A DNA stretch of 64,000 nt from a virus: positions 35,016 to 99,015 of the IMG/VR virus record IMGVR_UViG_3300027747_004722, one strand, 5' to 3'. How positions within the stretch are numbered: the stretch's first letter is position 1; each line of letters starts with the position of its first letter. The position numbers were made by a program, and so were the translations under genes. Under the pieces are notes generated by a model, which worked only from the letters and a program-made list of their open reading frames with translations, was not told the origin of the DNA and made no database searches. Below, in pieces: positions 1 to 64,000 of the stretch.

Positions 1-2
1 TC

Positions 3-767
3 AAGAAGTTCTGGGCGAAACTCGGCGACAACCTCCCGCACCCCAGCATCAACGACATGGGGTATGTCATGGCGAATACGGAGGTGATCCACGGGGACGC
101 CTACGAGAGATTGCTCGAGGTGCTGGGGATCGACGACGCGTTCGACAAAATTCTGGAACTCGACATCATCAAGGGCAGGGTCAACTACCTGCGCAAGCAC
201 CTCCATAAGTTTCACTCGGACAACAAGAAGCAGTTCGTCTATTCCCTGATCCTCTTCACGCTGTTCGTCGAGAACATAGCCCTCTTCAGCCAGTTCTACA
301 CTATTAGCTGGTTCGGACGCTACAAGAATGTGCTCAAGGACACGAATAAGCAGGTGGAGTACACCAGCCGGGAAGAGAACCTCCACGCCATGATCGGCAT
401 GAAACTCATCAAGGCGATCAGAAAAGAGTGCCCAGAGCTGTTCGATGAGGAACTTGAGGAGAAGATACTCCACGAGGCCCAGGAGGCCATCAAGTACGAG
501 ATGCAGATCGTCGAGTGGATCGTCAACGGATATGGAGAGGAAAAGCTGAACTCCGAGGTTCTCAAGGAGTTCATAAAGGACAGAATGAACCACTCCCTGA
601 AAGAGATTGGATACAAGAAGGTCTTCGAAGTCGATAAGAAACTGCTGTCGAAAACCATTTGGTTTGAAGAACAGGTTCTCGGAAACAATCAGAGTGACTT
701 TTTTCACTCAAGGCCTGTAGAATATTCTAAAAAAGGGAAGAGTTTTGCGGCAGAGGACTTGTTTTGA
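3..767 (+). CDS. nrdB: Ribonucleotide reductase class I beta subunit (5' partial)
   Basis: Frame open from window start; EVIH, ENIALFSQF, YTSREENLH iron-ligand motifs and DFF...EY C-terminus. Confidence 0.95.
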   Translation, partial: KKFWAKLGDNLPHPSINDMGYVMANTEVIHGDAYERLLEVLGIDDAFDKILELDIIKGRVNYLRKHLHKFHSDNKKQFVYSLILFTLFVENIALFSQFYTISWFGRYKNVLKDTNKQVEYTSREENLHAMIGMKLIKAIRKECPELFDEELEEKILHEAQEAIKYEMQIVEWIVNGYGEEKLNSEVLKEFIKDRMNHSLKEIGYKKVFEVDKKLLSKTIWFEEQVLGNNQSDFFHSRPVEYSKKGKSFAAEDLF

Positions 768-2245
768 AAAAATTGACCCACGAAGAATTTGTGAGCCGCG
801 CCAAGAAGATATATGGTGATCGATATGACTATGAACAATGTAAGTACGAACACAGCCTTAAAAAGGTAATAATATCATGCCGCATTCACGGGCCATTCAA
901 AATAAAGCCCAGCAATCACATAAACAACCGTCAAGGCTGTTGGCATTGTGGAAATGAATCGACGGGCGTCAAACAAAAGAGGACGACAACAGAGATTGTG
1001 AACTTGATTCAGGCAAAGCCGAATTCCGAAGCCTATGATTTCTCTTCGATTGTGGGGGTCAACGACTATAGGTCGGATTTGGTCACCGTAGTCTGCAAGG
1101 AGCATGGAAGTTACGAACGAACTGTCCGAGACATACTGCGCAGCAAATACTTCGGATGCAAAAAGTGCAAAATAGCAGATGATACATTTACTAGGGAAAT
1201 ATTCATAGAAAAATCAAGCAAGACGCACGACTCCCGCTACTCCTACGACAAAGTCCGCTACACCAAAGCTCATGATCCGGTCGTGGTGACCTGCCCCGAA
1301 CACGGCGACTTTGTCACGGCGCCTTACATACACATCAAAGGAGGCGGCTTCTGTCCGATTTGCGTAAGCCACACCAGTTCGTACGAGATCGAACTCGCCG
1401 ACTATATCAAAAACCAATTCCCCGACCTGCCGATAAAGACAACCTGCAAGGAAATCGAAGGGGTCAGCGAGGTTGACATCATGGTGTATTCCGCCAAGGT
1501 CGCGCTCGAACTAGACGGCCTCTACTGGCACAGCGACATCTTCAAGAAAAAGAACTACCACCTTGAAAAAACGGTCGCCGTATCCAAGGCGGGGCACAGG
1601 CTCATTCACATATTCGAAGACGAATGGAGAGACAAGAAAGATATTTGCAAGTCGATGGTCGCAAACGCCCTTGGCCAAACCAAAACGAAGATTCATGCGA
1701 GAAGTTGTTCGGTGCGTGAGGTGCCTTCGCGCGAGGCGTCAGACTTCCTCCAAGCCAACCACATACAGGGGCGATGTGCCTCGCTCTATAGGTATGGTCT
1801 CTACAAAGACGAGATTTTGGTGGCCCTTATGACCTTCGGCGGCAACCGAGTGTGCCTCGGAGCCAAGAAAAAATTGTCGGAGTACGAGTTGCTTCGTTTC
1901 TGCAATGCCAGGTTCACATCCGTCGTGGGCGGCGCCTCCAAAATCTTCTCCCACTTCGTATCGGCTCACCAACCACAAAAAGTGACCAGCTACTGCGACA
2001 AAAGATGGGGAACCGGCGGCCTGTACAAAACCCTTGGCTTCAAAAAGGCAAAAGACACGCCCCCCAACTACTTCTATGTCAGGGGAGGAAAGAGGTTCGG
2101 TCGCTTTGGCTTCCGAAAGAATGTGCTCGTCGCCAAAGGGCACGACCCCAACAAAACTGAGCGACAAATAATGTCCGACCTTGGCTACAACAGGATTTAC
2201 GACTGCGGGAGCATGAAATTCGAATGGAAAAGAAAACAGGCATGA
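764..2245 (+). CDS. Free-standing Hef-like homing endonuclease (Zn repeats, Vsr/DUF559-like nuclease, Hef-type C-terminus)
   Basis: Three YDY..CxxHG..GCxxC repeats, EVDI..ELDGLYWH, RIYDCG C-terminus; lower GC; sits between nrdB and nrdA with 4-nt overlaps. Confidence 0.8.
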   Translation: MKKLTHEEFVSRAKKIYGDRYDYEQCKYEHSLKKVIISCRIHGPFKIKPSNHINNRQGCWHCGNESTGVKQKRTTTEIVNLIQAKPNSEAYDFSSIVGVNDYRSDLVTVVCKEHGSYERTVRDILRSKYFGCKKCKIADDTFTREIFIEKSSKTHDSRYSYDKVRYTKAHDPVVVTCPEHGDFVTAPYIHIKGGGFCPICVSHTSSYEIELADYIKNQFPDLPIKTTCKEIEGVSEVDIMVYSAKVALELDGLYWHSDIFKKKNYHLEKTVAVSKAGHRLIHIFEDEWRDKKDICKSMVANALGQTKTKIHARSCSVREVPSREASDFLQANHIQGRCASLYRYGLYKDEILVALMTFGGNRVCLGAKKKLSEYELLRFCNARFTSVVGGASKIFSHFVSAHQPQKVTSYCDKRWGTGGLYKTLGFKKAKDTPPNYFYVRGGKRFGRFGFRKNVLVAKGHDPNKTERQIMSDLGYNRIYDCGSMKFEWKRKQA

Positions 2246-4323
2246 CAAACAAGGACTATTATTGGCTCAACTCCCATAGCCGCCTCTTCCTCGAGCGCGG
2301 ATACCTCGAGCCGGGCGTGACCCCCGAGCAGAGGATAAGGCAGATAGCTGACAACGCCGAGTCCATCCTCAAGGTCAAGGGTTTCGCCGACAAGTTCGAG
2401 GGCTACATGAAGCGGGGCTTCTACTCCCTCGCCACCCCGGTCTGGTGCAACTTCGGCAACAAGAGGGGGCTCCCGGTCAGCTGCTTCGGCAGTTACGTCG
2501 AGGACAAGATGGAGAGCATCCTCACGAAGGCGGCCGAGGTCGGGATCATGAGCAAGATGGGGGGCGGCACCAGCGGCTTCTTCGGAGCCCTAAGGCCACG
2601 CGGGACGAAGATCAGCGTGGGCGGCGAGAGCAGCGGCGCCGTGCACTTCATGGAGATTTTCGACAAGGTCAGCGAGGTCATCAGCCAGGGCAGCGCCCGC
2701 AGGGGATCGTTCGCCGCCTACATGCCCATAGAGCACGAAGACATCGAGGAGTTCCTCCGAATCAGGAGCGAGGGACACAGCATCCAGAACATGAGCATCG
2801 GGGTCACCGTCACCGACAAGTTCATGAAAGACCTCATCGAAGGGGACAAGGACAAGAGGGCCATATGGGCCAAGGTCATACAGAAGCGGTTCGAGACCGG
2901 ATACCCGTACATCATGTTCGTCGACACGGCGAACAAGAACGCCCCCAAGGTCTACAAGGACAAGAAGCTGAAGATAAAGGCAAGCAACCTCTGTGTGGCC
3001 CCGGACACCCTCTTGCTCACCCGCGACGGGGAAATCACGATCGGAGACCACGAGGGCGAGGAGGTCGAGGTCTGGAACGGCAAGGAATGGTCGGACACGG
3101 TGATCCGAAAGACCGGCACGAACCAGCCCGTCCTTGAAATCAAATTCGTCATCAGGGAGCTGGACGACGACGACACCCAGTCGCTCAAGTTCTCCTCACT
3201 GAAGGCCACTGAATACCACAAGTTCTACCTGAAGAACGGGTCGGAGGTCAGGGCTTCCGAACTCAAGCCGGGGGACGAACTCCTACGATTCACCGACCAC
3301 AGGGGCAGGCTCGCCAGGACGGAGGTCCTCGAGGTGGCCCCCGCCGGGAACAGCGACACCTACTGCGTCAACGAGCCAAAGGAACACAAGGCCGTCTTCA
3401 ACGGCGTCCTCACCGGCAACTGCTCGGAAATACAGCTGTTCTCCGACGAGGAAAACTCGTTCGTTTGCGTGCTGTCGAGCCTGAACCTCCTGCACTGGGA
3501 CGAGATGGCCGACACAGACGCGGTCGAGACCATGGTCATGTTCCTTGACGCCGTCTGCGAGGAGTTCATACGCAAGACCGAGGGCGCCAAGTACATGGAG
3601 GCCCCCCGACGCTTCGCCATGGAGCAGCGCGCCCTGGGCCTCGGCGTTCTCGGATGGCACTCGTACCTCCAGAGTAAGATGATCGCCTTCGAGAGCATGG
3701 AGGCGAAGATGAAGAACGCGGAGATATGGAAGAAGGTGCGTGAGCGGGCCGACAAGACGACGGAGCAGATGGCAAAGGACTACGGCGAGCCTCCGCTGCT
3801 CAAGGGCTACGGGAGGAGGAACGTCACCACGCTCGCGGTCGCCCCCACGACCTCCAGCAGCTTCATACTCGGCCAGGTCAGCCCCAGCATAGAGCCCCTG
3901 AACAGCAACTACTTCGTCAAGAACCTGGCCAAGGGGAAGTTCACCTACAAGAACCCGTACCTCAAAGAGACTCTCAAGAAGTACGAGAGAAACGACGAAG
4001 ACACATGGAAGACCATTCTGGTCAAGGGTGGATCGGTTCAGCACCTGGACTTCCTCACCAAGGAGGAGAAGGACGTCTTCAAGACCTTCGGAGAAATCTC
4101 CCAGAAGGAGATCGTGATACAGGCCGCCCAGAGACAGAAGTACATCGACCAGTCCCAGAGCCTGAATCTCATGATTCCGCCTTCAACTTCACCCAAGGAT
4201 GTCAACAGTCTTCTGATCGAGGGTTGGGAGATGGGCGTAAAGACCTTCTACTACCAGAGGTCTGCCAACCCGGCCCAGGAACTGGCCCGCAGCATCCTGA
4301 CCTGCTCGTCGTGCGAGGCATAA
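2242..4323 (+). CDS. nrdA: Ribonucleotide reductase class I alpha subunit, no ATP cone, intein-containing
   Basis: PVSCF, GGGTS, SNLC/SE, APTTSSS, YYQRS, C-terminal CSSC; ATG 2242 overlaps upstream stop. Confidence 0.96.
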   Translation: MTNKDYYWLNSHSRLFLERGYLEPGVTPEQRIRQIADNAESILKVKGFADKFEGYMKRGFYSLATPVWCNFGNKRGLPVSCFGSYVEDKMESILTKAAEVGIMSKMGGGTSGFFGALRPRGTKISVGGESSGAVHFMEIFDKVSEVISQGSARRGSFAAYMPIEHEDIEEFLRIRSEGHSIQNMSIGVTVTDKFMKDLIEGDKDKRAIWAKVIQKRFETGYPYIMFVDTANKNAPKVYKDKKLKIKASNLCVAPDTLLLTRDGEITIGDHEGEEVEVWNGKEWSDTVIRKTGTNQPVLEIKFVIRELDDDDTQSLKFSSLKATEYHKFYLKNGSEVRASELKPGDELLRFTDHRGRLARTEVLEVAPAGNSDTYCVNEPKEHKAVFNGVLTGNCSEIQLFSDEENSFVCVLSSLNLLHWDEMADTDAVETMVMFLDAVCEEFIRKTEGAKYMEAPRRFAMEQRALGLGVLGWHSYLQSKMIAFESMEAKMKNAEIWKKVRERADKTTEQMAKDYGEPPLLKGYGRRNVTTLAVAPTTSSSFILGQVSPSIEPLNSNYFVKNLAKGKFTYKNPYLKETLKKYERNDEDTWKTILVKGGSVQHLDFLTKEEKDVFKTFGEISQKEIVIQAAQRQKYIDQSQSLNLMIPPSTSPKDVNSLLIEGWEMGVKTFYYQRSANPAQELARSILTCSSCEA
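2992..3420 (+). mobile_element. Mini-intein (143 aa) in NrdA
   Basis: SNL|CVAPDT...TEYHKF...FNGVLTGN|CSE; no endonuclease domain; +1 residue is the thiyl-radical Cys. Confidence 0.93.
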
Positions 4324-4324
4324 A

Positions 4325-4801
4325 ATGAACTTCGTATCAAGATGGTTCTACAGGGCCAAGACGGACTACGATGTCCCGCACGTGCGCGTCCGGCTTCTGG
4401 ACGCGGACGCCAAGACCCCCGTCCGTTCCAACCCGACCGACGCAGGAGCCGACCTGTCCAGCACGGAGAGCGTCATGATCCACCCCGGCGAGCGGAAGAC
4501 CGTCGGCACCGGCGTGGCCATGGAAATACCGGAGGGGTTCTACGGGAGGGTCGCGCCGCGTTCGGGCCTGGCGAGCAAGCACGGCGTCGACGTTCTCGCA
4601 GGCGTCGTGGACAGCTCCTACAGGGGCGAGATAAAGGTGGTGCTGTTGAACACCGACAAGCACAACACCTTCCATGTCGAGAAAGGGGACAGGATAGCCC
4701 AGATCATATTCGAGGGCCATTTCAACTTCCCCCTGGTGGAGTCGGACTCCCTGGAGAATTCCAGCCGCGGGTCTGGGGGCTTCGGTTCCAGCGGTAAATG
4801 A
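4325..4801 (+). CDS. dut: Trimeric dUTPase
   Basis: AGADL, PRSGLA, GVVDSSYRGE, RIAQ, RGSGGFGSSG motifs. Confidence 0.97.
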   Translation: MNFVSRWFYRAKTDYDVPHVRVRLLDADAKTPVRSNPTDAGADLSSTESVMIHPGERKTVGTGVAMEIPEGFYGRVAPRSGLASKHGVDVLAGVVDSSYRGEIKVVLLNTDKHNTFHVEKGDRIAQIIFEGHFNFPLVESDSLENSSRGSGGFGSSGK

Positions 4802-5181
4802 AAAATTTCGCTCCCTTTCTCGACGAACGCCTTCACATCACGTGGGACGAACGCATGGGGCATTGCGTCTTCACCAAGGGAGAAATCAAGAGCCAGACCT
4901 TCGTGGAGATAGCCCCCGTGGTCGACTTCATGCCCGAGTGCCAGGTCGACCACAACCTGATGAGGTACGTCATCGCGTGGGAGGGCCGGCTCGCGGTGCC
5001 CCTCGGCTGGACCATGATCTACAACCACAGCGACGACAACAACTGCGCCTTCTCAATGAACTTCCACGACAAGCTCATCGCCATCATGGCCCTGCGGGAC
5101 ATCAAGGCGGGCGAGCAGATGACCGTCAACTACGGCCCCGACTGGTTCTCCTCTCGCGGGATGGATAAGATGCCTCTATGA
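4798..5181 (+). CDS. SET-domain protein-lysine methyltransferase
   Basis: YNHS..NC and ALRDIKAGEQMTVNYG SET signatures. Confidence 0.88.
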   Translation: MKNFAPFLDERLHITWDERMGHCVFTKGEIKSQTFVEIAPVVDFMPECQVDHNLMRYVIAWEGRLAVPLGWTMIYNHSDDNNCAFSMNFHDKLIAIMALRDIKAGEQMTVNYGPDWFSSRGMDKMPL

Positions 5182-5531
5182 AGAAGATCACCTGCCCGTT
5201 GTGCGGCCAGAAGATGGACGTCTACACCACGGCCCACAAGAACGCCCCGTTCGTGGACAACAACACCTACCCGTCCATGTGCTTCACCTGCTACTTCGTC
5301 CCCAAGACGAGCGAACAGAGGTACGCCAAGGACGGTTCGGTTGCGGAGGACGTCGAACTCCCCTACTCCTGCGAACACCTTTGCACGCCGAAGGAACTAT
5401 ACGAATCGGGGGCCGCAGACACCCTCAAGCAGGCGAAGGCCAGCGTGGCGGGCGTGGCGTCGGCGTGCAAAGAAAAACGACCCCCGAAAAAGCCCGTCGG
5501 GAGGCCGAAGGCCTCCTGGAACGTGGCCTGA
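5178..5531 (+). CDS. Hypothetical protein with CxxC motifs
   Basis: ATGA-coupled ORF; CPLC, CFTC. Confidence 0.7.
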   Translation: MKKITCPLCGQKMDVYTTAHKNAPFVDNNTYPSMCFTCYFVPKTSEQRYAKDGSVAEDVELPYSCEHLCTPKELYESGAADTLKQAKASVAGVASACKEKRPPKKPVGRPKASWNVA

Positions 5532-5548
5532 AAGGCCTAGATAGCACT

Positions 5549-5905
5549 ATGCAATTCAAGGATTTCATCCTGACCGAGGCGGACCAGTACTTCGCCCAGA
5601 GGGTGTCTGATGTGCTGAACGCGCTTCAGGACTTAAATGACAGCGCCGGGGACATGGGCACGAGGCACCTTGTGTCCAACGCCCAGACGATAGTCAACCA
5701 GATCCGCCGGATCGTCCACACCCACTGGTCCCAGCGCCACGAGCCTGGTCTAACGGCACTCCAGAAGTGCGGTGTGGCCGTCATGAGGGCGATAGAGGAG
5801 AAGGACGACCTCCAGGGCGTCCTAAAGGCCTGCCAGGCCCATCTGGAGGCTCTTTCGGGCAAACAGGACAAGCCGTCCAACTCACTTGCTTCTGAAGAGC
5901 AATAG
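5549..5905 (+). CDS. Hypothetical protein (MQFKDFILTE N-terminus)
   Basis: ATG 5 nt after TAGATA; coding-like composition. Confidence 0.7.
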   Translation: MQFKDFILTEADQYFAQRVSDVLNALQDLNDSAGDMGTRHLVSNAQTIVNQIRRIVHTHWSQRHEPGLTALQKCGVAVMRAIEEKDDLQGVLKACQAHLEALSGKQDKPSNSLASEEQ

Positions 5906-5948
5906 CCCCCGCTTTTGGTATTTTTTTCTTCCGCACTACATAGACTTT

Positions 5949-6515
5949 GTGGAAGAAGAAGATTCTGAAATAGAGGATATTCTCAAGAGCAGGCCCAAGA
6001 AGATAAAGTCTGGCCGAAAGGGCAAGAGGGTCGAACTCGACCTCATCAAGAAGCTCAACGACAGGTTCCGGGACGTCATCGCCGCCCGCCCCGGGGGCGG
6101 GTCGTTCAACCGCACGGTGGGCAGCGGAAATCGCTGGGGGCAACGGGTTCACCTGTCGAGGGCGGCCTCCGACACCTACACGGGCGACATCGTGTGCCCG
6201 GAGGGCTTCCTGTTCGTCCTGGAGAGCAAGGGAGGCTACAACGACATCGACCTCTGCACCGCCTTCTCGGGCCGCCAGGCCGAGCTCGATTCCTTCCTAA
6301 AGCAGGTCAGCGACGACTCCAAGAGGTGCGGCAGGATGCCTCTCCTCCTGTGGAAGAAGGACAGGAAGCCGCGGCTGGCCTTCCTCAGGTCCGCAGACCT
6401 CGGGGGCAGGGAGTTCCCCTGCATGATGCGGTACGGCCAGTGGACGGCACTGCTGTTCGACGACCTCATGTCGATCGGGGACGACTTCTTCTTCAGCAGC
6501 CCAGCGCGGCCCTGA
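5949..6515 (+). CDS. Holliday junction resolvase-like PD-(D/E)XK nuclease
   Basis: KGKRVE, GDI..P, ESK motifs typical of Hjc-like resolvases; GTG start estimated. Confidence 0.65.
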   Translation: MEEEDSEIEDILKSRPKKIKSGRKGKRVELDLIKKLNDRFRDVIAARPGGGSFNRTVGSGNRWGQRVHLSRAASDTYTGDIVCPEGFLFVLESKGGYNDIDLCTAFSGRQAELDSFLKQVSDDSKRCGRMPLLLWKKDRKPRLAFLRSADLGGREFPCMMRYGQWTALLFDDLMSIGDDFFFSSPARP

Positions 6516-6702
6516 TATCTTCCGGCATTCTCTCTGGGTCCAAGACCACGACCCCCAGGTCGGAACCCTCGGCCACCACGATCTTGAGGATGCAAACCGC
6601 GGGCAGGAATCGTACGGGGGCGTCCGCCCCGGGCGAGCTGCCGAGCCGGCACTCCACGCCATCGTCGCGTCTCTCGACGACCCTGATCGGCACCATGACC
6701 AT
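6493..6702 (-). CDS. Hypothetical protein
   Basis: Short ORF coupled to upstream stop. Confidence 0.45.
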   Translation of the reverse strand: MVMVPIRVVERRDDGVECRLGSSPGADAPVRFLPAVCILKIVVAEGSDLGVVVLDPERMPEDIRAALGC

Positions 6703-8102
6703 CAGCCGTCCTCCAGCACAGAGAGCATGGCTCCGATCCGCTCCCGTTCCTTCTGGTGGGGAGCCTTCATCTCCGCCCAGTCCTTGCGTTCGGACTCCTT
6801 CTGGGCGAGCCTCTTCGAGGCCTCGCCCCGTCGGGAAGCTATCCTGTCTAGTTCCCCTCGGATGGAGTCGATCTGACGGAGCTTCTCCTTCTCGGCCAGA
6901 TCGAGCGCCTCTATGTCAACACGCAGGTTCCTGATCTCCTCCTCCATCGACCCCAGGACGCCGTCTATCTCCGCCACCTGCCTGTCCGAGTCCTCGTACG
7001 AGGCCAGCAGGTCCTTGATCCGCGTGATGGACACCGGGGAAACCGCCGCGGCCGCCGCCGAGTTCGACACCGGTGGGGCCGGGTCCTCTGACGCCGGGCT
7101 GGGAACAGGGCAGGACTGCCCTTGCGTCGCCTTCGGCGCGGAGCCCTTCCGCCATACCGGGTTCAGCCTGGATTCGACCTCGGGACCGAAATTGCCCTTT
7201 ATGGCCTCCAGCCTGCGCTCGCCAGCCGAAGTGATCCTGTACCCCCTGACGCCCTCGCTGACCCCCCTGCCGTTCTGGGATTCGCATCGGATTCTCTCGA
7301 TGTACCTCCCCTTCTTCCTCAATGCCATCGTGAGGGCCCTCATGGCCCCTTCCACGCTCGTGTAGGTCGGACTCAGCCCCGACACGAAACTCTTGATTCC
7401 GAGGCTCCTGACGATGCTGGAGGAGGCCTCCGCCTTCTTCGCGTACCCGAACTCGGCGACGAAGCCTATGGCCATCAGCGCCCTGTCCATGGCCCCCTGG
7501 TCGGAAAGCAGGGTCGATGGCTCAAGTTCCATCGACGGGAACGCCGTCCTCATGGGTTCCGCTGCCGCATCCCCCTCGGTCTCGCCGTGTCCCGCCGCGG
7601 CCTCTTCGGTGGCCGGGTTCTCTTGAAGGTCTTCGTTCGCTGGGAGCGAAGCAGGCTCGCTGTCTTCCACCTCGACGATCTCCTCCTCCTTCGGCATCGG
7701 CAGGTCGATGTTCAGCGCCCGGGCCATGACGGCCTTCGGTAGTTCGGGGGATTCGGAGACCCTCAGGGTGATTGGGCTCACCCTCTTTAGTACCGCGAAC
7801 GCCATCTGCAGGTCCACCCCCGCAGGCGGGAACAGGGAGTACTCGAACGCGGTGTCGTTTCCCCTCGGCTTGCACCACACCCTCACGCTCTTGGCCCCCG
7901 CCCGCGACTCGAGCCTTATGGCCCCGAACCGCTCCCGACCCTTCTTCTTGATCCTCCTCGAGTCCTTGAGCTCCCACACGCCCTCGAAGCCCGCCTCGTC
8001 GAGGACGTTGAGCATCAGGGCCTTGGTGGGGTTTACGATCTTCTTCTCCGACCTGCGGATGGAGCTCTCGAAAACCAGGTCTACTGATCCTTGGGCCGTC
8101 AT
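6702..8102 (-). CDS. Hypothetical protein with C-terminal coiled coil
   Basis: Long ORF with heptad-rich C-terminus; start chosen after GGAG-like RBS. Confidence 0.7.
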   Translation of the reverse strand: MTAQGSVDLVFESSIRRSEKKIVNPTKALMLNVLDEAGFEGVWELKDSRRIKKKGRERFGAIRLESRAGAKSVRVWCKPRGNDTAFEYSLFPPAGVDLQMAFAVLKRVSPITLRVSESPELPKAVMARALNIDLPMPKEEEIVEVEDSEPASLPANEDLQENPATEEAAAGHGETEGDAAAEPMRTAFPSMELEPSTLLSDQGAMDRALMAIGFVAEFGYAKKAEASSSIVRSLGIKSFVSGLSPTYTSVEGAMRALTMALRKKGRYIERIRCESQNGRGVSEGVRGYRITSAGERRLEAIKGNFGPEVESRLNPVWRKGSAPKATQGQSCPVPSPASEDPAPPVSNSAAAAAVSPVSITRIKDLLASYEDSDRQVAEIDGVLGSMEEEIRNLRVDIEALDLAEKEKLRQIDSIRGELDRIASRRGEASKRLAQKESERKDWAEMKAPHQKERERIGAMLSVLEDG

Positions 8103-8148
8103 GGTCTTTCTCCCTGCGGTGTGGGTCGCGTATCTTCCGACACCAAAG

Positions 8149-8176
8149 GTTATACGGCGAAGTGGCGGATCGTCAA
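8149..8176 (-). promoter_or_regulatory. Sigma70-like promoter
   Basis: TTGACG-N16-TATAAC upstream of 8102. Confidence 0.5.
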
Positions 8177-8343
8177 CGAATTTTAGGGGACGGGAAAGTT
8201 CGAGGAAGGCGGCACCGGAGGGGGAGGATCGCTCCTCCCCCTCCTTCTGACACACCACCCCTTCAACCAACCGGGGGAAAAACAAGGCGTTTAGGCCCGT
8301 TTGGCCCCCGACCATGCACTTTCCAAACCCATCCACGGAGCCG

Positions 8344-9093
8344 TCAGTAGACCTGCAGCTGCAGGTTTTCGGATATGAAGCTGTTCTCGCCGAACTGGAG
8401 CTCGAACCACACGTTGTATATCCCGCAGTCCATGCCGAGCTCCACGGTGTCTAGGAAGAAGTAGGCCTCCGTGTCCCTGCGGTACTCCACGTCCGCCCCC
8501 TCGACCACCATCCGCAGGTCCCTCTCCTTGGGAACGCACTCCCCGCACGCCTTCTCGACGGATATCTTTATGGGGCTGGCCACGGCGAGGTTCATGTAGT
8601 ACCTGTCCATGTCCGACGCCCTCGGCACGTTCGGCACCACCTCGATGGTGAGCCATCTCCTCTCGCCCTTCCGTACCCTGTTGGGCCTGAAGCCGTACGA
8701 GAAGTCGTACACAACGGGCATGTCGGACGCGTACCACAGATCCGACAGCACGGAGAACTGGTTTGTCACTGTCCCGGACTGGTTCTGGCTGAACCTCACG
8801 TCCCACACATCGATGTACGTGCCAACCGTGAACACCTCCGACTCGAGAACCACGGCGACCTTGTAGTGGCCCCCGAACGGGTCTCCGACCTCCTCGATGT
8901 CCCCCGGCCCTATCTCCGCGACCAGCCTTCTGCCCTCGGGGTTGTCCTCCGTGGCGCAGGTCTGGTCGATCTGGTAGACGGAGACCTTGTCGACGCTCTC
9001 GACCGCGCTCCTCTGGTTCGAGTTGTAGGTGAAAAGACGCAGGCTGATCTCGTCGCCCACGACCGGGTTCTGGTTTCTTTCCTTGGTCGCCAA
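8344..9093 (-). CDS. Hypothetical protein, probably virion-associated
   Basis: TTG start with GAGGAGG RBS; beta-rich; follows baseplate/chaperone genes. Confidence 0.65.
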   Translation of the reverse strand: MATKERNQNPVVGDEISLRLFTYNSNQRSAVESVDKVSVYQIDQTCATEDNPEGRRLVAEIGPGDIEEVGDPFGGHYKVAVVLESEVFTVGTYIDVWDVRFSQNQSGTVTNQFSVLSDLWYASDMPVVYDFSYGFRPNRVRKGERRWLTIEVVPNVPRASDMDRYYMNLAVASPIKISVEKACGECVPKERDLRMVVEGADVEYRRDTEAYFFLDTVELGMDCGIYNVWFELQFGENSFISENLQLQVY

Positions 9094-9095
9094 CT

Positions 9096-9260
9096 CTACC
9101 TCCTCTTAGCCTTCTTGCGTGCGGACTCCATGGCCTCGTTCTCCCTCTCCTTCTGCTTGATGAAGCGGTCTATCATCCACTTCCTCTCGTTTATGGGCAA
9201 AGACAGAAAATTGTCCCTGCTCTGGCGCATGTGGTACATGAAGAAGAACATCTCCTCCAT
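9096..9260 (-). CDS. T4 gp51-like baseplate hub assembly protein (not in ORF track); may be made as a frameshift extension
   Basis: Manual translation MEEMFFFMYHMRQSRDNFLSLPINERKWMIDRFIKQKERENEAMESARKKAKRR. Confidence 0.7.
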   Translation of the reverse strand: MEEMFFFMYHMRQSRDNFLSLPINERKWMIDRFIKQKERENEAMESARKKAKRR

Positions 9261-9277
9261 GAGGTTGTTCCAGAGGG

Positions 9278-10375
9278 CTAGGCTTGAGTCTTCGACATCG
9301 TCCCCGCCTTTTTCTTTGCCCGAGGGAAGAAAAAATTTGACTCGAGCGGAAGCTCGATCTCGAAGTCACGCAGGCTGTACGGGTTGGTGATGGCCACCTT
9401 GGTGTCGACTCCGAACGGAGGCTCGTTCACCACGGTCCTGAGGTACGCCACGTCCTGTATCGGCAGCTTCTTGAGCAGGGTCTGGATCTCGCTCTTGTCG
9501 GTGAGTCCCTCGACCTCCTCGATGAGGTGGGCCGTCCTGTAGAGGAGCGTGTCGTCCGCCTGTCCGGAAAGGTCGAAGTTCTTGGCTCTTCGCTCCCTGT
9601 ACTCCTGGATGACCTGCTCGTCCTTGCCGACCGCCAGGCGGTACCGGAACCTGTACCCCGTGACCGGCAGCACGTCCTCAAGGTTATCAGAGCCGAACTC
9701 CGCCTTGCAGTAGTCGACGAAGAGGTCGTTGAGGTTGATCGTGGTGGCGAACGTCTGGTCCGTCTCCGGGTCCCTGACCTCCACGTCGTACTCCGGGGTG
9801 TACGATATGCCCCTGAGGTAGATCAGCATGTAGGTCCTGTCCTGCGTCAGGAAGTTCGCGGAGTCGTAGTTCTCCTTCATGCACCTGTTGAATATCATGT
9901 TGATGGCCTGGCCCTTCTTCACGAACCGAGGCGTGGCCAGGATCTCCTCCTCCTCGCCCGTCATCGGCCTGATGTGGACTACGCCGTCGGCCGGACCGTC
10001 CTCGCCGGTGTAGAACTTGCCCTTCGAGGGGAGCTCGATCTTCTCGTAGACCATGTTCCCGCGGGTGCCGATCCCGGCGATGAGCTCCTCGAGCTTGCCG
10101 CTTCCGGTGACCCTCATCTCCTGGCCCTTCGCCGGGGCCTGCGCGGTGGAACCCCCACGGACTGCCCTCTTGAAGGCCTCCGGGATGTTGCCCTTGACCC
10201 TCTGGGCGATCTCGCCCTGCGGCTCCTGGAAGTCGTCGCCCACCTCCTCGGCGGCCTTCCTCCTCATGGCGGCCATGGCCTCCAGCTGCTCTGAGGCCGC
10301 CGCCTGCGTTTCCTCCTGCGAAATCTCTTCCTGCGAAATCTGCCTCTTCTGCTGTCTGAACGAGTCGTCGGCCAT
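9278..10375 (-). CDS. T4 gp26-like baseplate hub / tail assembly protein
   Basis: IELPSKG, IRPMTGEEEEIL, LRGISY..EY, NFFFP C-terminal motif. Confidence 0.75.
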   Translation of the reverse strand: MADDSFRQQKRQISQEEISQEETQAAASEQLEAMAAMRRKAAEEVGDDFQEPQGEIAQRVKGNIPEAFKRAVRGGSTAQAPAKGQEMRVTGSGKLEELIAGIGTRGNMVYEKIELPSKGKFYTGEDGPADGVVHIRPMTGEEEEILATPRFVKKGQAINMIFNRCMKENYDSANFLTQDRTYMLIYLRGISYTPEYDVEVRDPETDQTFATTINLNDLFVDYCKAEFGSDNLEDVLPVTGYRFRYRLAVGKDEQVIQEYRERRAKNFDLSGQADDTLLYRTAHLIEEVEGLTDKSEIQTLLKKLPIQDVAYLRTVVNEPPFGVDTKVAITNPYSLRDFEIELPLESNFFFPRAKKKAGTMSKTQA

Positions 10376-10487
10376 TTTTTCTCCCTCTTTAATTGGACTT
10401 TGGTTGGTGTGCATCGGATGTCGGAGTCGCGCGATCGAACCGACGATCCATCAACTACATTAGTGAGGCGAAACAAAAACTGTCACG

Positions 10488-10868
10488 ATGGAAACTTCAC
10501 GCGACCCGATCAGGCTAGGCTTCAAGAACGCGGAAAGCCTGATTTTCGAGGACGATTCCGCATGGAGGCGGATGCCGGAGATGAGGCGCTTCAGGGACCA
10601 GTGGGCGGTCAGCCGGCTGAGTCCCTCCCTCAGGCCCACGGGCCGGGCGGCGATCCTCGACTTCCTTGACTCCGCCGGGCCGGAGCAGGAGGCGGCGCTT
10701 TCGGAGCACTTCGGAAGGGCCGTTACTATCGATAAGGTCGACAGGAACTCCGTGCTGAACATAGAGTTCGAGGCCGACTGCCCGCCCGACCTGGAGGACA
10801 TGTCGAGGTATTCGGGCTTCGGATCGTTCCTCAAAGGCAACAGGCTTTACCTGACATTCTGGAGATGA
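10488..10868 (+). CDS. Hypothetical protein
   Basis: First ORF of a coupled operon. Confidence 0.65.
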   Translation: METSRDPIRLGFKNAESLIFEDDSAWRRMPEMRRFRDQWAVSRLSPSLRPTGRAAILDFLDSAGPEQEAALSEHFGRAVTIDKVDRNSVLNIEFEADCPPDLEDMSRYSGFGSFLKGNRLYLTFWR

Positions 10869-11194
10869 GCATGTCCGACATCGCGAGGATAGTTATATTT
10901 TCATTGGCCACCATAGGTCTCACAAACATGATCGTGGACCCGGCCGCCATAATGAAGCCCCTCCGTGACCTCATAGACAGGCGGGGGCATCCGTGGCTCT
11001 CCAAGCTCGTGTCCTGCTACCAGTGCTCCGGCACCTGGGTCGGCTTCCTGTGCGGCTACCTCATCGTGGGCCGCGAGCCGGAGACGGTGTTCGCCTGCGG
11101 AATGGCCGGGAGCTACCTGGCAACCATGTCGGCCACCTACACGAACTACCTAGAGGCCCGAAGCATCATCGGCGTAGAAGAAAATGCCGAGTAG
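10865..11194 (+). CDS. DUF1360-like membrane protein
   Basis: Hydrophobic helices with LVSCYQCSGTW motif. Confidence 0.65.
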   Translation: MSMSDIARIVIFSLATIGLTNMIVDPAAIMKPLRDLIDRRGHPWLSKLVSCYQCSGTWVGFLCGYLIVGREPETVFACGMAGSYLATMSATYTNYLEARSIIGVEENAE

Positions 11195-11474
11195 CAATTC
11201 CATACTCCTTTGCCTGTCGTGCGGATGGAAGAAGGTCTGCGACCCCGACGCATCGGGCCTCCTGGAGCTGAAGAACGACTCCATGAGCTCCCGGAAGTTC
11301 AGGTGTCCTGGCTGCGGCCGGGCGATAGCCCCAAGGAGCCACCAGGACCCGCAGTCCGAAATGAACCGAAGGGCCTCCGACGAGCGAATAAAGGCCGAGA
11401 ACGAAGTGTTCATAAACGAGGTCATGGATTTCCAGAAGAATTTCATCAGGGAGTCAGAGGATGGCGACAAGTAA
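11184..11474 (+). CDS. Zn-ribbon hypothetical protein
   Basis: CLSC and CPGC pairs. Confidence 0.65.
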   Translation: MPSSNSILLCLSCGWKKVCDPDASGLLELKNDSMSSRKFRCPGCGRAIAPRSHQDPQSEMNRRASDERIKAENEVFINEVMDFQKNFIRESEDGDK

Positions 11475-11844
11475 AATCACCCTCCAGGACGTGAAGAAGG
11501 CCCTGAAGGACTCCCGCTTCAGACTGTCGCTCCCAAAGGAGCTCGGCCCGCAGGTCGAAGAATTCCTCAACAACCCAGGGTGCGCATGCCACACCCCCCT
11601 GTACCGCAGAATCATCAAGGATTGCTCCGAGCAGCTGTCCAGGTACTTCCCGGGGATGAAGGTGCCCGAACACGACGAGGACATACGGAGGCTTGCCGAG
11701 AACCACTGGAGCGTCATCAGCTGCCACATAGACGAGCTGGAGTCCAAGCTGGCCAAGCTCGGCCCGGGCAGGAAGCAGTTGGACGTGGCAAGGTGGGAGG
11801 ACCAGGTTACGGTGGTCATCAACGATCTAGACGTCGTATTTTAG
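11461..11844 (+). CDS. Hypothetical protein
   Basis: ORF with GAGG RBS, overlapping upstream gene. Confidence 0.7.
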   Translation: MATSKITLQDVKKALKDSRFRLSLPKELGPQVEEFLNNPGCACHTPLYRRIIKDCSEQLSRYFPGMKVPEHDEDIRRLAENHWSVISCHIDELESKLAKLGPGRKQLDVARWEDQVTVVINDLDVVF

Positions 11845-12075
11845 GAAGTCGAGAGCCTGCAGCTCCTCCTGCCTCGTCCTCGGCGCCAACCTGCACGCCA
11901 CGACCCTGCGGCTGCAGTACACATTCATGGACTCCAGGAACGCATCCCGCCTGCCGTACTCCAGCATCACGGACGAACACAGATCCCTGGCATCAGACGA
12001 GTTCTGAGCCTCGACCTCGGCAACTTCCTCGCACGACGGATTCTCGTACTGTATGAGCAGCCTGAACTTCAGCAA
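11827..12075 (-). CDS. Hypothetical protein
   Basis: TTG start after AAGGAGG. Confidence 0.5.
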   Translation of the reverse strand: MLKFRLLIQYENPSCEEVAEVEAQNSSDARDLCSSVMLEYGRRDAFLESMNVYCSRRVVACRLAPRTRQEELQALDFLKYDV

Positions 12076-12106
12076 TGCAGCCTCCTTGTGCACGACCCAT
12101 AGTTAT

Positions 12107-13048
12107 TTATGGCTGCCGATTTCTTTTGGGGGCGACCAAAAACGATCCCCCCACGGCCTTGCGGCACTTTTCTTCCATTAGGGACGGATAGGACTCGTAT
12201 TTGGATATCTCTATGGGGAACGAGTCGTCGTTTCTCCGCCTCTTCCCGGCGATCCTTGCGTTCTGGTACATTTCCATCGCCCTTCTGTACTCCCCGCGCG
12301 AACAGAGCATGTCCCCAAGGAGACACCAGAACTCCGCGAAAGAAGGGTGATAGAACAGGCACTCTATCGCCCTCTGGTACGCCCGTCTTGAATCCCCCTC
12401 TATGAACTCCTGCCTCGCGAGGTAATAGTTCATCAGAACTTGCGAGTCGTCGCGTCCCGATGCGAGGTTTAGGTACTTGGTCGCCTCGACCATGAACTCC
12501 CGACCACGGCCCTCGGCCAGAAGACAGCACGCGAGGTAGTAGTAGGGATCGGGCGAGGTGGGCTTCCTCGCGGCCCACCGCCTACAGGCCTCCGTGTTCT
12601 GGCCCCTGTTGTCCGGCTGCCCTTCGGAGACTACCACGACGCTCGGGTCGACCACGGCCCCAGAGCCCACCACTGTCTCGAAAACCGGGTTCTCGAACCT
12701 GCCGCGGTCCCAGAGCCTCACCTGCTTGGAAACGTATCCTCCCGACACCACATAGAACGACCGCGACCCTTCCATGGATCCGACCGCCTCCGCCCCCCTC
12801 GCTATCCTCTCCCACGGCTCGAGATACATGTTCGGGCCCTCCGAACAGAGCCCGTTGCGAACATCGGACATGTCCCCGCCGTCCCCAACGGCCACCAGTT
12901 CGGCACCCATACTTCTGGCGATGTGCGGGGTGTCGTCGCTGGAACCCATGTCCCCCACGATCACCCTGCCGCCCACACGGGCCGCGGACTCAAGGCACGC
13001 CGATATGGTCTTCGCGTTGTTCCTCGTCAGGACTTGTATGGTCAGCAC
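12107..13048 (-). CDS. GT2-family glycosyltransferase with TPR-like repeats
   Basis: VLTRN..TI..CLES, VGDMGSSDDT, then helical YYLA/AEFWCLLGD repeats. Confidence 0.8.
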   Translation of the reverse strand: MLTIQVLTRNNAKTISACLESAARVGGRVIVGDMGSSDDTPHIARSMGAELVAVGDGGDMSDVRNGLCSEGPNMYLEPWERIARGAEAVGSMEGSRSFYVVSGGYVSKQVRLWDRGRFENPVFETVVGSGAVVDPSVVVVSEGQPDNRGQNTEACRRWAARKPTSPDPYYYLACCLLAEGRGREFMVEATKYLNLASGRDDSQVLMNYYLARQEFIEGDSRRAYQRAIECLFYHPSFAEFWCLLGDMLCSRGEYRRAMEMYQNARIAGKRRRNDDSFPIEISKYESYPSLMEEKCRKAVGGSFLVAPKRNRQP

Positions 13049-13202
13049 CGAACCTCTCCGAAACAAGAAAACGAACGACCTCGGCCTCGTCCCCCATGCC
13101 CGTGGAGTCGTAGTACGAGGCCAGGTCTTCGTAGCCCTTTCGGGCCCACGGCCTTTCCATGATGAGCTCAACCGCCTCGGCGGCGCGCTCTATTGATCGC
13201 AT
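12990..13202 (-). CDS. Hypothetical protein
   Basis: Short coupled ORF MRSIERAAEAV. Confidence 0.55.
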   Translation of the reverse strand: MRSIERAAEAVELIMERPWARKGYEDLASYYDSTGMGDEAEVVRFLVSERFGADHTSPDEEQREDHIGVP

Positions 13203-13408
13203 TCCCTGCATACGCCAAGTATCCGCCTCCAGAAGGGGCATTCTGGCGGGGGGTTGACCGGCCAGCACGAACAGCAGGTCTTATCGTCTATGAACTGCTG
13301 GTTCTCGTCCCTCAGCGCCCTCTCCAAAGCGTTCGATATTTCGTCGTCCGTGAGAAGGAGGTCTATGCATCTCCCGTCAACGGTGATCGTAGTGTGCCTA
13401 AAAGACAT
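13190..13408 (-). CDS. Cys-rich hypothetical protein
   Basis: GAGG RBS, 72-aa ORF. Confidence 0.55.
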   Translation of the reverse strand: MSFRHTTITVDGRCIDLLLTDDEISNALERALRDENQQFIDDKTCCSCWPVNPPPECPFWRRILGVCRECDQ

Positions 13409-13452
13409 TTTTACCTCTGAAAAATGGTTAGTAACCCTATCTTATATGAGCG

Positions 13453-14325
13453 ATGAACTTCAAAAATTGCGCCCCGCTTCGGAATAGGCATGTTAACGAG
13501 GCACCATGGAGGGGCTCTTGCGTCCGCAAGCCATGGGAATACAGGGTGACGGCCGTCATACCGGTCATGGACACCCCGGAATCCCTGGAGCTTTGCGTCG
13601 GTATACTCAGGCTCCAGACCGAAAAGCCTTACATAGTCGTCGTGGACACGGGGAGCGAGAGCCACCATCTCGAGCGAATACTCGACATGCACGCCGACGA
13701 CCTAGAGGTCCACTGCGTCAGGCAGAACGGCACCCTGCACCCCTCCGACCCCGTCTGTGTCGCGCTGGACCTGGCGCAGAGCATGTGCAGGACCGAGTAC
13801 ATGTTCTCCACCCACTCCGACGCCTTCCTCATGAGGCGGGACTTTGTGGAGTGGGCTCTATCCATGTGCGGGGAGGAGGAGGCCGGACTATCGCCCGTGG
13901 TCGGCTACGAGATCAGCCCGAGGAACCACGACGACTGGAAAGGGATGATCAGCCACACCGCCACCATGTACCACATGCCTACGCTCGACCGCATAGGCTT
14001 CGGGTGGAGCATGAGGCGACTGGCCGCCATGTGCGGCCTCCCCAGCCAGGAGCCACACCCGGAGAGACCGAACTGGCCCGACACGGAGACCCTGGGGAAC
14101 ATGATATTGAGGGAACACGGGGTGCGAACCAAGATCATAGGATCCGAGGCCAACTTCACCAGGAACACCGACGAAAACATAGATCACGCAAGGAGCATAA
14201 CGCTGGGCAAGCTATACGCCCCCGACTACCACCGAGTTGCGTCCGAATGGTTCAAGGACGCGATGGAAAAAGCCCGATCTAGGATCGAGGACTGGACGCG
14301 TAACGACGAAACAGGAGAAAAGTGA
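13453..14325 (+). CDS. GT2-family glycosyltransferase
   Basis: VTAVIPV, IVVVDTGS, HSD at the DxD position. Confidence 0.8.
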   Translation: MNFKNCAPLRNRHVNEAPWRGSCVRKPWEYRVTAVIPVMDTPESLELCVGILRLQTEKPYIVVVDTGSESHHLERILDMHADDLEVHCVRQNGTLHPSDPVCVALDLAQSMCRTEYMFSTHSDAFLMRRDFVEWALSMCGEEEAGLSPVVGYEISPRNHDDWKGMISHTATMYHMPTLDRIGFGWSMRRLAAMCGLPSQEPHPERPNWPDTETLGNMILREHGVRTKIIGSEANFTRNTDENIDHARSITLGKLYAPDYHRVASEWFKDAMEKARSRIEDWTRNDETGEK

Positions 14326-14858
14326 ACGAGTACATAAACAACAAAAACCTAGAGCGACTCATAAACACATTCCAGGAGTCAAAAAGGAAGCAGGACAGGC
14401 TCGGGATGCTCATAGCCGACATCAGGGAGACGATATCGAGGAAGACGGTTCGGAACCTGGACGCCTCCCCGAACGAAGATTCGTTGAGTTCCAAGATGAC
14501 TTCCTTGAGCGAGTGCTCCGCCACATACGAGGAATCCAAGCAGAAACTAGCCGTGGCCTTCTTCACCCTCTCCGAGAACATAGTCAGGTACGCCAAGTTC
14601 CAACTCATAGACGCGGACGACGCGATCCAGGAGGGGGCGATGATATGCTTCGACAAGATAAACAGGTTCGATTCGCGCAAGGGCAAGGCCTTCAACTACA
14701 TGACCACCTGCATATTGAACCACTTCCGCCAGCTTTACAGAACCGCAAGAAACTACAACGAATTAAAGAAAAAGTACCTAAACCACATACAGTTCATTGA
14801 GGGGAACTCCGTATTCAAGAACGGAAGGCAGATGTTCGACCCGAACGGACACCATTGA
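14322..14858 (+). CDS. Phage RNA polymerase sigma factor, T4 gp55-like
   Basis: DDAIQEG..CFDKINRFD..KGKAFNYMTTCI region-2 signature; no region 4. Confidence 0.8.
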   Translation: MNEYINNKNLERLINTFQESKRKQDRLGMLIADIRETISRKTVRNLDASPNEDSLSSKMTSLSECSATYEESKQKLAVAFFTLSENIVRYAKFQLIDADDAIQEGAMICFDKINRFDSRKGKAFNYMTTCILNHFRQLYRTARNYNELKKKYLNHIQFIEGNSVFKNGRQMFDPNGHH

Positions 14859-14883
14859 TTTTATCTAGCAAAGTCTATATAAT
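14856..14883 (+). promoter_or_regulatory. Sigma70-like promoter, probably leaderless transcript
   Basis: TTGATT then TATAAT at about 16-17 nt spacing; ATG 6 nt after the -10. Confidence 0.55.
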
Positions 14884-14889
14884 GGCTCT

Positions 14890-15114
14890 ATGAGCGGAAC
14901 AGAACACATCGAAAGGCAGGAGCTTATCAACAAGCTCATAGCCAACGGATACGGTGACGTAGTCAAGGCCCTACTCGAGGACGAGAAAAAGGTCTACACA
15001 AAAAAGGGTCGCCTCAACAAGAGCGGGGCCTGCCGAAGGCTAAACCTCAAATCAAAGCAGCTCGAGGACATGCTCGCCGAAATGAGGAACCTTCTCAAGC
15101 GGGACATGGACTAG
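14890..15114 (+). CDS. Small HTH-like protein
   Basis: NKSGACRRLNL helix-turn-helix-like segment. Confidence 0.65.
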   Translation: MSGTEHIERQELINKLIANGYGDVVKALLEDEKKVYTKKGRLNKSGACRRLNLKSKQLEDMLAEMRNLLKRDMD

Positions 15115-15620
15115 CAGCCTTCTATCCACGCCCTGTCGTACCGCAGCGTGAGCTCGACCACAACATACCCGGACTCGCTCATGTCGAGGTCGCCCCATTC
15201 TATGTTGTTGGGCCACGCGTTCCGTATCACCCACTTCTCCACCGTCTCTCCGCAGCCGTCGTAAAGCTCCAGATTGACGGTCCTCTTCCAGTTCCCGCCC
15301 GGCCTCTTCCATTCGGCCTTGTCGTCGCAGGTGTCGTACTGGTTCTTGAGCCATTCGAATATCGGATTCTTGTTCCTCTTCAGGTCGAACAGGGTGATCT
15401 GTATGGGCTTCCAGTCCGGCTTCCCGGCAAAGTATACTGTCTCGTTCAGGTGCTGCGCCTCTATCTCCTTGAAGCTGAGGCTTGGCCTCGCGGCCTTGTC
15501 GGGGGGGAGCATGCTGGCCCCCTCGCCCACCACGCCGTCGATGCGGAACATCCACCTGAACTTGCGTTTGAAGCACACGTCCATCCCGCCAAGGACGCCC
15601 ATGCCCATGTTTCTGCCCAT
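15111..15620 (-). CDS. Tail tube protein, T4 gp19-like (copy 2)
   Basis: KRKFRW, YFAGKPDW, LELYDGCG..VEKW..NAWP, LRYDRA. Confidence 0.88.
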   Translation of the reverse strand: MGRNMGMGVLGGMDVCFKRKFRWMFRIDGVVGEGASMLPPDKAARPSLSFKEIEAQHLNETVYFAGKPDWKPIQITLFDLKRNKNPIFEWLKNQYDTCDDKAEWKRPGGNWKRTVNLELYDGCGETVEKWVIRNAWPNNIEWGDLDMSESGYVVVELTLRYDRAWIEGC

Positions 15621-15660
15621 CGGTAAAAACCTCCCAGATATCCTAGTCGAAAACCAAACA

Positions 15661-15698
15661 AAAAAGGCCGGCGGGAATCCCCGCCGGCCTTCTCTTTG
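15661..15698. terminator. Intrinsic terminator hairpin
   Basis: AAAAAGGCCGGCGGG..CCCGCCGGCCTTCTCTTT between the tube genes. Confidence 0.75.
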
Positions 15699-15713
15699 AC
15701 CTCTGAATACGAA

Positions 15714-16304
15714 TTAGTCGACCGAAGACCCGCCCATTCCCTCGCCGCAACCGCAGCACTTGGCCGTCGGGTTCTGGCCACACTTGTTGGTGTACTTGAC
15801 GTTGGAGAACCTCAGGGTGACCTCGATCGTCATCTCGTCGGAAGACGCATAGTCAAGCTCTTGGAAGTTCACGGCCTGCGGCCAGCAGTCCATCAGCTTC
15901 CACTCCTCGAGTTCCTGTCCGCAACCGTCGTACATCGTGATGATTCCGGTTCCGCCGTAGCATCGCCTGCGGGACGACTGGGTCAGCTTCTCGTTGTCGA
16001 GGTAGTTGTATACGCTGGCCAGCCAGCCCCACAGCTCCTCGTTGCCGATACCGCTGAGGGCCGTGATGTCGTAGTACGTGACCGTCATGGACTGCCACGT
16101 TCCCTTGCCGGGGATGTAGGTCTTGGCGTTGAGGAAGTTGATCTCCGTCTCCTCGATCTCGATCTGCGGACGGGCGGCCACCTTCACAAAGCTGGCGGGG
16201 ACTCTCTTGCCCGCGTCGCGCTCCACCGCGAAGGTCCACCGGAACTTACGCTTGTGGATGACGTCGTTGCCGCCCAGGCGGCCCATACCCATGTTAATCG
16301 GCAT
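15714..16304 (-). CDS. Tail tube protein, T4 gp19-like (copy 1)
   Basis: KRKFRW, YIPGKGTW, MYDGCG..LEEW..DCWP; directly after sheath. Confidence 0.9.
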   Translation of the reverse strand: MPINMGMGRLGGNDVIHKRKFRWTFAVERDAGKRVPASFVKVAARPQIEIEETEINFLNAKTYIPGKGTWQSMTVTYYDITALSGIGNEELWGWLASVYNYLDNEKLTQSSRRRCYGGTGIITMYDGCGQELEEWKLMDCWPQAVNFQELDYASSDEMTIEVTLRFSNVKYTNKCGQNPTAKCCGCGEGMGGSSVD

Positions 16305-16339
16305 TTTCTTGTTCTCCTATGTTATCTATCAAAACTCGA

Positions 16340-19117
16340 TCAGAAGGTGTCCGAACCAGCCTCGAAGCTTCCCGTCCTGTGGATGCTGAACTCGATGAAC
16401 ATGAACTCGACGGCCTTGGTCGGCTGAACGCCGATTCTGGCACGGAACTCGTTCCTGTCGATCACGTCGGGGGTGTTCAACTCCTCGTCGGCCTTGATGA
16501 TGAAAGCCGTGAGGCCTCGGCCGACCTTTATGTCCTGAAGGATCGCCGTTGCTATGTCTACGAAACGCGCACGGAACTGCTCGTCGTGCGGCTCGAACAG
16601 CAGGGCCCTTGACGCGGCGCGAATGCGCTTCTCGATGACGAACATCAGTCTCCTGACGTTCACCCGATCGAGGGCGGTCGGCCTGCGCTGCAGGGTCTTC
16701 TGGCCCCAGACGACGAAGTCCTGGAAGTCGGCGTACTGGACGATCGGGTTGATCGCGTTCCTGTTGCCGTACATCAGGTCTCTTTCCTCGAGGGTCGGAC
16801 GGCTGAACACGTCGGTGATGCCCGGCACCACGCCTCTGTTCACGCCGGCAGGTGCGAACCACGGTGCCGCTAGGGCGTCGTTCCTGGCGTAGACCGCCAT
16901 CACGGAACCCGACGGCGGAACCCACACGTCAACGTTGTTGAAGGTGTCGCGAATCTTGACCCACGGCCAGTAGAGGGCGGCGAAGTCAGAGTCGAATCGG
17001 GTGGCGTTAAGCGGGTGAGCGCCGTTCTGCCAAGCCACGATCTCTTTCACGGTGAGTCCGAACGGAGCGTCGACGATTGCCAGCGCGTCCGTTCTGAGGT
17101 TCTGTACCATGTCGATGAGAGCGAGAACGACGTTCGTCGAGCTGTGGCCGGGTATGGCCACGAGGTCGAGGTCGATCTGCTCCGGCTCGCTGAGGGAGTA
17201 GATGCCCGTGTAGCCCCTCTGGTTGCCGACGAGGAAGTAGTCCTGGTCGTCCGGATCGGCCGGTATTCCGTCACTGCCACCCGAGAGGGTGTAAGTTCCG
17301 TCAAGCGGCGGCGCCGGGTTGGCCGAGTTGTCCGTTGCACGAACGTAGTCCGAAACGAGCGTGAGGAAGGTCTCGACGTAGTAGCGGCTCGTCTCGTCCT
17401 TGGACAGGTTGCCCCACGACTCTACCTGCACGCCGTTGTTGTACACCTCGAGGACGAAATTGCCCTCTCTGATGTTGTTCTTGACAACCACCTGAGTGGC
17501 GTTGCCCTCTATTCCGGCCGAGTCGGCCATTAGCATCACCGATACGTCGCCGTACCTGTTGCTGTCGCCGTTGACGAGGCCGTAGGTCGATATATCGGCG
17601 TCTCCGCTCACTCCCTCGGGCGATCCGCCCTCGGCGGTGATGTAGAAGCCCTGGTTCGTGCCGCCCGGCTCGTTGAGGACAGCGGGGTTGGTCGGGTCGA
17701 TGAGCGGGGCGTCGAAGCCCAGCATCTCGAACACCGAGCTCTCGTTCTTGACGAGTAGCCTCGCGTCGTTTCCGGCGTGCAGCGTGCGGACGGACACGTA
17801 TCCGGCGACCGCCACGGCCTCGAAACCACCGGGGACATCGCCCGCGGATATCTTGGCGTTGATCTCGTCAACCACGTCCGAAGCCGTGACACCAGAGTTG
17901 CTCTTCAGGAAGGACAGGTCAACGACCTGCACGACGTTGTCGATGAGCACGTTGTCCGTGCCGTCGACAACCACCTGGAGGTCGAACGACGACAAGTTGG
18001 TGAAGTCGTAGTTACCTTCCATGCTTCCGGTCATCTGGGCTACGGTCATGCCGTTGCCGAGTCCTGTCGGCCCGACATGCACGCCGCTGCCCACGTCGAT
18101 TGAGGTCGGCCCGTAGAGAGCGTCCGCAACCGACACGAGCTCGAGGCTCGCGCTCGGGCCGAACGAGAAGGTCGTGCGAACGCCGATCCTTGAAGTCGTA
18201 TAGGTGGAGGTGTACTTGTAGTTAACATACACCTTGTTGGCACCTGCCGACGACGACGAGGTCGAGGCGGGCAGGTTCGAGTTGTATGTGAGCGTCACAG
18301 TGCCGGCCGTGAGATTAAGCACGCCGTTGATGGCCTTGACGGTCGAGCTGGCGACCTGGCGGAAACTGAAGACGCCTGCGTCGTTCACGGAGAACGACTG
18401 CACGACCACGCCGTTGACCACCACGCGGCCCGTCACCGTACCCGCAACCACGTGGTTGTGCGAAAGCGTGAAAGTGGCGTCCGTGTCGATCTGGGAAGTG
18501 GAATGCTCCTCGGCCTCTACATAGCTGATCTGCTCCGTGGTCGAGAAGAACTCTATGCCGTCGACCGCGGGGTCGATCTGCATGTTGAGGTCTTCGGCGA
18601 GCTGCGACGCGCTGTAGCCGTCGTTCTGCACGTTCGGATCGGGATGGTTCTCGTCGGCGAGGGCCACGAGGGTCTTCGAGGCCAGAATGCCGTTGAGTCT
18701 CCAGCGGAAGTACATGTCCTTGTCGAGGCTGTACGGGCCGGCGGTGTCGGAAACGATTGTGACCTGGCCGCCAGCCGAAGGAACTTCGACCTCGGCGGTC
18801 TTGGCGCGCTCCCAGCTGACGGGGTCCGTGTCGGCGACGCGGACAACGTAGAGCTCAGAGGCCACGAGCAGGTACTGCTCGGCGGCGTATATGAGATAGG
18901 GGTCTCCCGCCTCGGGGTGGGGATAGCCGAACACGGTGTTCAGCTGCCTGCGCGAGCGGATGACCGTCGGGATGTTGATCGGCCCCTTGCTCGCGAAGCC
19001 AACGAGGCCGGCGCGGTGGAAGGACTGCTCAGGCGCGATGAAACTCAAGTCCTTCTCGGTGATTCGCACCGACGGCGAAATTGTGTTGGAGGGTGGAAAG
19101 CCCCTTAGGATTGCCAT
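16340..19117 (-). CDS. Tail sheath protein, T4 gp18-like
   Basis: SPSVRITEKD, GFASKGP, YWPW, PPSG, WFAPAG.NRG, WGQKTL, RVNVRRL. Confidence 0.96.
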   Translation of the reverse strand: MAILRGFPPSNTISPSVRITEKDLSFIAPEQSFHRAGLVGFASKGPINIPTVIRSRRQLNTVFGYPHPEAGDPYLIYAAEQYLLVASELYVVRVADTDPVSWERAKTAEVEVPSAGGQVTIVSDTAGPYSLDKDMYFRWRLNGILASKTLVALADENHPDPNVQNDGYSASQLAEDLNMQIDPAVDGIEFFSTTEQISYVEAEEHSTSQIDTDATFTLSHNHVVAGTVTGRVVVNGVVVQSFSVNDAGVFSFRQVASSTVKAINGVLNLTAGTVTLTYNSNLPASTSSSSAGANKVYVNYKYTSTYTTSRIGVRTTFSFGPSASLELVSVADALYGPTSIDVGSGVHVGPTGLGNGMTVAQMTGSMEGNYDFTNLSSFDLQVVVDGTDNVLIDNVVQVVDLSFLKSNSGVTASDVVDEINAKISAGDVPGGFEAVAVAGYVSVRTLHAGNDARLLVKNESSVFEMLGFDAPLIDPTNPAVLNEPGGTNQGFYITAEGGSPEGVSGDADISTYGLVNGDSNRYGDVSVMLMADSAGIEGNATQVVVKNNIREGNFVLEVYNNGVQVESWGNLSKDETSRYYVETFLTLVSDYVRATDNSANPAPPLDGTYTLSGGSDGIPADPDDQDYFLVGNQRGYTGIYSLSEPEQIDLDLVAIPGHSSTNVVLALIDMVQNLRTDALAIVDAPFGLTVKEIVAWQNGAHPLNATRFDSDFAALYWPWVKIRDTFNNVDVWVPPSGSVMAVYARNDALAAPWFAPAGVNRGVVPGITDVFSRPTLEERDLMYGNRNAINPIVQYADFQDFVVWGQKTLQRRPTALDRVNVRRLMFVIEKRIRAASRALLFEPHDEQFRARFVDIATAILQDIKVGRGLTAFIIKADEELNTPDVIDRNEFRARIGVQPTKAVEFMFIEFSIHRTGSFEAGSDTF

Positions 19118-19121
19118 GACG

Positions 19122-19346
19122 TTATTCTCCCTTGTTCAATTCTTTACTTGTGATGTGCCTCGTCGAGATGAGCCCCATCTGCTCTGCTCGCCCGACGTAC
19201 TCGGTGTTCCTCTCGTCCTCCAGGAGGAAGATGTTGTTCCCAGCACCAACCCCTGGTATGTTCAGCGTCGTGAACGATCTTGGCGACTTCCTTGACCTTA
19301 TAAGCAGCTGCACAGGACTCTTCGTCTTGTTTTTGATCTCAATCAT
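19122..19346 (-). CDS. Hypothetical protein
   Basis: Coupled ORF upstream of sheath. Confidence 0.7.
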   Translation of the reverse strand: MIEIKNKTKSPVQLLIRSRKSPRSFTTLNIPGVGAGNNIFLLEDERNTEYVGRAEQMGLISTRHITSKELNKGE

Positions 19347-20323
19347 CCCATCTGCCTTTCTATGTTCTCGACGCTGTTCTCTATCCTTCCCAAAACATCC
19401 GATATGTCCTTCTCTTCCACGCTGTTGTGAAGGTCCACCTTCGTATTCAGCACGGACTTTTTCCGAACTATCGGCTGTGGTATATACGACTTTGCGGTCA
19501 GATTAAACTCGAATTTTATGATTCGCTGGTTCTGGTCGCCCGGTTCGTAATCCACGTTGTTCGCTACGGAATCTAGTGTGACTATTGTCTCCCACCTGAC
19601 CCCTCGCACGCTTATATATGCAACTGGCGAGAATTTTACCAGAACCTGTTCAAGAATTTGGTCTATGTCCTCCATGTAGGCCGTCCAGGCCAGCAGGGTA
19701 TAGGTCTTGTTCACGGGTATTCCCCTGGCCACGCCGAAAACCGTGTCCCTTTCCGCCTTCTCCTTGACGTGGAAGCCGGGCCTTCCTCCGTCGCTCCTCA
19801 ACCTCATGTAGTCCAAGGCCTTGTGGTAGGTGTAGCGGCTCTGATCGAACTCCGTTCCCGACGAGTAAATGGCCATCATGGGCAGCCTTATGCGCTCGAC
19901 CACAAGGCTGCCGTCCTTCCGCGTGTTGTCCTGCAGAATCCAGGCGACCGCCCGCTCCTGCGTTCCCCATATGATCGGAACCTTGTGGGCCTTCCCGTCC
20001 TCGTCTATCACCACCACGTTGCTGAAGAGGTCGAGCATGGCCTCGTCGCAACCGCGGAGGCTCTTCGAGTACCTGTACAGAACTTCACGCTCTGGGTTCC
20101 TCATGTCCTCGACTATCTGCCCGGTCTGCATTGGGTCGCACTGGGCGTCTCTGCCCACGCTGACCTTGGATGACGACCCCCGCTCCAACCAACCGGATCC
20201 CATGCCGACGGGCCCCGGGCAATCCCGAGGGGGCGGATCCACCCCCCTGCTCGTCTCGACGGGGCTGGACGGCTTGCAGTCGTTCAGGCTTTTGTCTTGG
20301 TGGTTCCCCGGATTAACGGGCAT
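19343..20323 (-). CDS. Tail completion / sheath stabiliser, T4 gp15-like
   Basis: VPIIWGTQER, RLPMM, DQILEQV..KFSP; AAGGAG RBS. Confidence 0.75.
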   Translation of the reverse strand: MPVNPGNHQDKSLNDCKPSSPVETSRGVDPPPRDCPGPVGMGSGWLERGSSSKVSVGRDAQCDPMQTGQIVEDMRNPEREVLYRYSKSLRGCDEAMLDLFSNVVVIDEDGKAHKVPIIWGTQERAVAWILQDNTRKDGSLVVERIRLPMMAIYSSGTEFDQSRYTYHKALDYMRLRSDGGRPGFHVKEKAERDTVFGVARGIPVNKTYTLLAWTAYMEDIDQILEQVLVKFSPVAYISVRGVRWETIVTLDSVANNVDYEPGDQNQRIIKFEFNLTAKSYIPQPIVRKKSVLNTKVDLHNSVEEKDISDVLGRIENSVENIERQMG

Positions 20324-20368
20324 GTCGATCTCCTTTAGAATATGTAGGACTAGCGGATTGGAAAAAAC

Positions 20369-20542
20369 ATGAAACACTTCCCACTAAAGAAGAAGAGCTC
20401 CGGCCGCCGCCGAAAGACCTTCGTTCCCGAAGGCGTGAGGACCACCATGCCGAAGCCAAATTTCCCGAGGGTGGTCATGTGGGACGCCCACAAGCCGGGA
20501 CGGCCGAAAGAAAAGCCGTCCGACGCGTTAAATAGGGAATGA
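20369..20542 (+). CDS. Small basic hypothetical protein
   Basis: Manual translation MKHFPLKKKSSG...; ATGA-coupled to next gene. Confidence 0.4.
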   Translation: MKHFPLKKKSSGRRRKTFVPEGVRTTMPKPNFPRVVMWDAHKPGRPKEKPSDALNRE

Positions 20543-20958
20543 GATTCTCCCGGTGGATGGAGTCGAAAGTACCGCGCGTCAACAAGGTCGGCCATGAGAT
20601 GTCCGACAGGCTAGGATTGATCAGGGGCGCCAAAGCATGGAACCAGTCCGGGCAGGACTGCTACGAGATCGCATCCGCCGTGGCCGAGCGTTTCGGATAC
20701 GAGCCAGCGCCGGCCCACGAAATATCGTCTAGAATGGACCAATACAAGAGGTTCTGGGCGAGCAAGAACGTCCCTTGGATCAAGGCTCCCGAGCCGAAAG
20801 CCAGCAGGGAGGGAGTCGCCAATTTCGTCGTGAGGGTCGGGGACGACTTCAGGCACCATGTGGCGTTCGAGTACAAAGGAAAAGAGTACAACTACGGAGC
20901 CGCAAAGCCAGACGGTTTCGAAGTCCTGTTCAGGGTCCCGCTGAAGCCCAGATCATGA
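20539..20958 (+). CDS. Hypothetical protein (MRFSRWMES N-terminus)
   Basis: ATG 4 nt after TAAATA. Confidence 0.65.
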   Translation: MRFSRWMESKVPRVNKVGHEMSDRLGLIRGAKAWNQSGQDCYEIASAVAERFGYEPAPAHEISSRMDQYKRFWASKNVPWIKAPEPKASREGVANFVVRVGDDFRHHVAFEYKGKEYNYGAAKPDGFEVLFRVPLKPRS

Positions 20959-21504
20959 GCGGTTGTTCAGGTCGTTGAGGTCGAAGTCCGGCTTCTTCTG
21001 CGTGACCTTGCCCTCGCCGGTCGTGACGCTCTCCTGGAACCTCTGGCAGAGTATCTGGAGCCTCATCCTGCTCCACAGCATCGTCTCGCCCATGTTGAGC
21101 TGTATGATCACCCAGTCCTCTCCCCTGTGGGGGCTGTGTATTCGGGATCCTATCTTCGGGGGATGGCCGACCTTCTGGATGACCTCCCTGTAGTTCAGGT
21201 CGAATATCACCTCGTCGGGCGAGTCAATGCCGAACGCGCTCTGGTAGTTCTGGCCCACGACGGGCTCGTAGCTCGCGTAGAGCGTGACCGGGTTGTTCGA
21301 CCACAGCTTGCCCCTGTCCTCGCGGTACAGCCTGTCCAGCGAGCCCGTCTGTATGAAGACCTCGTAGTAGAATATCGGAGACCCGTATATCTTGATCCAC
21401 TCGGCGTCCCAGTCGTTCCAGATACATCGCTCCGGGTTGTCCGGGTCGAACTGCTCCAGGCTCCCCGTCACCTTGTACGGCGTTCCGTCCGGGTTCTTCA
21501 GCAT
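20953..21504 (-). CDS. Neck / head completion protein, T4 gp14-like
   Basis: EWIKIYGSPIFYY, LYREDR, FGID..DE, P.IG motifs. Confidence 0.7.
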   Translation of the reverse strand: MLKNPDGTPYKVTGSLEQFDPDNPERCIWNDWDAEWIKIYGSPIFYYEVFIQTGSLDRLYREDRGKLWSNNPVTLYASYEPVVGQNYQSAFGIDSPDEVIFDLNYREVIQKVGHPPKIGSRIHSPHRGEDWVIIQLNMGETMLWSRMRLQILCQRFQESVTTGEGKVTQKKPDFDLNDLNNRS

Positions 21505-21541
21505 GTCTCCTCCTACACTATGTAGGGCCGGAGACGCGCAA

Positions 21542-21943
21542 TCAGTTCAGCTGGACCTGGGGCCTCACGGATATCTCCCCGCCACCGGCCGGCAGGTTGA
21601 ACGGAGCCCCGGGGAACTCCTCCGCCCACAGTATGCCCCCGGAGGTGTTGGTCACATAGTAGCCGTAAACGCTCTGACCCACATCGAACATGAAGGTTAT
21701 CGTGGTGTTGTAGACGGCGGTGGTCACGCCTCCGTCCGTCGCCACAGTCCAGTTGGAGCCAACAAGCGTCTCGGAAGCGTAGCCCGATGCGTTCGCCTCG
21801 GTGAAGCTCGACGCGGTGAAAGTCTCGCCCGAAAGGCTCACCGAGTTGATGTACAGATGAAGAACCAAGTTCGTAGGGGCAGTCTTGTTCACTATGTACT
21901 CAAGAAGCCTACGCTCACCCTCGTCAGGAACCACCAAAGTCAT
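21542..21943 (-). CDS. Putative virion structural protein
   Basis: LVLHLY.N, EA..SGY, VYGYYV, LWAEEF; beta-rich. Confidence 0.6.
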   Translation of the reverse strand: MTLVVPDEGERRLLEYIVNKTAPTNLVLHLYINSVSLSGETFTASSFTEANASGYASETLVGSNWTVATDGGVTTAVYNTTITFMFDVGQSVYGYYVTNTSGGILWAEEFPGAPFNLPAGGGEISVRPQVQLN

Positions 21944-21998
21944 ATTGCCCCCTTCTTAATCTCGGCCGTATCGTATATAGTAGTTTGGAGAAAAAACC

Positions 21999-22637
21999 AT
22001 GGCCATTTTGACTAGGGACGGAAACGTGTTTGTTCTGGAGGGCCCAAACCCGCTCGTCGAAAAGCAGGTGGCGTGGGACAAATCGAAGCTCGTGTTCCAC
22101 AACTTCCAGTGGGACGAGATACGGCACAAAGGCCCCCAAAGAAAACAGGAACAGAACCCGGAAAAGCCCGAACGCCCCCAGCCGCCGATCGCGACATTCG
22201 AGAGCGCGCCGGAACCCACTCCGGCAAATGACCCGGAGCCGCAAGAGCAACAGAAAAGGGACTTCGACCTCCCGCTCATAAAATACAAGGTTCTCTGCCA
22301 CTGCCTGCCGGCCAAGGTCGAGAAGAGGTCGGACCCTCTCTACGGCGAGTCGTGGACGAGGATCAACTACGGATCCAAGTTCGTATTCCCCTGCGTCATG
22401 ATCTCCTCCCAAGACCTGCTGATCGAATTCTGGACGAGCGACCCGAGGCAGCAGATATCCGAGAAGAGCGTGATCTACCCCTTCTCCTACGAGGTCCACA
22501 ACTCGCAGACCAACTCCTACGACAGAGTCCCGTACGACGACTACAGATGGTGGAGGGTGACTTCGAAGGAGCCCAAGGAGGGCGGCTGGCTATTCACGGC
22601 CGGGCCTAGCGACATGCAGCCAGACTTCTCGGACTAG
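21999..22637 (+). CDS. Hypothetical protein
   Basis: GGAG RBS, 212-aa ORF. Confidence 0.7.
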   Translation: MAILTRDGNVFVLEGPNPLVEKQVAWDKSKLVFHNFQWDEIRHKGPQRKQEQNPEKPERPQPPIATFESAPEPTPANDPEPQEQQKRDFDLPLIKYKVLCHCLPAKVEKRSDPLYGESWTRINYGSKFVFPCVMISSQDLLIEFWTSDPRQQISEKSVIYPFSYEVHNSQTNSYDRVPYDDYRWWRVTSKEPKEGGWLFTAGPSDMQPDFSD

Positions 22638-22924
22638 ATGTCGCGGAATATCGGATCGCCCTTCGGAGGCTCCGATTCGGGCACCACGTCTATCTTGAAC
22701 CCCATCTTCGCGATCTGATCCTTGTACTGATCGACAGCCCGAAGGAAGCCGACCTCGAACAGGTCGGCAACGAGCGTGCTCAACCCCTCGTAGTCCTCCC
22801 TGACGACCGTCGTGGCCGCGAGACGCTCGACATACCTCTCGTTCCTGCGGTACCTTTCCTTGAGCACCTCGAAAAGGTACTTCTTTATGGCGACCGAATG
22901 GGGGTTGTTGGCGAAAGGGTTCAC
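22634..22924 (-). CDS. Hypothetical protein
   Basis: 96-aa ORF with coding-like composition. Confidence 0.65.
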   Translation of the reverse strand: MNPFANNPHSVAIKKYLFEVLKERYRRNERYVERLAATTVVREDYEGLSTLVADLFEVGFLRAVDQYKDQIAKMGFKIDVVPESEPPKGDPIFRDI

Positions 22925-22969
22925 GACCTAAAAGAGAGAAGCATTGCCAAATAAAAGCGCCGCGTCCGT

Positions 22970-23236
22970 CTAGACGCGCCTCGGCCAAACCTTGTAGTAC
23001 CCTATGACCGAAAGAAAGACTATGTTGGCGGCGTAGTTGAACATAAGGGGCAGCTCCATCTTCGGGAAAACGTACGCCAAGGTGAGGACCTCGCCCGCCC
23101 CCCACATGATGAGAAGCCCCCAAGTCACGCCCGGCGAAGACTTGGTGCGAAAAGACTCTATGGCCTGCGGCAGCCCGCAGAAGGCCAACAACACGGAACC
23201 GACCCACCCGATGGCTTCGATCAAACCCGTTTCCAT
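22970..23236 (-). CDS. PQ-loop / SemiSWEET-family membrane protein
   Basis: Three TM helices, GLPQA..SFRTKSS.GVT motif. Confidence 0.85.
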   Translation of the reverse strand: METGLIEAIGWVGSVLLAFCGLPQAIESFRTKSSPGVTWGLLIMWGAGEVLTLAYVFPKMELPLMFNYAANIVFLSVIGYYKVWPRRV

Positions 23237-23286
23237 GCATGTATATACCCCCGTCAGAGCAACAGTTAAAAACGGAGCAAAAGGGC

Positions 23287-24114
23287 GTGAAATTCAGCGA
23301 ATGGCTTCTGTCCAGACACCATGATTGGCAAGAGTCCGCACTGTCGATGCTCGCCCCCTCGACGGGAAGGGGCGGGTTCGGAAACGACGACGAAGAAGGC
23401 GATGACGACGGGGGCGGAGACGAATGGGACTGGGAGCGCATGGACCGATACAGGTGGAATCTCTTCAAGTGGTGCGGCGAGACCGCGTCCATGAGGGAAA
23501 TCGCCGGTCTTATTGGCGACTTCGTGGAAAGGCAGAATCCCAAAAAAGTGACATACCTGATACAGCATTCAAAATACCAGGGCGAGGGACGCCCAAGGTA
23601 TTTGCTGCAACTCAGGTACCACTTTGATTTCGACATCTCTCCCGTCGAAGACAAGCTGAGGAAAATACTGGAGAGGTCCGACCTCCACAAAGTCCTCGGC
23701 AAGGAAAAAAAGGACAACTGGACGCTCCTGCAGGAAGAGGAGGTCAGAGACTACATGACATACATCATATGCTTCTACCTTACTCAAAATCACGATTCGT
23801 CAAAAGACAATTGGGCAAAGGCCGCAGAAGGATCCCCGCTTGACAGGCATTTTTCTTTCAATGTATGGAACAGACTCAAAAAAACATGGGCGTCCAAGGT
23901 CCTCCCTGAAATTTCAGAAATAGCCATCGGGGCCGCATCCAAGGGCAGGATAGAAAGACCAAAAAGCTGGCTGGACATAGGAAAGCCAGAGGTCAAGTCC
24001 GACATTTCCGAAATGCGTCCTCCTTGGGGCGCATCGACCTACAACTCCGAAACGAAAGAATTGGGAGCGTCGGTCACGGCGATGATACCCTTCGACTGGA
24101 ACTACGCCAGATAG
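23287..24114 (+). CDS. Hypothetical protein (MKFSEWLL N-terminus)
   Basis: GTG start estimated from the recurrent N-terminal motif. Confidence 0.65.
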   Translation: MKFSEWLLSRHHDWQESALSMLAPSTGRGGFGNDDEEGDDDGGGDEWDWERMDRYRWNLFKWCGETASMREIAGLIGDFVERQNPKKVTYLIQHSKYQGEGRPRYLLQLRYHFDFDISPVEDKLRKILERSDLHKVLGKEKKDNWTLLQEEEVRDYMTYIICFYLTQNHDSSKDNWAKAAEGSPLDRHFSFNVWNRLKKTWASKVLPEISEIAIGAASKGRIERPKSWLDIGKPEVKSDISEMRPPWGASTYNSETKELGASVTAMIPFDWNYAR

Positions 24115-24989
24115 GGCTCCGTTCCCGTCCACTCGCCCTTCCTCTGCCCCCACTGCCTGACAAGATCCTCGGGAACCTCCCCGTAGACGAGCCTCGGCCT
24201 CTGCTTGTAGTCGAAAGGCACATGCAGCACGCAGACGATCCTGTTCGTACCCCTGAAGCCTATGGGCTCCTCCACCCGTGCGGTCAGGTTGAAAGGCTCG
24301 CTGGAATGGCGGAACGGGTTGGCGAGCCCCTTGAGCGTCCTCGTCATCTTCTCCCGCGCGGCCATGAAGTCCCTCTCCGCTTTCGACTTGTCGGGCACCT
24401 CCGCGTCCTTGAAGTATCTCTTTAGGTAATAGCCCGAATACGCAGCCTGCCTCCTCAAGGCCGCCTTGAAAACCTCGTCCGCAACCGCACCGACCCTCTC
24501 CTTTGCCATCGGATTCAACCCGATGTAGGAGGCCGTCCTGCTGAATACGCGATCCCTGTACTCCTCCCGAGCCTTCTCGACATACTCCTCGTACGAAGGG
24601 TCGCCGAGCATGGAGTACAGGTCGGCGACCTTCATCTCGTTGTTCGCGACCGTGGCCATGAAGTTGAGGTCGTCCTCGTCCGCGAACGCGGTCTTCGGCT
24701 GCATCTCCACCGCGACCAGGAGGTCGCCCTCCTCCATGTACTTGCGGTTCGCCCCGTTGGTGGCCGCCGAAAGCGCGGTCATGAGGTTCCTCGTCAGGTA
24801 GATGCCGTCGAGCGAGGCGCGGCTCGCGCTGTTGAACGAAGAGCCGGGGTCGTCCGCCCACGCCTTGCTCCTCCCCCTCGGCAGAAGCCCGTGGGACATG
24901 ATCGAGCGCAGGTTCCTGAAGGCAGTGCCGTGGTACATGATCACCTTCGGCGTGCGGGCCTCCCGCAGAATCCACTCGGAAAACTTCAT
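24102..24989 (-). CDS. ADP-ribosyltransferase-like protein
   Basis: MYHGT...SIMSHGLLP...GIYLT...A; starts MKFSEWILRE. Confidence 0.65.
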   Translation of the reverse strand: MKFSEWILREARTPKVIMYHGTAFRNLRSIMSHGLLPRGRSKAWADDPGSSFNSASRASLDGIYLTRNLMTALSAATNGANRKYMEEGDLLVAVEMQPKTAFADEDDLNFMATVANNEMKVADLYSMLGDPSYEEYVEKAREEYRDRVFSRTASYIGLNPMAKERVGAVADEVFKAALRRQAAYSGYYLKRYFKDAEVPDKSKAERDFMAAREKMTRTLKGLANPFRHSSEPFNLTARVEEPIGFRGTNRIVCVLHVPFDYKQRPRLVYGEVPEDLVRQWGQRKGEWTGTEPYLA

Positions 24990-25600
24990 TTCACCCTCCG
25001 GAGCATCGACCAGTCGATCTCCAATTTGCCCTTGAAGCCGAGGTTCTTCTCCACCTGCCAGGTGAAGTACCACCCCCGCGGCAGTTCGTAAAGCCGCCCG
25101 CCAATCACCGCCATATTGTCCAGCTCGGTGGGGTTGGTCTTCGAGCCCTCGGGAGACTCGCTCCACTCCGATCCGTTGTCGTACTTGATGAGCCTGTACG
25201 ACCTGTTGCACTCCAAAGGATAAGTCAGCAGGTAGCCGTCACCGTAAGCATGCTCAAGAGCGTAGGTCCTCGGGTCGTAGTGGTGCACCGGCTGGATGTC
25301 GTAGGTGAACCACAGCATCCCGCTCATCGCTCTTTCTCCATTCAGGTATAGCCTTCCCCCCGACTCTTCGGCGTCCCTCTCGAACGACCTCATGTCGAAA
25401 CCCCTCCAGCACGTGATCCTGTGCGGTTCCTCCACGATTCTGTCGGATACCACCTTGCGCTGCATCTTGGCGAGCCTGTCCTTCAGGTCGCTTTCGTACC
25501 TCCGCCTGTCCTCGGGGTCGTCCATGTCGTATGTGGCCTTGTTGACCGGCCAGCGGTCGGTAACCTCCATGTCATAATCGAGGAACTCCCTGAACTTCAT
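24986..25600 (-). CDS. Hypothetical protein, possible ART-like fold
   Basis: CWRG...LWFT...YA...GYLLTYPL pattern; starts MKFREFL. Confidence 0.55.
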   Translation of the reverse strand: MKFREFLDYDMEVTDRWPVNKATYDMDDPEDRRRYESDLKDRLAKMQRKVVSDRIVEEPHRITCWRGFDMRSFERDAEESGGRLYLNGERAMSGMLWFTYDIQPVHHYDPRTYALEHAYGDGYLLTYPLECNRSYRLIKYDNGSEWSESPEGSKTNPTELDNMAVIGGRLYELPRGWYFTWQVEKNLGFKGKLEIDWSMLRRVK

Positions 25601-26010
25601 CGCGCCTCCACCCTCTTGAATTCATCCTTGCCCCGCAGGCGCTCGAGGAAGGAGCTCATTCGCTGGAAGGTGAAGACCCTGACCTCGTACTCGCCGCGCC
25701 CGTTCTGGGTCACTGATAGCACCCTGCCGCCCTCCTCCGATATTATCTCGGACACGGCCCGCGGATTCATCCCCCCGGCCGACACGGTTATGCTCCGCGT
25801 CTTCGTCACGGCGACGCCCGCAGACGCGATGGCGATGAAAAGACATGCGACCGACGAGTAGGCCAAAGCCCTCACCCACCCCCTGGGGCGGTCGTCCACT
25901 ATCATCCCCATCTCCACCACCGGCACATAGTCCCCCTGCCCCCGCTCCCTCACGGAGTCCAGGTAGGCGGGGAGATCCTTCAAAGGCATGGGCCTGTCTT
26001 GTCGTTCCAT
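25597..26010 (-). CDS. Membrane-anchored hypothetical protein
   Basis: GGAGG RBS; one TM helix. Confidence 0.65.
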   Translation of the reverse strand: MERQDRPMPLKDLPAYLDSVRERGQGDYVPVVEMGMIVDDRPRGWVRALAYSSVACLFIAIASAGVAVTKTRSITVSAGGMNPRAVSEIISEEGGRVLSVTQNGRGEYEVRVFTFQRMSSFLERLRGKDEFKRVEAR

Positions 26011-26022
26011 ACTCTGTCCTCC

Positions 26023-26256
26023 CTATCGTTTTCGAAAACCCCTCCGCACCGCCACCGCACCGCACGCGAGGCTCAACAGCCCCAAAAGCGGGACCTGGGG
26101 CAGGACGCACAGGAGCCAGACGCCCGCCGCGGCCGACAGAACGCCCAACGCCAAACCCACGCGCCTGAACCCCAGGAAACTCAGCAGCAGCGAAGCGCCC
26201 GCAACCCCCCACACGGAGAGCATCACTACGGCCGCCAACAGAGCTATAGATTCCAT
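26023..26256 (-). CDS. Small membrane protein
   Basis: Three hydrophobic segments. Confidence 0.6.
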   Translation of the reverse strand: MESIALLAAVVMLSVWGVAGASLLLSFLGFRRVGLALGVLSAAAGVWLLCVLPQVPLLGLLSLACGAVAVRRGFRKR

Positions 26257-26274
26257 GAGCTCCCTCTTGCGGTA

Positions 26275-27585
26275 CTACCGCCCGTTCCTCTTCTGGCCCG
26301 TCGCACCCACAACACCGCCGGCGACGGCCGCGGGAACCGTGTACTTATCGGGCGAGAACTGTGCTTTAGCAGCTGCCAACCTTTTGGCAATTTCTTCAGA
26401 GCCACTGTGTCCGTAATGTTTTAAATCTAATCTAGCACTTAATGGGGTAGGAGAAGACTGAAGCATTGCATTTGTTGCGTCACTTCTGTCTGCATCCCCT
26501 CCAAAAACGCCACCAAGAACTCCAGGTTTATACTCTCCCTGTAAAACTCTTGCGGCATCCCTATATGTGTCTCTCAAATCAGGACTGCTCGGGACGCCCA
26601 CCCTAGTAAGCGACTCCGAACCTCCAGTACTACTTGCGTTTATGGTTCTTCCAATTCCACTGCCTTGGGCATGAAGATCTTTAGGGTCGAGACCACTCGA
26701 TGCTCCCTTATTTTTCAATAATTTATCCGCCATTGAAACTGATTGATCACCGTAAACTTTGTGTCCGTCATCGTTGATGAAATAAGGGTGATTTACTTCT
26801 TGTCCGCCTTTGGAGGTTATTCGATCACCACTTGCCGACTTTCCGTTATCGTCCAGAACTATATTCTGCTTAACCCAGCTAAGAACTTGTGGGTCTATTC
26901 CTTGGTCTTTTATCTTTTCCATTATGAAATCTTTGACCTCATGAGTGATCTTACCTACTCCTGCGCCTATAGCGGCCCCTGCTCCCACGAGAAACAACAT
27001 CCTTGCGACTTCCTTCGGGTTGCCCTTGGCCCACTCTCCTATTTCCTTCGCTCTCTGACCCAAGGCTCCTGCTATCTTGCTGCCGTATCCGGCGACGTTG
27101 CCCGCCACTGACCCAGCAGCCCCACCTATTTTCTCCCCGGCCCAATCCCCCCACGTGTCGGCCTCGACGAAAGCCCTGAATGACTCCAGGGCCGGCTTTG
27201 GTTGGGGAGCCATCGCCTGACCAACCTTGCCGGCGACTTTGGCGCCTGCGTCCCATGTGGCGTCGAACGCCTTGTTCGCGCCCTTCATGAGCGGCTGCTT
27301 CACGAAGTAGAGAAGAGCCGCGAATGGCACCGCCGCCGGCCCGCCAGTTATGCCGGCCGCGACCAGCGCAGTGGCCAAGGGCAGAGGCACGCCCGTCTTC
27401 TGCGACAGAGCCTTGGCCGCCCCTCCGGCCCTAGACAATGCCTGCTTGGCCGCATCCGCATACCTGTCGTAGTTCTGCTCCACGCCCTGACGGGCCTGCT
27501 GGTAGCCCTGTCCGTAGCCCTTCTTGAGACTGTCGAAAAAACCCTCTTCGTACCGCTCCAAAGCCCATTCATTAAAGGTTCGCAT
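26275..27585 (-). CDS. Gly/Ala-rich hypothetical protein, possible internal or ejection protein
   Basis: MRTFNEWALE start; hydrophobic Gly-rich helices; AT-rich C-terminal half. Confidence 0.7.
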   Translation of the reverse strand: MRTFNEWALERYEEGFFDSLKKGYGQGYQQARQGVEQNYDRYADAAKQALSRAGGAAKALSQKTGVPLPLATALVAAGITGGPAAVPFAALLYFVKQPLMKGANKAFDATWDAGAKVAGKVGQAMAPQPKPALESFRAFVEADTWGDWAGEKIGGAAGSVAGNVAGYGSKIAGALGQRAKEIGEWAKGNPKEVARMLFLVGAGAAIGAGVGKITHEVKDFIMEKIKDQGIDPQVLSWVKQNIVLDDNGKSASGDRITSKGGQEVNHPYFINDDGHKVYGDQSVSMADKLLKNKGASSGLDPKDLHAQGSGIGRTINASSTGGSESLTRVGVPSSPDLRDTYRDAARVLQGEYKPGVLGGVFGGDADRSDATNAMLQSSPTPLSARLDLKHYGHSGSEEIAKRLAAAKAQFSPDKYTVPAAVAGGVVGATGQKRNGR

Positions 27586-27612
27586 GCCATATATACACTC
27601 GGAGGACCACTT

Positions 27613-28506
27613 ATGTCATGTAACGGAAGCAACACCCTCGCCATCAACAGGCCCAGCATGAGCGGCATGGCCAGCGCCCAGTGCAACAGCGCCTGCACCG
27701 CCCTCGGACACGCAGACCCCCTCAACAAGGCCCAGCTCGGCCCGAGGAGGCAGAGGGAGAAGGTCAGGGAGCAGATCAAGGACTACTGCCTCCACATGCT
27801 CGGCGCCCCCGTCGTCAAGCTGGAGCTCGACGCCCAGAACCTAGACTTCGCCGTCGACCAGGCCATGAAGGTCTTCGAGGACTACGCCGGCAGGGAGCAC
27901 TTCCAGTACTACGTGTTCGACAGCGTCCCCGGGCAGAGCGTCTACCAGATGCCCCCCGAGGTCGGCGTCGTCAGGAATGTCTTCTACAAGGAGGTCGGCA
28001 ACTACGCATTCCAGGCAAGCGACGTGGGAGGGGCGATACCAATCGAGTACTTCTACGCCTCCGGCAGCTACAGCTCAATCCAAGGAGGACTCATCGACCC
28101 AGTCCATCCCATATGGGGAAAAATGGGGGAGTGGGTTCAGTATCGGCAGTATGAACAAATGTACAGTAGAACGAGTTCTGCACTGGGGGGGTGGGAGTTC
28201 CTCGGTGGGCTGAATTCCATCAAGCTATACCCTGTTCCGTATAGAATACAGAAAGTTATGGTTCACTACCTCCAGAAGAACAAGGACTGGGCGGAAGTCT
28301 CGCAGGCTCTTCAAGAGGGGGCGTTGACATACGCCAAGGAGATTCTCGGGAGGATCAGGAGTAAATACCAGAGCGTACCCGGAGCCCAAGGCGCAGTTGC
28401 GATGGACGGATCCACCCTCATTCAGGAAGCCAGGGAGGACAGACAGAAGTGGTTCGAGGACCTGATCTACAAGTTCGGAGACCTGCCGTTCATCAGTCTT
28501 GACTGA
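27613..28506 (+). CDS. Neck protein, T4 gp13-like
   Basis: IKDYCL.MLGAPVVKLELD, AKEILGRIRSKY..PG, MDG..L..EA; GGAGG RBS. Confidence 0.85.
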   Translation: MSCNGSNTLAINRPSMSGMASAQCNSACTALGHADPLNKAQLGPRRQREKVREQIKDYCLHMLGAPVVKLELDAQNLDFAVDQAMKVFEDYAGREHFQYYVFDSVPGQSVYQMPPEVGVVRNVFYKEVGNYAFQASDVGGAIPIEYFYASGSYSSIQGGLIDPVHPIWGKMGEWVQYRQYEQMYSRTSSALGGWEFLGGLNSIKLYPVPYRIQKVMVHYLQKNKDWAEVSQALQEGALTYAKEILGRIRSKYQSVPGAQGAVAMDGSTLIQEAREDRQKWFEDLIYKFGDLPFISLD

Positions 28507-28532
28507 TTTTGTTGAAATGTTATGATGATTTG

Positions 28533-28922
28533 ATGGAAATCGAAAAGGTCATCAAATCGATATTGGATTGTCTATCCCCCGATCTTCTCAAACCGAGTTA
28601 TCGGGAAGAAAACAAGAAAAATCCAACCTTCGGACATTGCTATGTGGCTTCGGAAGTGCTATTCCATTTAATCGAGGCGGATATTCCCGGAAGATTTTCT
28701 CCATGGATCGGCAAAGATGACCAAGGCATCAATCACTGGTGGCTCGTCGACAACGAGGATGGATCCATAGTCGATCCCACGGCCGACCAATACATTTCCC
28801 AAGGAAAGATTCCGCCGTACGAACACGGAAGGAAGTTTTCCTTTTTGACCAAAAATCCATCCCGGCGCGCCAAGATTGTTATGGAAAGAATCAACCTCGG
28901 TCGCGCTGCCCCTCCCACCTGA
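28533..28922 (+). CDS. Hypothetical protein (GHCY..SE / HWW / DPT.DQ)
   Basis: Lower-GC ORF with Cys-His-Asp-like spacing. Confidence 0.6.
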   Translation: MEIEKVIKSILDCLSPDLLKPSYREENKKNPTFGHCYVASEVLFHLIEADIPGRFSPWIGKDDQGINHWWLVDNEDGSIVDPTADQYISQGKIPPYEHGRKFSFLTKNPSRRAKIVMERINLGRAAPPT

Positions 28923-29011
28923 CGGAGTTGCAGTGGGCGAATGAGAGGGGTCTTTCGCGAATCTGGGACTGCGGGAAAGTCCGATGGGAGTACGAGGTCC
29001 AAGCCTCCTAA
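28903..29011 (+). pseudogene. C-terminal remnant of a Hef-like homing endonuclease
   Basis: LTELQWANERGLSRIWDCGKVRWEY matches KTERQIMSDLGYNRIYDCGSMKFEW of 764-2245. Confidence 0.7.
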
Positions 29012-29058
29012 ATTTGCCTTTCACCCATAAATACAGGGCGGCACAATCGAGGCTCAAA

Positions 29059-29739
29059 ATGAATTTCAAAAGTTGGTTGGAGAGTTATAAGGACATAGAT
29101 CACGAGAAGGAAAGCGAACGGATCCAGGGCATCAATATGACCGCCAGCCTTCCGTTGTCCGACAGGCCTCCCTTGGATCAGATTGGGGAACTGACGAGGG
29201 GTTTCCATTTGAATACGATCATAGGTCGCATGATGCAGCCGTGGGTCGTTGGTTTGAACTTTGCCCCATTGGATCGCGAGACAGCCGGCATCGATCCTTA
29301 CAAGTGGCGTGTGAGCGACACGGACAAGCGAGGCAATAATGCCTACAAGGCGGCCTACGAATTGTTCAAGCAGGAGATCGCGAACGCAGTTTCTTCTTTG
29401 CCCTTCAAGACCGGCATGAACGTCGTATCGGGCAAGCCCGAGGATGTGCTGGCGAAGTCCAAGGACTTTTTTAGAGCCTACCAAGCAGAGGACAAGGGAC
29501 TGATCGAGTCATTGGAGGCCGCGTGGAAGATATTCGTGGGCGTATTTGGTTTGCGCGGGAGCGAAACTCAAAAGAGGAATTTTCTGAACTTCATGCAGAT
29601 AGTTCAAGAAGAATTCATGACCATAGGCGAGATGTTGCCCACGATGGGCGACGACCCCGGCTCCAGGCGGGTCAACAATTCATTGGTTAAGCGTTTGAAT
29701 GGCGCTATGAAAAAGTTTGAGGCCATAAAGACTATTTGA
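29059..29739 (+). CDS. Hypothetical protein (MNFKSWLES N-terminus)
   Basis: TAAATA upstream, GAGG RBS. Confidence 0.7.
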   Translation: MNFKSWLESYKDIDHEKESERIQGINMTASLPLSDRPPLDQIGELTRGFHLNTIIGRMMQPWVVGLNFAPLDRETAGIDPYKWRVSDTDKRGNNAYKAAYELFKQEIANAVSSLPFKTGMNVVSGKPEDVLAKSKDFFRAYQAEDKGLIESLEAAWKIFVGVFGLRGSETQKRNFLNFMQIVQEEFMTIGEMLPTMGDDPGSRRVNNSLVKRLNGAMKKFEAIKTI

Positions 29740-29757
29740 TCTCGCAAATAGGCACTA

Positions 29758-29868
29758 TTTTATAGGGCGCGGGCTTGCACGAGCGGGAGCGGGTGCCGGG
29801 CGGCGACGTCGAGCTAAGCCCGTGTCCGGGCAACCGGACCGTAGGTTCGAATCCTACAGTTTCCGTCA
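29758..29868 (+). pseudogene. tRNA-Ser(GCT)-like element lacking the 5' acceptor/D strand, with a 36-nt anticodon-loop insertion
   Basis: Anticodon stem CGGGC/GCCCG, GCTAA, variable arm GTCCGG-GCAA-CCGGAC, T arm GTAGG-TTCGAAT-CCTAC, AGTTTCC-G 3' end. Confidence 0.65.
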
Positions 29869-29897
29869 AAAAAACGCTCCACGCCCCTAAATACGGC

Positions 29898-31700
29898 ATG
29901 GAATTCAGGCAGTGGCTCGAAAACGAAGAGCAGGATAACGACGGCAAGTACTGGGTCCGCACCAGCGACCTGGGCGTCATGGATGCCAAGCTCGAGAAGC
30001 TAAACCGAAGGGCGGCCAAGCTCAAGATGCCTCCCGTCACGATGCGCAAACTGAGCAGCAAGGTCGACCGCGAGGTCGGCCCCGATGGCCGCCGGCAGGA
30101 CGTGTCCAAGACGCAGATCGAGCTCGTGGGTGCCGCCCCCAAGCTGAAGGGATGGACATTCATCGCCCGCATAATGCACGGCGAGGGCGGCAACCTGATC
30201 ATGGGCGCCCCGGGCGAAGAGGTCCCGGCCAAGTACAGGACATCCCCGCCCGCGTGCGACCACTGCCGCTCCAACCGAAACAGGAAGGACACGTTCGTGG
30301 TCCGGAGCGACCAAGGCGAGTACAAGCAGGTGGGAACCAACTGCCTGCGCGACTTCCTCGGCACGGAAGACCCCGCGGCCTACGTCCTCTACTTCTCGGA
30401 GCTGAAGTCCTTGATGGACGACATCGAAAGCGACTTCTACGGAGGGGGAGGGAGGGCGTCCAACGAGATTGAGACCCTGAACTTCGTCACGACGACGATC
30501 GCCGTGATCAGGAAGCTGGGCTTCGTCAGCAAGAGGTCCGCCGAAGAGAGGGGCGGCACCACCACCTCAAGCGACGTGTCTAGGTACTACTTCGACGGGT
30601 CCAAGGACGGCAAGAAGTTCCAGGAGGCAATAGACGAGGTCCGCAGGCCTGACGACAGCGACAAGGCGAAGAAGATGATCGACTGGGCCAGGTCGCTCAA
30701 GGACGCCGGGAACGACGACATGGAACAGTACATGTGGAACCTTTCCGTTGCGTCCGAGAAGCTCACGGTCGATCCCAAGACCGCCGGACTGATCGCGAGC
30801 CTGCCCATGGCATACGACAGAGCCAACGGCACCTCGTCCGTCGCGTCGCGCCCCGCCGTGGCCGCACCTCCGACGCCTACCCTCAAGGCCGGCGACAAGT
30901 TCGAGGGCGTCCTGACCGTGGAGAAGGTTCGCTCGTGGGAGAACGACTACGGCGTCACGACGCTGCACATCATGAAGGACGAAGCGGGCCAGACCTACAA
31001 GTGGAAGGCGTCCCGCGAGAGCCTGGACGAGGGATCGAAGGTGAGAATAAAGGGGACGGTCAAGGTCGTCGAACCCGACAAGTACAACGGCAACATTCCG
31101 ACCGTAGAGCTGACGAGGTGCAAGGTCATCAACGTCGTGGTCGACGAAGAGCAAAGCAACTCCGTAGCCCAGAAAGCCGATCTAGAGAAAAGGTGGAAGG
31201 ACATACTGGGAGTGGAGCGAGCGGAGGCCTATGTGACGATGGGGAGAAACAGCTACAGGAGGCTCTCCGACGAGGAGATATCCGACCTCGCAGTCACCGT
31301 GGCGATCAAGATGTTCAAGGAAAGAGGAGGGGATCCCGACCGCCTCTTTGAGGAACTCAAGAACAGAGGGCCGCATGAAATTCGTTACCTGTCCAGCAGC
31401 GCGGACGCGTTCAGCGAAAAGAACCTAGAAACGGCCATGAAATTCATCGACGGCCAGATAAAAACATTTTCGGATCTAATCCCCAAGGCGCAGGCCAACA
31501 AGGAAGCGGAAGGGGTCATAGAGAAGCAGCTTGGCGAATTCAATCAAATCAAGAAGGACATCGTCGATTTCCTCGCCGTTCTCCGATCGAGGCAGGTGTC
31601 CGACTCGCTGGCCGAACTGAAGGAACTGGCGGACAAGCTCTGGTCGATCCACGTCATTGAGAGCCGCACCAAGGGCAGGAGCGTGGAGACGGGCCGCTGA
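29898..31700 (+). CDS. Conserved phage protein with Zn motif and OB-fold-like region
   Basis: CDHC...R.RK.TF, QVGTNCL.DF, YG.TTLH..KD..G; starts MEFRQWLE. Confidence 0.75.
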   Translation: MEFRQWLENEEQDNDGKYWVRTSDLGVMDAKLEKLNRRAAKLKMPPVTMRKLSSKVDREVGPDGRRQDVSKTQIELVGAAPKLKGWTFIARIMHGEGGNLIMGAPGEEVPAKYRTSPPACDHCRSNRNRKDTFVVRSDQGEYKQVGTNCLRDFLGTEDPAAYVLYFSELKSLMDDIESDFYGGGGRASNEIETLNFVTTTIAVIRKLGFVSKRSAEERGGTTTSSDVSRYYFDGSKDGKKFQEAIDEVRRPDDSDKAKKMIDWARSLKDAGNDDMEQYMWNLSVASEKLTVDPKTAGLIASLPMAYDRANGTSSVASRPAVAAPPTPTLKAGDKFEGVLTVEKVRSWENDYGVTTLHIMKDEAGQTYKWKASRESLDEGSKVRIKGTVKVVEPDKYNGNIPTVELTRCKVINVVVDEEQSNSVAQKADLEKRWKDILGVERAEAYVTMGRNSYRRLSDEEISDLAVTVAIKMFKERGGDPDRLFEELKNRGPHEIRYLSSSADAFSEKNLETAMKFIDGQIKTFSDLIPKAQANKEAEGVIEKQLGEFNQIKKDIVDFLAVLRSRQVSDSLAELKELADKLWSIHVIESRTKGRSVETGR

Positions 31701-31796
31701 TCACCGCCTGGCTCCCACTCTGTCATTCACACAGGCTTTATTCGGATCGGTCCCGCTGCCAATCCGCGCATTCTTGCTTTTTCTAAATATGTGGCC

Positions 31797-31825
31797 TTGC
31801 TCGCCTGGCCGGTTCGCGCTATACT
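31797..31825 (+). promoter_or_regulatory. Sigma70-like promoter
   Basis: TTGCTC-N17-TATACT. Confidence 0.6.
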
Positions 31826-31887
31826 GAGCGTAAGCCCGCAGAAACGCGGGTCCAAACATTTAACTTCTTAACTAGAAAGGCTGATTT

Positions 31888-32493
31888 ATGAGCGACGATA
31901 TTGACCGCCACACGCGGCACAGGATGGACGAAAGGACGGAGGAGGACTTCCGTACCGACATGTTCCAGTTCACCGAGAAGGAGAGGCTCTGGGGAGAGGT
32001 GCTCCAGCAGGAATTCGGGGCCCGACGCAGCCAGTGCTTGGTGGTCGAGAGCGGGGTCGACAACACCGGCTCCGTGATTCAAGGCAGACTCGCCAACTGC
32101 AACCCCGACAAGTTGTATGTGTTCCCGGGTCGAGCGGAGCAGAGGTACGTCGAGATCAAGACTATCCCGGAGGGGCACAACAGGTTCCACACCTTCAAGG
32201 TGTCGGCCCTGAAGGGGTGCCTGCAGTACGGGGCTCTCATCATCGTGCCGAAGCTGGATCACTATTTCATGTACGGCGCCAAGGCGATGGAGTTGATGCT
32301 TGAGCGGTGCGATGTCATACCGTTCTTCGGAGGCAAGCCATGCGTGCAGCCGTCGATGACCTTAATCAGGTGGATGGAGTCGCAGGGGTTGGTCCTCAGG
32401 AAGCGCTGGACGCCTGAGGCCCGCACGCTCATCGAGCGTTACAAGGCGACCCTTTTGGCAGACAGGATCACCAACCGCCGCATAGGTGCATAG
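31888..32493 (+). CDS. Putative PD-(D/E)XK nuclease
   Basis: E...NPDKLY...YVEIKT; AAAGG RBS. Confidence 0.55.
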   Translation: MSDDIDRHTRHRMDERTEEDFRTDMFQFTEKERLWGEVLQQEFGARRSQCLVVESGVDNTGSVIQGRLANCNPDKLYVFPGRAEQRYVEIKTIPEGHNRFHTFKVSALKGCLQYGALIIVPKLDHYFMYGAKAMELMLERCDVIPFFGGKPCVQPSMTLIRWMESQGLVLRKRWTPEARTLIERYKATLLADRITNRRIGA

Positions 32494-32501
32494 TTTCATG
32501 T

Positions 32502-32538
32502 GGGCCGGCCGGGACAAATTCCCGGCCGGCCCTCTTTT
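32502..32538 (+). terminator. Intrinsic terminator
   Basis: GGGCCGGCCGGGA-CAAAT-TCCCGGCCGGCCC-TCTTTT. Confidence 0.75.
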
Positions 32539-32555
32539 GAACGAGAGGGACGAGA

Positions 32556-35108
32556 ATGGAGGACGCCAAGAATGAGCGAGGTCGGATGCTGGATAATACC
32601 CAAGTCAATCACATCGAGTTGTGCGCCGGGTACGGCGGAATTGGTCTCGGACTATCAAGAGTTGTCCGAAATCTGCGCACAGTCGCTTTTTGTGAGATCG
32701 AAGCCTTCGCCGTCGCGAACCTGGTCTCTAAAATGGAAGAGGGACTCCTGGACCCAGCTCCTATTTGGTCGAATATCAAGACTTTCGACTTCGGAAAGTT
32801 TCACGGACTGGTGGACATCATCTCTGGCGGGTATCCGTGCTTCAAAGCAGGAACCATCGTCTGCACATATAGAGGATTCATCCCCATCGAGCAGGTCGTC
32901 GTTGGAGACATGGCTCTCACTCATCTCGGAAGGTGGCGAAGGGTCACCGCCGTCATGTCTAAACCTGGCGCCCCTGTCAGAAGGATCAAGGCGCAGGGCG
33001 TCCCGGGCATCGTCTGCACCGACGAACATCCCTTCTATACAAGGGACGGATGGAAGGACGCCAAGGACCTCAAGCGAGGGGACAGAATCGGTCAGGTGCT
33101 CCCTGAGGTTGTGGAGGACGACAGAAGCCCCGAGTTCTGGTGGGTCATCGGACGATACCTCGCAGACGGATGGAGACAGAAGCCTCCAACCCAGCATTGT
33201 GGAAGAATCACAATCTGCTGCGACCACAAGGAGGCGGACTTCCTCCAAGATAAAATCGCCGCCGCAGGGTTCCACTTCTATAGGAACACAGAAAGAACCG
33301 TCACTAGATTTGCCATCGTCAAGAAAGAACTCTACGAGTTCTGCGGACAGTTCGGATCCGGAGCCGCTGGAAAGCATCTCCCTGGATGGGTTCTTGGCCT
33401 TGATTCCGAACGGGCGAGGGCCCTCTGCAACGGCTACTTCACCGGAGACGGCCACAGAAGCCACAGATCAGGAAGTAAGTGGAGCGCCACAACAGTCAGC
33501 AGGGGCCTGTCTGTTTCTTTCGCCCTCCTCGCTCAAAGGGCTTTCGGAGTGGTTGCTTCAGTCAGAAAGCAGGAAGTCAAACCCAAAACAATCATTGAGG
33601 GCCGAACTGTCAATCAGCGACCCCAGTATATACTTACGGTTCCTGACCGAAATCGATCCGGAAAGGTTGAGGGAAACTACGGCTGGAAGTACGTCAGACA
33701 CAACGAGCCATGCGGAGTTGCCGATGTATACAACATCGCCGTCGACGAGGACGAGAGTTACTACGCCGACGGGGCCATCGTCCACAACTGCCAGCCGTTC
33801 TCCGCAGCAGGAAAGCGAAAGGGAAAAGAAGACGAACGACACCTCTGGCCCTGGATCGCAGATGGCATTCGACTTTGTGAACCAAGACTGTGCCTCTTCG
33901 AGAACGTCGAAGGACACATCTCGCTGGGACTCTCCACAGTCGTCAGCGACCTGGAAGAAATGGGTTACGATGTGTCGTGGGGAATATTCAGCGCGGCTGA
34001 AGTCGGCGCCCCTCACCAGCGCAAGCGGGTCTTCATTCTCGCCGCGAGAGATGGCTGGATGGCCCTCGCCGACCGCATCGGACTCGAACGCCCGCGGGAC
34101 GTCGCAGGGCAACAGGAATTCCCCGAACTTGCCCATATCGGTTCTGGAGAACGAAGCCGCGTGGCCGACGCCCCGCACGACGGACACGCAGGCGGGGCGG
34201 GGGTGTGTGCAGATAGGGAAGGGTCTGTACAGGCCGAGCAAGGCTCTGGAGGAGGGAAAGCTCGTCGGGGGCGCAAACCTCGCGGACGCGGTGACGGAGG
34301 GGTGGCCGACGCCTCGGACGCAGGACTCGAAGCACGGGGAGTGCACCCAGTACGAGCTCAACAGGGACAAGGGGAAGGACCTGCTCCATGTGCGGGTGGA
34401 AAGAGAGAAGATGTGGCCCACGGCTACGGCGAGGGACTGGAAGGACAGCCCGGGCATGTCGACGGTCTCGAAGAACCCGGACGGCTCCGTGAGGAACAGG
34501 ACGGACCTCCTTCCCCGCGCCGTGTACGCGCTTGGCCAGCAAGGCCAGGACAACAGCAATTCTGGTGGGAGCCTCCCCGCGTCGTCGGGCCAGTCCCAGC
34601 AAAACTGGCAGACTTTTGCGCCAGGAACCAACTGCAGGGGGGAGACTCCCCACAGGCAGGTGGTGAAGGCTCTGGTGAACGGGGACAAGCTGAAGACGCA
34701 GTGCCTCACGGTGGACCAGGTGTTCGCGGAGGAGATCAAGGGCACGAACAAGCAGAGGGAGACCTGGCCGACGCCGGTGGTAACGGACAGCATCGGCTCG
34801 GGGAACAGGAACCTGGAGGGCTCGAAGGCCCACGCGGGGGAGAGCCTGACGGACGTGGTGAACGGCGGCCAGAAGGCGAGGGTCAGCAAGAACACGGGCA
34901 AGCTGAACCCCCGCTGGGTGGAGACTCTCATGGGGGTCCCAGTTGGCTGGACCATGCCGAGCTGTACCTCTCCTGTGACAATAGAACCGACGAGCTGAGG
35001 CTACTCGGCAACGGCGTGGTGCCGGCAACCGCGGAGACCGCCTTCAGGATCCTCCTCGCGGAGATGTGGCAAAAGAGCCTCGGCGGACCTTCGCCAAGGG
35101 ACATATAG
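32556..35108 (+). CDS. C5-cytosine DNA methyltransferase, alpha chain (motifs I-VIII and X), intein-containing
   Basis: ELCAGYGG, CEIEAF, GYP|intein|CQPFS, ENVEG, PHQRKRVF, LRLLGNGVVP. Confidence 0.92.
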   Translation: MEDAKNERGRMLDNTQVNHIELCAGYGGIGLGLSRVVRNLRTVAFCEIEAFAVANLVSKMEEGLLDPAPIWSNIKTFDFGKFHGLVDIISGGYPCFKAGTIVCTYRGFIPIEQVVVGDMALTHLGRWRRVTAVMSKPGAPVRRIKAQGVPGIVCTDEHPFYTRDGWKDAKDLKRGDRIGQVLPEVVEDDRSPEFWWVIGRYLADGWRQKPPTQHCGRITICCDHKEADFLQDKIAAAGFHFYRNTERTVTRFAIVKKELYEFCGQFGSGAAGKHLPGWVLGLDSERARALCNGYFTGDGHRSHRSGSKWSATTVSRGLSVSFALLAQRAFGVVASVRKQEVKPKTIIEGRTVNQRPQYILTVPDRNRSGKVEGNYGWKYVRHNEPCGVADVYNIAVDEDESYYADGAIVHNCQPFSAAGKRKGKEDERHLWPWIADGIRLCEPRLCLFENVEGHISLGLSTVVSDLEEMGYDVSWGIFSAAEVGAPHQRKRVFILAARDGWMALADRIGLERPRDVAGQQEFPELAHIGSGERSRVADAPHDGHAGGAGVCADREGSVQAEQGSGGGKARRGRKPRGRGDGGVADASDAGLEARGVHPVRAQQGQGEGPAPCAGGKREDVAHGYGEGLEGQPGHVDGLEEPGRLREEQDGPPSPRRVRAWPARPGQQQFWWEPPRVVGPVPAKLADFCARNQLQGGDSPQAGGEGSGERGQAEDAVPHGGPGVRGGDQGHEQAEGDLADAGGNGQHRLGEQEPGGLEGPRGGEPDGRGERRPEGEGQQEHGQAEPPLGGDSHGGPSWLDHAELYLSCDNRTDELRLLGNGVVPATAETAFRILLAEMWQKSLGGPSPRDI
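32572..34998 (+). CDS. Overlapping +1-frame methyltransferase beta chain (WPTP repeats, motif IX-like)
   Basis: GGAGG 9 nt before ATG; 808 codons without a stop; six WP(T/S)P-like repeats; LNPRWVETLMGVPVGWT. Confidence 0.8.
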   Translation: MSEVGCWIIPKSITSSCAPGTAELVSDYQELSEICAQSLFVRSKPSPSRTWSLKWKRDSWTQLLFGRISRLSTSESFTDWWTSSLAGIRASKQEPSSAHIEDSSPSSRSSLETWLSLISEGGEGSPPSCLNLAPLSEGSRRRASRASSAPTNIPSIQGTDGRTPRTSSEGTESVRCSLRLWRTTEAPSSGGSSDDTSQTDGDRSLQPSIVEESQSAATTRRRTSSKIKSPPQGSTSIGTQKEPSLDLPSSRKNSTSSADSSDPEPLESISLDGFLALIPNGRGPSATATSPETATEATDQEVSGAPQQSAGACLFLSPSSLKGLSEWLLQSESRKSNPKQSLRAELSISDPSIYLRFLTEIDPERLRETTAGSTSDTTSHAELPMYTTSPSTRTRVTTPTGPSSTTASRSPQQESEREKKTNDTSGPGSQMAFDFVNQDCASSRTSKDTSRWDSPQSSATWKKWVTMCRGEYSARLKSAPLTSASGSSFSPREMAGWPSPTASDSNARGTSQGNRNSPNLPISVLENEAAWPTPRTTDTQAGRGCVQIGKGLYRPSKALEEGKLVGGANLADAVTEGWPTPRTQDSKHGECTQYELNRDKGKDLLHVRVEREKMWPTATARDWKDSPGMSTVSKNPDGSVRNRTDLLPRAVYALGQQGQDNSNSGGSLPASSGQSQQNWQTFAPGTNCRGETPHRQVVKALVNGDKLKTQCLTVDQVFAEEIKGTNKQRETWPTPVVTDSIGSGNRNLEGSKAHAGESLTDVVNGGQKARVSKNTGKLNPRWVETLMGVPVGWTMPSCTSPVTIEPTS
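32838..33788 (+). mobile_element. Intein (317 aa) with LAGLIDADG homing endonuclease
   Basis: CFKAGT start, TDEHPF block B, IGRYLADG and NGYFTGDG motifs, YNIAV..DESY, VHN|C end. Confidence 0.95.
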
Positions 35109-35111
35109 TCA

Positions 35112-35296
35112 ATCGGCCGGCCCCCGGGAGTTGAACCCGTGAGGCTGGCCGAAAAGACCCGGAGCCGAAAGCCCTACATGTGCGACACAAGCGGGGCTTG
35201 TGCGTTCGGAACGGTCAGCGCCGAGCGAACCCAAGGTCTATTCAGACTTGATCTGGGGGGGCTTCCCTTAAGGGAAATCCCGCACTAATTTAGTGT
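35112..35296 (+). ncRNA. Candidate structured non-coding RNA
   Basis: Six or more consecutive hairpins in an intergenic gap, beginning just after CATATA; strand inferred. Confidence 0.4.
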
Positions 35297-35323
35297 ATTA
35301 CGCATCAATTCTGGGAGGGTTCG

Positions 35324-35437
35324 ATGGGGCAGAACGGCAAGGGGGACAAGCCCCGCAGGAAGTCGGTCAACGAGGATACCTGGGCCAAGAACTGGGAGCG
35401 CATATTCGGCAAGAAGACGCCGGAGCCGAAGAAGTAG
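35324..35437 (+). CDS. Small phage peptide (not in ORF track)
   Basis: GGAGG RBS; MGQNGKGDKPRRKSVNEDTWAKNWERIFGKKTPEPKK. Confidence 0.65.
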   Translation: MGQNGKGDKPRRKSVNEDTWAKNWERIFGKKTPEPKK

Positions 35438-35459
35438 GCCCCGACCCATATATACCCCC

Positions 35460-35918
35460 ATGAGATTCGGGGATTGGCTCGCCAGGAGGATCGACGAGAA
35501 CACGCGATACAGCGTGGAGGTGAACTACCGCACCAAGTCGAGGGAGGTCCTGCGGGGCTTCGCGAAGATCGCCCTCGGCTACGTCAGCGCGGCCATGAAG
35601 AAGCGCGGGTACCATGTCAAGCAGGTCTTCGAGGAGGATCCGCCCCGCATAGTCGTGAGCTCGCGAAACTGGGACGACGGCGAGTGGGTCGGGATGATCC
35701 ACTACAGGGTGGCCGACCAGTGCTTCGTCGTCTCCAACGGCTTCTACAACAGGGACAGGAGGACCGTCAGCGTGCAGAGGTCGGAACGGTGTTCCGACGA
35801 CACCCCTGCGGAGATGACCAAGTCGCTTCTCAACCTCATGCACAGGCTCAAGGACGAGCCCGACATGCACAGGGAGAAGCTCAAGCCTGTTTTGCTCAAG
35901 AGGGGCCCGAAGAAGTAG
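35460..35918 (+). CDS. Hypothetical protein (MRFGDWLA N-terminus)
   Basis: ATG 5 nt after TATATA. Confidence 0.75.
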   Translation: MRFGDWLARRIDENTRYSVEVNYRTKSREVLRGFAKIALGYVSAAMKKRGYHVKQVFEEDPPRIVVSSRNWDDGEWVGMIHYRVADQCFVVSNGFYNRDRRTVSVQRSERCSDDTPAEMTKSLLNLMHRLKDEPDMHREKLKPVLLKRGPKK

Positions 35919-36876
35919 GCAAGCCCAGGCCCCACTCCTCGTACATGTCGTATTCGCGTTCGCCGGAGGCCAAAATCTGTTCGGCGGTCGCGGGGGGGAG
36001 TAGCGAGAAGGCGAATTCGAAGAGGCCCTTGCCTCTCTGCATCGCCTCTTCCCTTTCCATGTCGAAGAGCGACCTCATGAGGGCCACGTCGTACGCCACG
36101 CACTCGTAGCATTCGGCGGGGTTTCCTCCCGAGTTCCAGAAGTCGTCCGACTCGAGGCGTTCCCTGTCGACGCGCCAGAATTCCCTGTGCATCCCCTGCT
36201 CGCATAGGCTCACGCATTCCCTGCATATGTCGAAGACTAGACCCACGAGCATCGGCGAGGCCAGCCAGAAGTTGCCCATCGTCCTGTACTCCAGCCCGTG
36301 AGGCGGCTGCCTGTACCTTCCGGGCGATCCGTAGAGCCTCCTTCTTTCCCTGGCCCCCTTGGACGAGTCCATCGCGATAGAGGCAAGGCCGAGAACGAGG
36401 TCGAGCACCCTGACGAGCATGACGGCCTCCTCGTGGGACGCTCCCATGGCCGTCCCGATGTGAACATGTCCCCCGGCCGTGCGGAAACGGCCGTTCCTCA
36501 TGGCCCTGCGCACCTTGCCGTCTGGCACCATGCTCATGGAGTACGCGCAGTACTCCCTCTCGCATCCCGAACGCCTGGCCTCGGCGTGACGCACCTCGGA
36601 CTCCGGAAAGTCGCAGCAAGCCTCCGTGGTCAGGCGCAATGGACTCACAAGGGCCGCGTACCTGGAGAGCGCCACGCCCGCGTTGCGGACCGCCTCAGGC
36701 CTTGCCTTGGCCGGAGGCATGGTGCACTCGGCCAGAACGTTGTCGTAGAAGAACTCGCATCCGTCCACGAACAGACGGCTCTTCCTGTCGCCTGGAACTA
36801 CCCCTATGGCGCTCCTGGCCTCTCCGTGGCGGTCGCGCAGGATGAACTCTGGGTCGCTTCCGAAAGAGAAATCCAT
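35896..36876 (-). CDS. phiEco32-like COOH-NH2 ligase type 2
   Basis: GSDPEF, DNVLAE, RTAGGHVHIG, RRRLYG.PG.YR, GLEYRT.GNFW. Confidence 0.88.
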   Translation of the reverse strand: MDFSFGSDPEFILRDRHGEARSAIGVVPGDRKSRLFVDGCEFFYDNVLAECTMPPAKARPEAVRNAGVALSRYAALVSPLRLTTEACCDFPESEVRHAEARRSGCEREYCAYSMSMVPDGKVRRAMRNGRFRTAGGHVHIGTAMGASHEEAVMLVRVLDLVLGLASIAMDSSKGARERRRLYGSPGRYRQPPHGLEYRTMGNFWLASPMLVGLVFDICRECVSLCEQGMHREFWRVDRERLESDDFWNSGGNPAECYECVAYDVALMRSLFDMEREEAMQRGKGLFEFAFSLLPPATAEQILASGEREYDMYEEWGLGLPTSSGPS

Positions 36877-36939
36877 TTCGTGCCTTTCGAGGCAATAGAA
36901 TGACCTTTTTTTCCAAAAAGTCAACCCCTAAATACGCCC

Positions 36940-37764
36940 ATGCCAGCCCCCGACTCCAACATCATCAGCTTCATTCTTTCCGGGGGAGGATTCAACTCCA
37001 ACCCGCTTCTGTCCTTGGGCGGGGAGCCCTCCGCATACCCCGTGGTCGGCAACATCAACGGTCTATTCTCCGACATACCCGAGGCCGTCGCGAAGTCCGG
37101 ATCCACCGACTACAGGTGCGTATACATAGCCAACGCCGACGAGTCGTCCTTGCTAGTGGACGCATCGATATACCTTGATCTGCCCGATTACGGCGAATCG
37201 GACGTCATGGTCGGCTTGATCAGGAGTTCCGAGTCCCAGGTGGTGTCCGTCACGGGCCCTGTGTTCTTCGGGGCCGTGACTTTCTCGTTCGACGGAACCG
37301 AGTTCTCCGCCTTGTGGGGAGAATCGGCTGACGACTTCGCGACGAACCTTGTGTCCGGGTTTGACTCCATCGGGGTCGAGGGAGTTTCCGTGTCGGTCTC
37401 CTTCCTCGGAAACTCCCAAAAATTCAACATCGTTTTCGGCGGCGCGAACGAGAACAAGGCGCAGCACCTCCTGCAGGTCTCGGCAAACATGCTGGAGGGG
37501 GCTTCGACGCCGTCCGTCTCCGCGTCTAGGCAAACGGCCGGTCTTCCTATAAACTCCACCGCGTCGCAGATAGCGACCCCAGAGACCCCACCTGCGAGAG
37601 TTGAATTCATGAAAGCTTCATCCTCATCGAGGATTCTGGTGGGCACGCTGGCGCCCGGGGACAGCTTCCCGGTATGGCTGCGCAGGACGACGCCGAGGCT
37701 ATCGGCATCGAAGCAGGGCGCCAACTTCTTCCTGCGCGTCTCCGGCACGAAAGTCGAGGCTTGA
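36940..37764 (+). CDS. Putative virion structural protein
   Basis: LSGG..NSNP..SLGG, LFSDI, DYRCVY, L.PG...PVWLRR. Confidence 0.65.
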   Translation: MPAPDSNIISFILSGGGFNSNPLLSLGGEPSAYPVVGNINGLFSDIPEAVAKSGSTDYRCVYIANADESSLLVDASIYLDLPDYGESDVMVGLIRSSESQVVSVTGPVFFGAVTFSFDGTEFSALWGESADDFATNLVSGFDSIGVEGVSVSVSFLGNSQKFNIVFGGANENKAQHLLQVSANMLEGASTPSVSASRQTAGLPINSTASQIATPETPPARVEFMKASSSSRILVGTLAPGDSFPVWLRRTTPRLSASKQGANFFLRVSGTKVEA

Positions 37765-37766
37765 AC

Positions 37767-38315
37767 TTGAACTGCCCATTGACGGGCAAGCCCTGCCTGA
37801 AGCACAAGGCCTACACGGTCACGGAGAAGAAGGACGACTACGAGAATTCGTACGCCGTGTGCGAGGACTGCATGCACCTCAGGGGCGAGGCGCCCTCCGC
37901 GGGAGACCACGAACCGTGTCCTTCGTGCGGCTGCGTCATAGAGTCGATCGTGGGCACCTCTCGCGTCGGTTGCGCCAAGTGCTACGACCATTTCTCCGAG
38001 CCGCTGGCGTTCATCATCGAGGCGGTGCAGGGCGGGGCGAACAGGCATTCGGGAGGCGTTCCGGAGTCCTTCAAGAGGAGGTCGGCGGAGTCCGTCAACG
38101 CAGTGGCGTTCGCCTCCCAGGTTCTCGTGGAGATGAGGGCGGCATCGCGCGAGGAGAGGTACCAAGACGCCATGAAACTGGAGGCGACGCTTTCCAAGGT
38201 CAAGGCCATCATTTCTCGAGCCGACGAAAGGGGCGAGCTCGGCCCCGAAGAAAGAGCCGAGCTCGCGGATGTGGTCTATGAACACATGTACCCGGGATCA
38301 GGAGAGGGCGTCTAG
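37767..38315 (+). CDS. mcsA: McsA-like protein (Zn fingers plus UVR domain)
   Basis: CEDC, CPSCG, RVGCAKCYDHF, H.G..P, A.REERY.DA..L. Confidence 0.75.
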   Translation: MNCPLTGKPCLKHKAYTVTEKKDDYENSYAVCEDCMHLRGEAPSAGDHEPCPSCGCVIESIVGTSRVGCAKCYDHFSEPLAFIIEAVQGGANRHSGGVPESFKRRSAESVNAVAFASQVLVEMRAASREERYQDAMKLEATLSKVKAIISRADERGELGPEERAELADVVYEHMYPGSGEGV

Positions 38316-39239
38316 CACTCGCCTCGGGTCTAGTATCCCGAATCCCTGGTAGAAGCCCTTGTCCTTGAGTTCCTCGTTCGTAACCGGGACTGCGTGCTCC
38401 TTGAACATCTGGATGTAGTCTTCGTTCGACTCCAGCCTCTTCGAGATTCCGTTGCTCCTCACGTAGGACAGGACGAGCGCGGCCACTCCCGTGGCGAAGG
38501 GGGCCGCCATGCTGGTCCCGCTCAGGACGGCGTACCAGTTGTCCGGCACCGTGGAGAATATCCTGCCCCCGGGAGCCATGAAGTCCAGGTTGTCGCCCGT
38601 GTTGCTGAAGCTTGACCTGGATAGGTTTTCGTCTATCGAGCCTATGGCTATCGTCTCAGGGTAGTTGGCCGGGTAGTAGACCTCTTTGGTGATCCCAGCG
38701 TTGCCGGCCGCCACGAAGCACACCACCTTCTTGGAAAGCGCGTACTGAACGGCCTTCCTGACTTCCTGCACCGGGTTGGGCGATCCGAGCGACATGCAGA
38801 TCATGTCCGCCCTGCCCTCGTCGACGGCCCACCTGATGCCCTTTGCCACGTCGACGAGGTTCCCGTTCCCGCTCTTGTTCAGCACCTTGACTGGTATGAT
38901 CTTAGACTCCGGGGCCACGCCAACCATTCCTATCTCGTTGTTCGACGCGGCTATGATCCCCGCGACATGGGTGCCGTGCTGGTTGTCGTCCCACGGCTCC
39001 TTGCCAGGGTTGACGAAGTTGAAGCCCTGGACGAGGTTCGGGGCCAAGTCTGGGTGGTCGAGGTCGACGCCGGTGTCGAGCACCGCGACCCTCACCCCCT
39101 CTCCCTTGCTTTTAGCCCAGACCGCCGGCAGGTCGAACGCGGTTATGCTCCATCCGTACTTCTGGAGGGAGTCCTGTATCGAGAAAACCTCCTCCCTCTC
39201 GAAAGGGAAGAGGCTGCACTTCTTGTTCCTCCTGCTCAT
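38298..39239 (-). CDS. Subtilisin-like S8 serine protease
   Basis: VLDTG, HGTHVAG, AAGN, GTSMA. Confidence 0.95.
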   Translation of the reverse strand: MSRRNKKCSLFPFEREEVFSIQDSLQKYGWSITAFDLPAVWAKSKGEGVRVAVLDTGVDLDHPDLAPNLVQGFNFVNPGKEPWDDNQHGTHVAGIIAASNNEIGMVGVAPESKIIPVKVLNKSGNGNLVDVAKGIRWAVDEGRADMICMSLGSPNPVQEVRKAVQYALSKKVVCFVAAGNAGITKEVYYPANYPETIAIGSIDENLSRSSFSNTGDNLDFMAPGGRIFSTVPDNWYAVLSGTSMAAPFATGVAALVLSYVRSNGISKRLESNEDYIQMFKEHAVPVTNEELKDKGFYQGFGILDPRRVLDALS

Positions 39240-39709
39240 CTTGGCCTCCTCGCCCTGCAGCACGAGTTCCGCGGAGGCAGCACGGCCAGAGCCCTGTCAA
39301 GGCTGGTCTCGGTGGCCTTCCAGCTTCCGTTGTTGTACTTGGAGACCATCCAGTCGATGGCGTTGGAGACCAGAACGTACACTATGTAGTGCTTGATCGG
39401 AGAAGCTATCGGCCTCATCCAGATCGGCATGGCCTCCCTTACCGTGTAGTCGTAGAGCCTGTCTATGGCATCTAGGACGGTGGCCTTCTTGTCGTGTCCC
39501 GGGATTGCGACTTCGCTCATAAGGACCACGAGGTCGTCCAGGGCCACCATCAGGAAGTTGGTCAGCCTAGAAAGCCCGACCTTTGGAACCCAGACGGACT
39601 TGCCCGCCCACTGCGAGGACCATAGTGCCTTGTAGAATTCTATCCTTTTCTCTACGGCTTCAACACGGTGAACCAGACCCACGGGGTCGGCGTAATCCCT
39701 GAACATCAC
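39236..39709 (-). CDS. Hypothetical protein
   Basis: AAGGAGG RBS; coupled to protease gene. Confidence 0.7.
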   Translation of the reverse strand: MMFRDYADPVGLVHRVEAVEKRIEFYKALWSSQWAGKSVWVPKVGLSRLTNFLMVALDDLVVLMSEVAIPGHDKKATVLDAIDRLYDYTVREAMPIWMRPIASPIKHYIVYVLVSNAIDWMVSKYNNGSWKATETSLDRALAVLPPRNSCCRARRPR

Positions 39710-39753
39710 AACCTCCTTGTTGCTTATCTATCAATATGTATGGATTCATGCGA

Positions 39754-39903
39754 TCAATTTTCGCTTGAGTCTTCCGGGGTGCCGTGGTTCAACACCTCCG
39801 CGACATGGCCGTTGTCCACTATCTCCCCCCAGTTCCAGGTGTTCGGGGGAAGGTCTCCCTCGTCGTACCTCACCTTGAGGATCAGGACTTGTTCTTTGGT
39901 CAT
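39754..39903 (-). CDS. Small hypothetical protein (not in ORF track)
   Basis: Manual translation MTKEQVLILKVRYDEGDLPPNTWNWGEIV...; GAGG RBS. Confidence 0.5.
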   Translation of the reverse strand: MTKEQVLILKVRYDEGDLPPNTWNWGEIVDNGHVAEVLNHGTPEDSSEN

Positions 39904-39914
39904 ATTTTGATGCC

Positions 39915-41165
39915 TCACACCAGATCAAGCATGTTGTAGTTTTTGATATGCTTGCCCATCGTTGTGCTCACCATGTATTGAACATCAGATTCCTTGAATC
40001 TAGCCATTTCCAATTCGTGCTTTAGTTCATCGTGAAATTCTTTGCTGTATTGGAGGTGGTACACTGCATCAACTATTCCATCAAGAATATGACTCGTGTC
40101 CTTACCCGAATCACTCATTCTTTGATACTGCCTTATCAGGTCTTTTAGGGCCAAAACATATCTTGGGTCGCCCTGTTCGCTCTTGGTGCCAAAGTATCTC
40201 TTCACGCCTTGAACATCTGCTCCTATATTCGAGGCGAGATTTCCGATTCCGGTGCCTATGGCACCTAGGATCGACTCGTTAACTTCAGATGATCTCACGG
40301 CCTGCTGGACCTCGCCAACCTCCGTCCAGCCGTCCCACCCCTTCTGGTCGTCGGTGCCGAGCATATCGTTGACGCTGTTCCACCAGGCCTGCTCGTCCTC
40401 GTTCATCTTCTTGTCCATCATCTTACCGCACTTCTTATCCCCTTTGCCCTTTTTGGCGAGGATGGCATCCTGGAGAGCCTTGGGGAGTTTCTTCTGGCCG
40501 GCGGTCAGCCCCTCATCTCCGTCCTTTTCGTCGTGCTTCTTTGTGCACACCGGGCAGTCGCAGTCGGGCTTGTGGTTCTTCGCGTGGTGCTTCTTGCCCT
40601 CGCTCATGTACTTGCCGCACTTCTTGCAGCCGCCGTCCATGTGCTTCTTCATTCCCTTCTCCATGCCCTTCTTCATCATCTCGAGTCCCTTCTTTACCTC
40701 GGTGAGGGCCACCTCGTCGTCGACCACCTCAAGCAGGTCTTCCAGGTCCGACATGACTTCCGACCACTCCTTCTTCGACTTCTTCTTCATGAAGGAGAAG
40801 TCCTTCTTCTCGTCCTTTTCTTCCTCATCGGACTCCTCTTCTTCGTCTTCGTCGTCGTCATCTTCCTCATCGGACTCCTCGTCGTCGTCTTCGTCGTCCG
40901 AATCCTCGTCGTCGTCTTCGGTCTTGGGGTTGTCGACGACCTCATCCTCTTCTTCGTCCTTCTCTTCGTCGTCGCCTTCCATCTTCTTCTTCATCTTCTT
41001 GGCTTCCTCGATGGCCTCCTCAGCTTGAGCCTCGATCGCAGCCTCGGTGCCGTTCAGTCCCGACTGGCTGACTATTCCGCCGACCGTGCCTTGGCTGCGG
41101 AGGCCGAGGTTGAATGCGCCGTAGAGGGACTCGTTGAGGAGCTTGTATTCCTTGTAAGAAAGCAT
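39915..41165 (-). CDS. Acidic low-complexity protein, possible prohead core or internal protein
   Basis: MLSYKEYKLLNE start, long D/E tract, GLTAGQKKLP.ALQ.AI motif. Confidence 0.7.
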   Translation of the reverse strand: MLSYKEYKLLNESLYGAFNLGLRSQGTVGGIVSQSGLNGTEAAIEAQAEEAIEEAKKMKKKMEGDDEEKDEEEDEVVDNPKTEDDDEDSDDEDDDEESDEEDDDDEDEEEESDEEEKDEKKDFSFMKKKSKKEWSEVMSDLEDLLEVVDDEVALTEVKKGLEMMKKGMEKGMKKHMDGGCKKCGKYMSEGKKHHAKNHKPDCDCPVCTKKHDEKDGDEGLTAGQKKLPKALQDAILAKKGKGDKKCGKMMDKKMNEDEQAWWNSVNDMLGTDDQKGWDGWTEVGEVQQAVRSSEVNESILGAIGTGIGNLASNIGADVQGVKRYFGTKSEQGDPRYVLALKDLIRQYQRMSDSGKDTSHILDGIVDAVYHLQYSKEFHDELKHELEMARFKESDVQYMVSTTMGKHIKNYNMLDLV

Positions 41166-41211
41166 GTTTTTTTACCGTCCTGTTTAGAAGGTGACCGTGT
41201 ATATATGCCGG

Positions 41212-41919
41212 ATGCTAAAATTTTGCCGTGTAAGATCGTCGTTCCTTTCCGTCTGCATGTGCCTTTTTTTGGCCACAATGCTTGCCCTTTCGATGAAGGC
41301 CGGCCCCAAGGCCACGCCGGAGACCGATCCAAAAACCGGTCCGGTGGTGGGGGTGGCCTTCAGGAACGCCAGCGCCGCGGGATTCGTCGACATCCAAGTC
41401 AGAGTCGACAGGACATTGGGAGGCGAGTTCAGGGCTTCCGCGATGGGACACGAGCAGGCGGCGGTAGCGTTCGATCCCGCCCGAATTTGGTTCTGGATAA
41501 GGTCGTACAACCCAAGGCGTTATTACCTTTGCAACTCCGAGGACGCCGACCGCGTTGGCTTGGCCCCCGCCCTTCGCCCGCTTTTCATGCGATGCGTGTG
41601 CGGAGCCGAATTCCTGTGGAGGGAACACCCGAGGGACGGAGAGATGAGCATGGAGGACGGCGAGTATTCGGTCGTCGTCGTATTCGAAGAAGGCTACCCG
41701 AGGCTCCAGCGGTACCTGCTGGACGGCCGCGAAGTCCTTTCGCTAGAGTTCATAGAGTACCAAAAATCGGCGGGGCTGCTGTTCCCTAGTATGATAAGGC
41801 TTGAGATGGAGGGGTCTTCGCCGTTGGACATTGACATGGGCGAGGTCGAGATCAACCCGCCTGACGCCCCAAAAACCGCTCCTCCCGAGGGCATCAGAAG
41901 ACATGTGCTTCAGCCCTGA
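41212..41919 (+). CDS. Membrane-anchored or secreted hypothetical protein
   Basis: N-terminal hydrophobic helix; ATG 6 nt after TATATA. Confidence 0.65.
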   Translation: MLKFCRVRSSFLSVCMCLFLATMLALSMKAGPKATPETDPKTGPVVGVAFRNASAAGFVDIQVRVDRTLGGEFRASAMGHEQAAVAFDPARIWFWIRSYNPRRYYLCNSEDADRVGLAPALRPLFMRCVCGAEFLWREHPRDGEMSMEDGEYSVVVVFEEGYPRLQRYLLDGREVLSLEFIEYQKSAGLLFPSMIRLEMEGSSPLDIDMGEVEINPPDAPKTAPPEGIRRHVLQP

Positions 41920-42161
41920 CGCTTCCTGTTGCGGAGGGATACGAGTATCCTCTTCCTCTTCTCTATGTCGTCCTTCCCGCCGAGGGCGTTCCTCTGTTGC
42001 GAGGTCGAGTTCTGCTGTAGCTTCTCCCTCGCGGCCTTAGCGAGGGCCTGTCGCTGGCTGGTCTGCGTCTGCACCTGCCTGGCGTTGACGGAGCCCGGAA
42101 CCGGCGGCCGTATTGCGTTGGACCTGACGTTGCTCTTTCTACCGCCGCATCCGCATCCCAT
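41910..42161 (-). CDS. Small basic protein (MGCGCGG)
   Basis: Coupled ORF. Confidence 0.65.
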   Translation of the reverse strand: MGCGCGGRKSNVRSNAIRPPVPGSVNARQVQTQTSQRQALAKAAREKLQQNSTSQQRNALGGKDDIEKRKRILVSLRNRKRQG

Positions 42162-42391
42162 CAGGAATTCACGTCCTTCTTCTCGATGTTCTGGATGTCG
42201 AGGTCGGCCGTGGCCTTGCTCGGGTTGAAGTACTTGTGGGGGTACTGGCCGTGGACGTACGCGTCGGGGTAGTTGGCGCTGAGTCCCGTCCTGCGGGTCT
42301 TCTCCTCCACGGTCTTCTTCGGCTCGGCCGAATCGGTGAACGTCGGAAGCTCCAGCTTCTCCTCTTTCGTCCAGTCAAGGAATGATTTCAT
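42161..42391 (-). CDS. Hypothetical protein (MKSFLDW N-terminus)
   Basis: GGAG RBS. Confidence 0.65.
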   Translation of the reverse strand: MKSFLDWTKEEKLELPTFTDSAEPKKTVEEKTRRTGLSANYPDAYVHGQYPHKYFNPSKATADLDIQNIEKKDVNS

Positions 42392-42489
42392 CTATGTCTC
42401 CAAAGTTTCGGGGTCCATCTATGTAGACTTCTCGCGTCGTTTTTTTTGCGCCGGGCATAGATATCGGATACTTGATCGGGGGTTTGCCA

Positions 42490-44832
42490 ATGCTGGATTT
42501 CAAGGAATGGATGTTGCTGGACGAGGTCAGAACGGGGGTCTACGAGTCCGTCCTGGCCGAGGCGGCTCTTTCGGAGGCCCTTGTCGCGACGCTTGACTTC
42601 TACAACAAGGCCGTCCGCCTGGTCCTGGAGGACTCCTCCGAGGATGACGAAAACGTCGAATTGGAAGACCCCTTCTCCGGCAGCGAGGACGCGTCTCCTA
42701 AGGCCGTGTACAGCCATGAAGAGGAGGAGCCTGCCGCCGCGGGACCGAAGCCCGCGGAACAGGAGAGCGAGTCCGAAAACGTCGCCGAAGCGAAGAAAAT
42801 ACAGAACTTGGCTCGCGCCGTCCGCTGGGGGGCGATGCTGGACAGGCTGGAGGCCGTAAACAGCCTCAGGAGCATCTACGAGAAGGAATGGCTACCGCTC
42901 ATGGGCCGCCGCCGAGAGGAGATAGCCAAGGAGTACGAGGCGGCGACCAAGTCCGCCTCGTCGGACGAGGACGCCAGAAGGCAGGTGGGCAAGAAATTCG
43001 GGATGTCGACCTACGAGGTCGGCAGGACGCTCGCGGGCATGCACAACGAATGGTCGGTGATCGAGGAGGCGGAGGACGATTTCGAACTTCCAGATTTCGA
43101 CGACGACGCCGGGTCGCCGCCAACCGGTGGCACCGGCGTCGCTGCCGGCGGAAAGACCTCCTTCGAGGACGACCTGAAGAGGGTGAGAAGAGCCGCTGAG
43201 CCCCTGCTCGTGAAACTGGGGTACCTGAGCGAGGGCGACCTCGACGAGAGCGACCTGTACGAGCGGCAGAAGCTTCTGGACAAAGCCCTGAAGGGGGCGT
43301 CTGAGGAGACGGGCAACGAACCGCCGAACAACGAGCTGACCAAGAAGCTCAAGGACGACCCGAAGGCCCGCTCGGCCGCGAGCAGGGAACTCCAGGAGGC
43401 AATACACCGAAAGTTTATGCGAACGGCGGAGGGATCATGGATGGCCAATTCCAAGCGCATGGGTAGCATGGGCAACGACTCCGCCGGGACCAAGGGCGGC
43501 AGGAGAGGCTCGATGTACTTCCAAGGCGCGGAAGACGTGCTGAACCAAGGCATCATGAGCATAATGCGATCCCTCACGGTCAGGAGACCTAACCAGGACA
43601 TGGTCGCCCCGCCTTGGGACGAAGACCTCACGGTTCTGACCGCCGACAGCGAGAAGAACCCCGGGGCGGTGCTGGGTACGGTGGGCGCAAGGATGTCCGT
43701 GCAGGCCGCGACAAGGGATGAAATCAGAGGAAGGAACAAGGCCGCCGGCCAGAAGACAAGCTCCGGGGGGACGCCGACATACCTTGGCGCGGGAGCCATG
43801 CAGGACGACGGGACGCAGGGCAGCATAGACCCCAGCGACTTCAGAGCTCAGGACTCACTGACCAACGCGGAAAGGGCGGAGACAAGAACCGACCTTTTCA
43901 CATCGTTCAGGGACGCCATGAAGGAACTCAAGGACAAAGATCCCCTGTGGGCTATGCTCGTTTGCCTCAAGCTCGACCTCAAATGCGCGCCTGACGGTTC
44001 GATGCCGGATCGCAAGGCACAAGAGATATTGAGAATCCAGGCGGCCCTGCCCTCCAGTCCTTCGGCTCAAACACCGGAGTTCTTCCTTTCGAGGCTAGGA
44101 CTCGCCGACATGAAACGCGGCGAGGCTGACAACGAGTTGACAAGACGGGTTCAGGCCGGAGGATACTGGGATCGCATGAAAGATCTCAAGGGAAGGACCG
44201 CCAGAAGGTCTTCCCCGTCCATGCCCGACGGAACTCCGATGAAGGACAGGCCGGCCGATAACGCGGCTTTGGCCAAGGAATGGGACAAGTTCAAGGCCAC
44301 CGTAAGGGACGCCGCCGGGGAGGCGTTCAAGTGGATCGCCAAGAGGATGTACGAACTCATCGCGGAGCGCAACCAAGACTTCGCCAGGCCGGTCGGCCAG
44401 AGGGCCCCGACCTCATGGGACATGGGCAGGTTCCTCAAGGCCCAGTTCAGGCCTCCTTTGGTCAAGATAACGGAATCCCGCCCGACCAGGGACGAACATG
44501 AGATAAAGCTCGAGTTCAAGGAAAGACAAAGGTCGCGAGGTCTTTCCGGGGAGACGGAGGACGCCTACGTGACCACCAAAGCGTGGGACATCCTCGTGAA
44601 GGGCAACGGCATCAGCATGATACAGGTTTTCCCTGAAGGATTCGAAGACAACGAGTTCGAATTCTCCATACCTTCCCCGAAGGCATGCAAGGTGTGCGGA
44701 GGCTCGGACGATAGCTGCGAGGCTTGCGGAGGCGACGGACTCGCGCTCGACGCGAGCGAGCTCCGAGACCTAGAGTACAAACTGAGGAACGTCCTCATAC
44801 GAGACCAGAGGAAGGTCGGCAAGCAGTCCTAG
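42490..44832 (+). CDS. Large hypothetical protein (MLDFKEW N-terminus, C-terminal CxxC pair)
   Basis: 780-aa ORF. Confidence 0.8.
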   Translation: MLDFKEWMLLDEVRTGVYESVLAEAALSEALVATLDFYNKAVRLVLEDSSEDDENVELEDPFSGSEDASPKAVYSHEEEEPAAAGPKPAEQESESENVAEAKKIQNLARAVRWGAMLDRLEAVNSLRSIYEKEWLPLMGRRREEIAKEYEAATKSASSDEDARRQVGKKFGMSTYEVGRTLAGMHNEWSVIEEAEDDFELPDFDDDAGSPPTGGTGVAAGGKTSFEDDLKRVRRAAEPLLVKLGYLSEGDLDESDLYERQKLLDKALKGASEETGNEPPNNELTKKLKDDPKARSAASRELQEAIHRKFMRTAEGSWMANSKRMGSMGNDSAGTKGGRRGSMYFQGAEDVLNQGIMSIMRSLTVRRPNQDMVAPPWDEDLTVLTADSEKNPGAVLGTVGARMSVQAATRDEIRGRNKAAGQKTSSGGTPTYLGAGAMQDDGTQGSIDPSDFRAQDSLTNAERAETRTDLFTSFRDAMKELKDKDPLWAMLVCLKLDLKCAPDGSMPDRKAQEILRIQAALPSSPSAQTPEFFLSRLGLADMKRGEADNELTRRVQAGGYWDRMKDLKGRTARRSSPSMPDGTPMKDRPADNAALAKEWDKFKATVRDAAGEAFKWIAKRMYELIAERNQDFARPVGQRAPTSWDMGRFLKAQFRPPLVKITESRPTRDEHEIKLEFKERQRSRGLSGETEDAYVTTKAWDILVKGNGISMIQVFPEGFEDNEFEFSIPSPKACKVCGGSDDSCEACGGDGLALDASELRDLEYKLRNVLIRDQRKVGKQS

Positions 44833-45167
44833 TCTGTCCTCTTGGACGCCCTTCTTATCCTCTCGTCCTTGTCTGCATCGGAAGCGGACATGTACTCGTC
44901 CGGCACCATGTGCGGGACGCGCTCCCAGTAGGCCCATTCTTCCTCGTTGTTCGGGCTCTGAAAGACTATGTTCTTCTTGAGATACTTGACGACGATCTCC
45001 TCGACGCGCTTTTGAGTGAGGCCGCTCTCCTTGGCGATCGCGGCCGTGCTTCTCCACTCGTACTTGGGGTGGCGCGCCAGGCTCTTGAAGAAACGAGCCT
45101 CCTGGTCGCCCTCCGGCGTTCCTTGGGGATAGACGTCCGTCCATTTCTTTGGTCGAATTTTCGACAT
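44829..45167 (-). CDS. Winged-HTH-like protein
   Basis: WRSTAAIAKESGLTQKRVEEIV. Confidence 0.65.
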   Translation of the reverse strand: MSKIRPKKWTDVYPQGTPEGDQEARFFKSLARHPKYEWRSTAAIAKESGLTQKRVEEIVVKYLKKNIVFQSPNNEEEWAYWERVPHMVPDEYMSASDADKDERIRRASKRTD

Positions 45168-45221
45168 ATTCGCGCCTAGATACTCACATATATCGTAGTC
45201 GGGAACAAAGAGGAATTCAAA

Positions 45222-45668
45222 ATGAAAAAGTCGAACAGGAAGACCAACAGACTGGAGCGGGCCGACCAGAAGCGCAGGGCGGTCGCCTACCATCAGGCCG
45301 GGACAGGCATGTACCTGTTCAAGAACCGAAGTTCGGTGGCCTCTCTGGAGCTTCCCAAGCCCTCCGCGGACGGCAAGAAATGGGTCGAACCCGGCCAGAC
45401 ATGGAAGGGGGACAGCTACTTCCTCTCCATGGTGCCGAGGGAGGCCGTATTGGTGGAGAGTTTGACCGAACAACATAAGGAGGAACCAAAGATGCAAGAA
45501 AAGCTCATCCTAGACCAGCCCGACCAGATCACTTCCTCGGGCAAGGTGGAGCACGCGGTTGATCAGAACGAACTTCCGATCAACGAGGTCGCCCCGCTAG
45601 AGTCCAAGGCCAAAGAGAGGCTCATCACCGAAGACCCCCTCGCCGGCGTCACCATCATAAGAGACTGA
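45222..45668 (+). CDS. Hypothetical protein
   Basis: GAGG RBS. Confidence 0.7.
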   Translation: MKKSNRKTNRLERADQKRRAVAYHQAGTGMYLFKNRSSVASLELPKPSADGKKWVEPGQTWKGDSYFLSMVPREAVLVESLTEQHKEEPKMQEKLILDQPDQITSSGKVEHAVDQNELPINEVAPLESKAKERLITEDPLAGVTIIRD

Positions 45669-45696
45669 AGCGCAGGCGCGCGGGAAGGAGGCCTTC

Positions 45697-46440
45697 ATGA
45701 AGGGAGTGGTGTTGGCTGGCGGGACGGGGAGCAGGATGAAGCCCGCCACTTTCGTGACCAACAAGCACCTGCTCCCCATCTACACCGATCAGGGCGCCAT
45801 ACCCATGATCTTCTACCCGATCAGCACGCTCGTCAGGAGTGGCATACGCGACATCCTGATAATATCCTCCCGCGAACATTCCGGGCCGATCATACAAAAC
45901 CTCGGGGACGGCTTCGCCTTCGGAGCGAGCTTCACATACAAGATACAGGACACCAAGAGGGTCGAGATGGGAATTGCTTCGGCCCTGAAGCTCGCCAAGG
46001 GATTCACCGGGGACGACCCGTTCGCCGTGATACTCGGCGACAACTTCTTCGAGGACTCGTTCAAGGAAGACATCCTGTCCTTCGGCCGCGACCAAGACAA
46101 AAAATCGAAGATATTCCTGAAGGGCGTGCCGGACCCGGAGCGATTCGGCGTGTACCACGAAGGCTCGATCGAGGAGAAGCCGGAATCCCCGAAGAGCAAC
46201 CTCGCCGTCACGGGACTCTACCTGTACAGGAGCGAGGTGTATGGACTCGCGGAGTCGCTCAAGCCTTCGCGACGAGGCGAACTGGAGATAACGGACATCA
46301 ACCAGCACTTCTGCTCGACAAATGAGATGTCTTCTAGGGAGATAGATGGATTTTGGAGCGACATGGGGACGCCCACGAGCGTCCTGAGGACGCAGGAATT
46401 CATCGGCAAGAGCGGACACCAGATAGAGGCGTCGCTCTAG
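45697..46440 (+). CDS. rfbA: Glucose-1-phosphate thymidylyltransferase-like
   Basis: LAGGTGSR, NKHLLPIY, ILGDN, EEKP, TGLY, RGELEITD, WSDMGT. Confidence 0.9.
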   Translation: MKGVVLAGGTGSRMKPATFVTNKHLLPIYTDQGAIPMIFYPISTLVRSGIRDILIISSREHSGPIIQNLGDGFAFGASFTYKIQDTKRVEMGIASALKLAKGFTGDDPFAVILGDNFFEDSFKEDILSFGRDQDKKSKIFLKGVPDPERFGVYHEGSIEEKPESPKSNLAVTGLYLYRSEVYGLAESLKPSRRGELEITDINQHFCSTNEMSSREIDGFWSDMGTPTSVLRTQEFIGKSGHQIEASL

Positions 46441-47000
46441 GTCCTACCGCACTTGCGGTCCTTCGGCAGATAGGACCCGACCATGTTGAGGAACTCCTCG
46501 GACGAGTCCTCCGACATCTTTATTCGGTAGTTGCCCCTCTCGAGGAACACCGAGGACTTCCAGTCCAGGCTTTCGAAGTACTGAACCACCGTCTCCGTGC
46601 CGTCCTTGCCCCATATGTTCGTGTTGATTACGACGTTCTTGCCCTTGCACTTGCCGGAATCTCCGAACCACACGGCGATGCTGCTGTCGTGCAGTAGGTT
46701 GAGGTCGTCGGGCCTCAGTCGCCTGTCGCCGCCCTCGTAGAACATGTCGTAGAACTCGTTGAATATAGGGTAGCAAACGGAGTGCCACCTGTTCGTCTTC
46801 TCTATGGTCATGGGGGACTGCGAGGCAAGGTCCCTCAGCTGGTCTGCCTTGTGCTTGAGCCAGGAGATGTCCTTGTCCCTCATCGATAGGTAGCAGTTCT
46901 TGCCCTTCTTGGGCTTGATGATCGAACTTCCTCCAAGAATGGTTCCTATTATGAGGAACCTCTGGGCGGTCGTTACCTTTGGGTTTATCATGTGTGTCAT
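46437..47000 (-). CDS. LAGLIDADG-family endonuclease-like protein with degenerate motifs
   Basis: IIGTILGGSS and IAVWFGDSG. Confidence 0.7.
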   Translation of the reverse strand: MTHMINPKVTTAQRFLIIGTILGGSSIIKPKKGKNCYLSMRDKDISWLKHKADQLRDLASQSPMTIEKTNRWHSVCYPIFNEFYDMFYEGGDRRLRPDDLNLLHDSSIAVWFGDSGKCKGKNVVINTNIWGKDGTETVVQYFESLDWKSSVFLERGNYRIKMSEDSSEEFLNMVGSYLPKDRKCGRT

Positions 47001-47033
47001 TGTTTTCCGAACCGCCTCCAAAACGGAACAGGA

Positions 47034-47130
47034 ACAAGCCCGAGGACGAAACCCAAGCCCAGGAGCTCCCGTGGGGTCGGATTTTCGTCCCCGGCGTCGC
47101 GAGGAAGGGGGTTCCCGCGATCGTCTTGTT
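47034..47130 (-). ncRNA. Candidate structured RNA or 5' leader
   Basis: AACAAG/CTTGTT closing stem enclosing two hairpins, starting 4 nt after TAGATA. Confidence 0.4.
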
Positions 47131-47153
47131 GAACTATCTAGTGTGGCCGACTT

Positions 47154-47678
47154 TTAATTTGCCCTGCGCCCCTGCACCAGAACACCAGATTCACGCAGTA
47201 TTTTTGCCATTTTCATAAGGTGTTTGCACATCCCGGGCGACTCACCTGGGTTGCTTGATCCCGGCCGAAGTATCGCCTCGTACTTCCTGCCCGCCCGCCC
47301 GTACAGAGATCCGTCCTCGCCGTTCCAGTGCCGGAACCTCCACCTGAAGTCCTCGCACGTGCAGCGAACGAGTACGCCGTTCTCGGAGAACGACAGGCGA
47401 TCCAGGCCGACCTCCTCCCCCTTCGAAGTCATGACGGGCACCGCGGCCGACCCCTCTCTGTACTTGACGCCCTTGAACAGCATTATCGACTCGTTCTTCC
47501 TCCCCTCGTTGTTGACCACGGCCTTTACGAAAAGGGTGCCGAGACCGCGAAAGGGAACCCATCGCATGCCCTCGACCCTCACCGTGTCCGTGGAGTTCTG
47601 CCTCTTGGTGGTGTGCGGGAAGGCCTGCACGGCCATGTCATAAAGGTCTTTCAGGGAACTCTCCAGCCATATGTCCAT
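47154..47678 (-). CDS. SWIM zinc-finger protein
   Basis: VRCTCEDF...MCKHL. Confidence 0.75.
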   Translation of the reverse strand: MDIWLESSLKDLYDMAVQAFPHTTKRQNSTDTVRVEGMRWVPFRGLGTLFVKAVVNNEGRKNESIMLFKGVKYREGSAAVPVMTSKGEEVGLDRLSFSENGVLVRCTCEDFRWRFRHWNGEDGSLYGRAGRKYEAILRPGSSNPGESPGMCKHLMKMAKILRESGVLVQGRRAN

Positions 47679-47716
47679 AGGTGGTATATACATTCCTCCC
47701 ATAGCTATCTTAATTC

Positions 47717-48040
47717 ATGGGAGACAGACTCATAGACACCGACATACCGCCCCCGGACGGCAAGGGCGGCTTCAAACACAAGTTCCAGGTGATGATGCGC
47801 CCTCTGGGGCCAGACCCGAAGAACGACGGGGTGGAGAAGGCAGTTTTCGTGGACGGCAGGAAACTAGACTTCTCAATAGACATCCTGCGTCTCCTAGAGG
47901 CCAGGCGAATGGGGCCGACCACCCTGCTGGAGGAGCAGAGAAGAATAGAGAGGCAGTTCATAAATTCCGTCTCGGACGCAATCGGGAGGAGAGTCACCAC
48001 GGAGGAGATAAAGCGCGCCGCCGTAGAGGGATGGATATGA
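47717..48040 (+). CDS. Hypothetical protein
   Basis: 107-aa ORF. Confidence 0.7.
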   Translation: MGDRLIDTDIPPPDGKGGFKHKFQVMMRPLGPDPKNDGVEKAVFVDGRKLDFSIDILRLLEARRMGPTTLLEEQRRIERQFINSVSDAIGRRVTTEEIKRAAVEGWI

Positions 48041-48369
48041 GCAGCAAGGAGGGGTACGGATACGAGTGGGACGCGATGCTGGTCGGCGGGCCCGCCGACG
48101 GATGCCTTGACAGGGCCATAACCATAAACGGCAACAAGCCCCCCAAGACGGTCATAAGAGTAATGGACGGCAACTCCATGAGGAGAGAGAGCCTCGGGGA
48201 GAAGCTCATCGAGCATCTGACGAGAGACCAAGTCGAGGGATCGCAGAGGGTTGCCGTCTACGAGTTCAGGTCTGTCGGAGAGGACGACAAGTGCATCTAC
48301 GACTATACGGGAACCATGACCATGGACGACTACAGGGACGCCCACCTGCCCGAGTCCAACCTTGAATGA
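48037..48369 (+). CDS. Hypothetical protein
   Basis: ATGA-coupled; LVGGPADG. Confidence 0.65.
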   Translation: MSSKEGYGYEWDAMLVGGPADGCLDRAITINGNKPPKTVIRVMDGNSMRRESLGEKLIEHLTRDQVEGSQRVAVYEFRSVGEDDKCIYDYTGTMTMDDYRDAHLPESNLE

Positions 48370-48378
48370 AATGCCGAA

Positions 48379-49302
48379 TCAGCCCTGCGGAGCAGGAGGC
48401 TGCTGCCCACCGCCAGCGGCTGGAGCCGGTTGCGGCTGTCCCCCGTCATTCTGCGGGCCCGCCTGCGGAGCCTGCCCGGCGTCGCCTTGGTTGTTCTGCC
48501 GCGGGCCTTTCTGGGGCTGTTCTTTGCTGGCCGAGTCGATGACGGCCTTCATTGCCGCAAGAACATCTTGCCTCGACCCCTTGCCGTCCTGCTCGAGCTC
48601 CTCGGCGATCTCCATCATTTTCTTCTCGACGACGGACTTCAAATCCATGTCCTTCTCGCCTTGCTTGTGCTGAGGCTCCGAGACGCCAGACTGATCCGCC
48701 TCGTTTTCTTCCGCCCACCTCAGGAAGGACGGGACAGAAAAGTTCTCTTTGGCTATCGTCTCATCCTCCGGCACTTCGATCTGCTTCTCGATCTCCCCGG
48801 CGCTGATGGCCGAGCCGGATATTCCCGCCACTATCTTGGCCACAACGGCGACGAGCTCCTTCTCCAGCTCCTCCTTGGGCATTGACTTGTACTGCTCCAT
48901 GTCCATTATGCGTTCTATCTTGGGCTTTAGTTCCCTGCGCAGATCCGAGTCGATGTCCATTCTCTCCGAACCCATCATCCTAGCGAACTTGCTGACGTCC
49001 ACTCTGCTACCCTCTTCGTCCGACCCCAGCTCCTTCGCGAGCGAACGAGTGCTTATCGTCTGGCCGCCCATCTCGGCGACCGTCTGCGATATGACCGCCT
49101 TCATCCTGTCGAGCATTTCGTCCTTGGGGAGGGAGCGGAACTTCTCCATGTCCATGATCCTGCGTATCTTCGGACGGAGCTCCATCTCCAGATCGCGGTT
49201 GACCCTGACGGTGCTTGAGTCCATGTACCTGGCGAACGCGTTCTTGTCGAAGTCCTCGCCTAGCACGCCGCGCTCCGCCATCCATTCTTTTATCGACTTC
49301 AT
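48379..49302 (-). CDS. Hypothetical protein with a tandem ~80-aa duplication
   Basis: ELRPKIRRIMDME / ELKPKIERIMDME; starts MKSIKEWMAE. Confidence 0.75.
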   Translation of the reverse strand: MKSIKEWMAERGVLGEDFDKNAFARYMDSSTVRVNRDLEMELRPKIRRIMDMEKFRSLPKDEMLDRMKAVISQTVAEMGGQTISTRSLAKELGSDEEGSRVDVSKFARMMGSERMDIDSDLRRELKPKIERIMDMEQYKSMPKEELEKELVAVVAKIVAGISGSAISAGEIEKQIEVPEDETIAKENFSVPSFLRWAEENEADQSGVSEPQHKQGEKDMDLKSVVEKKMMEIAEELEQDGKGSRQDVLAAMKAVIDSASKEQPQKGPRQNNQGDAGQAPQAGPQNDGGQPQPAPAAGGGQQPPAPQG

Positions 49303-49319
49303 GCTTCGACCCCTTTTCA

Positions 49320-49601
49320 TTATGTCTTGTCGCCCGTCTTGATCATCTTGTCTTTCTTTGCGACGGATTCGCCGTCGGACACCATGCCCTTCAGCCTTTC
49401 GACGCGGCCGGACAGACCCGTGATCTTGTCCCTTCCGACGCCCAGGAGGGCCGCCATCCCCTCGCTGTCCCCGCACACCATCAGGAAGTCCTCCCAGAAG
49501 TCGTTGCCCCTCTGTAGGTTCATCCCCTTCCTGACTATTTCCAGGGCCTTTTCCTCGTCCCTGTCGTCCGTGGAATCCCTGTATTCGCTGAAGCTGAGCA
49601 T
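49320..49601 (-). CDS. Hypothetical protein (MLSFSEY N-terminus)
   Basis: ATG 4 nt after TAGATA. Confidence 0.7.
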   Translation of the reverse strand: MLSFSEYRDSTDDRDEEKALEIVRKGMNLQRGNDFWEDFLMVCGDSEGMAALLGVGRDKITGLSGRVERLKGMVSDGESVAKKDKMIKTGDKT

Positions 49602-49621
49602 GCGGTATCTATCCCCGCCCC

Positions 49622-50335
49622 TCAAAAATTGACCCAGAGGGACTCGTTGCCCGCCCCCGGCACGCTCCTCCTGTTCCACTGGGCGAAAAGACGCCTGTAC
49701 ATGGCCGAGTTTCTGGCGCAGACCGCCACTTTGCCCCTGAAGTCGCGGACCAGTTCGCCGAACTCCGCGTGGAACTCGGAGGTGCCCGGGTCCATCGCCG
49801 GAGGGTCGCAGAAGACCAGGCATCCCTCGTGGTTGAACGCCCGAAGAACCTCTATGGCGTCCCTGTTGAGGAAGAAGACCTTCCTCACCCTGGAGCTGAC
49901 GGTGGGTATCCGGTCGAACAGGTCGCACCAGCAGTCCCTGCATTTCACCTTGCCGTCCCTCGGCAGGTAGGTCTTCTTGAGGGCGCTCTTGCTCATGTGA
50001 CGCAGCACGAACTCCCTCACGGCCTCGTCCATGTAGTCCCCTCCCGAGGCCTTCGCGTAGCGGTCGAAGGCCGACCTGGAGTGGTCGATCCTCTTGACCC
50101 TTGACGAGAAGGACGAGTGCTCGTCTCGGACCGCCCTCCAGACGCTCACGAGGCTCGGGTCGGCGTCCGACGCCACCTCCTCGACGGACTCCTCCTTGGC
50201 GAGGAGCACGCTCCCGTCGCCCAAGAACGGCTCCAGGTACTCCATGCCCTGGTAGCCCTCGGGGAACTTGTCGACGATCCACTCGGCGACCTTGTGCCTA
50301 CTGCTGCTCGCCTTTACCACCGGCTTCAGACTCAT
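49622..50335 (-). CDS. Dam/D12-class adenine methyltransferase-like, degenerate
   Basis: YLEPFLGDGSV, FCDPPA instead of DPPY. Confidence 0.75.
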   Translation of the reverse strand: MSLKPVVKASSSRHKVAEWIVDKFPEGYQGMEYLEPFLGDGSVLLAKEESVEEVASDADPSLVSVWRAVRDEHSSFSSRVKRIDHSRSAFDRYAKASGGDYMDEAVREFVLRHMSKSALKKTYLPRDGKVKCRDCWCDLFDRIPTVSSRVRKVFFLNRDAIEVLRAFNHEGCLVFCDPPAMDPGTSEFHAEFGELVRDFRGKVAVCARNSAMYRRLFAQWNRRSVPGAGNESLWVNF

Positions 50336-50528
50336 CGCCCCCCCTTATATGGATCGCGTTCCCGCAAACGCTGCAGAAGAGGTCGTAGTTCCCGTAGCCG
50401 AGCCTACCCTCCCAGAACCACCCCTTTAGGGCCTTCTTGGCGCAAAGGGTACACATGGCCCGCATGACCGCCTCCTCCCCTTCCCCCTCGAGGAACCAGT
50501 AGCTGTCCTGAAGAATGAGCGAGGCCAT
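50298..50528 (-). CDS. Small zinc-binding protein
   Basis: CTLC, CSVC. Confidence 0.6.
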   Translation of the reverse strand: MASLILQDSYWFLEGEGEEAVMRAMCTLCAKKALKGWFWEGRLGYGNYDLFCSVCGNAIHIRGGDESEAGGKGEQQ

Positions 50529-50584
50529 GCCATACCGTAGTAAGGAAAACGTCACATTTCGCGACGGATCAACTAGATAAGGCC

Positions 50585-51007
50585 ATGAACTCAAACGCCT
50601 GCTCGGGTACCGCACGCATCACCAAGGGGTCGCTTCTCTCGACCATGGGCTACAAGGCCTTCGAACAGCCCTCGGTGTACTCCAAAACCCTGTCCGAAGA
50701 AAAAAGGGACAGGGTGCTGAAGGTCGTCGCCGACAGCGGCGGGAACCTAAACAGGGCCGCCGTAATACTGGGGATCAAGGCGTCAAGCCTGAAGAGGTGG
50801 ATCAAGGAATGGGCCTCGCCCGGGACGCCCTCCGCGGACGGCGCCTCCAGCAGCCCCACCCGCAACTTCTACGAGCGGATAGCCTCTCCTTGGTCCATAA
50901 CGGCGTTCGACCCCTCCACCAGAGAAGTGTGCATAGAGATAAAGACGCCCTCTGCCACAAACAGGCTCCAATACACAATACCGAACCAACGAGCCTCTGA
51001 CTTTTAA
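50585..51007 (+). CDS. Fis-like HTH protein
   Basis: GGNLNRAAVILGIKASSLKRW. Confidence 0.75.
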   Translation: MNSNACSGTARITKGSLLSTMGYKAFEQPSVYSKTLSEEKRDRVLKVVADSGGNLNRAAVILGIKASSLKRWIKEWASPGTPSADGASSSPTRNFYERIASPWSITAFDPSTREVCIEIKTPSATNRLQYTIPNQRASDF

Positions 51008-51053
51008 CGCCCCACCCCCAGACCGCCCAAATTGAAATTTCCGAGGGGGAGCT

Positions 51054-51081
51054 TTGCAAACCAGCCCGGCACAGCTATGAT
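51054..51081 (+). promoter_or_regulatory. Sigma70-like promoter
   Basis: TTGCAA-N16-TATGAT. Confidence 0.5.
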
Positions 51082-51128
51082 ACGCCCGTAGCCGAATGGT
51101 TCGGCACACACTCAAAGAAGGAGAAGAG

Positions 51129-51470
51129 ATGAGAAGTTTGATCGCGATCGCCCTCGCCAGCGTTGCCGCCGTGGCATTCGCAGAGACCCAGTCCCCCACC
51201 CCAGCCGACGGCACCGTCAGCGTACTCGCCAGCAATTCGCAACAGCAGGCCTCATCGGCGCCCGCCGCCTCCTGCTGCGAGACCGCCAAGGAGGTGAGAC
51301 TCGGCCCGTGGCAGGCCCGAAGGCTTTCCAAGCAGGCCGAACGACAGGAGGCCCGCGACTGCCGGGACTGCTGCAAGGGCAAGTGCGAATGCGACTGCTG
51401 CAAGAAGAGCAGGCCCACCGCCATCGTCACGACGAAGGCCCGTCCCGCGTGCAGCTGCTGCCAGCAGTAG
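51129..51470 (+). CDS. Secreted Cys-rich protein
   Basis: AAGGAG RBS; signal peptide ending AFA; many CC/CxC. Confidence 0.7.
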   Translation: MRSLIAIALASVAAVAFAETQSPTPADGTVSVLASNSQQQASSAPAASCCETAKEVRLGPWQARRLSKQAERQEARDCRDCCKGKCECDCCKKSRPTAIVTTKARPACSCCQQ

Positions 51471-51496
51471 TTCGCACCAACGAGACGAATCAGTAG

Positions 51497-51525
51497 AGAC
51501 CCCGCGGGCGACCCCCGCGGGGTCT
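51497..51525. terminator. Hairpin between convergent genes
   Basis: AGACCCCGCGGG..CCCGCGGGGTCT. Confidence 0.65.
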
Positions 51526-51527
51526 TC

Positions 51528-51908
51528 TCATTTGAGGAACTTGAGCTTGTAGACGGTCCTGTATGTCAGGGCGATGACCTCGTCCATGATGTTCTGGAGG
51601 TGCGAGTCCTTCAGCGAGTCCCTGCCGACCGCGAACAGCTTGGCACAGTCCTCCAGGTATTCCACCGCATTCGCCACCGAACCCACCTCGAACTCCGCGT
51701 CGCCGAGCAGTCCGTACTGGCCCTGGTAGGTCTCCACGAACTCGTCGACGAGGTCCAGCAGGCCGTCGTAGAACGAGTTGAGGGCCTTGTGTTCCGAGAA
51801 ACTCTTGGACTTCAGATGGCAGTTGTGAGCCACCTGCCTTGCCTCGAACATCTTCTGAACGAGTCCTTTGGCTCCCTTAGACTGTTTGTATTCTTGTAGA
51901 TTTAGCAT
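51528..51908 (-). CDS. Ferritin/Dps-like four-helix protein (DUF5856-like)
   Basis: AH..H..S.SFSEHKAL..FYD....LVD.FVE.YQG.YG. Confidence 0.8.
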   Translation of the reverse strand: MLNLQEYKQSKGAKGLVQKMFEARQVAHNCHLKSKSFSEHKALNSFYDGLLDLVDEFVETYQGQYGLLGDAEFEVGSVANAVEYLEDCAKLFAVGRDSLKDSHLQNIMDEVIALTYRTVYKLKFLK

Positions 51909-51923
51909 GATCTAAATTAGCTC

Positions 51924-54900
51924 CTAGATCGTACTTCCCGAATCCGACACGCCGGAGTGTCCCGTCGGGTTCGGCGGTATGTTCGGAACCTCGGGCGCAG
52001 TCAAATAGGCCTGGCCGTCCTTCGCGTAGACGATCCTTCTTCCCCCACAGCCGTCGGTAACCTCAAGCCAGCCACTTCTCTGGAGCGATATTCTCTTGCC
52101 GTCCTGCTCCACGACCGAGGTGTCCATATTGCCCTCGCCGTAGAACTTGTAGTTCGGCAGTCTTTCTGGATGGTCAGGGCTGAGATCGAGTTCGGACTCT
52201 GCTCCGCAAGTTGCAACAACCTCCAAAACCTCCAAGAACTTGGTTGCAATGGCCTGCGCCTCCGATGCAGTCATCGCAACCCCGTCGGCCTTGCCCAAGC
52301 AGAGAAAGAAGAGTTTTGTCTTTCCCTCAAGCCCGGTGATGCAGTGCTCGTCGCCCCTTGAGGTCGGATCGTAAAACTGATCGATCCCATCCCCATCGCC
52401 ATCGACGATTATGATGTGGTTTATGGAGGGATCGCCAGCGTTATAATTGGTCTTGAAGTAGGCGGTGTAAGTCGACCCCCCAGCACTTATCGGATAGATA
52501 TCAGCTGCATCAACGCCTTCACCGTCCGATCCTATATCGCCAGTTATTGAAAACTGTGTGATGTTGATGTTGTTTGCCGCAAGCACGAACATTCCGGGGA
52601 ACATGGCCGTGAAGTAGTTGCTTCCTTCGCCAAAATATCCATCACCGACCATGACGTGGCTGTCGCACACAGGGAGATATCTATACTCGTCCAACTCTGG
52701 ATCATAGAAATCGTTCTCTGGGTCCCCGTCCCACGCTTGAGTGTGAGTGGAGGGTATGCTCTTATAAAGCTGGTTGTTGTTACACTGCCCTTCCCCGCCG
52801 CTGACAACATCATTGCCTCCATAGCACTTAATGTAAAGATAAGGAAGCGTCAGGTTTGTATTTAGATAATTTGCTCCGTCGTACATGTCATTCATGCCAT
52901 CATTTATTCCCATCTGCTTGAATGCAGGCAGAACGCTCCATGGCTGCAACGCACCATTAGCATTTAGCTTAGCATACTGGAACCTTGCCGCATGGTTGTA
53001 GTCAGTGAAGTTCCCTGCAACATATATGTTGCCAGTCGAGTCTAGCTTAATGTCATTTGTTTGTGGTGGCCAATTACGAATGGCAGGAGTGAATCCAAAA
53101 CCGTTGTTGAAGCTTTCGTCCAAAGAACCGTCAGTGTTCAATCGGACTATTTTGTTTAGACCGCCTCCCTCTAAAATATCAAAGGCTCCGCCTACAAGCA
53201 ACTTTCCATTTTCTTGTTGGGCAATGGCAACTACAAATCCAAAGCCCTCAGACTCGTAAAGGTCTGGGGCGTATGTGTTGTCCAAAGATCCGTCACTGTT
53301 CAATCTTACCAACCCACGGTTACAACTAGACCCGTCATAATCTGCGCCAGAATGTCCAACCAATATCTTTCCGCTTGATAATGGAAGTATTGCAAAAACC
53401 CCATTCACCATCTGGCCGGTGAAGCCGTCCCCGGAATCGAACGAAATGTCCAGTGATCCATCGCCATTAAGCCTGATGATGCTTTTATCAAATCCGCCCC
53501 CAATTAGTATTTTCCCACTATCATCAACAGCAATTGCGGATACAGAATCGCTCAAACTTATGCCACCTCCCGGGAGGTTGCCCAAGCCAAAAATATTGGC
53601 GGCAAAAACTTCATCTATAACTCCATCGCTATCTATTTTTGCCAAATAAGGGGATTCCACATCGTCATAATGAGTAAAATGCCCCCCTACCAGAACGCTG
53701 TCGTCGTCCAGTAATTTTATGGTGTAAATAGATACGCCAATGACACTTATAGCTCTGTCTTCAAAGCCAATATCTCCGCCATTTCTCTTGCTTATTGATC
53801 CATCCGGATTTAAGCAAACCATTCCCCCAATAATGACTTGATTGTCTAATATGATGTCGGGATCCCAGCTTGGTTGTGATATTGATGTGCCGTTGGATGC
53901 TCCATCAAATCTTTCAAAACTAGTAAAAAAACCGCCCACAACCAACCTTCCGTCACTCATCTGAACAACGCTACTTAATGGACCATTGAAAACTGGTGGT
54001 GTGAATGATTCATCTTCTTTGCCATAAACATCTATTCTTCTGAGATTTTTTGAATTATCATTAGTTCCTGAATACCCAGCAACCACAATATTGCCGTCAT
54101 CTTGGATGCATATTGCAGTACCAAATCCCAATTGACCAAAGTTGGGATCTACTCCATCTCCCTCGCCGTCATCCAAGTCAGCATCGTCTGAAAAATAGAA
54201 AAGTGCGCCTTCAACAAGATCAGTGATTTGCGAATGATCCTCTTTGAGTTTGTTGAGTTGATTATTTAATTCTTCATCGTCTGATATTCCATTTGTTTCG
54301 TAGACATTTATCGTGAGGTTCTTGAAGTAAGATGTGCCGGCTTCGTTCTCTACGCCATCGTTATCGGCATCAAATCCAATTCGGTATGGGCCTCCATCCA
54401 TCAATTTCTCATGCAACACGATGGTGTCAACCACGGCTCCGGAGGTGTCCGGCCCCTCATAAGTGACGGCGGTAACAGTTCTGGCGGCGGGGTTGTAGGT
54501 TACCTTGAATGTGTAGATGCCGGGACCAAGAACAGGAGTTCCAGCTTCCGGGCATTCGCCGTCGCCACAATAATATGAGCCGTAATGCTCCCAATAATTA
54601 TTTGCAAATTTGTTTGTGCCGTAAATATTGGGGACAGGACAATTTATGGAAAACGCTATTCTTGAAGGATCTGGATTCCAATTCCAGTTTGGTGATTGCC
54701 CATCATTGTAAAAACATATGCCCTGGTCTGAGCAAAAATTAGTGTGGTCAGCGGTAAATATCACCTCGCAGGCTTGATGCCCAGATATGTTGAAATTGGT
54801 TCTTACGCTATATGCGGTGACCATAACCCCAGCATCCCCAGTAAAATACATACCATCAGAATCAAAACCAAAGTCAGTGTCCAAGGTTTTCCCGGTTTGA

Positions 54901-55034
54901 TTACCATATTCTGCGAGCCAAGATGGCATTGAGGTAAGGTTGCTGGTGTATGTTTTCATGGAGTCTCCTGCGAAATGCGTGCAATATATAGTGATTTTTT
55001 GATTAGTTTGATTGCTATTTATTTCACCAACCAT
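51924..55034 (-). CDS. Large virion surface protein with delta-60-like beta-propeller repeats
   Basis: Repeated Q.DGK..VGG.F and RLN.DGSLD.SF; AT-rich core. Confidence 0.8.
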   Translation of the reverse strand: MVGEINSNQTNQKITIYCTHFAGDSMKTYTSNLTSMPSWLAEYGNQTGKTLDTDFGFDSDGMYFTGDAGVMVTAYSVRTNFNISGHQACEVIFTADHTNFCSDQGICFYNDGQSPNWNWNPDPSRIAFSINCPVPNIYGTNKFANNYWEHYGSYYCGDGECPEAGTPVLGPGIYTFKVTYNPAARTVTAVTYEGPDTSGAVVDTIVLHEKLMDGGPYRIGFDADNDGVENEAGTSYFKNLTINVYETNGISDDEELNNQLNKLKEDHSQITDLVEGALFYFSDDADLDDGEGDGVDPNFGQLGFGTAICIQDDGNIVVAGYSGTNDNSKNLRRIDVYGKEDESFTPPVFNGPLSSVVQMSDGRLVVGGFFTSFERFDGASNGTSISQPSWDPDIILDNQVIIGGMVCLNPDGSISKRNGGDIGFEDRAISVIGVSIYTIKLLDDDSVLVGGHFTHYDDVESPYLAKIDSDGVIDEVFAANIFGLGNLPGGGISLSDSVSAIAVDDSGKILIGGGFDKSIIRLNGDGSLDISFDSGDGFTGQMVNGVFAILPLSSGKILVGHSGADYDGSSCNRGLVRLNSDGSLDNTYAPDLYESEGFGFVVAIAQQENGKLLVGGAFDILEGGGLNKIVRLNTDGSLDESFNNGFGFTPAIRNWPPQTNDIKLDSTGNIYVAGNFTDYNHAARFQYAKLNANGALQPWSVLPAFKQMGINDGMNDMYDGANYLNTNLTLPYLYIKCYGGNDVVSGGEGQCNNNQLYKSIPSTHTQAWDGDPENDFYDPELDEYRYLPVCDSHVMVGDGYFGEGSNYFTAMFPGMFVLAANNINITQFSITGDIGSDGEGVDAADIYPISAGGSTYTAYFKTNYNAGDPSINHIIIVDGDGDGIDQFYDPTSRGDEHCITGLEGKTKLFFLCLGKADGVAMTASEAQAIATKFLEVLEVVATCGAESELDLSPDHPERLPNYKFYGEGNMDTSVVEQDGKRISLQRSGWLEVTDGCGGRRIVYAKDGQAYLTAPEVPNIPPNPTGHSGVSDSGSTI

Positions 55035-55049
55035 ACATTTATATAGTGC

Positions 55050-55493
55050 ATGGAAAGTCTCACTGATGACACGCAGCACTGGCAGAACCTTATTCCCCCG
55101 CTCGCTCCCAACGAGCACGAGGTCGCCATGTACAGGCATCATTCGAGGGGACATCGTCCCATTTGCCTCTTGGGAATGACGAAAAACTTAATTCCCATGT
55201 GCGACTACATGGTTGATCTGAGCCCGATCCCCCAGGAAAGGCCAGTCATAAAGTGCGACTGGAATGAACTTGAAGAGAATGCTTCGGTTGTTTTGGGCGA
55301 CGGTGTACTGAACCTCTGCGGAGTTGAGCTGGCGCACAAGATGTTGAATATTGCCGAAAAGGTAATATTTCGGGTATTCCTGAAAAAGTTTGAGGGCATG
55401 AAGTATGCGCAGTTCTTCCCTAGGGAATTCGTGGACGCCGACCTCGTGATACCCACACAGAAAGATGTGGTCATGGTCGTATGGAGCCGGTGA
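55050..55493 (+). CDS. Hypothetical protein, possible SAM-dependent methyltransferase-like fold
   Basis: ICLLGMT, MVDL, DW..L, VLGDG.LN. Confidence 0.55.
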   Translation: MESLTDDTQHWQNLIPPLAPNEHEVAMYRHHSRGHRPICLLGMTKNLIPMCDYMVDLSPIPQERPVIKCDWNELEENASVVLGDGVLNLCGVELAHKMLNIAEKVIFRVFLKKFEGMKYAQFFPREFVDADLVIPTQKDVVMVVWSR

Positions 55494-56058
55494 TCCTAGC
55501 CACATCTCTGCATGCGATACAACTTCCGCACTTCTTTATGTCGTCGCCGTCATAGACGGGAGTCCTGCAACTCCAACTCAATGCCCTCAAGTCTTCTGGC
55601 AGCATGTTGTACACCTGCTTCTTGGTCTTGTCTCCGACCGGATACACCTTTTTCGCCCCTGTCCCGAACGCCTCGAATATTCTTTTGGCCCTTTCCACCC
55701 TGTCCGATATTCCTCTCCTCATGTCCGACGCGGTCATCCCGATCGCGACATTTCTTATGCTCGGCATGCTGATGCACATGCCCCCGGCCACAAACGATAA
55801 AAGGTCGCTGTCCCAGAGAAAGCTGTTGTTGTGACACGGGTACTCGTGGTAGCTCTCCGTGAAGGAGAAGTTCCTCAGCCCCTTCATGTATCCAACTATG
55901 TCGCGAACCGCCCTGTCCTCGGCCCTCGCCCTGTTCTCCCTGTTGACGAGATACAAGTGATGCACATGGAGCTCATCGTCGCCTTTCATTAACTCCCAGA
56001 ACGCCCCGGTAGAATCAAGTCCGCCGGAGAACATGATCAAAGTGTCGGGTCTTTCCAT
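55471..56058 (-). CDS. QueC-like PP-loop ATPase
   Basis: FSGGLDS, SWSC, CGSCIAC. Confidence 0.8.
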   Translation of the reverse strand: MERPDTLIMFSGGLDSTGAFWELMKGDDELHVHHLYLVNRENRARAEDRAVRDIVGYMKGLRNFSFTESYHEYPCHNNSFLWDSDLLSFVAGGMCISMPSIRNVAIGMTASDMRRGISDRVERAKRIFEAFGTGAKKVYPVGDKTKKQVYNMLPEDLRALSWSCRTPVYDGDDIKKCGSCIACRDVARITGSIRP

Positions 56059-56627
56059 CAGTCTAAAGCTTTTGCCCTCCCGAACCGCAAGGCGGCGGAC
56101 ACAATGCCCCAGATCGACCCCTTCTTGGACGGGCGATGCGACTCCGTCGCGGAATAAGGAGCCTCGGAGGATGAAGATGGGTTGTCGCCCAAAACTCCGA
56201 CCCCTTGGCTTTGCTCGACGATTATATTTTTCATCGACTCCGTGTTTATGAAATTCAAGTCCTCTGTCATTAGATACGATATTTCGATCGAACTGCTGCT
56301 GCTGCTGCCGCTGCCGAAGGAGGAACTGCCGAAGGAGGAACTGCTGGAGGAGGAACTGCTGGAGGAGGAACTGCTAGAGGAGGAACTGCTGGAGGAGGAA
56401 CCTCCATCGGGGGTGACGGCCGCGGGCTTGGCCTTCAAAGGCTTATAGAGATCAAGGGAGCACACGGAAACAACAGGCAGCCACGCCCCCGTCCTGCCTA
56501 CGCAACTGGTTTTTCTCGGGCTGCAGTCCGAATAGAAGAAACGCCATCCGCCGCATGTGAATCCAGAACAGGAGCGGAATTCGCCCTTGGACAATTCAAG
56601 TTTTTTGTTTTTTCTTCTGCAAAGCAT
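56058..56627 (-). CDS. Hypothetical protein with poly-Ser linker
   Basis: ORF containing about 40 Ser. Confidence 0.6.
   Translation of the reverse strand: MLCRRKNKKLELSKGEFRSCSGFTCGGWRFFYSDCSPRKTSCVGRTGAWLPVVSVCSLDLYKPLKAKPAAVTPDGGSSSSSSSSSSSSSSSSSSSSSSFGSSSFGSGSSSSSSIEISYLMTEDLNFINTESMKNIIVEQSQGVGVLGDNPSSSSEAPYSATESHRPSKKGSIWGIVSAALRFGRAKALD
56291..56403. repeat. 15-nt tandem repeat (GAGGAACTGCTGGAG variants) encoding poly-Ser
   Basis: About six units visible. Confidence 0.85.
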
Positions 56628-56721
56628 GGCGTTTTGCCCCCGACGCTATCTACCCGCAATCGGCTGCGAAGTCGAAGCAGAATGGAAATAAATTTGAGGG
56701 TCAATTCGGCTCGCAAAACAA

Positions 56722-56755
56722 GGCGGGCCGAGGTGGATATCCACCTCGGCCCGCC
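56722..56755 (-). terminator. Perfect 34-nt palindrome, likely terminator
   Basis: GGCGGGCCGAGGTGGATATCCACCTCGGCCCGCC followed on the minus strand by TTGTTTT. Confidence 0.7.
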
Positions 56756-56769
56756 ATCCTAAAAGATAA

Positions 56770-57084
56770 TCAGATCGTGCTTCCGCTTTCGTTCGACGCG
56801 GTCGGATGACCAGTCGTCACATTGTCCTCTTCCACGACCGGCATGCCCGCGTCGAAGTTCGGGTTGCCAGCGGGAACGTCGTGAACCACGACATCAAAGG
56901 TAGTGTTGTCGTAGGTCTTGCCGTCCGCCAGCCTGCCGACCATCTTCCTGTTCGATCCGTTCACGACCATGGTGTCGTTGAAGGTCCTCTGGGACGAAAG
57001 GCCTCCGCGGACGGTAGTGTCGAGGTTGCCTTCCGAGACCTGGTTCACCAGGGTGGGGGTCAATTGAACCGTGTATGTAGCCAT
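56770..57084 (-). CDS. Small protein homologous to the C-terminal domain of 51924-55034
   Basis: AAAGGAG RBS; EGNLDT, SQRT, DG, TGH...SGSTI shared. Confidence 0.75.
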   Translation of the reverse strand: MATYTVQLTPTLVNQVSEGNLDTTVRGGLSSQRTFNDTMVVNGSNRKMVGRLADGKTYDNTTFDVVVHDVPAGNPNFDAGMPVVEEDNVTTGHPTASNESGSTI

Positions 57085-57140
57085 TGTTTTTCTCCTTTGA
57101 ATGGGGCTCTATTTGTATATATCTCGGAGGGTCAGCAAAC

Positions 57141-57377
57141 ATGCGGTATACGGAAAAGGAGATCGAGCTGGCTCGCAGGTACAGCACGGGCGACTGCAAC
57201 GAAACCCAACTCAACTACCTAGTTAGCACCGAAAAGATGGACAGGTCCAAAGTTGAGGAATTGATAGAAAAAATGTCCTACGGCGAGCCAATGGCTTCCA
57301 TGGCCAAGACCGTGCTAATCATGATCGTGTTCCACTTCCTGTTCTGCATCGCCTACTCTGTCCTTCAAGCCATGTGA
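57141..57377 (+). CDS. Small membrane protein
   Basis: GGAGG RBS; C-terminal TM helix. Confidence 0.65.
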   Translation: MRYTEKEIELARRYSTGDCNETQLNYLVSTEKMDRSKVEELIEKMSYGEPMASMAKTVLIMIVFHFLFCIAYSVLQAM

Positions 57378-57862
57378 CGCGGCGCGACCTTGGCTATCTC
57401 GCCCTTGATGTCTTCGCCGCTTCTGTCCACGAGAGCCTTTAGCCCGAAATGCATGGGTGAGGGCCAGTCACCGTACCCGACCCAGCGGTAGCCCTGCGTC
57501 TCCCAGTTTAGCCTTGGCTCAAACTCGGACTGCACCACGGCCAGGAAGTTGTGGTACTTGAAGTCGCCCCTGCTGAACACGTGAAGAGGAACCATCTTGA
57601 GCACTTCCGGAGCCCCGGCCTCCTCCGCCACCTCCCTTCTCGCGGCAGAGGACGGGTCCTCCCCAGAGTCGATCGCCCCTCCCCACACTCCCCATGTGCC
57701 CGGCTGTTCGACGCTCGCGGACCTGTGCGGAAGCAGGATTCGGCCCGTGTCCGCCGCCACAATGATCGCCCCCGCCCCCGCACGCCCCCAGAAACCAGTG
57801 TCACGCAGGGCCGCGGCGTGTTCCGCGTCGCTCTCCACCAGCCATTCCAAGAAGGTTTTCAT
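57365..57862 (-). CDS. Nudix hydrolase
   Basis: GG.IDSGED...AARREVAEEAG Nudix box; starts MKTFLEWLVE. Confidence 0.9.
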   Translation of the reverse strand: MKTFLEWLVESDAEHAAALRDTGFWGRAGAGAIIVAADTGRILLPHRSASVEQPGTWGVWGGAIDSGEDPSSAARREVAEEAGAPEVLKMVPLHVFSRGDFKYHNFLAVVQSEFEPRLNWETQGYRWVGYGDWPSPMHFGLKALVDRSGEDIKGEIAKVAPRHMA

Positions 57863-57880
57863 GGCCATATATAGGTCATG
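57860..57880. promoter_or_regulatory. Bidirectional TATATA late-promoter-like element between divergent ATGs
   Basis: CAT-GGCCA-TATATA-GGTC-ATG; same motif recurs about 15 times in the window. Confidence 0.6.
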
Positions 57881-59953
57881 CGGTTCAGGGAATGGCTCCT
57901 CCTCCAGGAGTCCATAATAGTCAACACGGGGCGGGAGGAGGTTCCCCTCGGCAAGTCCAACGAGGCCTCCAAGGTCGTCGAGTTCTCGTACGCCACCGAC
58001 AACCACTACTCCTCGTTCGAGATATGGCCGTTCTCCGAGGACAGGCCGGGATACGTCTTCACGGGCAACGCCACGGTGCTGGGCATAATCAAGAACACGC
58101 CCATATTCGCCGACAACGGAGCCGACAGGGCGTTCATACAGGCCCTGACCTCTGCCCTCAACTCCTCCGGCTACAAGGCCCTCCCATACAAGGAGGGAGA
58201 GAGCGCGTGGATGGGCGTCTTCAAGGGCGCCGGCGCGGACGACGAGAGCCTCCTCGGGTCGATGAAGGGGGAGAAGGATACGGGCAAGGCCACGGCCCCG
58301 AAGATGGGGGAGAAGGCCGCCGCGGACAGGAAGCTGACCTCCGGCATAAGCGTGAGCAGGGCCAGCGGATCGTGGGCCTATTTCATAAGGATCAACGCGG
58401 GCGACGCGGACTCCTACATCAGAACCGTCGAGAGGCTTATGAAGGCCACCATAAAACCCCTCGTCGACAACAACCTCGTGGACTACTACCGCATCGTCAG
58501 GGGCAGGAACTACAAGGGCGAGGAATGGGTGTGGTCGGAGAAGGGCAGGAGGGAAAAGGATGAGGTACGAGGCGCGGCGGACAAGTCGGCGGCGTACATG
58601 AAGTTCCTCGCCGACAGGATGCTCGCGAACCACCCGAAGGCCAAGGAGGCCGTCCTCGGACACTTCCGCCATTCGTGGAACAAGGATGTGAAGCCTTCGA
58701 ACGAAAGGGTTCCGATGGACGAACTGAAGTCGTACGTCCGCGACAGCCACGGGGAGAGCCCCTTCCTCTACTTCTTCCTAGACACCATACAGGGCAACAA
58801 CCAACGCATGTACGAGGTGCTGGAGGACGCCGCGAACACCCCGAACTACAACGACGCGATATCGATCTACAGAGAGATCGACGGCGACGAGTACGAATAC
58901 ATGATCGAAGAGCCCAGGCTCTGGATGACCCAGGCCATAAAAATATTCTCCCTTTCGGACTTCCTCCACAAGAACTCCAGATCGCACTTCGAGAAGTTCA
59001 AGAGCGGATACGAGGATGCCCTGAACCGATGGCTGAAGTCCGGCCCGACGATCAGACCCATGGAACTCAAGCACCTCAAGGAACTGTCCGACTACATCGA
59101 GGTTCACGACAAGGATCGAATAATTGACGCCCACGACAAGCACGAAAAGGCCAACAGGGAATTCAACAGAAGACAGGAAGAGGAATACAGGAAGGCCGAC
59201 GAGCTACTCCTCAAGAAAAAGCAGGTCATCGCCCTCGGCCAATTCAAGTACCTGATGCTCGGCAGGGACTCCTCATGGAGCGACATATCGCACAAGTACA
59301 TCAACAACTACGACGAGGTCGACGTCGGCCTGATGGCCCTCGAGGAGGACCTCGTCGACAGGGAGTCGATCATGCACTCCGCCCACGAGAAGGCCAGCGA
59401 GGACGCCATGGCCGACGCGGAGGAACGCAAGTCAGAGACCTACGGCCACGACAGGGAGGAGGTGGAAGGGGACATCGACTACGAGTGGGACGACTACATG
59501 GACGACAGGGAATTCGACGAGGGCGAGTTCGACGGCCTATCCGAAGACCAGAAGAAGGCCAAGATCAAGGAGGACTACCTGGACGACTTCGTAGGGTGGA
59601 AGAAGGAGCGGCTGCAGAAGGAGGAAGAGGAGGAAGGCTGGAAGTACGATCCCGAGCCGGAAGACTCGGACATCAGGAAGTACGAGGAGGAATTCGCCGA
59701 GGCTCAGGCCTACGAGGGCGGACTTGTATGGATGCGGTGGGTGGACGACGAAAGCCGGGACATAGAGGTCTTCGCTCACCACAAGCACTACGAAAAGGCC
59801 AGGGAGATGGTCAGGAAGAACCTCGCCGACGGCATGGAAATTAACGACAAGCACGGCGAGCCGCTGATCCGCAGAGACCAGAGGGTCGAGTTCGAGCTCG
59901 TGGGCGACGGAGACCACTCCAAGGCTACTTCCATGAGGGCGGGGCAGGTCTAG
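57878..59953 (+). CDS. Large acidic hypothetical protein (MRFREWLL N-terminus)
   Basis: 691-aa ORF. Confidence 0.8.
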   Translation: MRFREWLLLQESIIVNTGREEVPLGKSNEASKVVEFSYATDNHYSSFEIWPFSEDRPGYVFTGNATVLGIIKNTPIFADNGADRAFIQALTSALNSSGYKALPYKEGESAWMGVFKGAGADDESLLGSMKGEKDTGKATAPKMGEKAAADRKLTSGISVSRASGSWAYFIRINAGDADSYIRTVERLMKATIKPLVDNNLVDYYRIVRGRNYKGEEWVWSEKGRREKDEVRGAADKSAAYMKFLADRMLANHPKAKEAVLGHFRHSWNKDVKPSNERVPMDELKSYVRDSHGESPFLYFFLDTIQGNNQRMYEVLEDAANTPNYNDAISIYREIDGDEYEYMIEEPRLWMTQAIKIFSLSDFLHKNSRSHFEKFKSGYEDALNRWLKSGPTIRPMELKHLKELSDYIEVHDKDRIIDAHDKHEKANREFNRRQEEEYRKADELLLKKKQVIALGQFKYLMLGRDSSWSDISHKYINNYDEVDVGLMALEEDLVDRESIMHSAHEKASEDAMADAEERKSETYGHDREEVEGDIDYEWDDYMDDREFDEGEFDGLSEDQKKAKIKEDYLDDFVGWKKERLQKEEEEEGWKYDPEPEDSDIRKYEEEFAEAQAYEGGLVWMRWVDDESRDIEVFAHHKHYEKAREMVRKNLADGMEINDKHGEPLIRRDQRVEFELVGDGDHSKATSMRAGQV

Positions 59954-60999
59954 TGCTGCGTCAGCAGGATCGTCTTCACGTCGCCCCTGAACGCCGCGTC
60001 GTCGCCGTCCCCGGAGTTCACGATGACGTGCCATCTGGGAGAGTTGGCCCTGGGGGTCGACATCATCTCTCCGTAGGTGAGGATGTCCTCGGCGGGCAAC
60101 GAGAACTTCTTGGCTATCCTGTCCTTCAGGGTCTGCTCGTCGGAGATCTTCATAAGGTCTAGGTCCTTGAACATGTCCTTGGGCACGACGACTGACATCT
60201 TGTGGTAGTCCATGTTCACCCGAGCCGCCTGCCTTGGGTTCGACCCGCTCGAGAAGGTGGTCTGGAACTCCGCGTCGTTGGCCACGTCGGCCACCTTGGT
60301 GTAGGCGTAGCTGTCGACTTTGTAGCCCTCTCTCTTCAGCCTCGCCATGACCGTCTCGGCCATGCGCTTGTACCTGGCCGCGAAGAAATCCCCCGAGTCG
60401 TTCCAGCGCAGCAGAACCTTGGGCTTGTATCCCGCTCGAGCCCCGTGCTCCTCGCACTTGGCCTTCAGCTCCTCGTACATCCGCCTCTCGTACTCGTCGG
60501 GGTCGTTCAAGAGCAGGTTCAGCCTCCTGGTCATGCTGTCGTAGGATTCGGAGTACTGTATGTAGCGTCCGTGCCGGGCGTAGCAGATGAGAGCGCAGGA
60601 CCCGGCCCCCGGACAGGTGTTGATCACGAAGAACTTCCCCGAGGACTTGTCGTAAATGATCCCGCGAAGCGCTGGCACCCCCGTCTTGTACACGAACTCG
60701 TGGGGGCCTCCGGTGTTTTCTATCTTCGAGTTCTTGTTGACGACGTTTTTCGGAGGCTCAGAGATCCTCTTGATGAAGTCCTCGATGTCAAGGTCGCCCT
60801 CTGCGAACAGGTCGGACCTCGAGTGTATGTAAGGCATGGACGCAGGGAACTTCTCCCTGTCCTTGGTCTTCTTGCCGTAGTTGGCCCTGACGGCGTTCAG
60901 GTAGGCGACCAGACGGTCGGGGTTGAGGCACTCCTTCTGCACGTCGGAGAACTCGCCCTCCCAGTCCACCTCGTTGTAGAGCCACTCCCTGAATCCCAT
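59950..60999 (-). CDS. Phage gene88/Gp88-family protein
   Basis: TCPGAGSCALICYA, LRWNDSGDF, YAYTK; starts MGFREWLYNE. Confidence 0.75.
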   Translation of the reverse strand: MGFREWLYNEVDWEGEFSDVQKECLNPDRLVAYLNAVRANYGKKTKDREKFPASMPYIHSRSDLFAEGDLDIEDFIKRISEPPKNVVNKNSKIENTGGPHEFVYKTGVPALRGIIYDKSSGKFFVINTCPGAGSCALICYARHGRYIQYSESYDSMTRRLNLLLNDPDEYERRMYEELKAKCEEHGARAGYKPKVLLRWNDSGDFFAARYKRMAETVMARLKREGYKVDSYAYTKVADVANDAEFQTTFSSGSNPRQAARVNMDYHKMSVVVPKDMFKDLDLMKISDEQTLKDRIAKKFSLPAEDILTYGEMMSTPRANSPRWHVIVNSGDGDDAAFRGDVKTILLTQH

Positions 61000-61005
61000 G
61001 TTGCT

Positions 61006-61398
61006 CTACTGCCCTTGGGTGGGCGGCTCCGAGGTCTGCGGGGCGACGCCCTCGTCGCCCATCTCGCCAGCCAGCCAGTTGTAGACTTCCTCGATGTCGT
61101 CCCTGCTGGTCGATATGTGGTCCGAGGCCCAGTCGTGGCCGTCGTCTATCATTGCGTCGACCTTGGACGGGTCCATGGCGAGCATGGCCTCCACCTTCTC
61201 CTTGATCATCTTCAGGTTCGAGAAGAACATATAGTGCTTCGGCCCTTCGTCCTGCTGCTCCGCCCCCGAATTCGGGGTCTGCGGGGCGTCCGCAGGGGCT
61301 TGGTCGCCGGCCTGGTCGCCTAGGCCCTGGTCCTGCTGCTGCGGGGCCTCGTCCTGCTCCGCCTCGATTATCTGAATCATCTCGTAGAAGTTTCTCAT
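61006..61398 (-). CDS. Conserved phage hypothetical protein
   Basis: YMFFSNL, DGHDWASDHI; ATG 4 nt after TAGATA. Confidence 0.7.
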   Translation of the reverse strand: MRNFYEMIQIIEAEQDEAPQQQDQGLGDQAGDQAPADAPQTPNSGAEQQDEGPKHYMFFSNLKMIKEKVEAMLAMDPSKVDAMIDDGHDWASDHISTSRDDIEEVYNWLAGEMGDEGVAPQTSEPPTQGQ

Positions 61399-61490
61399 GC
61401 CCTATCTATGCCCCGCAGGCATAAAAAAGCCCCCGCCTTGTTGGGGTGGGCGTCTCTTGTGTCATTGGCAATTACCTTGCGGAGGCCCGA

Positions 61491-61844
61491 TCAGGAGACC
61501 GGGGGCATGCCCTGCGGAACCGCCTTGTTCACGGTCACCGTGCCGTCCGCGTTGGAGGTGAACGATCCGACGAGCTTCATCGCCTCGGCGGTGCACCCGG
61601 GCTTGACCTCCTCCAGGAACGCCGCGAGCTTGGCGTGGAGGGCGAAAACCTCGGCGGCGTCCGTCCCGAGGGCCGACGACAGGTCGGACGGGCTCGACTG
61701 GGCGTTCTTCCAGAAAAGCCTGGTGTTCTGCTCGAACGCGTTCATCATGGCCTGGTAGGTGACCCTGGCGTTCTGCTTGATCTGTGCTGCGGTCCTGATG
61801 GCCGGTGTTATCTCCGGCACGCTCGGCTTGTCGAGTACGCTCAT
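61491..61844 (-). CDS. Hypothetical protein
   Basis: AAAGGA RBS. Confidence 0.7.
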   Translation of the reverse strand: MSVLDKPSVPEITPAIRTAAQIKQNARVTYQAMMNAFEQNTRLFWKNAQSSPSDLSSALGTDAAEVFALHAKLAAFLEEVKPGCTAEAMKLVGSFTSNADGTVTVNKAVPQGMPPVS

Positions 61845-61932
61845 TTTTATTCCTTTGTTTTGGACGGTAGTTGTGAGTTATATACGTGTTTGAATGAAAA
61901 TTTCATTCCCGACCCTGACCCCGGCTCCCAGT

Positions 61933-64000
61933 TCAAGGAAGCGTCAGCGGGCGTCCCGCCGTCGTGCGCATGAAGTCTATGTCCAGGAACTCTGGCCGCA
62001 CCTTTACTATCCTGTAGAAGTTTCCGGAGTTGAACATGTTCACGGAGAACACCACGTTCTGGTTGGGGTTCAGGTTGCTTCCGTTGTTGTACTCCACCAG
62101 CACCGGCGAGATGTCGTGGTAGGTCGGCACGTGGCTGTACGACCCGTCCGACTCCTTCACCAGCGTGAAGCCCCCCTGGGAACCAGAGTAGCCGGTCTCC
62201 GAGTGGGCGTGGGACCGGAATATCGCCTGTTCGGCGTAGAGGTCGATCTCGTACGCCACCCCGCGGGCGTAGCCGCCGTTCGTGTTGTCGTCGAAGAACG
62301 ACACGATCTGGTTGCCCGGCGTGAGCGGATCGATGTCGGAATGCCAGCGGGCGTCGTGGTTCCCGGAGGGCGGGTCGTATGGGTCGCCCACTATCGTGAG
62401 GAACTTGGTACCGGAGAGCGCCCCGGCCCGCGCGACGCTGGAGAATGTCCCGCCGCCGCAGCAGGGCGACCCCTGGAGTATCCACTTCACCTGCTTCGTC
62501 AGGTAGTCGATGCAGAACCCGCCGCCCGTGTGGCGGCAGCTGATAAGCAGGTCGCCCGTCACGGGGTTCACGTCGATTGAATTAGCGTGAAAATAATCCC
62601 CGTACGCGGCGATATTGAAGTACTCGTCGCTGTGCCAATCCCACACAATGTTTTGTCCGTCGGCAGACAGTTCTTGAATATACAGTTCGTTATTGGGCAT
62701 GTACGTGCCGCTGCAACCGTATGCGTACGTCATCGAGATAAAGTTGCCACGGCGGCCTTCGGGTCCCGCGACCATGTGCGACTCGTGGCACTCCCAAATA
62801 GGATGCGAGTTTGACGAGTCGTTCTGCATCGTGTAGTTCGTGGCAGTCATCTGGTTCAGGCCCAGCTCCACGGCGTACCGGGTGGGATTCGCCCAGGTGT
62901 GGAGCACCAGGTAGTTGGGCACGGTGCAGTGCAGGGAGAACCCGCTGTAGCGGTCGTCGTGGACGTACCACACGGGCGCCAGGTTCTCGTCGAACACGAT
63001 GTAGTACTGGGCCCCGTTGGCCTGGCTCGGGTTGTAGAGGTAGTACCCGGGGCGGTGGCCCGCCGTCTTCGTGACGAGAGTCGGTATGGGCAGGTCGGTC
63101 GGGATGACGCGGACGAAGTACTGCTGGGAGCCGTAGGTCAGGTGGAGGGCCCTGTTCACCAGGATCGAACCCGTCGCCGGCGTGCCGTTTATTGTCACGG
63201 TGTACGAGTCGGTGCCGTTGGCCGCGGAGCGGACGCAGTAGTCTTGTATGTCGGGGTCGAAGGCGGGGAACAGCGTGCCGCCCCCGCTTATCGACACCGA
63301 AAGCGAAGCGATCTGTTCAGCGGACGCGATCTCCACGAACATGTCGGAGGTCAGCGGCGGCTGCGGCGTCAGCTCCGTGGTCGCGACCGTCGCTGTCCAG
63401 TATATTTCCCTTCCGTCCGCTCCCGTGGCGACGAGGCAAAGCCCGTTCGGCTGCGCAGTGGACCCGGCCTCGACGGTCAGGTCGGCCGACGCGGCCCACC
63501 CCGAATCCTTCCAGTCCTCCAGCAGCGGTTCGGCCACGAAACCTATGTCCCCCGAAAGCCCCCTCTTCACGCCGCCCCTGAAGCTCCATGTCGCGGCGAC
63601 CCCGCCGGTTATGTCGTAGGCGCTCGCCGCGACGTCGAAGAACCAGACCGTCCCCGGGGGAACCATCAGGTAGTTGGGGGAGTCGGCCACGCCGTCCAGC
63701 CCCATCGAAGAGGCCGCCGAAGAAATCGTTCGCACTCGCAGCTGGTAGATGCTCGTCTGGGAGTCGCCGGGCGAGTTGAACTTGCCGGAGGATATCGCGA
63801 TCTGACCCTGCAGGGACGCCACCGCGTCCTTGCCGATGGCCACGCTGTTGGCGCCCGAGGCCGTGTTCCCCTCGCCCCCGAGCACCACAGACCCCTGTCC
63901 CTCTGCCGAGTTGCCCGACCCGCCCAGCACGCACGAGTTCGCGCCGGACGCAGTGTTGCCAGATCCGGCGACAACCGCGGAATTCGCGCCCTCGGCATAG
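61933..64000 (-). CDS. Fibre-like protein with YadA-like head repeats, beta-sandwich and arylsulfotransferase-fold domain (5' partial)
   Basis: GG.GN.A.G..SVV repeats; LFPAFDP...DY; YFHANSID, LLISCRH, VKWILQG, HDARW, FDDN. Confidence 0.75.
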   Translation of the reverse strand, partial: YAEGANSAVVAGSGNTASGANSCVLGGSGNSAEGQGSVVLGGEGNTASGANSVAIGKDAVASLQGQIAISSGKFNSPGDSQTSIYQLRVRTISSAASSMGLDGVADSPNYLMVPPGTVWFFDVAASAYDITGGVAATWSFRGGVKRGLSGDIGFVAEPLLEDWKDSGWAASADLTVEAGSTAQPNGLCLVATGADGREIYWTATVATTELTPQPPLTSDMFVEIASAEQIASLSVSISGGGTLFPAFDPDIQDYCVRSAANGTDSYTVTINGTPATGSILVNRALHLTYGSQQYFVRVIPTDLPIPTLVTKTAGHRPGYYLYNPSQANGAQYYIVFDENLAPVWYVHDDRYSGFSLHCTVPNYLVLHTWANPTRYAVELGLNQMTATNYTMQNDSSNSHPIWECHESHMVAGPEGRRGNFISMTYAYGCSGTYMPNNELYIQELSADGQNIVWDWHSDEYFNIAAYGDYFHANSIDVNPVTGDLLISCRHTGGGFCIDYLTKQVKWILQGSPCCGGGTFSSVARAGALSGTKFLTIVGDPYDPPSGNHDARWHSDIDPLTPGNQIVSFFDDNTNGGYARGVAYEIDLYAEQAIFRSHAHSETGYSGSQGGFTLVKESDGSYSHVPTYHDISPVLVEYNNGSNLNPNQNVVFSVNMFNSGNFYRIVKVRPEFLDIDFMRTTAGRPLTLP

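Follow-up and report, generated by a model that had tools for sequence, protein, structure and literature searches.

In an uncultured huge phage, a single 2.5-kb gene most likely yields, from two overlapping reading frames, the catalytic and the DNA-recognition chains of one enzyme. We regard a two-chain DNA cytosine-5 methyltransferase as the probable product of this locus, specified by two co-extensive open reading frames (ORFs) on the same strand; no protein or methylation data are available for either statement. The gene lies within a 64,000-nucleotide stretch of viral DNA, hereafter called the window. An alpha/beta enzyme with about 2.4 kb of overlap had been proposed in a sequence-only reading of this DNA, and the proposal is supported by the frame plan, the starts and the selection described below, translation and activity being inferred. 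To our knowledge, small viruses apart, genes seldom overlap at length on the same strand with both of their products under selection, and here 2.4 kb would be dual-coded in a huge phage, in a layout common to a very large family. For this family, the databases hold one gene and thousands of 'hypothetical proteins'.

The two ORFs had been located before, and their coordinates, the 808 codons of frame B and the GGAGG (32558-32562) that precedes the B ATG by 9 nt were confirmed on the sequence:

32556..35108, + strand: alpha precursor, frame A ORF, 850 aa (533 aa without the intein)
32572..34998, + strand: beta, frame B ORF (+1 frame), 808 aa

An alternative frame A start, the ATG at 32586, aligns with the A start of relatives. 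The start consensus among relatives is ATGTGG, which contains the ATG of B and the GTG of A a few bases apart. In 20 of 34 loci the B ATG precedes the A GTG by 2 nt in this way, and in only one of the 34 does it not lie upstream of the A start.

Frame A matches Pfam PF00145 with 94 bits (cut-off 22) and is also matched by PHROG 363 and PHROG 116, 'DNA methyltransferase'. Motifs I (FxGxG-type), IV (PC), VI (ENV), VIII (QxRxR) and X (GNxVP) are all carried by this chain, motif IV being split by an intein:

32616..32639, + strand: alpha motif I, ELCAGYGG, AdoMet site (ORF translation, motif mapping)
32826-32837 and 33789-33803, + strand: alpha motif IV, split GGYP / CQPFS
32838..33788, + strand: intein CFKAGT...IVHN, LAGLIDADG, frame A, 317 codons
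33900-33908, + strand: alpha motif VI, ENV
34017-34043, + strand: alpha motif VIII, QRKRVFILA
34533..34583, + strand: alpha island WPARPGQQQFWWEPPRV in the apparent spacer (W-E-P-P-R conservation)
34977..35024, + strand: alpha motif X region, DNRTDELRLLGNGVVP (alignment and co-fold)

Motif IX was not found on frame A and lies in frame B at 34903-34953. Pfam and motif mapping thus bear out the claim that frame A holds methyltransferase motifs I to VIII and X without IX, a description that was accurate as to the motifs and had left out the 317-codon intein. The interval between VIII and X had been taken for low-complexity sequence. It is indeed mostly a Gly/Arg/Ala-rich spacer, but it includes a conserved island of the pattern WPxRPGxxQxxWEPPRV, of which W-E-P-P-R is retained in 30 of 35 loci, its Pro and Arg codons varying at their third positions.

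The insert in motif IV has the features of a class 1 intein, namely an N-terminal Cys, a block B (CTDEHPF) and a C-terminal His-Asn followed by Cys, and its +1 residue is the catalytic Cys of PCQ. It contains two LAGLIDADG motifs (VIGRYLADGW and LCNGYFTGDGH). The Pfam Hint, intein-splicing and LAGLIDADG models all score just under their cut-offs (29.5/35.8, 22.3/22.5 and 21.7/28.4, respectively), and these intein Pfam marks are borne by 204 homologous inserts in PF00145 proteins. Read in frame B, the intein DNA is a stop-free stretch of 317 residues rich in Ser, Thr and Pro. A metagenome scan gave 46 intein clusters, with less than 70% identity between clusters. The +1 frame contains no stop in 15 of them, over 306-352 codons, where the +2 frame has 7-32 stops; the remaining 31 have 2-33 stops in the +1 frame. 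The intein loci were sorted by the openness of the upstream +1 frame, as narrow HMMs for motifs IX, X and VIII placed few of them. Stop-laden inteins are found in two-frame hosts in which the B ORF starts downstream of motif IV. A scan of IMG/VR with the intein alone retrieved only two distant inteins, one in a radical-SAM-like enzyme and one in a DNA polymerase, both with normal +1 stop counts.

Frame B carries the recognition-like modules and the missing motif:

32587..32826, + strand: beta N-terminal segment, WIIPKS ... WWTSSL, overprinting alpha motifs I-IV (B residues set by A third positions)
34057..34788, + strand: beta WPTP-type modules, frame B, starting at 34057, 34159, 34300, 34411, 34603 (degenerate) and 34762
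34903..34953, + strand: beta motif IX, LNPRWVETLMGVPVGWT (aligns with IX of the single-chain phage B22 gp50; co-fold)

That the +1 frame encodes WPTP repeats and the segment preceding motif X had been recognised previously, and both were recovered here, at 34057-34788 and in LNPRWVETLMGVPVGWT at 34903-34953. The WPTP modules are likely the DNA-recognition part of beta. The frame-B product is matched by more than 2400 protein clusters, none of which has a Pfam domain, and a profile search of PDB sequences with beta gave no match.

Both frames are kept open, are selected in alternating segments and have conserved starts. The frame plan, in which motifs I to VIII are followed by the WPTP modules and motif IX in the +1 frame and by motif X back in the first frame, is shared by 36 of 38 IMG/VR relatives, these 38 being the complete loci with both junctions mapped. 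The 36 are independent assemblies with 30-83% identity, and neither of their frames has a stop anywhere along the gene, which answers the question, raised by the sequence-only reading, of whether both frames stay open in homologues. The same layout is present in gene 22 of the cultured Rhodobacter phage RcIroh; a megablast search of phage records with the locus gave no match. In other genes of the phage, the +1 frame has about 4 stops per 100 codons. When the codons of each protein were redrawn 5000 times from the phage's own usage, 12.3 stops were expected in the +1 frame of the intein and 12.0 in frame A of the B-coded part, against none observed in either, and zero was reached in 0/5000 draws in both cases. 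Synonymous shuffles of the window gene gave zero stops in 0/300 for each half. Because neither shuffling nor codon resampling ever produces zero stops, the stop-free state is held to be selected. Composition was rejected as the cause of the openness, since 29 stops occur in the +2 frame of the gene and the +1 counts of other genes are normal. The two frames also differ in their substitutions: between the window and its relative L002, the WPTP part has a dN/dS of 0.11 when read in B and of 4.3 when read in A. At fourfold A codons of the N-terminal region, third positions are fixed in 22/22 divergent representatives exactly at the invariant Trp, Leu, Val and Arg of B, and the remaining fourfold A sites of that region are saturated. 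Purifying selection at the amino-acid level acts on B in its N-terminal part as well as in the WPTP/IX part. Conservation of the gene between the window and L002 is far above that of its neighbours; this could stem from a recent exchange instead of from dual constraint, and to that extent counts against the two-chain reading.

These data bear on a possible variant in which two chains are made but beta is produced only from an internal start, such as the in-frame ATG at 34051, the 5′ 1.5 kb of frame B being an untranslated or functionless leader. M.EcoHK31I beta can initiate at internal Met codons (PMC2836561), and in another subfamily of relatives the beta start lies downstream of motif IV. 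Some two-frame relatives thus do without the beta part upstream of motif IV, so that this segment is not universally required, an observation that counts against the two-chain reading in its full-length form. We nevertheless judge the internal-start explanation unlikely for the window. The approximately 490 frame B codons upstream of the WPTP part, intein included, contain no stop against about 18 expected; the B ATG is conserved in relatives, with an MWILPK-type N-terminus; and B-specific residues are fixed through synonymous-site constraint in A. Moreover, in each of the 15 stop-free intein clusters the +1 frame stays open over 33 codons or more upstream of the intein, and no Shine-Dalgarno-like sequence was found at a usable distance before 34051.

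A single chain would result from a programmed +1 ribosomal frameshift downstream of motif VIII and a -1 frameshift upstream of motif X, openness elsewhere being incidental. Single-chain homologues do have the order VIII, WPTP, IX, X, which the frame swap points mimic. Their existence makes a fused product biochemically sensible, and to that extent counts against two chains. Phage methyltransferases are also among the frameshift 'false positives' of PRFect (PMC10885494). The 'methyltransferase frameshift' cited in PRFect concerns a different topic. However, neither junction (34020-34060 and 34940-34980) has a slippery heptamer, a shifty stop or a homopolymer run, and both frames continue open there. 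In most relatives, RVFILA of motif VIII in A and SSWPT in B lie on shared nucleotides, so that either the end of motif VIII or the first WPT would be lost in a frameshifted product. Nor does frameshifting explain why 36 loci have no frame A stop in the WPTP part, or why B is open, ATG-initiated and selected from its 5′ end through the intein. Coding had been thought to swap frames twice; this count has to be revised, as the WEPPR island of frame A and the selected N-terminal part of B imply at least four alternations of conserved coding, which argues against frameshifting; with the island, four shifts would be required. Programmed frameshifting is therefore a very doubtful account of the locus, and all the computational tests run here favour a pair of full-length overlapping genes rather than frameshifts or indels. 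As for two compensating assembly indels or a decaying pseudogene, the contig is a metagenome assembly judged without reads, but repetition of the frame plan in the 36 independent assemblies and in cultured phage genomes, purifying selection in both frames and the more than 2400 clusters matching the frame-B product leave this explanation scarcely credible, and indels near 34050 and 34960, named earlier as a finding that would refute the overlap, are excluded within the limits of comparative data.

Structural prediction is consistent with the two-chain reading. Co-folding of spliced alpha with beta had been suggested as a check; the alpha/beta pair passes with a score of 0.85, the best control reaching 0.59, but only with the chains of the intein-free relative L002 and not with the window's own spliced alpha. 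The mark used is attained by 58/80 solved complexes and 2/110 mismatched pairs. At least 46% of contacts agree between runs, and the pLDDT of the partner is at least 56. The portion of this pass that concerns motifs IX and X may be due to likeness to solved single-chain enzymes. Contacts are also predicted between beta residues 1-8 and alpha residues 42-62, for which we know of no template of this kind. The single-chain comparison is provided by gp50 of Propionibacterium phage B22 (KX620750), which shares with the window the motif order, an LPTP unit, a motif IX (RFVEWMMGLPDGW) and motif X. On its single chain, six residues separate motifs IX and X, of which the former aligns to frame B of the window and the latter to frame A. 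It too has an intein, whose insertion site, ahead of the catalytic Cys, matches that in the window. In contrast to the window, gp50 is encoded in a single frame, and its intein has 2 stops in 322 codons of the +1 frame, at 66% G+C.

Altogether, these findings lead to a model in which ribosomes would start at A (32556 or 32586) and at B (32572) and would traverse the full gene in either frame. Alpha would consist of the AdoMet-binding/catalytic fold with motifs I to VIII, a largely unconstrained spacer with the WEPPR island, and the motif X helix, and intein splicing, itself inferred, would join GGYP to the catalytic Cys. Beta would comprise a conserved N-terminal segment, predicted to rest against alpha, then a tolerated insert of 317 residues, five to six WPTP modules and a terminal motif IX; the latter is presumed to pack on motif X and the WEPPR island of alpha, restoring the single-chain arrangement. 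The intein would then be 'bilingual', i.e., a splicing protein in A and a tolerated stop-free spacer in B. The more specific proposition, that the 2.4-kb full overlap encodes an obligate heterodimer in which the beta N-terminus is a functional clamp on alpha and the intein is bilingual in this sense, is only somewhat favoured. Each of these steps is inferred: the translation of both chains, their assembly, the splicing of the intein, methylation, and the protection that it would give phage DNA against host restriction. An 808-residue beta with an unstructured insert of 317 residues would be an odd protein, which counts against the two-chain reading.

Several known systems resemble this layout in part. 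M.EcoHK31I (E. coli HK31, YGGCCR) is a two-polypeptide C5 methyltransferase for which both chains were shown to be necessary (Lee, Kam and Shaw 1995, as summarised in PMC2836561). That source agrees with the earlier statement that its beta chain, bearing motif IX, lies in an alternative frame inside the alpha gene, alpha having motifs I to VIII and X, as in the window. Its beta is small and nested, with the target recognition domain (TRD) in alpha, whereas the window has its WPTP modules in beta. The window beta is moreover co-extensive with alpha (808 against 850 codons), starts beside the alpha start and has a conserved N-terminal segment; its frame runs on through an intein. The best reading is an alpha/beta enzyme that belongs, by its layout, with M.EcoHK31I but whose beta is full-length and contains the recognition modules, translation and methylation being inferred. 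In M.AquI-type split C5 methyltransferases, alpha has motifs I to VIII and beta motifs IX to X (PMC3404938); these are also natural two-chain C5 enzymes with a VIII/IX split, but in the window motif X returns to the alpha frame. Only in L019 and L041 is motif X in the beta frame, alpha ending shortly after motif VIII. In the ShiLan domain of actinobacteriophage methylases, an HNH gene is hidden in the other frame and the host frame reads through (PMC11855218). In both cases, a mobile element in a phage methylase gene is stop-free in a frame that is not that of its functional product; the window differs in having a canonical in-frame intein that is open in a second host frame. A term search of the ShiLan paper found no description of a two-chain methylase. 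Our literature search retrieved M.EcoHK31I, M.AquI and ShiLan, and found no description of the two-frame layout of this phage family.

If the obligate-heterodimer proposition holds, the overlap would be among the longest dual-coded stretches known in phages, in a family that would be systematically annotated as a single gene. If the enzyme does have two chains, methylase annotation and specificity prediction would need both frames, as the usually disregarded frame holds the recognition modules. The intein offers a rare natural test of second-frame translation and shows mobile elements to be capable of adapting to a target that consists of overlapping genes.

No tRNA was found in the 64,000-nt window. 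Long antisense ORFs across the gene (33558-34955 and others) were set aside as probable by-products, one antisense frame being stop-poor in most genes of this phage. Immediately 5′ of the gene lies a further feature, given as context only:

32502..32532, + strand: terminator-like hairpin, 13-bp stem with 12 G-C pairs, then a T tract

The two overlapping reading frames that the sequence-only reading had described in the methyltransferase gene are confirmed, and their interpretation as a two-chain alpha/beta enzyme is supported by all comparative tests, although translation of both chains and methylation are inferred and remain unproven at the protein level. The IMG/VR record that holds the gene spans 99 kb with an estimated completeness of only ~20%, and its source is therefore taken to be a huge phage. 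Both ORFs have the lengths and coordinates originally reported, whereas 29 stops interrupt the third sense frame over the same stretch. The gene is laid out as follows:

32502-32532, strong terminator-like hairpin (13 bp, G+C-rich) with a T tract after it, immediately before the methyltransferase gene
32556-35108, plus strand, frame A ORF of 850 aa (putative alpha), overlapping frame B with an offset of one base
32572-34998, plus strand, frame B ORF of 808 aa (putative beta), on the same DNA as frame A, offset by one base
32838-33788, plus strand, frame A, intein of 317 codons that splits motif IV

Given the upstream hairpin, the gene may be transcribed from a start of its own, but no sigma-70-like promoter was detected in its vicinity. 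Frame A encodes a C5 cytosine methyltransferase: it scores 94 bits with PF00145, whose cut-off is 22, and carries motifs I, IV, VI, VIII and X. The sequence-only reading had not mentioned the intein in motif IV, which starts with CFKAGT, has TDEH as block B, carries two LAGLIDADG motifs and ends with IVHN, the +1 residue being the catalytic Cys of PCQ. Frame B does have its own ribosome-binding site, a GGAGG located 9 nt before its ATG, and from 34051 onward it encodes WPTP-type units and LNPRWVETLMGVPVGWT, a part that matches by tblastn the DNA methylase-annotated region of Rhodobacter phage genomes. Its proposed role in supplying motif IX is supported: in gp50, the single-chain methyltransferase of Propionibacterium phage B22, motifs IX and X lie on one chain, six residues apart, and IX aligns to frame B of the window but X to frame A. 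The window thus divides over two frames what elsewhere is contiguous.

Whether both frames stay open in homologues, a question left by the sequence-only reading, can be answered in the affirmative. Scanning IMG/VR with a piece of frame B yielded 40 loci (28-83% identity), 38 of them complete. In 36 of the 38, tblastn places motifs I-VIII in one frame, WPTP units and IX in the +1 frame and X in the first frame again, and both frames are open from stop to stop across the whole gene. The other two, L019 and L041, are M.AquI-like, with motif X in the B frame and alpha ending shortly after VIII; frame B is nonetheless open from the 5′ end of the gene. The closest relative, L002, comes from a different sample and lacks the intein (GGYPCQPFS is unbroken), yet both its frames are still open. 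Gene 22 of the cultured Rhodobacter phage RcIroh has the same layout, annotated in frame A only. In five loci (L011, L034, L035, L036, L040), frame B extends 424-743 codons beyond the alpha stop, as would be expected of a beta fused with a domain or gene downstream.

The +1 frame of this phage's other genes contains ~4 stops per 100 codons. When the protein was held fixed and codons were redrawn from the phage's own usage, stops were expected in each of four segments, and none is observed in any of them:

Expected and observed stops in the alternative frame
N-extein, +1 frame: expected 4.1, observed 0 (zero-stop draws not counted)
Intein, +1 frame: expected 12.3, observed 0 (zero reached in 0 of 5000 draws)
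IV-VIII part, +1 frame: expected 1.7, observed 0 (zero-stop draws not counted)
B-coded part, frame A: expected 12.0, observed 0 (zero reached in 0 of 5000 draws)

Shuffling synonymous codons inside each locus gave the same answer family-wide. Judged from these sequences, the two-frame openness of the gene is neither an error nor a product of chance.

Selection acts on each frame in turn. Between the window and L002, dN/dS in the WPTP part is 0.11 for frame B but 4.3 for frame A, and in the motif X tail it is 0.12 for frame A. Across I-VIII, compared in 22 representatives less than 85% identical in that region, frame A is better conserved overall than frame B; at columns 34, 56 and 63-65, the more conserved residue is that of frame B. 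Several fourfold-degenerate A codons have an identical third base in 22/22, coinciding with invariant frame-B Trp, Leu, Val or Arg (columns 60, 77, 157, 161 and 165) and not forced by stop avoidance alone, while other fourfold sites, such as the motif IV Gly/Pro codons, use all four bases. Because these third bases are fixed at B-invariant residues, the N-terminal part of beta is a selected polypeptide rather than a mere open leader. The stretch of frame A between VIII and X, first read as low-complexity, contains a conserved island, WPxRPGxxQxxWEPPRV (34533-34583), of which 30 of 35 loci retain W-E-P-P-R; its Pro/Arg third positions are free to vary, and the frame-B reading changes along with them. 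Coding does swap frames, but not just twice as had been proposed, since with this island and the selected B segments the conserved information runs A, B, A, B, A. The flanking genes (31888-32493 and 35460-35918) have diverged strongly between the window and L002 (dS 0.66-1.35), in contrast to the methyltransferase gene, near-identical in IV-VIII (dS ~0.02) and at 0.14-0.27 elsewhere; dual-coding constraint, recent gene exchange or both may account for this.

A single product could instead arise by ribosomal frameshifting between the two frames, and single-chain relatives do exist, but neither frame junction shows a slippery heptamer, a shifty stop or a long homopolymer, and collecting all conserved segments would take four shifts. 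In most relatives, moreover, the nucleotides that encode RVFILA, which closes motif VIII in frame A, also encode SSWPT, the first WPT unit in frame B. Frameshifting also leaves unexplained why frame B begins with an ATG and is open and conserved right from the 5′ end, and why frame A has no stops across the WPTP part.

Two separately initiated chains are also what the 5′ ends suggest. These have ATGTGGATA in common, in which an ATG opens frame B (MWILPK...) and an overlapping GTG, two bases on, opens frame A in 20 of 34 loci; the B start is upstream of the A start in all but one (n = 34). The window reads ATGCTGGATA here, with ATGCTGG instead of the family's ATGTGG at 32584-32592, so that this ATG (32586) falls in frame A. 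Frame B has a new upstream ATG at 32572, with its GGAGG, while for frame A both 32556 and 32586 are possible starts.

The alpha/beta two-frame logic is shared with M.EcoHK31I, in which beta (IX) lies wholly inside another frame of the alpha gene (I-VIII, X and TRD) and both chains are needed (PMC2836561). Unlike in that system, alpha and beta here are co-extensive, their starts lie next to each other, recognition-like modules and a conserved N-terminal segment sit in beta, and the gene has an intein. In a 5.8-billion-sequence collection, 2403 protein clusters match the frame-B product, none with a Pfam domain and every named one a 'hypothetical protein'. Our literature search found no paper on the two-frame layout of this phage methyltransferase family; the ShiLan paper describes a related trick, out-of-frame HNH genes inside phage methylases, and does not cover the two-chain layout as far as a search of its terms showed.

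The co-folding that had been suggested was performed with the chains of L002 and family alignments A1 and A2, not with the window's own chains. It scored 0.85 against 0.59 for the best control; among 80 solved complexes, 58 reach this mark, as do 2 among 110 mismatched pairs. Contact agreement between runs is at least 46%, and partner pLDDT is at least 56. Predicted contacts join beta IX (405-433) to alpha X (428-449) and the WEPPR island (296-304), beta 1-8 to alpha 42-62, and beta 30-84 and 128-157 to alpha. The model supports alpha-beta binding without showing it, and its IX-X contacts may merely reproduce those of solved single-chain enzymes. Beta 85-127 lies outside the predicted interface; the intein DNA would insert at about residue 84/85.

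This intein provides a natural experiment. Homologues (43-82% identity) occur in more than 200 PF00145 proteins, and an intein-motif metagenome scan together with phage records gave 46 clusters of less than 70% mutual identity. Fifteen, the window's included, have zero +1 stops over 306-352 codons, with 7-32 stops in the +2 frame, even at G+C contents of 33-43%. Upstream of the intein, every one of the 15 also keeps its +1 frame open, for 33 codons or more (mostly 75-129). The other 31 have 2-33 +1 stops, none having exactly one. Stop-laden inteins reside either in single-frame hosts (E. coli phage A4, Pacc40, B22) or in two-frame hosts of another subfamily (EBPR siphovirus 2, i.e., L048 gp44, 2983-4236, and loci L057, L059, L061 and L071), in which frame B is closed upstream too and beta restarts at a start codon inside the intein 3′ end. 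From this pattern, the intein is stop-free exactly where the beta ORF starts upstream of the insertion site, as translation of beta straight through intein DNA would predict; such translation is inferred, without protein data. In the window, the frame-B insert is 22% Ser, 11% Thr and 9% Pro.

What looks like a three-frame arrangement occurs in L050 (MT835477.1, 1707-3904) and ~30 near-identical human-gut contigs (L096-L130): frame 0 holds I-VIII with an intein and ends at 3239, a +1 ORF (1918-3216) crosses that intein without a stop at 41% G+C and terminates in ...SLKWSRGGMMQNG..., and a +2 ORF (3173-3904) holds TRD, IX and X. Mycobacteriophage methylase genes with this intein type are named 'anaerobic ribonucleoside reductase large subunit' or 'DNA helicase' in RefSeq (NC_011287.1, NC_051716.1 and others), names probably transferred via the intein; the GenBank copies read 'DNA methylase'.

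Follow-up and report, generated by a model that had tools for sequence, protein, structure and literature searches.

M.EcoHK31I, a cytosine-5 methyltransferase from Escherichia coli HK31 (target YGGCCR), is composed of two polypeptides (Lee, Kam, Shaw 1995, following the accounts in PMC2836561 and PMC3404938). Its beta chain is encoded in another frame within the alpha gene, and activity needs both chains (PMC2836561, PMC3404938). The recognition domain of this enzyme belongs to alpha, while beta is short and embedded, with an internal start that other internal Met codons are able to replace (PMC2836561). Inteins of the type of PI-SceI, PI-PfuI, and TliVMA (PDB 1vde, 1dq3, and 7qsu) combine a Hint splicing fold with an inserted two-motif LAGLIDADG endonuclease. 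Their hosts are single-frame genes, and a second-frame constraint has been reported for none of them, in which they differ from the intein described here. Mobile insertions in phage methylase genes also include the ShiLan domain and the Pacc40 insertion of mycobacteriophages, which conceal HNH homing endonucleases encoded out of frame (Arsenault et al. 2025, PMC11855218). Like the element described below, these insertions are stop-free and read as filler in a frame other than that of the endonuclease; however, they have no splicing domain, and the frame in which they are read through is the only frame of the host.

The window (the whole 64,000-nucleotide stretch of viral DNA analysed) contains a predicted two-frame cytosine-5 methyltransferase gene of the M.EcoHK31I kind (Table 1). 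As in that enzyme, alpha (frame A) carries motifs I–VIII together with motif X, and beta is encoded in another frame (frame B, +1) of the same DNA and carries motif IX. Unlike in M.EcoHK31I, WPTP-like recognition modules are found in frame B, their frame-A counterpart is a Gly/Arg-rich filler, and an intein is present. The predicted beta chain also differs from that of M.EcoHK31I in being nearly co-extensive with alpha and starting at the 5′ end of the gene.

Table 1. Coordinates of features at the methyltransferase locus (positions in the window)
Feature	Position	Strand	Remarks
Terminator-like hairpin	32502..32538	+	13-bp G+C stem, 5-nt loop, T run; ends upstream gene; read from sequence
Shine-Dalgarno-like GAGAGGGA	32543..32550	+	Ahead of alpha ATG 32556; read from sequence
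Alpha precursor ORF, frame A, 850 aa	32556..35108	+	Predicted 533 aa once spliced
GGAGGA	32558..32563	+	Within alpha codons 1–3; 8 nt 5′ of frame-B ATG 32572
Beta ORF, frame B (+1), 808 aa if start is ATG 32572	32572..34998	+	
Intein with LAGLIDADG homing endonuclease, frame A, 317 codons	32838..33788	+	Frame B of same bases: stop-free, Ser/Thr/Pro-rich, charge-neutral
Frame-A motifs IV (catalytic Cys of PCQ), VI (ENV), and VIII (QRKRVF)	33789..34050	+	Frame B open too
Frame-B target-recognition region (WPTP-like modules) and motif IX (LNPRWVETLMGVPVGWT)	34051..34995	+	
Frame-A motif X (GNGVVP), alpha C-terminus	34995..35105	+	

Matches to PF00145 and to PHROG methyltransferases lie in frame A. 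Alpha reads in the order N-extein (motif I), intein, motifs IV–VIII, a 315-codon Gly/Arg-rich spacer, and motif X, with a second in-frame ATG at 32586. Beta consists of the shadows of the N-extein, the intein, and motifs IV–VIII, followed by five WPTP-like modules and motif IX. The boundary residues in frame A (GGYP/CFKAG...VHN/CQPFS) fix the ends of the intein exactly. The first-pass annotation had placed a 317-aa intein before the catalytic Cys of alpha, with the +1 frame open through all 951 nt, and both points held: the +1 frame (positions equal to 1 modulo 3) is free of stops from 32491 to 34996. The third frame contains 35 stops between 32300 and 35300. The stop-free run of frame B (834 codons) ranks fourth by length in the window and is the only one of comparable length that lies almost wholly within another run on the same strand, in agreement with the earlier remark that no other same-strand shadow ORF approaches this size. 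Third-position G+C of frame B across 34051–34995 is 0.87, matching the coding signature of the genome. Over the same recognition region, the frame-A spacer has 0 stops against 5.95 expected (P=0.0007), indicating that frame A is kept open there by selection.

The same layout was found in related phage loci that have no intein. All four gene segments were detected in 36 such loci; every one of these has the recognition region in the +1 frame, and motif X is back in frame A in 34, the exceptions being L020 and L042, where it lies in the beta frame. With motif X in frame A both in the window and in these 34 relatives, a split of the M.AquI type (beta with motifs IX and X) was ruled out. Frame B is open from the alpha start in nearly all of 38 scored viral-contig loci, as well as in RcIroh, and frame B, which carries LNPRWVETLMGVPVGWT in the window, is conserved in about 40 loci. 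An exception is L002, which has a +1 stop 31 nt past the insertion site, shortly after motif IV. Substitutions at the three codon positions of the dual-coded N part numbered 212:96:346 (13 independent pairs). For the N-extein, comparison of the window with L003 gave 14:8:11. Both ratios look flatter than in a single-frame gene, a comparison made without matched control genes.

We then characterized the intein itself. In a 24-sequence alignment, C1 (the N-terminal Cys nucleophile), T61 and H64 (block B TxxH), and the terminal H316 and N317 are invariant, as are the Asp residues of the two LAGLIDADG motifs (GRYLADG, D110; GYFTGDG, D204). N317 is followed directly by the catalytic Cys of PCQ. PI-SceI, PI-PfuI, and TliVMA likewise have Cys1, TxxH, and a terminal HN with Cys as the next residue. 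An AlphaFold2 model (pLDDT 95.5, pTM 0.91) has a Hint fold with an inserted double LAGLIDADG fold. In Foldseek, this model matched TliVMA, PI-SceI, and PI-PfuI at E=3e-18 to 1e-13 (7qsu: E=3e-18, TM 0.71), and its endonuclease core matched I-DmoI. Pfam scores were slightly under the curated cut-offs (Intein_splicing, 29.5 vs 35.8 bits; LAGLIDADG_3, 22.3 vs 22.5; Hint_2, 21.7 vs 28.4), and a PDB sequence search with the intein returned no match at E≤0.001; the match of the modelled structure appears to compensate for the sub-threshold Pfam scores. The uninterrupted site is represented by L003, in which the N-extein and motif IV–VIII segments are contiguous (IV–VIII 97% identical), and by about 35 other viral-contig loci. 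The complete splicing domain in frame A rules out a ShiLan-type insertion, which has no self-splicing domain and stays in the host protein. The likeness to ShiLan and Pacc40 is limited to the behaviour of frame B: unlike them, the window element is a true intein, predicted to splice out of one chain and to be translated as part of the other.

The lack of +1 stops in the 317-codon intein is real and far beyond chance. No stop is present, against 11.6 ± 2.7 when codons were resampled by genome codon usage, and none of 5000 resamples reached zero. Permuting the intein's own synonymous codons gave an expectation of 3.2 (P(0)=0.0076), and the same permutation of the entire 498-codon N part gave 5.8 vs 0 observed (P=0.0002), so the shuffling proposed in the first-pass annotation almost never yields an open frame. 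The other genes in the window contain about 3–5 +1 stops per 100 codons, and the +2 frame of the intein contains 11. The 76 NTx codons of the intein comprise 55 NTC, 13 NTT, 6 NTG, and 2 NTA. NTG and NTA together account for 34–49% of NTx codons in reference genes vs 8/76 here, and none of these eight is followed by a stop-making base. As the earlier annotation had noted, the shadow insert in frame B is rich in Ser, Thr, and Pro, which make up 42% of its residues. It matched no Pfam family and had no homologue among 5.8 billion proteins. The null protein search is uninformative on translation, being the expected outcome if gene callers skip overlapping ORFs.

Whether an intein stop would matter to beta depends on where beta starts. 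The frame-B ATG at 32572 is preceded by a perfect GGAGGA, and the Shine-Dalgarno contexts of the other frame-B ATGs in the window (33724, 33862, 33970, and 34051) are weaker. GTG 32500–32502, which opens the longest frame-B ORF, was rejected as a start because it forms part of the stem of the upstream terminator-like hairpin. Most intein-free relatives retain a 5′-terminal frame-B ATG in this gene, often as ATGTG overlapping the GTG of alpha, and their frame B is open onward from there. These features support a beta start upstream of the intein, as the first-pass annotation had supposed.

We also compared homologous inteins at the same Pro/Cys site. Clustering at 75% identity gave 61 clusters; this set leaves out the DNA of P0005–P0008, the closest relatives of the intein (proteins 68–82% identical), which was not recovered in viral-contig scans using the window intein, P0005, and P0008 as queries. 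The number of +1 stops was bimodal, with zero in 12 clusters, 1–3 in none, and 4–33 in 49, and the counts in the 49 stop-bearing clusters were close to the permutation expectation. The +1 frame of the host stays open for 102 nt or more upstream and 353 nt or more downstream in each of the 12 zero-stop clusters. The association was highly significant (12 zero-stop and 7 stop-bearing clusters with +1-open flanks vs 0 and 42 without; Fisher, p=2.9e-8), and L293, retrieved independently, is a 13th zero-stop case. In every zero-stop lineage, the +1 ORF is continuous with host frame B on both sides. Zero-stop inteins are known also at 40–45% G+C, with 24–32 stops in the +2 frame. Net charge per residue of the +1 translation ranged from −0.052 to +0.003 in zero-stop clusters vs +0.013 to +0.234 in the rest (Mann–Whitney U=0, p=1e-7).

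On a quick IQ-TREE tree of the inteins, the zero-stop state required at least 7 changes, at least 4 of which were forced by well-supported branches, and sister pairs differed by 0 vs 27 and 0 vs 19 stops. Synonymous sites are saturated across the 12–13 zero-stop lineages. Within one gut-phage cluster, 45 distinct sequences that diverge by up to 22% at the nucleotide level contain 482 variants. About 30 variants creating a stop were expected, and none of the haplotypes has one.

Seven clusters carry stops despite +1-open flanks (L103, L262, L273, L228, L271, L232, and L224), as do L295, L296, and L306, with 8–19 stops each. L046 has 24 stops with the host beta in the +1 frame downstream, though only 72 nt of its upstream flank are open. 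The presence of +1 stops in the inteins of some two-frame hosts means that read-through is not obligatory. In several +1-open-host loci with stop-bearing inteins, a frame-B ATG lies within the last 40–150 nt of the intein, and in some lineages beta can probably also start downstream. The earlier proposal that the intein could persist only by keeping the second frame open is supported, and all the refuting conditions named with it turned out in its favour: zero stops occur only where the +1 frame of the host is open to either side of the insertion site, with normal numbers elsewhere. Eight clusters in +1-open hosts (the seven above plus L295/L296/L306) nevertheless carry stops.

More distant homologues (25–34% identity) are the LAGLIDADG inteins in the methylase genes of actinophage Dorothy (gp75) and its relatives (Gosselin et al. 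2023, PMC9957025), Escherichia phage A4, Erwinia phage Y3, and Mannheimia phage 587AP2. These methylase inteins of cultured phages differ from the window intein in having 11–24 stops in the +1 frame and a basic +1 translation, as expected under neutrality. In 5/6 of them, the +1 frame of the host is closed on at least one side of the insertion site; in the sixth, that of 587AP2, it is open for 72 nt upstream and 578 nt downstream, and the C-extein looks disrupted after CQ.

We consider it likely that the locus is a phage cytosine-5 DNA methyltransferase gene read in two overlapping same-strand frames, as in M.EcoHK31I, with an intein that is spliced from alpha, read through in beta, and purged of +1 stops by selection. 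Alpha would provide motifs I–VIII, a filler spacer, and motif X, and beta would provide a filler followed by the recognition modules and motif IX. The two chains would have their starts about 30 nt or less apart, at the 5′ end of the gene, and would assemble with each other. The LAGLIDADG intein would have homed into frame A directly ahead of the catalytic Cys of motif IV. It would splice itself out of alpha, and its 951 bases would be translated in beta, from 32572 onward, as 317 residues of filler. Because a +1 stop in the intein would truncate beta before its functional part, selection would have purged every such stop by replacing NTG and NTA with NTC and NTT and by favouring safe neighbouring codons, and would also have kept the intein-derived filler charge-neutral and polar.

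Several other explanations were weighed against this one. Base composition could in principle leave a G+C-rich, T-poor sequence without stops; T is indeed rare on this strand, and a 480-codon antisense run is also open (33558–35000). However, the 11 stops in the +2 frame of the intein, the 3–5 +1 stops per 100 codons in neighbouring genes, and the 24–32 +2 stops of zero-stop inteins at 40–45% G+C all speak against chance, which the shuffles and the comparative distribution have already refuted and to which we assign practically no weight. It is unlikely, though the most plausible of the alternatives, that beta starts downstream of the intein (ATG 33862, 33970, or 34051), as it does in M.EcoHK31I, with the open +1 frame inherited or incidental and not needed by the enzyme. 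The beta chain of M.EcoHK31I is short and can use internal Met codons as starts (PMC2836561), a downstream start must work in several two-frame hosts whose inteins are full of +1 stops, and L002 has its stop just past motif IV. Such a start, however, leaves both the 0 vs 11.6 expected stops and the codon shift unexplained. Nor does it account for the strict association of zero stops with +1-open flanks in 12–13 lineages with saturated synonymous sites, the charge neutrality, the ongoing purging of stops within one cluster, or the conserved 5′ frame-B ATG, and the downstream ATGs of the window have poor Shine-Dalgarno contexts.

Programmed frameshifting could instead yield a single chain, with a +1 shift past motif VIII and a compensating −1 shift ahead of motif X joining motifs I–VIII (frame A), the recognition region with motif IX (frame B), and motif X (frame A), the open alternative frames being non-coding. 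This is very improbable, as frameshifting would not call for an open frame B upstream of motif VIII or for an open frame A over the recognition region, and selection keeps both open; moreover, the experimentally studied relative, M.EcoHK31I, works as two chains (PMC2836561). Marginally less probable still is that the +1 ORF encodes a functional protein or domain of the intein itself, such as a homing helper, instead of passive beta filler. Its product is under protein-level selection for charge, and methylase insertions are known to conceal genes in another frame (PMC11855218), but it is of low complexity and Ser/Thr/Pro-rich, is without the Pfam family or homologue sought above, and its ORF runs on into host frame B on either side in every zero-stop lineage.

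This phage methyltransferase family is very common, and its genes are usually annotated as a single protein with a meaningless Gly/Arg-rich middle. In the usual view, an intein answers only to the demands of splicing and homing and to those of the host protein that it interrupts. Searches of the literature on WPTP motifs and on inteins constrained by an overlapping frame found nothing relevant. The two-frame methyltransferase is a published architecture, that of M.EcoHK31I, and the novelty is confined to the constraint on the intein. Over about a kilobase, the codons and composition of a mobile element appear to be shaped by a second host reading frame, and this is repeated in at least 12 diverged lineages. 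With stop counts of 0 vs 4–33 and a net charge that fully separates both groups, these inteins offer a quantitative example of overlapping-frame selection. They also provide independent evidence that the long second frame is really translated in this methyltransferase family, show a route by which homing elements can enter overlapping genes without destroying them, and should be useful for phage methylase annotation and overlapping-gene design. Some intein lineages may well be 'bilingual', encoding a splicing and homing protein in one frame and a selected stop-free, charge-balanced, disordered spacer in the other, and could in this way colonise a gene that encodes two proteins. If so, three layers of selection would act on one kilobase, and the pattern would amount to an insertion experiment made by nature, from which these methyltransferase genes are seen to have their second frame translated from the 5′ end.

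The source virus record (IMG/VR) is 99 kb long, with a completeness of 20% (CheckV). In the window, two plus-strand ORFs overlap almost totally within one C5 methyltransferase gene, frame A encoding the alpha chain and frame B, in the +1 register, the predicted beta chain. The final 315 codons of frame B encode five WPTP-like modules and LNPRWVETLMGVPVGWT (motif IX); the product upstream of these codons is Ser/Thr/Pro-rich and matched no Pfam family. The coding frame of each gene segment was identified from third-position G+C, which was 0.87 in frame B over 34051-34995 (~0.85 in the genome's genes), 0.82 in frame A over 34995-35108, and only 0.61-0.64 in frame A across the entire N part, including the intein. 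A stop-free run on the opposite strand, antisense to the recognition region, forms a third open frame there and is probably a by-product of the G+C-rich third positions of frame B.

Features of the two-frame methyltransferase gene in the window
Feature	Coordinates	Strand	Content
Frame A ORF	32556-35108	+	850 aa
Frame A, element 1		+	Motif I, LCAGYGG
Frame A, element 2		+	GGYP, directly before the insertion
Frame A, element 3 (intein)	32838-33788	+	317-residue insertion, CFKAG at start, VHN at end
Frame A, element 4		+	CQPFS (motif IV), ENV (motif VI), QRKRVF (motif VIII)
Frame A, element 5		+	~315 residues rich in Gly/Arg/Glu
Frame A, last element		+	GNGVVP (motif X)
Frame B (+1) ORF	32500/32572-34998	+	
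Antisense stop-free run	33558-35000	-	480 codons

The insertion in frame A is an intein. Its Cys1, TDEH (block B), terminal His-Asn, extein Cys and the Asp residues of both LAGLIDADG motifs (Asp110, Asp204) were identical in all 23 homologues aligned, and each of these has its intein at the same Pro/Cys site. Pfam scores fell slightly under the curated cut-offs; the AlphaFold2 model, which was confident (pLDDT 95.5), resembled the homing-endonuclease inteins TliVMA, PI-SceI and PI-PfuI (E=3e-18 to 1e-13). The intein is precisely missing from L003, the closest relative (97% identical over motifs IV-VIII), and from ~35 further related loci. More than 330 homologues were found, and PF00145 (C5-methyltransferase) was present in 120/120 among the matches listed. 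The intein's closest relatives share 68-82% protein identity with it. Homologous inteins also occupy this site in C5 methyltransferases of metagenome-assembled giant-virus (GVMAG) contigs (L297, L298, L300, L305), with 27% G+C and 22-30 +1 stops.

The intein's host gene is one member of an extensive two-frame family. In tblastn, the frame-B recognition region aligned to genes annotated as 'DNA methylase', those of Rhodobacter phages among them, and each hit lay in the +1 frame relative to the annotated ORF. We fetched 40 viral-contig loci and scored four segments (N-extein, motifs IV-VIII, recognition region and motif X). The recognition region was in the +1 frame in 36/36 loci with all four segments detected, and motif X was back in frame A in 34 of these. 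L020 and L042 instead have motif X in the beta frame, and their alpha ends earlier, an M.AquI-like division of motifs; frame B is nonetheless open from the start of alpha. Such openness was seen in nearly all of the 38 scorable loci and in RcIroh, often with an A-TGA overlap, L002 being the exception. In GenBank, only the frame-A ORF of Rhodobacter phage RcIroh gp22 (L001) is annotated, as 'DNA methylase'. In L001, L002, L103, L262, L273 and L211, a frame-B segment, GS.LF.LTWKER.TPSGR...LRAS.RRTSG, overlaps conserved alpha sequence between motifs VI and VIII, so that both frames seem to encode recognisable motifs over ~35-40 codons in this subfamily.

A frame-B ATG at the 5' end was kept in most family loci. 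The typical start is ATGTGGATA, in which the ATG for frame B overlaps a GTG, and frame A has no other possible start. At the 5' ends of L006-L012, L015, L020 and L042, this ATGTG dual start shows a one-base overlap; because it lies behind one Shine-Dalgarno sequence, both chains may be initiated at a single site. In the window, one extra C within 32556-32590 (ATGcTGGATAAT versus ATGTGGATAAT in the family) shifts the ancestral ATG (32586) into frame A. The probable frame-B start here is a new ATG at 32572, 8 nt past a perfect GGAGGA and 14 nt upstream of the shifted ancestral ATG; the GTG at 32500 sits within the upstream gene's terminator hairpin.

The absence of +1 stops in the intein, reported in the first-pass annotation, was borne out and is real rather than a product of chance. 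Frame B is open from 32491 to 34996, the third frame has 35 stops, and typical genes of the window contain 3-5 +1 stops per 100 codons. Resampling the intein codons from genome usage yielded 11.6 +/- 2.7 +1 stops, with zero in 0/5000 trials. Permuting the intein's own synonymous codons gave an expectation of 3.2 (P(0)=0.0076), and 5.8 for the N part as a whole (498 codons; P=0.0002). Its 76 codons with T at position 2 comprise 55 NTC, 13 NTT, 6 NTG and 2 NTA, while 34-49% of such codons end in G or A in reference genes; none of the eight risky G/A-ending codons precedes a base completing a stop. The +2 frame contains 11 stops, in line with expectation. In the other direction, frame A stays free of stops where it overlaps the frame-B recognition region (0 versus 5.95 expected, P=0.0007).

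An intein alignment used as the query retrieved 80 viral and 80 metagenomic loci, which gave 140 complete inteins in 61 clusters at 75% identity. Their +1 stops were bimodal: 0 in 12 clusters, 1-3 in none and 4-33 in 49, the latter matching the own-codon permutation expectation. The first-pass annotation attributed the open frame to a beta chain starting upstream of the insertion. Consistent with this, all 12 zero-stop clusters were in +1-open hosts (free of +1 stops for at least 102 nt before the insertion point and at least 353 nt after it), compared with 7/49 others (Fisher p=2.9e-8). The zero-stop state was scattered over the intein tree, with at least seven changes, at least four of them forced by well-supported branches, and zero-stop inteins had sisters with 27 and 19 stops. 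Zero-stop inteins also occurred at 40-45% G+C, with 24-32 +2-frame stops. The largest cluster, from gut phages, comprised 45 distinct sequences that diverged by up to 22% at the nucleotide level, with 482 variants among them; ~30 stop-making variants were expected and no sequence had a stop, and stop purging is still under way there. A separate retrieval added L293 as a 13th zero-stop case, together with inteins of giant-virus methylases that have 26-30 stops and whose host frame is closed. Control inteins from six cultured phages (Pacc40, Escherichia A4, Escherichia ph0011, Mannheimia 587AP2, Erwinia Y3 and Lactobacillus Nyseid) had 11-24 +1 stops.

The seven stop-bearing clusters in the clustered set that have +1-open hosts, and also L295, L296 and L306 in such hosts, carry 8-19 +1 stops. 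L046 has 24 stops, with beta downstream in the +1 frame and an upstream flank open for 72 nt only. Given such stop-bearing inteins in +1-open hosts, +1 read-through appears to be one solution, not the rule. In two-frame hosts with stop-bearing inteins (L103, L262, L273, L232, L271, L046 and L213), the final 70-200 nt of the intein are +1-open, and a frame-B ATG lies 38-146 nt before the intein end; translation of a short beta might restart there, or the ATG might be present by chance.

The gut-phage loci (L056, L125-L204; e.g. L056:2403-3810) encode a conventional single-chain C5 methyltransferase, with the recognition domain and motifs IX and X in frame 0. A +1 ORF begins 102 nt ahead of the motif IV Cys and stops 352 nt past it, boundaries that 71/73 intein-free loci share; its last segment is ...GGMMQNG...DILEGEVPQKYFLS-like. 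One intein lineage holds it open (0 stops, 68 sequences); it is broken in the sister L232 and in Lactobacillus phage Nyseid (18-19 stops).

The two-frame methyltransferase itself has a published, experimentally studied precedent. M.EcoHK31I has a beta chain (motif IX) encoded in another frame within alpha (motifs I-VIII and X) (PMC2836561; PMC3404938), with methylation lost once beta's start codons were removed (PMC2836561). Inteins in phage methylases (PMC9957025) and, in ShiLan, a homing element that is read through without stops within a methylase gene (PMC11855218) have also been published. Our literature search for inteins under constraint from a second, overlapping frame found no paper.

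The stop-free +1 frame of the intein is well supported; the mechanism behind it would be that beta is read through the intein. In the 12 zero-stop clusters, the +1 translation had a net charge per residue of -0.052 to +0.003, against +0.013 to +0.234 in the other 49, with no overlap (U=0, p=1e-7). Because stop avoidance touches only second-position-T codons, whereas this charge shift needs other codons, the shift points to protein-level selection on the +1 product.
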